Origin: Candidatus Iainarchaeum sp.
Lineage (GTDB): Archaea > Iainarchaeota > Iainarchaeia > Iainarchaeales > 0-14-0-20-30-16
Assembly (NCBI GenBank): GCA_903916665.1
Contig: CAIWXP010000021.1
Coordinates: 1-10,874 of the forward strand
Length of the DNA stretch: 10,874 nucleotides
Reading direction: 5' to 3'
Both the position numbers and the translations under genes were made by a program. The notes under the pieces are model-generated. The model was not told the DNA's origin. It made no database searches and worked only from the letters and a program-made list of their open reading frames with translations. Position 1 is the first letter of the stretch; the number at the start of each line of letters is the position of its first letter. Of the stretch, positions 1 to 10,874 are shown piece by piece.

Positions 1-15
1 AAATTAAATAAAGAT

Positions 16-486
16 ATGAATGAAAATAATAAATCTGTTTTGGTATATGGGGACTATGTTTTGAAGTATAAATCAAAATTAGGTTTAGGAGAAACACAGG
101 AAATATCTGTTTATGATGTAAATAATAATATTCAAATAAATAAAACAGTTATTATTGAATATAGCGATAAGAATTGGCAATATAATACGGATGAAAATGG
201 AAAAGTTATTTTTATTCCAATATATGAAGGAACCTATAAATTGGCAGTGCCCTATCCAGAAGAAAGAGTATCTGGAGAATTTAATGTTATAAAAGATTAT
301 GTAAGTAGTAATAGTGATTTTGTTGAAATAGTAAGTAGCGATAAAACAGCTGGGATGAGTTCAACAACAAAAACAACATTGATTGTTTCTGGATCTGTTG
401 TTTTATTATTAGGATTAGGTGTATTATTATACTTTTTGTTAAAACCTAAAATAACTGGGCCCTATGAATTTAAGCCAGTAAATTAA
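16..486 (+). CDS. Putative surface/secreted protein with C-terminal transmembrane anchor (possibly 5'-partial)
   Basis: ORF ends at TAA 484-486. The frame stays open from nt 1 to the ATG at 16 (aaa tta aat aaa gat atg), so the gene may continue upstream of the window. From M16 there is no N-terminal signal peptide. The middle (TDENGKVIFIPIYEGTYKLAV) looks like a small beta-sandwich, carboxypeptidase-regulatory-like repeat. A Ser/Thr-rich linker (SSTTKTT) is followed by a hydrophobic helix LIVSGSVVLLLGLGVLLYFLL (about nt 376-441), then KPK and an 11-aa tail. No recognisable enzyme motif. Confidence 0.5.
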   Translation: MNENNKSVLVYGDYVLKYKSKLGLGETQEISVYDVNNNIQINKTVIIEYSDKNWQYNTDENGKVIFIPIYEGTYKLAVPYPEERVSGEFNVIKDYVSSNSDFVEIVSSDKTAGMSSTTKTTLIVSGSVVLLLGLGVLLYFLLKPKITGPYEFKPVN

Positions 487-1551
487 TTATTTTAATTCTA
501 ATTTTTGTTGTTTGTTTTCACCAAAGGTTGTTACTTTATTTCTGCCGGTTTTTTTAGATTCATACAATGCATCATCGGCCAAAGAAATTAATTTTTCAAC
601 AACTTTTTTATCTATTAATTTTGTTGTTTGATTTAAATGTTTCAAAGTAGATACGCCTAAACTAGCAGTAACTGTTATTTCTAAACCATTTGTTATATAG
701 CAAGTTTTGGAAATTATATTTTCTCTAATTCTTGCAGCAATAATTTGTGCATTTTCTAAAGTAGTATTTGGTAAAACAATAATAAATTCTTCTCCTCCCC
801 AACGAACTGCTAAATCTCTTGCACTATTGGGTCTAGAAGTAGTTCTAACTCTTGTTAATATTCTTTGAGAGATTTGTCTTAATACTAAATCCCCTGCATC
901 ATGACCATAGGTATCATTTATTTTTTTAAAAAAATCAATATCAATCATAATTACAGAAACATTTTCTGGTTTCTTCATTAAAATTTCTTTTAATTCAAAA
1001 TCAAATTCTTTTCTTGTTATTAATGAAGTTAATTTATCAAATCTATTGTACATCATTTGCGAAACACTACTAAATACTGTTCCTAAAAACATCATTGTAT
1101 CTCTAATATTAACAATTCTTCTTTTTGTTTTTTCCAATGTTAAATTAGTTCCACAAAAAGTTATTACTCCGATTCTAATTATATCTCCATCCTGTTGTTC
1201 GATATAAACTGGAATAATAATTTTATTGCCATAGAATTTTGTTTTTAAGTCATCTGTTTTTGCCTTAATATCTCCAATGTGATTTGAGAATATATATTTT
1301 TTTGTATAATCTAAATAAACAAAATCTAAATTCTCCAATGCTAGGTTTTCTTCGGTTAGGTCTTTATTTTTTGTATCTCCCAAAATATTTGATTTAATAA
1401 AACTATCTCCAGATTTGTGGTAAAAGGTAATAGTCTCTGCTTTGGGAAACTCTTTGGCTATTTCTAAAATATACTCAAAAACACTAATGAATTTGGTATT
1501 TTGTAACCGAAGATACTTGTACAACAATAAATATAATTTTTTAAAATTCAT
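487..1551 (-). CDS. GAF-like sensor domain + GGDEF domain diguanylate cyclase (predicted catalytically competent)
   Basis: 354-aa ORF. The C-terminal half carries the full GGDEF signature: IMIDIDFFKKINDTYGHDAGDLVL (metal/guanine-binding D, N and D retained, closely resembling Caulobacter PleD as I recall it), RWGGEEFIIVLP (the GGEEF codons are nt 784-798 on the minus strand, read directly), TASLGVS, and ADDALYESKKTGRNKV. The N-terminal ~165 aa (FEYILEIAKEFPKAETITFYH...IIIPVYIEQQDGDIIRIGVITFCG) looks like a GAF-type small-molecule sensor fold. The allosteric I-site RxxD, expected five residues before GGEEF, reads SARD, so it is non-canonical. The stop abuts the stop of the convergent upstream ORF. 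Confidence 0.9.
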   Translation of the reverse strand: MNFKKLYLLLYKYLRLQNTKFISVFEYILEIAKEFPKAETITFYHKSGDSFIKSNILGDTKNKDLTEENLALENLDFVYLDYTKKYIFSNHIGDIKAKTDDLKTKFYGNKIIIPVYIEQQDGDIIRIGVITFCGTNLTLEKTKRRIVNIRDTMMFLGTVFSSVSQMMYNRFDKLTSLITRKEFDFELKEILMKKPENVSVIMIDIDFFKKINDTYGHDAGDLVLRQISQRILTRVRTTSRPNSARDLAVRWGGEEFIIVLPNTTLENAQIIAARIRENIISKTCYITNGLEITVTASLGVSTLKHLNQTTKLIDKKVVEKLISLADDALYESKKTGRNKVTTFGENKQQKLELK

Positions 1552-1699
1552 GAAATCGCCTTTCAGCTATAAAATATAACTTTAAAATTAGGATTTAATA
1601 TAAGTTATAGGCTTATATTTAAATAATTTGCTATTTTTGGAGGCAACCTTTATATAGGTTTGCTCAGAATAAATATATAATCTAATTTCTATCACACTA
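1552..1699. promoter_or_regulatory. Divergent intergenic region with archaeal TATA-like boxes for rpoH operon (+) and GGDEF gene (-)
   Basis: + strand: TTTATATA at 1649-1656 and TAAATATATA at 1670-1679, placed about 60 and 40 nt upstream of the rpoH start. - strand: TATA-like TTTTATAG (complement of 1567-1574) and AAATATAA (complement of 1613-1620). In DNA this AT-rich, TATA-like strings are frequent, so the exact boxes are uncertain. Confidence 0.3.
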
Positions 1700-1714
1700 T
1701 TGTGGGGGATCTTT

Positions 1715-1948
1715 TTGGCAGTTTTTGATATTACTAAACACTTTTTGGTACCGAAACATCTAATTTTAACAAAAGAAGAGGAAGAAGTACTCTTAAAAAA
1801 ATATAATATAACTAAGGCTGAATTGCCCAAAATTAAGAATAGCGATCCAGCAATAACACAATATAAACCTAAGCAGGGAGATATTGTAAAAATTGATAGA
1901 AGATCTGTTTATGGCGATTCTATAAAATACTATAGAGTTGTGGTATAA
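1715..1948 (+). CDS. rpoH: DNA-directed RNA polymerase subunit H (Rpo5/RpoH)
   Basis: The translation FDITKHFLVPKHLILTKEEEEVLLKKYNITKAELPKIKNSDPAITQYKPKQGDIVKIDRRSVYGDSIKYYRVVV matches the archaeal RpoH / Rpb5 C-terminal domain pattern (HxLVPKH, LPKI, DP, GD(V/I)VKI, YR). It sits in the canonical position directly upstream of rpoB. There is no in-frame ATG or GTG, so the candidate starts are TTG 1700 (track) or TTG 1715. I prefer 1715 because GGGGGA (1704-1709) lies 5 nt upstream and the resulting N-terminus length matches typical RpoH. Confidence 0.85.
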   Translation: MAVFDITKHFLVPKHLILTKEEEEVLLKKYNITKAELPKIKNSDPAITQYKPKQGDIVKIDRRSVYGDSIKYYRVVV

Positions 1949-1964
1949 GTAGGCCTGGGTGGTT

Positions 1965-3431
1965 ATGATGGGACAAGGCTGGGAATTAATTAAAGCTTAT
2001 TATAAAGAAAACAACGCAATTCAACAAAATATAGATTCTTATAATCAATTTATATTTGATAAAGTACCTAAAATTATTCAAGAAAATTCATCTATATTAT
2101 CAAGAGTTGAAGATGTTGAAGTAAGATTAAATAATATACAAATTTTACATCCTCAATTGGTTGAAGAAGATGGATCAAGAAGAACTGATTTTTTTCCAAT
2201 GGAAGCTCGTTTAAGAGATAAAACATACACGGCTCCTTTGTTTGCAGATATTGAATTATACAGAAAAGGTGTTTTGCAAGACACTAAAAGAACAGCAATT
2301 GGTGAATTACCAGTAATGTTAAAATCAAAATTGTGTAATTTGTGTGGATTAAAAGAAGATGACCTAATTAAAGCAGGAGAAGATCCTAAAGATTTAGGTG
2401 GCTATTTTGTTGTAAATGGTGTTGAAAAGGTTTTGGTAAACCAAGAAGTTTTGGCATCAGATAAGATTATGGTTTCAATGGATGGTAATAAAGCAATTTC
2501 AGAAGTGCTTTCTACAAGGGGGGCATTTAAAGGAAAAGTTAAATTAGTTAGAAATCCAAATGGAATTTTAGAAATAAGTTTTCCATCAAGTCCTAAGAAA
2601 TTAAAATTCTTTGTATTATTAAGAGCATTGGGATTCAAAGTAAAAGAAGAATTCATTAATGCATTTGAAAAAATACCAGAAGTACAAAATGATGTTCTAT
2701 TAAACTATTCTAGATTAAGTTTAGAAAGTGAAGAAGAAGCATTGGATCAAATTGGAAAGTATGTTGCTCCTGGTCAAATATTAGCCTATAGATTAAAGAG
2801 AACCTACGAAATTATTGATAACTTTTTATTACCTCATATTGGTCAAAGTGAAGATAAGAGAAACTTGAAAGCCTATTACCTAATTGGAATGGCACAGAGA
2901 GCTATTGAATTGTCCTATGGCATGAGAGAAGAAGATGATAGAGATAGTTATCATAATAAAAGAGTGGAATTATCTGGTAAATTATTGGAAAGAGAATTCA
3001 TGCAAGCTTTCAATTATTTTATTAATGATATTAAATTCCAAATTGATAGAAATATTGTTAGAAGAAGAAGATTAAAGATTAATACAATTATTAGACCCGA
3101 TGTTATTACAGATAGAATAATGTTTGGAATGGCAACAGGAACTTGGGCAGGAAAATTAACCGGTGTAAGTTCATTTTTCACAAGATATAATTTTATGAAT
3201 CCCATTATTGAATCAAGAAAAGTAAAATCTACTTTAGATAGTTCAAGAGAAAATTATGAAGCAAGATCTGTACATGGAACAGCATGGGGAAGAGTTTGTC
3301 CAATTGAAACACCGGATGGACCAAATTGTGGATTGATTAAAAATCTAGCAATAATGGCAAGAGTAACAACAGATTATGAGGGCAATGATTTAGAACCTCT
3401 ATTAAGAAAATTGAATGTTTACGAGAAGTGA
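1965..3431 (+). CDS. rpoB2: DNA-directed RNA polymerase subunit B'' (N-terminal half of split Rpo2)
   Basis: N-terminal RpoB motifs are present: WELIKAYYKENNAIQQNIDSYNQFI, GGYFVVNGVEKVLVNQE, HNKRVELSGKLL, and CPIETPDGPNCGLIKNLA near the C-terminus. It ends at TGA 3429-3431, at the split point typical of archaea with a divided B subunit. The track start GTG 1959 is probably over-extended; ATG 1965 or 1968 follows the GGGTGG SD (1957-1962). Confidence 0.95.
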   Translation: MMGQGWELIKAYYKENNAIQQNIDSYNQFIFDKVPKIIQENSSILSRVEDVEVRLNNIQILHPQLVEEDGSRRTDFFPMEARLRDKTYTAPLFADIELYRKGVLQDTKRTAIGELPVMLKSKLCNLCGLKEDDLIKAGEDPKDLGGYFVVNGVEKVLVNQEVLASDKIMVSMDGNKAISEVLSTRGAFKGKVKLVRNPNGILEISFPSSPKKLKFFVLLRALGFKVKEEFINAFEKIPEVQNDVLLNYSRLSLESEEEALDQIGKYVAPGQILAYRLKRTYEIIDNFLLPHIGQSEDKRNLKAYYLIGMAQRAIELSYGMREEDDRDSYHNKRVELSGKLLEREFMQAFNYFINDIKFQIDRNIVRRRRLKINTIIRPDVITDRIMFGMATGTWAGKLTGVSSFFTRYNFMNPIIESRKVKSTLDSSRENYEARSVHGTAWGRVCPIETPDGPNCGLIKNLAIMARVTTDYEGNDLEPLLRKLNVYEK

Positions 3432-3436
3432 TGTTG

Positions 3437-3511
3437 TTATGGCAAAGTTGATAATTTCATAAAAAATTGAAATTATGCAACATATGCCACAAAACAGGTG
3501 TGAATTTTATG
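3437..3511 (+). promoter_or_regulatory. Leader-like module copy 1 (mini-ORF MAKLIIS + bulged hairpin + SD) in the rpoB2-rpoB1 spacer
   Basis: By hand alignment about two-thirds identical, and collinear, with 9217-9292. This includes the identical 12-mer AGTTGATAATTT (3446-3457). Hairpin: GTTGATAAT (3447-3455) pairs with ATTATgCAAC (3472-3481, g3477 bulged) around a 16-nt A-rich loop. Mini-ORF: ATG 3439 to TAA 3460-3462. SD AGGTGTGA (3496-3503) precedes ATG 3509. Confidence 0.4.
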
Positions 3512-5323
3512 GCAAGCGATAAAGCAAAAATTTATTTAGATGGTAAATTAATTGGATTTCATAATGATCCTCAGAATTTAATTGTTAATTTAAAAGATCA
3601 AAGAAGACATGGTCAATTGGATTCATTAATTAATATTGGTTACAAAGAAGATACTAATGAAGTATATATTAATACTGGAGCAGGAAGATTACAAAGACCT
3701 GTTATAACTTTGAAAGATGGAAAACCAATATTAACTCAAGATCACATAACAAATATTCAAAGTGGAAAAATAAAATTTGATGACCTATTAAAAAAAGGAA
3801 TTGTTGAATACATAGATGCAGATGAAGAAGATAATTTATATATTGGAACAAATGCAGATCATTTGACAAAAGAACATACACACATCGAATTGGAACCTGC
3901 AAGTATTTTTAGTTTTGTTACTTCTTTAACACCATTTGTTCAACACAATTTAGCAACCAAAGCATTGCACGGAGCAAAAATGTGTAAACAAGGAATTGGT
4001 TTTATTGGACCAAATCATCACTTGAGAACAGATACAGAATATTATAATTTATATTATCCACAAAAACAATTAGTAAAAACAAAAATGTCCGATGTTATGG
4101 GCATCGACGATCGTCCTATTATTCAAAATTTTGTTGTTGCAATTATTCCCTATTATGGTTATAATACTCAGGATGCAATTGTAATAAATAAAGGTGCTGT
4201 TCAAAGAGGATTAGGAAGAACTGTTTATTATAGAACCTATACTGAAAGAGAAGTTACCTATCCTGGTGGGCAAAAAGAAATATTTTCTATCCCAACAGAA
4301 ACTACTAAAGGATATTTAGGTGAAGATGCCTATAAAATAATTGGTTTAGATGCATTACCTGAAACAGAAAGTTACGTTGATAGAAATACTGTTTTAATTG
4401 CAAAAATTGCACCTCCTAGATTTATGGATAGTTTACCAGCTCTAGGATTAGTTGAAGATAAATTTGAAGATAAATCATTTTTTATAAAAAAGAATACTGA
4501 AGGATATGTTGATAAAGTATATATTTCAAGTTCAGGAAATGAAAGATTATTAAAAGTAAAAATAAGAACACAAAGAATTCCAGAAAATGGAGATAAATTT
4601 TCTTCAAAGCACGGACAGAAAGGTGTTGTTGGAATGTTGGCAGAAGAATGTGATATGCCCGTTAGTGTTAATGGAATTATTCCAGATTTATTATTAAATC
4701 CAACATCAATTTCATCAAGAATGACAATTGGAGATTTATTGGAAGCATTATCTGGTAAGGCAGCATGTTTAAGAGGAAAAGAAGTGGATGGAACTCCTTT
4801 TTCAAATGAAGAACCGGATGATATTAAAAAGAATTTAATTGATGCAGGATTTAGACCCGATGGCTATGAAACATTCTATGATGGTACAACTGGACAATTA
4901 ATCCAAGGAGAAATTTACGTTGGAGTAATTGCATACAGAAGATTATACCACATGGTAAAAAATAAAATGCAAGCAAGAGCTAGAGGACCAGTACAATTGT
5001 TAACTAGACAACCCACTGAAGGAAAAGAAAAAGAAGGTGGATTGAAGTTTGGTGAAATGGAATCAGATTGTTTGGTTGGCTATGGTGCAGCAATGTTATT
5101 GAATGAAAAATTAGTTGAAGATTCTGATAAAGTTGTTTTGCCTGTTTGTAGTGACTGTGGAATTATTGCTATTGATGATAAAGTACAAGGAAAATTATAT
5201 TGCCCAAGTTGTAATGGCTATTCAGTTATTGAAGTTTCAATGCCCTATTCATTTAAATTATTTTTAGATGAATTAAAATCTATTGCAATATATCCTAAAA
5301 TAAAAATAAAAGATTTGGCTTGA
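3509..5323 (+). CDS. rpoB1: DNA-directed RNA polymerase subunit B' (C-terminal half of split Rpo2)
   Basis: Motifs: GDKFSSKHGQKGVVG, RGPVQLLTRQPTEGKEKEGGLKFGEMESDCLVGYGAA, and a C-terminal zinc ribbon CSDCG...CPSCNG. The N-terminus MASDKAKIYLDGKLIGF matches the usual B' start. ATG 3509 is preceded by SD AGGTGTGA at 3496-3503. The track start TTG 3467 adds 14 unsupported residues. Confidence 0.95.
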   Translation: MASDKAKIYLDGKLIGFHNDPQNLIVNLKDQRRHGQLDSLINIGYKEDTNEVYINTGAGRLQRPVITLKDGKPILTQDHITNIQSGKIKFDDLLKKGIVEYIDADEEDNLYIGTNADHLTKEHTHIELEPASIFSFVTSLTPFVQHNLATKALHGAKMCKQGIGFIGPNHHLRTDTEYYNLYYPQKQLVKTKMSDVMGIDDRPIIQNFVVAIIPYYGYNTQDAIVINKGAVQRGLGRTVYYRTYTEREVTYPGGQKEIFSIPTETTKGYLGEDAYKIIGLDALPETESYVDRNTVLIAKIAPPRFMDSLPALGLVEDKFEDKSFFIKKNTEGYVDKVYISSSGNERLLKVKIRTQRIPENGDKFSSKHGQKGVVGMLAEECDMPVSVNGIIPDLLLNPTSISSRMTIGDLLEALSGKAACLRGKEVDGTPFSNEEPDDIKKNLIDAGFRPDGYETFYDGTTGQLIQGEIYVGVIAYRRLYHMVKNKMQARARGPVQLLTRQPTEGKEKEGGLKFGEMESDCLVGYGAAMLLNEKLVEDSDKVVLPVCSDCGIIAIDDKVQGKLYCPSCNGYSVIEVSMPYSFKLFLDELKSIAIYPKIKIKDLA

Positions 5324-5334
5324 GTGGTGGGATA

Positions 5335-7965
5335 ATGTTTAAGAGAATTGGTGCTTTAAAGTTAGGTGTTTACTCACCCGAACAAATTAGAAAAATGTCA
5401 GTTATAGAAATCAAAACATCTGATCTATATGATAAAGATGGATTTCCTATTGAAGGAGGGTTAATGGATCCTCATTTAGGTATTGCAGATAGAGGAAGAC
5501 GTTGTAAGACCTGTGGTCAAACCGTTGAAAAATGTGTTGGACACTTTGGTAGATTAGAATTAGTTAGACCTGTAATACATGTTGGTTTTTTTAAGAAAGT
5601 AGATTTTTTAGTAAATACTACCTGTAGAAATTGTGGTAAATTATTATTCTCAGATGCAGAAATTGAAACATTGAGAAATAGAGATTCTGATGTTGAAGAA
5701 TTGCATAGAGCAATGTTGGTAAAAGCAAAAGGAAAAACAACTTGTCCCTATTGTGCAACACAAAAATTAATAACTAAATTAGATCCTCCAACAAATTTTT
5801 ACACAATTGAAAAAGAAGAAGGAGTAGATAAATTAACAAGATTATTTCCAAATCAAATTAGAGAATGGTTTGTTAAAATACCTACCAATGATTTAGAAAA
5901 AGTTGGAATGAAAAATGTTAGACCAGAATGGTTTATTTTAACAGTATTTCCAATTCCTCCTGTAAACGTTCATCCACCAATAACATTGGATAATGGATTA
6001 AAATCAGAGGATGATTTAACCTATAAATTATCTGATATTGTTACAGTTAATAATAGATTAAGAGATAACATAAATGCAGGAACTCCGCAATTAATTATTG
6101 AAGATTTGTGGATGCTATTGCAATACAATATTACAACCTATATTAATAATAATTCTCCTGGTGTCCCTCCTGCAAAACACAGATCAGGAAGACCATTAAA
6201 AACAATTATACAAAGAATAAAAGGTAAGGGCGGAATAATTAGAAATAATCTAATGGGAAAAAGAGTTAATTATGCTGCAAGAACAACAATAACTCCAGAT
6301 ATGTTTATTGGTGTTGATGAAATTGGATTACCAAAAGAAATTGCAGACACATTAACAATAAAAGAAAAAATAACAGATTATAATTTAGAATTATATAAAG
6401 AAATGTTACAAAATAAAAATGTAATAAAATATGTAATTAGACCCGATGGTTCAAGAAAAAAAGTTAGTGCAGAATTAAGAGAACAATTGTTAGTAGATTT
6501 AGCACCAAAATATATTATTGAAAGATCTCTAATAGAAGGAGATTATGTGTTATTTAATAGACAACCAACTTTACATAAAGGTTCTATTATGGCACATAAA
6601 GTAAAAATTACAAATGGAAATACATTTAGAATGAATGGATCTTCTACTCAGCCTTACAACGCAGATTTCGATGGAGATGAAATGAACGTACATGTTCCTC
6701 AAACTCCCGAGGGTATAATGGAAACAAAAGAATTAATTTCTTTAAAACAACAATTAATTTCTCCAAGATCAGGGGACCCTGCAATAGTATTAATGGAAGA
6801 TGCAATTGCTGGAACATTTATGTTAACTTTTCCAACAATGAAAATATCTAGAGATTTGGCAATGCATTATTTCCATATAATGGGATTAGAAAATATAATT
6901 TTACCAAACAATGGTGACGAATATACAGGAAAAGAAATATTTAGTGCATTATTACCAAAAGATATTAATATGACTTTTGAATCGGCAGAAATTTCAGGAA
7001 TATTAAAATCAATTAATCCTGAAAATCCAGTGTATAAAATAATTAAAAAAGAATTAGTTGTTAATATCGAAAATGGAATATTAAAATCTGGTTGTTTTGG
7101 TGTTTGTGGTGTTGGAAAAAAAGGTGCAAAAATTGTACAAGAAATTTATGATAGACACGGACCAGATGCTGTAATTGAATTCTATAATAAATTAGGAATT
7201 ATAGCTTCTGATTTAGCAACAAGATATGGATTAAGTTTAGGTTTAAGAGATTATAATTTACCAGAAAGTTTTGAAGGTTTTAAAGAAAGTAAATTAGATG
7301 ACTTCTTTAAAGAAACAAGAAATTTTGAAAAAAAATATAAAGAAGGAAAGTTAGAAAAGGTTCCTGGTAAAAGTATTAAAGAATCTTTTGAATATTACAT
7401 GATGAGAAGTGGAGCAATTTGTAAAGATGATATTGAAAAATATATCTTAAATGAAAGAATTGCAGATTTATTTTGTGATAAACCAATCTATGGTGCTTTG
7501 GTATTAGCATTATCTGGTGCAAAAGGTTCTAGTGTAAATTTAACAAATGTTGCAGGACTTTGGGGTCAGGTAGCAGTAAGAGAAAAAAGACCCTATAGAG
7601 GATTTTCACAAAGAGTATTACCAATGTATAAAAGAGGAGATGAAGGTCCATTAGCAAGAGGTTTTGTAACAAAGAATTTTTTGAAAGGATTATCTCCAAG
7701 AGAAACTTTTTTCCACGCAATGGGTGGTAGAGAAGGAGAAGTAGACACAGCGGTTGCAACAAAAGTATCAGGATATTTGTATAGAAGAGTTTCTAATGCA
7801 ATGAGAGATATAATTGTTTTCCAAGATAGAAGTGCAAGAACAGTTGATAATAAATTAATACAGTATAAATATGGTGATGATGGTTGCTATACTCAAAATA
7901 CAAATAGAGGACTATTGTTTACTGATTCAAGATTGAGACACATCTTGGAAAAGATGGATAATTAA
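5335..7965 (+). CDS. rpoA1: DNA-directed RNA polymerase subunit A' (N-terminal part of split Rpo1)
   Basis: Motifs: zinc site CKTCGQTVEKCVGHFG, second zinc site CRNCG...CPYC, catalytic YNADFDGDEMNVHVPQT, and bridge helix FFHAMGGREGEVDTAVATKVSGYLYRRV. Start ATG 5335 (MFKRIGALKLGVYSPEQIRKMSV) has GGTG at 5326-5329. The track start TTG 5320 overlaps the rpoB1 stop and is probably over-extended. Confidence 0.97.
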   Translation: MFKRIGALKLGVYSPEQIRKMSVIEIKTSDLYDKDGFPIEGGLMDPHLGIADRGRRCKTCGQTVEKCVGHFGRLELVRPVIHVGFFKKVDFLVNTTCRNCGKLLFSDAEIETLRNRDSDVEELHRAMLVKAKGKTTCPYCATQKLITKLDPPTNFYTIEKEEGVDKLTRLFPNQIREWFVKIPTNDLEKVGMKNVRPEWFILTVFPIPPVNVHPPITLDNGLKSEDDLTYKLSDIVTVNNRLRDNINAGTPQLIIEDLWMLLQYNITTYINNNSPGVPPAKHRSGRPLKTIIQRIKGKGGIIRNNLMGKRVNYAARTTITPDMFIGVDEIGLPKEIADTLTIKEKITDYNLELYKEMLQNKNVIKYVIRPDGSRKKVSAELREQLLVDLAPKYIIERSLIEGDYVLFNRQPTLHKGSIMAHKVKITNGNTFRMNGSSTQPYNADFDGDEMNVHVPQTPEGIMETKELISLKQQLISPRSGDPAIVLMEDAIAGTFMLTFPTMKISRDLAMHYFHIMGLENIILPNNGDEYTGKEIFSALLPKDINMTFESAEISGILKSINPENPVYKIIKKELVVNIENGILKSGCFGVCGVGKKGAKIVQEIYDRHGPDAVIEFYNKLGIIASDLATRYGLSLGLRDYNLPESFEGFKESKLDDFFKETRNFEKKYKEGKLEKVPGKSIKESFEYYMMRSGAICKDDIEKYILNERIADLFCDKPIYGALVLALSGAKGSSVNLTNVAGLWGQVAVREKRPYRGFSQRVLPMYKRGDEGPLARGFVTKNFLKGLSPRETFFHAMGGREGEVDTAVATKVSGYLYRRVSNAMRDIIVFQDRSARTVDNKLIQYKYGDDGCYTQNTNRGLLFTDSRLRHILEKMDN

Positions 7966-7975
7966 CGGTGATGAT

Positions 7976-9190
7976 ATGCAAGAATTACCAACTTATATGA
8001 CTAAAAAAATAAATGATTTTGTAGAAAAAAATGCATTAACAGGAAGAAGAAAAGAAAAATTTTTAGAATCTTGTGATGCATATTATGAAGAAAATCAAGT
8101 TCCTATCTATGAGCCTGTTGGAATATTAACTGCACATAGTATGTGTGAACCAGCAACTCAGATGACATTGAGAACAAAGCACTACGCGGGTGCTGCCGAA
8201 GTTTCTGTTGGATCAGGAATAAAAAGATTGGAAGAATTAGTGGATGCAAGAAATAAAACAAAATATCCAGTTATGACATTATTTATTAGAGAAGGATTGA
8301 AGACAGATAAAAATTCAATGGAAAATTATTTGAAACAAATAATTTACAAAAAGTTTTCTGATATTGTAACAATAAAAGAAAATTTAGAAAAAACAAGAAT
8401 AACTGTTATATATGATACAAAAACTTTGAATGAATATAATTTGAAAAAAGAAGATTTGTATAAAACATTAAAAGGAATATTAAAATTAAGTGTAATTGTA
8501 GAAATTGAAAATGGTTTTGAAGTTTCATTTAAAGAACAAACATTATTAACAGTAAGAAAATATTTTATGAAGTTATTAGATTTAGGATTTATTGGTATAG
8601 TTGGAATTCAAGATGCAATAATTGCTGATGAATTTGGCGAAACAGTAATAAAAACTCAAGGATCAAATTTAAAAGATATTTCTGGTTTAGAATTTGTTGA
8701 TGTTTATAGATCTTACACCAATGATATTTTTGAAATATATAAAGTATTTGGAATTGAATCTGCAAGAGAATTATTAGTAAGAGAAATTGCAGAAGTATAT
8801 AAAAAATCAGGAATTCCTGTTGATCTAAGACACATATTACTTTTAGTGGACGCAATGTGCTACGATGGTGAAGTTTTAGGTGTGGTAAGAACTGGTATTA
8901 TTAGTACTAAGAAAAGTCCATTTGCAAGAGCTGCATTTGAACAAACCGAAAAAGTTTTATTTAACTCTGCATTGTACGGAGAAGAAGAAGAATTTGAAGG
9001 TGTTGTTGAGAATGTAATGGCGGGTCTTCCAATAAATATTGGTGTTGGAAGAGTTAATTTAGAAATGGATTTTACAAAAATACCTAGAGACAAAGATAAT
9101 CCTGCGGCAGTTTTAAAAAAGAAAGCAGCAGAAATTAAAGTTGCAGGCTCAAAAACATCGGAAGAAATAAAAGCAGAATTGGGCATTTAA
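7976..9190 (+). CDS. rpoA2: DNA-directed RNA polymerase subunit A'' (C-terminal part of split Rpo1, trigger loop)
   Basis: Trigger-loop region CEPATQMTLRTKHYAGAAEVSVGSGIKRLEELVDAR and a C-terminal AAFEQT...GLPINIGVG-type motif. ATG 7976 is preceded by GGTGAT (7967-7972), 10 nt after the rpoA1 stop. Confidence 0.95.
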   Translation: MQELPTYMTKKINDFVEKNALTGRRKEKFLESCDAYYEENQVPIYEPVGILTAHSMCEPATQMTLRTKHYAGAAEVSVGSGIKRLEELVDARNKTKYPVMTLFIREGLKTDKNSMENYLKQIIYKKFSDIVTIKENLEKTRITVIYDTKTLNEYNLKKEDLYKTLKGILKLSVIVEIENGFEVSFKEQTLLTVRKYFMKLLDLGFIGIVGIQDAIIADEFGETVIKTQGSNLKDISGLEFVDVYRSYTNDIFEIYKVFGIESARELLVREIAEVYKKSGIPVDLRHILLLVDAMCYDGEVLGVVRTGIISTKKSPFARAAFEQTEKVLFNSALYGEEEEFEGVVENVMAGLPINIGVGRVNLEMDFTKIPRDKDNPAAVLKKKAAEIKVAGSKTSEEIKAELGI

Positions 9191-9206
9191 TATTATAATT
9201 TATAAT

Positions 9207-9292
9207 GGGTGAATTTTTATGGTGCAGTTGATAATTTTTCAGAAAGAAAAGATTATACAACAGGCATCATAAATAAAGGGGAGATATTTATG
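9207..9292 (+). promoter_or_regulatory. Leader-like module copy 2 (SD + 17-codon mini-ORF + bulged hairpin + SD) upstream of rpl30e
   Basis: GGGTGA (9207-9212) lies 6 nt before ATG 9219, which opens MVQLIIFQKEKIIQQAS ending at TAA 9270-9272. Hairpin: GTTGATAAT (9227-9235) pairs with ATTATaCAAC (9252-9261, a9257 bulged) around a 16-nt loop, the same geometry as copy 1. From the TTATGG core start to the downstream main ATG is 73 nt here and 72 nt in copy 1. Confidence 0.4.
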
Positions 9293-9586
9293 ACAATAGA
9301 AGTTGAATTGAAAAGAGCATTTAAAACAGGAACTATTAAAATAGGTTTAAAAGATACTGAAAAATGTGTGTTATTTGGAAGTTCTAAAGGAGTGGTAATG
9401 TCACTAAATGCTTTAGAAGCAGATAAACTAAGATTAAAGTATTTTTGTGAATTGACAAAGATACCCTTTGTTTTAGTAAATCATATTCCTACTGAGTTAG
9501 GAAAAGTAATTGGATTAGCCTATCCTGTTAGTGCAGTTAGTGTTGTAGATGAAGGAAAATCTAAAATATTATCTGAATTGGCATAA
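9290..9586 (+). CDS. rpl30e: 50S ribosomal protein L30e (eL30)
   Basis: The 98-aa product MTIEVELKRAFKTGTIKIGLKDTEKCVLFGSSKGVVMSLN...ELGKVIGLAYPVSAVSVVDEGKSKILSELA fits the L7Ae/L30e fold pattern, and the gene sits in the canonical position after rpoA2. SD GGGGAG (9278-9283) lies 6 nt before ATG 9290. The track start GTG 9209 adds 27 residues with no homology-like support. Confidence 0.85.
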   Translation: MTIEVELKRAFKTGTIKIGLKDTEKCVLFGSSKGVVMSLNALEADKLRLKYFCELTKIPFVLVNHIPTELGKVIGLAYPVSAVSVVDEGKSKILSELA

Positions 9587-9602
9587 ATAGTTACATTTTT
9601 AA

Positions 9603-9645
9603 AGAAAAAGGACGTAATTATATTACCTTTTTCTAGTTTTTATTT
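9603..9645 (+). terminator. Hairpin plus oligo-T tracts downstream of rpl30e (terminator-like)
   Basis: AGAAAAAGG (9603-9611) pairs perfectly with CCTTTTTCT (9626-9634) around a 14-nt loop. T5 runs occur at 9628-9632 and 9637-9641, then TTT at 9643-9645. Archaeal RNAP is known to terminate at oligo-dT tracts. The position, 17 nt after the rpl30e stop, fits. Confidence 0.4.
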
Positions 9646-9675
9646 AAAACTAAGTTAAATTTTTAGAAAATTGTT

Positions 9676-9700
9676 AAAATTTTATATTTTTATATTTTGA
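9676..9700 (+). promoter_or_regulatory. TATA-like box(es) upstream of rps12
   Basis: AAAATTTTATATTTTTATATTTTGA. The TTTATATT box at 9681-9688 ends 22 nt before ATG 9710, compatible with a leaderless or very short-leader transcript. Alternatively GAGTGAT (9699-9705) serves as an SD. The 14-mer AAATTTTATATTTT recurs upstream of rps7. Confidence 0.3.
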
Positions 9701-9709
9701 GTGATATGA

Positions 9710-10138
9710 ATGAGTAATGGTGAATTTGCAGCAAGAAAAATGATTAAAGATAAGAAAAAATGGCAAAAAAAACAAGGAAAGTTTATGAAGAAGTGGAAAA
9801 GAGACACTGGTAATCTAAAGGACCCTTTTGATGGTGCTCCTATGAGATCGGGGATTGTTTTGGCAAAAAGAACAGTTGAAGCAAAACAGCCAAACTCAGG
9901 ATTAAGAAAATGTGTAAGAGTACAATTAACAAATGGTGTAAAAGTTACAGCATTGGCCCCTAAAGATGGTGCAATAAAATATATTGATCAACATGATGAA
10001 GTAACAATATCTGGTATTAACGGATCTAAGGGTGGACCAAAAGGAGATCTTTGGGGTGTGTCATATAAGGTTGAAAAAGTTAATGGTATATCTTTAGAAC
10101 AATTAAGAAAAGGAAAGAAAGAAAAAACAAAGAGATAA
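9710..10138 (+). CDS. rps12: 30S ribosomal protein S12 (uS12)
   Basis: Archaeal/eukaryotic-type uS12 signature: FAARKM, DPFDGAPMRSGIVL, VEAKQPNSGLRKCVRVQL, DGAIKYIDQHDEV, GDLWGVSYKVEKVNG. Confidence 0.95.
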   Translation: MSNGEFAARKMIKDKKKWQKKQGKFMKKWKRDTGNLKDPFDGAPMRSGIVLAKRTVEAKQPNSGLRKCVRVQLTNGVKVTALAPKDGAIKYIDQHDEVTISGINGSKGGPKGDLWGVSYKVEKVNGISLEQLRKGKKEKTKR

Positions 10139-10157
10139 TTATTAAATTAAAATGTAT

Positions 10158-10172
10158 AAATTTTATATTTTG
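10158..10172 (+). promoter_or_regulatory. TATA-like box upstream of rps7 (repeat of the rps12 upstream box)
   Basis: AAATTTTATATTTTG at 10158-10172. Its first 14 nt are identical to 9677-9690. It ends only about 15 nt before ATG 10187, which is short for a canonical TATA-to-TSS distance, so promoter function is uncertain. Confidence 0.2.
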
Positions 10173-10186
10173 GAAAAGGGATAAAC

Positions 10187-10786
10187 ATGAGAGTTTTTGG
10201 AAAATGGGATGCTAGCGAAATAAAAATAAAAGATGCAGGATTAGTTCCATATATTACTTTGGAAAATAAATTATCTATGCATACTTTTGGTGCATCAACA
10301 GCACAGGGAAAAAGTAAAGAAAGAATTAATATTATTGAAAGATTAGTAAATAAATTAATGAGATCTGGACAGGGTAAGAAAAAATTAGGTGGAAAATTTT
10401 ATAGAGGAAGATTAAACTGCGGAAAAAAATTATTATCATTAAAAGCAGTTGATGAAGCTTTCGATACTATAAATAAAAAAACAGGAAAAAATCCAATACA
10501 AGTTTTTATTGAAGCATTGGAAAACTCAACACCTAATGAAGATGTAACAAGAATTACAAAAGGTGGAGTTGCATCTGCAGAATCAGTTGATGTTGCACCA
10601 ATTAAAAAATTAGATGAAGCAATAAAAAATATTGTTTTAGCAACATTTGCAAATACATTTAGTTCAAAAAATACATTTTCAGATACTTTGGCTAGCGAAA
10701 TAATGTTAGCTGCAAGTAAAGATCAAAAAAGTTATTCAATTAAAAGAAAAGATGAAATTGAAAGAATTGCAAGATCATCAAGATAG
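10187..10786 (+). CDS. rps7: 30S ribosomal protein S7 (uS7)
   Basis: Archaeal uS7 pattern: FGKWDASEIKIKDAGLVPYI, IIERLVNKLMRSG, NPIQVFIEALENSTPNEDVTRI, KRKDEIERIARSSR at the C-terminus. Canonical position after rps12. AAGGG (10176-10180) lies 6 nt before the ATG. Confidence 0.95.
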   Translation: MRVFGKWDASEIKIKDAGLVPYITLENKLSMHTFGASTAQGKSKERINIIERLVNKLMRSGQGKKKLGGKFYRGRLNCGKKLLSLKAVDEAFDTINKKTGKNPIQVFIEALENSTPNEDVTRITKGGVASAESVDVAPIKKLDEAIKNIVLATFANTFSSKNTFSDTLASEIMLAASKDQKSYSIKRKDEIERIARSSR

Positions 10787-10803
10787 TGAAAAAATTTATG
10801 AGA

Positions 10804-10837
10804 TATGTGTAAAATAGCTCAAACATTTTTACACATA
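10804..10837. terminator. Perfect 11-bp hairpin with T5 tract after rps7 (terminator-like, possibly bidirectional)
   Basis: TATGTGTAAAA (10804-10814) is the exact reverse complement of TTTTACACATA (10827-10837), with a 12-nt loop. T5 at 10826-10830 on the + strand. It begins 18 nt after the rps7 stop. Confidence 0.4.
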
Positions 10838-10874
10838 CCTCAGATGTCTCTCTTGCGAGTGCCTTTCTGAGGCA
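10838..10874. other. G+C-enriched structured sequence truncated by window end (unassigned: ncRNA start or 3' end of a convergent gene)
   Basis: Local G+C is visibly higher than in the rest of the window. 7-bp inverted repeat CCTCAGA (10838-10844) / TCTGAGG (10866-10872). Nested small hairpin CTC-ttgc-GAG (10850-10859). No long + strand ORF starts here. Confidence 0.25.

Follow-up and report, generated by a model that had tools for sequence, protein, structure and literature searches.

A probable sensor diguanylate cyclase encoded beside the RNA polymerase operon in a narrow clade of DPANN archaea

[quoted passage not shown] The few archaeal entries for GGDEF proteins or receptors have been ascribed to contamination or listed as "to be confirmed in archaeal contigs" (PMC5847659, PMC10086821, PMC12448109). 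Earlier archaeal GGDEF proteins include CAJ37382 from Methanocella arvoryzae and proteins from “Ca. Micrarchaeum acidiphilum” in which a REC domain is joined to an inactive GGDEF domain, and their authenticity was left open (Galperin et al. 2018, PMC5847659). These reviews, which treat the GGDEF genes annotated in archaea as unconfirmed or as possible contaminants, bear out the novelty that the original prediction had claimed for a GGDEF gene located next to an archaeal RNA polymerase (RNAP) operon. Here, we analysed the stretch of 10,874 nucleotides that carries this gene (hereafter the window). Judging from its sequence, the gene encodes a genuinely archaeal and probably active sensor diguanylate cyclase, a known kind of enzyme in an unexpected domain of life.

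The cyclase gene is a complete coding sequence (CDS) of 354 amino acids on the minus strand (positions 487..1551), as defined from the list of open reading frames (ORFs), the GGDEF profile models and an 11-member alignment of orthologues (alignment A1). It starts with ATG at 1551-1549, and the identical protein in NCBI/ENA is P0001. The gene is divergent from rpoH (1715..1948, plus strand; PF01191 and translation), which opens the RNAP operon and is a conserved neighbour of the cyclase. The operon continues on the plus strand with rpoB'' (1959-3431), rpoB' (3506-5323), rpoA' (5320-7965) and rpoA'' (7976-9190), and the genes for L30e, uS12 and uS7 also lie within 1959..10786. The Pfam matches to Rpb5_C (RpoH), split Rpb2 (B''/B'), split Rpb1 (A'/A''), L7Ae/L30e, S12/S23 and S7 support the earlier claim that the remaining genes of the contig are archaeal. 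The RpoH orthologues are 77 amino acids long and start with TTG at all loci, and the true start in the window is this conserved TTG at 1715, with a GGGGG Shine-Dalgarno motif ahead of it. Measured from this codon, the spacer to the cyclase gene is 163 nucleotides and not about 150 as originally stated, while the close and divergent placement of the two genes was correct. The GC content at third codon positions of the cyclase gene is 0.16, compared to 0.09-0.21 in the neighbouring genes, and its synonymous codon usage is correlated with that of the remainder of the window (r = 0.94), as expected from the AT-rich codon usage noted previously. In composition, the gene is indistinguishable from the RNAP and ribosomal protein genes and is therefore ameliorated.

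On its other side, the stop codon of the cyclase gene abuts the stop codon of a convergent ORF on the plus strand (16..486), identified from the ORF list, which encodes 156 amino acids with a hydrophobic anchor at the C-terminus. The ORF has no match in Pfam, NCBIfam or PADLOC, and tblastn identified it in the window only. It is probably not a component of the cyclase system, because it is absent beside the cyclase in the other members of the clade.

The intergenic region common to the cyclase gene and rpoH (1552..1714) contains several blocks that are conserved in an alignment of eight loci (alignment A5). Read on the minus strand, the block ATTTAAATA at 1617-1625 may be the TATA box of the cyclase gene, and the block AACCTTTATATA at 1645-1656 resembles a BRE/TATA box and may serve rpoH. 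A third conserved block, TAAATATAT, is located at 1670-1678, followed by the Shine-Dalgarno motif of rpoH at 1704-1708. Transcription is predicted to start near 1596 on the minus strand and near 1680 on the plus strand.

The original prediction raised the question of whether related archaeal genomes carry syntenic orthologues, and these were found divergent beside rpoH on about 12 contigs from independent assemblies, with protein identities of 43-78%. The cyclase gene is located next to rpoH-rpoB'' in L001, L002, L003/L004, L005, L006, L012, L021, L023 and L024, and also in L013, where it is cut by the contig end. Samples, assemblers and sequence types differ among these contigs. On the side of the cyclase gene that faces away from rpoH, a contig of 42.5 kb also carries archaeal genes, which encode L44e, SMC and an aminoacyl-tRNA synthetase. 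The closest named relatives of the RpoB' protein in the window are metagenome-assembled genomes of “Candidatus Diapherotrites archaeon”, which by this marker sequence places the host lineage with “Candidatus Diapherotrites” in the DPANN archaea. The cyclase is present in lineages with a RpoB' identity of at least 72%, and absent beside rpoH at identities of 66%, 60% and 57%; the outgroup loci L014 and L015 contain no GGDEF domain anywhere. The divergence of the cyclase tracks that of the RNAP (Mantel r = 0.63, 171/5040 permutations, with L012 and L023 taken as one population). All seven of the cyclase CDSs for which a DNA sequence was available are intact, and their dN/dS ratios are 0.09-0.57 in both domains, which are rough values since dS is near saturation. 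The genes downstream of the cyclase vary among the members of the clade. The downstream gene in L001 shows a sub-threshold match to YoeB/ParE-like toxins.

The GGDEF catalytic domain spans residues 171-341 (529..1041, minus strand), as delimited by PF00990, phmmer and superposition of the predicted model. The profile search suggested earlier returned PF00990 with 133.5 bits against a cutoff of 23.8 (residues 171-339) and TIGR00254 with 143.7 bits against a cutoff of 37.4, and the phmmer matches of the domain include PleD, WspR and DosC, among others. The motif DIDFFKKINDTYGHDAGD (889..942, minus strand) contains the metal-binding Asp residues and a Lys as well as Asn212 and Asp221, which recognise guanine, and is invariant in the family. 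It is followed by the GGEEF motif of the A-site (residues 252-256; 784..798, minus strand), which is placed after the invariant R250-W251, and by the C-terminal motif ADDALYESKKTGRNKV (532..579, minus strand), which contains the phosphate-binding Lys333 and Arg337 and aligns with ADEGVYQAKASGRNAV in PleD. In the alignment with PleD (1w25), along which the PleD residue numbers were counted, D204/D206 correspond to D327/D329, K209 to K332, N212 to N335, D221 to D344, R250 to R366, GGEEF to residues 368-372, K333 to K442 and R337 to R446. Every catalytic GGDEF element named in the original prediction could thus be matched residue by residue, and translation placed the motifs, including the SARD sequence described below, where they had been located.

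The conservation of these residues extends to the whole family. None of the catalytic residues varies among 11 orthologues with overall identities of 43-78%, and D326, Y330, K333, G336, R337 and N338 at the C-terminal end are likewise constant. The GGEEF motif is present in 11/11 orthologues and in all three of the distant relatives described below, and both metal-binding Asp residues, K209, N212, D221, R250, K333 and R337 are likewise kept in all of them. The AlphaFold2 (AF2) model has a pLDDT of 84, and its GGDEF half superimposes on isolated GGDEF domains (3ign, 4wxw, 5euh and 4zvh) with TMt values of 0.82-0.86 and rmsd values of 2.2-3.2 Å according to Foldseek. An intact GGEEF motif is in itself no guarantee of activity. 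The cyclase is likely to be functional, because the catalytic residues are invariant in the 11 orthologues, 7/7 CDSs are intact and the dN/dS ratios are in the range given above.

The element that departs from the canonical pattern is the allosteric product-inhibition site. Five residues before GGEEF, at the position of the RxxD motif (814..825, minus strand), the translated window protein contains S-A-R-D, so that the loss of the canonical I-site claimed from the beginning is confirmed. In the family alignment, a canonical RxxD is found in only two orthologues, P0008 (RAKD) and P0009 (RLQD), and the other members have xxRD. The RxxD motif is common but not obligatory, and its loss is no bar to membership among the GGDEF cyclases since many active cyclases lack an I-site. 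Without the canonical motif, the window protein is probably subject to little or no classical product inhibition.

The N-terminal sensor domain (residues 1-144; 1120..1551, minus strand) has an alpha/beta fold that is predicted to be GAF-like from the AF2 models (pLDDT 84) and Foldseek, and contains the family-specific invariant motifs RLQNT (residues 15-19) and IxxP (residues 111-114). The top Foldseek matches of the model in the PDB are all GAF domains, although at E values of 5e-3 to 4e-2 and TM values of 0.5-0.58. Searches of five N-terminal halves gave no match to GAF (PF01590/PF13185/PF13492) or to any other Pfam model even at E <= 10, and an hhalign comparison with the genuine GAF halves of GAF-GGDEF proteins gave a probability of 0.66% (E 0.086). 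As a BLASTP comparison with a GAF-GGDEF protein was also negative, a GAF identity by sequence was rejected. The term GAF-like used previously thus applies at most to the predicted fold, and not at the level of Pfam or profile-profile comparison. An exhaustive profile search with the sensor domain gave six matches among 1.84e9 representative proteins, and a word-indexed search that started from the aligned N-terminal domains recovered previously found members only and did not widen the family. The sensor domain hence appears to be nearly unique to this cyclase family and to lack sequence-level kinship with any known ligand-binding family.

The sensor is joined to the catalytic domain by a helix (residues 145-171; 1039..1119, minus strand) with the invariant sequence FSSxSQMxYxRxD. 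DSSP places this helix at residues 145-169/171 in the AF2 models, and the invariant columns in the alignment of 11 orthologues are F160, S161, S162, S164, Q165, Y168, R170 and D172. The helix fits a coiled-coil dimer and is presumed to serve in dimerisation and signalling.

The same architecture occurs in three distant relatives, at least one of which is located on an archaeal contig. The assignment of this contig, L017, to the Archaea rests on the sequence of an archaeal-type TIM. Two other markers were discarded. The 92-nucleotide tRNA-Gly with an intron predicted by ARAGORN in L017 is a poor model, as Rfam reads an ordinary 70-nucleotide tRNA with a marginal score at this site, and PyrG in L016 is uninformative about the domain of life (556 bits to Thermus and 549 bits to Sulfolobus). 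The GGDEF domains of the three relatives are 33-37% identical to that of the window, as compared to 43-47% for the best bacterial matches, and they grouped with the clade in 27/200 bootstrap replicates of a neighbour-joining tree. The best named matches are scattered over the Aquificota, Alphaproteobacteria, Campylobacterota, Firmicutes and Gammaproteobacteria (43-47% identity), and the neighbour-joining GGDEF tree contains no supported sister group that would indicate a donor lineage. The original prediction of an ameliorated horizontal acquisition is therefore upheld as regards amelioration (GC3 and codon usage), whereas a donor was not identified and we infer the horizontal origin from the narrow distribution and the bacterial-type sequence.

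The loci of the distant relatives carry their own conserved partner, a membrane protein of about 210 amino acids, which is not present in the cyclase loci of the clade. As the clade's downstream genes also vary, a conserved neighbour was rejected as the effector. The search for partners proposed originally identified no EAL or HD-GYP phosphodiesterase and no PilZ/MshEN-type receptor in the flanks with Pfam and relaxed scans of the neighbours, a view that covers about 40 kb of unique sequence or less than 5% of a genome. None of the cyclase neighbours resembled a known c-di-GMP domain in the relaxed scans, Rfam found no c-di-GMP riboswitch in 120 kb, and PADLOC gave no match for the cyclase or its neighbour.

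We consider it likely that the window contains a genuine chromosomal DPANN gene for a soluble, cytoplasmic sensor diguanylate cyclase, with the following mechanism and history. A long helix would tie the sensor of predicted alpha/beta, GAF-like fold to the canonical GGDEF domain. By analogy with other enzymes of the sensor-GGDEF type, pairing of two subunits via their helices would bring two GGEEF sites, each loaded with GTP, face to face, and two GTP would be condensed to c-di-GMP and two PPi. The register of the helices, and with it the activity, would depend on the state of the sensor. Most likely, the two-domain gene was acquired once, ultimately from bacteria, by an ancestor of the narrow clade, landed upstream of rpoH and was then fully ameliorated. 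It would since have been inherited vertically under purifying selection, with a divergent promoter region in common with the RNAP operon. More tentatively, and with less conviction than for the gene itself, c-di-GMP might be a real, regulated messenger in these DPANN archaea that is made by this cyclase and read by effectors unlike PilZ, MshEN and the riboswitches. Its output could be coupled to transcription, by way of the conserved head-to-head order of the cyclase gene and the RNAP operon, or to the attachment to partner cells.

An unlikely alternative to a regulated messenger is that an active GGDEF enzyme operates outside the classical intracellular system. The product, which could be c-di-GMP, linear pppGpG/pGpG or another dinucleotide, would then be passed on, by release or by transfer, to neighbouring cells or a host and act there, or serve in transcription-linked housekeeping, for example as a dinucleotide primer. 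Such a role could run without dedicated phosphodiesterases or receptors, and neither genes for turnover or receptors nor a riboswitch were found in the inspected flanks. It would also suit a DPANN host, from a group with reduced genomes and a probable dependence on other cells, the loss of the product-inhibition site in most members, and a linkage to the RNAP operon and the divergent promoter region that is kept tighter than any linkage to downstream genes. However, the absence of effectors means little when a few per cent of any genome is visible, and the protein is cytoplasmic with no signal peptide or transporter partner, which leaves no route for export. The guanine-specific Asn/Asp pair is kept, which favours the standard G-G product, and a sensor domain fused to a cyclase is a hallmark of regulated signalling. 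Less probable still is a catalytically silent GGDEF protein that would bind GTP or a dinucleotide and serve as a regulator or scaffold, similar to some degenerate bacterial GGDEF proteins. The REC domain fused to an inactivated GGDEF domain in “Ca. Micrarchaeum” (PMC5847659) offers an example of this type, and no partner enzymes were seen in the inspected flanks. Yet degenerate receptors typically lose residues of the A-site, which is complete here throughout the orthologues and also in the distant relatives, and GGDEF receptors that bind c-di-GMP normally do so by RxxD, the one element that is not conserved in this family.

It is very improbable that the cyclase is the signalling part of an anti-virus defence system composed of a cyclic-nucleotide generator and an effector. 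GGDEF-like palm domains are known to make defence signals elsewhere, for example in Cas10 (PMC2904730), and the downstream neighbours vary and include the toxin-like match in L001. Against this stand the lack of a PADLOC match for the cyclase or its neighbour, the lack of a conserved adjacent effector, and the fixed place of the gene by a core housekeeping operon with which it co-diverges across the clade, as defence genes are patchy and island-like. Finally, the default explanation in the field for archaeal c-di-GMP genes (PMC5847659, PMC12448109) would be that the gene is a bacterial contaminant, lies on a wrongly binned contig or belongs to a bacterial fragment joined to an archaeal RNAP operon in a chimeric assembly, and the window is a single metagenomic contig of 10.9 kb. 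The original prediction had argued against a binning artefact from the linkage to marker genes, and this explanation is effectively refuted: the same junction recurs on the approximately 12 contigs with orthologues down to 43% identity, the intergenic region contains conserved blocks, the cyclase has the same composition as its archaeal neighbours, and the genes on its far side are archaeal.

The locus thus confirms one archaeal GGDEF family by its linkage to the RNAP operon, its native composition and a complete active site under selection. It turns the use of c-di-GMP in archaea into a straightforward experimental question and delimits a clade for the search for non-bacterial effectors, with the limits that the chemistry of the enzyme is expected to be ordinary and that the organisms are uncultivated. 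If c-di-GMP is indeed a regulated messenger in DPANN archaea, its pathway would be the first of this kind in the Archaea, and the relatives in L016 and L017 with their partner of about 210 amino acids would imply a system of greater age and broader archaeal distribution than a single recent transfer would give.

Among the known systems, the catalytic domain of the window protein is most readily compared with PleD and WspR (PF00990; PDB 1w25 and 3bre). It is 31-37% identical to solved GGDEF domains, has the motifs DxD...K..N....GH..GD, RxGGEEF and AD..Y..K..GRN in common with these proteins, and is predicted to have the same fold (TMt up to 0.86). Unlike PleD and WspR, the input part contains no REC domain, the canonical RxxD is missing and the host is archaeal; it further differs from PleD by an insertion of seven residues (TTSRPNS) ahead of the I-site position. 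In its order of sensor, long helix and GGDEF domain, the protein resembles Dcsbis of P. aeruginosa (PDB 4zmu), with which the full model aligns end to end over 360 columns, and its length and two-domain layout are similar to those of Pfam GAF-GGDEF proteins of about 338 amino acids (P0029, P0096 and P0014). In contrast to all of these, the sensor has no Pfam GAF match and an hhalign probability of 0.66%, and its ligand is not guessable from homology.

In the Hypr enzymes, a Ser replaces the guanine-specifying Asp at the position of D344 in PleD. The window protein has Asp221 at this site, and since this residue is invariant in all orthologues, the family is not filed as Hypr, in agreement with the original prediction. 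The Hypr cGAMP synthases otherwise have the GGDEF fold and a GGEEF-type active site in common with the window protein (Hallberg et al. 2016, cited in PMC10249747). The annotation of a GGDEF domain in an archaeon is what the family has in common with the entries from Methanocella and Micrarchaeum, the latter also a member of the DPANN archaea. Judged by their descriptions, those entries are single or inactivated domains, whereas the window family is catalytically intact, differs in its input domain and is linked to archaeal marker genes across many assemblies of independent origin. A GGDEF cyclase outside the Bacteria is reportedly found in Dictyostelium, where the product of DgcA is said, in work of Chen and Schaap from 2012, to be a secreted morphogen. 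DgcA differs from the cyclase described here in being eukaryotic, in its secreted product and in an unrelated domain context, but offers a precedent for a bacterial-type GGDEF domain in a non-bacterial lineage with a lineage-specific use of c-di-GMP that does without the bacterial set of effectors.

The open reading frame of 354 aa at 487..1551 on the minus strand (ORF list) encodes a protein with a full GGDEF domain. Residues 171-339 match Pfam GGDEF (PF00990) with 133.5 bits (gathering score 23.8), and the protein scores 143.7 bits on NCBIfam TIGR00254, so that the domain passes the profile HMM check. Direct translation of the minus strand places all four predicted motifs where the original prediction had put them: DIDFFKKINDTYGHDAGD at 889-942, SARD, where the RxxD inhibitory site would lie, at 814-825, GGEEF at 784-798, and ADDALYESKKTGRNKV at 532-579. 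The claim that every catalytic element is present is borne out by a phmmer alignment to PleD (1w25), in which the catalytic positions are all identical. They include, in PleD numbering, the aspartate pair of the DID motif (D327/D329) and K332, the guanine-recognising residues N335 and D344, R366, GGEEF 368-372, and the C-terminal K...R pair. The window protein reads S-A-R-D at the inhibitory site and thus lacks the canonical motif, as had been noted. In an alignment of 11 orthologues with pairwise identities of 43-78%, this site is the only variable functional element, with canonical RAKD and RLQD in two orthologues and xxRD elsewhere, and D204, D206, K209, N212, D221, R250, GGEEF, D326, Y330, K333 and R337 are invariant (11/11). 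The coding sequences are intact in all seven orthologues examined as DNA, and their pairwise dN/dS values of 0.09-0.57 in both protein halves are to be read as indicative, since synonymous sites have almost reached saturation. With a mean pLDDT of 84, the AlphaFold model is confident, and solved GGDEF domains can be superposed on its C-terminal half with TM 0.82-0.86.

The N-terminal half had been called GAF-like, a description now limited to a resemblance in predicted fold. No Pfam match to the N-terminal halves of five representatives was obtained, even at E <= 10, and the comparison of its profile with that of the GAF halves that Pfam recognises in GAF-GGDEF proteins of bacterial type was null (Prob 0.66%). 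An exhaustive search of 1.84 billion representative proteins with an HMM of the domain returned six matches only: two members of the cyclase family, one fragment and three distant relatives. Modelled in isolation, the domain gives good confidence values (pLDDT 84.2, pTM 0.85), and its best structural matches in the PDB are without exception GAF domains or phytochrome GAF modules, albeit weak ones (E 5e-3 to 4e-2, TM 0.44-0.58). Given these null searches, few HMM matches and weak structural scores, we regard the half as an orphan sensor domain that resembles GAF in its predicted fold and stands outside the GAF families. The original prediction is thus confirmed in its observation and supported in its interpretation, with the GAF assignment lowered to a resemblance at the level of the fold. 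A long helix with the invariant motif FSSxSQMxYxRxD (residues 145-171) links the sensor to the catalytic domain. A sensor followed by a long helix and a GGDEF domain is the usual arrangement of dimeric cyclases controlled by helix register, and by analogy residues 145-171 may have such a role.

An archaeal transcription and translation operon makes up the remainder of the window, with Pfam matches to RpoH, split RpoB''/B', split RpoA'/A'', L30e, uS12 and uS7, in agreement with the neighbours originally named. While nusA sits inside this operon in many archaea, there is none between L30e and uS12, where the gap is only ~120-165 nt (window 9586-9710; L012:15996-16162). The cyclase has few full-length relatives (P0002-P0009, 47-78% identity); below these, scores drop abruptly and the remaining matches span the GGDEF half alone. 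In every relative with a readable contig the gene lies head to head with rpoH-rpoB''-rpoB', so that the syntenic orthologues sought in related genomes are indeed present. These contigs are L001 (42.5 kb), L002, L003/L004, L005, L006 (a GTDB species representative), L012, the NCBI MAG contig L013, in which the cyclase is cut by the contig end after 65 codons identical to those of L012, and the JGI metagenome contigs L021, L023 and L024. A gene for a Na+/Ca2+ exchanger (PF01699, ~325 aa) separates rpoH and the cyclase in one sub-lineage (L002:8892-9863(+), L024:7154-8137(+)), and is the sole interruption of an otherwise fixed pair. At least eight sequence types are represented among these contigs, which stem from different samples and different assemblers, so that the same chimera arising each time is not a credible explanation. 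The GC3 of the cyclase gene (0.16) falls within the range of the RNA polymerase and ribosomal genes (0.09-0.21), and its synonymous codon usage correlates with that of the rest of the window (r = 0.94), as expected from the reported match to its neighbours. Assembly artefact and contamination are excluded by this evidence, in line with the earlier view that the gene was not a binning artefact.

Comparison of the orthologous loci shows that rpoH begins with a conserved TTG codon at 1715, just downstream of a Shine-Dalgarno sequence (GGGGG/GGAGG). The cyclase gene is therefore a close neighbour as described, but the spacer is 163 nt rather than about 150 nt. An alignment of this region from eight loci shows a conserved AT-rich box facing the cyclase (ATTTAAATA, 1617-1625), a conserved AT-rich BRE/TATA-like box facing rpoH (AACCTTTATATA, 1645-1656) and a conserved TAAATATAT at 1670-1678. 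The first two boxes lie ~20 nt apart, suggesting that 1552-1714 may hold back-to-back archaeal core promoters.

RpoB' of the window shares 72-85% identity with a tight group of metagenomic proteins that includes one from “Candidatus Diapherotrites archaeon CG08_land...” (GCA_002779075.1), and 52-57% with many further proteins labelled Diapherotrites or Micrarchaeota, which identifies the host as a DPANN archaeon. In the CG08 population, elongation factor 2 is a 1264-aa protein containing an intein with a LAGLIDADG endonuclease domain (L012:17470-21264, L013:9454-13248). The cyclase adjoins rpoH in genomes with RpoB' identities of 83%, 82%, 76% and 72%, and other genes occupy that position at 66% (L014), 60% (the contig of P0141) and 57% (L015). 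No GGDEF sequence was found by tblastn anywhere on the L014 or L015 contigs. Within the clade, with one duplicate population removed, cyclase divergence tracks that of RpoB'' (Mantel r = 0.63, reached by 171/5040 permutations) and RpoH (r = 0.57, 253/5040), and the cyclase evolves ~3x faster than RpoB''. This tracking of RNA polymerase divergence is compatible with one acquisition and vertical inheritance thereafter.

The N-terminal domain also occurs in three distant relatives (E 4e-13 to 5e-4), P0252 (414 aa), P0253 (397 aa) and P0254 (463 aa), all with an intact GGEEF domain and from less AT-rich genomes (38-47% GC). Besides gyrB and gyrA, the contig of P0253 encodes a triosephosphate isomerase of 217 aa. 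This enzyme reaches 240 bits with NF003302, 117-173 bits with four short isomerase chains (1hg3, 2h6r, 5csr, 1w0m) and <= 36 bits with all other such enzymes. We take the four to be the isomerases of Pyrococcus, Methanocaldococcus, Thermoplasma and Thermoproteus, and on this match the contig is archaeal. After each of P0252 and P0253, in the same orientation, lies a conserved protein of ~210-220 aa (L016:1376-2038(+), L017:11445-12071(+); 47% identical) with two predicted hydrophobic segments. This predicted membrane protein, which has no match in Pfam or NCBIfam and is absent from the loci of the window's clade, is a candidate partner or effector of the distant relatives. The sensor domain suggests that the two-domain protein as a whole descends from a common ancestor. 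The catalytic domain does not establish this, since the distant relatives are only 33-37% identical to the window there, against 43-47% for the best bacterial matches, and group as sister to the clade in 27/200 bootstrap replicates of a neighbour-joining tree. The phylogeny proposed for tracing the origin of the domain recovered the clade itself (179/200), but no bacterial donor could be named from the tree or the catalytic-domain comparison.

The rpoH side is the only conserved partner of the cyclase, and the genes downstream of it vary between genomes. In L001, the cyclase is directly followed by two small ORFs of 113 and 96 aa that overlap each other (4814-5442(-)), the larger with sub-threshold YoeB/ParE toxin matches; from sequence, the pair is probably a type II toxin-antitoxin system. 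L012:6148-6987(-) (279 aa) and L005:3103-3867(+) encode homologous unannotated proteins (30-37% identity), directly downstream of and co-oriented with the cyclase, which have no Pfam match and are absent from the window. In the window itself, a 156-aa ORF with a C-terminal hydrophobic anchor (16-486(+)) converges on the cyclase with abutting stop codons; found in the window only, its weak, sub-threshold SdrD B-like/AglB_L1 resemblance suggests a small surface protein. On the P0141 contig (JGI 3300072015), from an outgroup DPANN genome (RpoB' 60% identical), adjacent Pfam matches to PycTM (Pycsar effector transmembrane) and an Apyc1-like metallo-beta-lactamase are found ~3-5 kb upstream of rpoH and form a further pair related to cyclic nucleotides in an archaeal setting.

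We consider it likely that the protein is an active, ligand-regulated diguanylate cyclase whose gene is native to a narrow DPANN clade and has been passed down vertically within it. The search for c-di-GMP turnover and receptor proteins in the flanks came out negative, with no EAL, HD-GYP, PilZ or MshEN among the precomputed Pfam annotations of ~40 kb of non-redundant sequence and no match in relaxed scans of ten unannotated neighbours. The Rfam matches in 120 kb are tRNAs only, and a c-di-GMP riboswitch is thus absent from them. Among three rival explanations, a non-classical or externally directed role of the cyclase product is the likeliest, followed by a non-catalytic binding protein, which the invariant catalytic residues speak against. 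Membership of a defence module is the least likely, as PADLOC detected no defence signature.

According to a 2023 review (PMC10249747), there is no description of c-di-GMP from archaea, and the molecule could not be detected in Sulfolobus or Haloferax. Galperin et al. (2018) listed one GGDEF protein in Methanocella and inactivated REC-GGDEF proteins in Micrarchaeum, leaving contamination open (PMC5847659), and a 2025 receptor paper ascribed archaeal matches to contamination (PMC12448109). Consistent with the expected novelty, neither this family nor any archaeal diguanylate cyclase was found described in a literature collection with limited coverage of subscription journals. The interest of the cyclase lies in its location, as a clean, contamination-proof archaeal case that makes c-di-GMP signalling in archaea experimentally testable. 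As an enzyme, it belongs to a well-known kind. It differs from the Hypr/cGAMP enzymes, and is not of their type, as originally predicted, because Asp221 is kept at the position of PleD D344, and its full-length model can be aligned over its entire length with the sensor-GGDEF enzyme Dcsbis, whose two-domain layout is similar.
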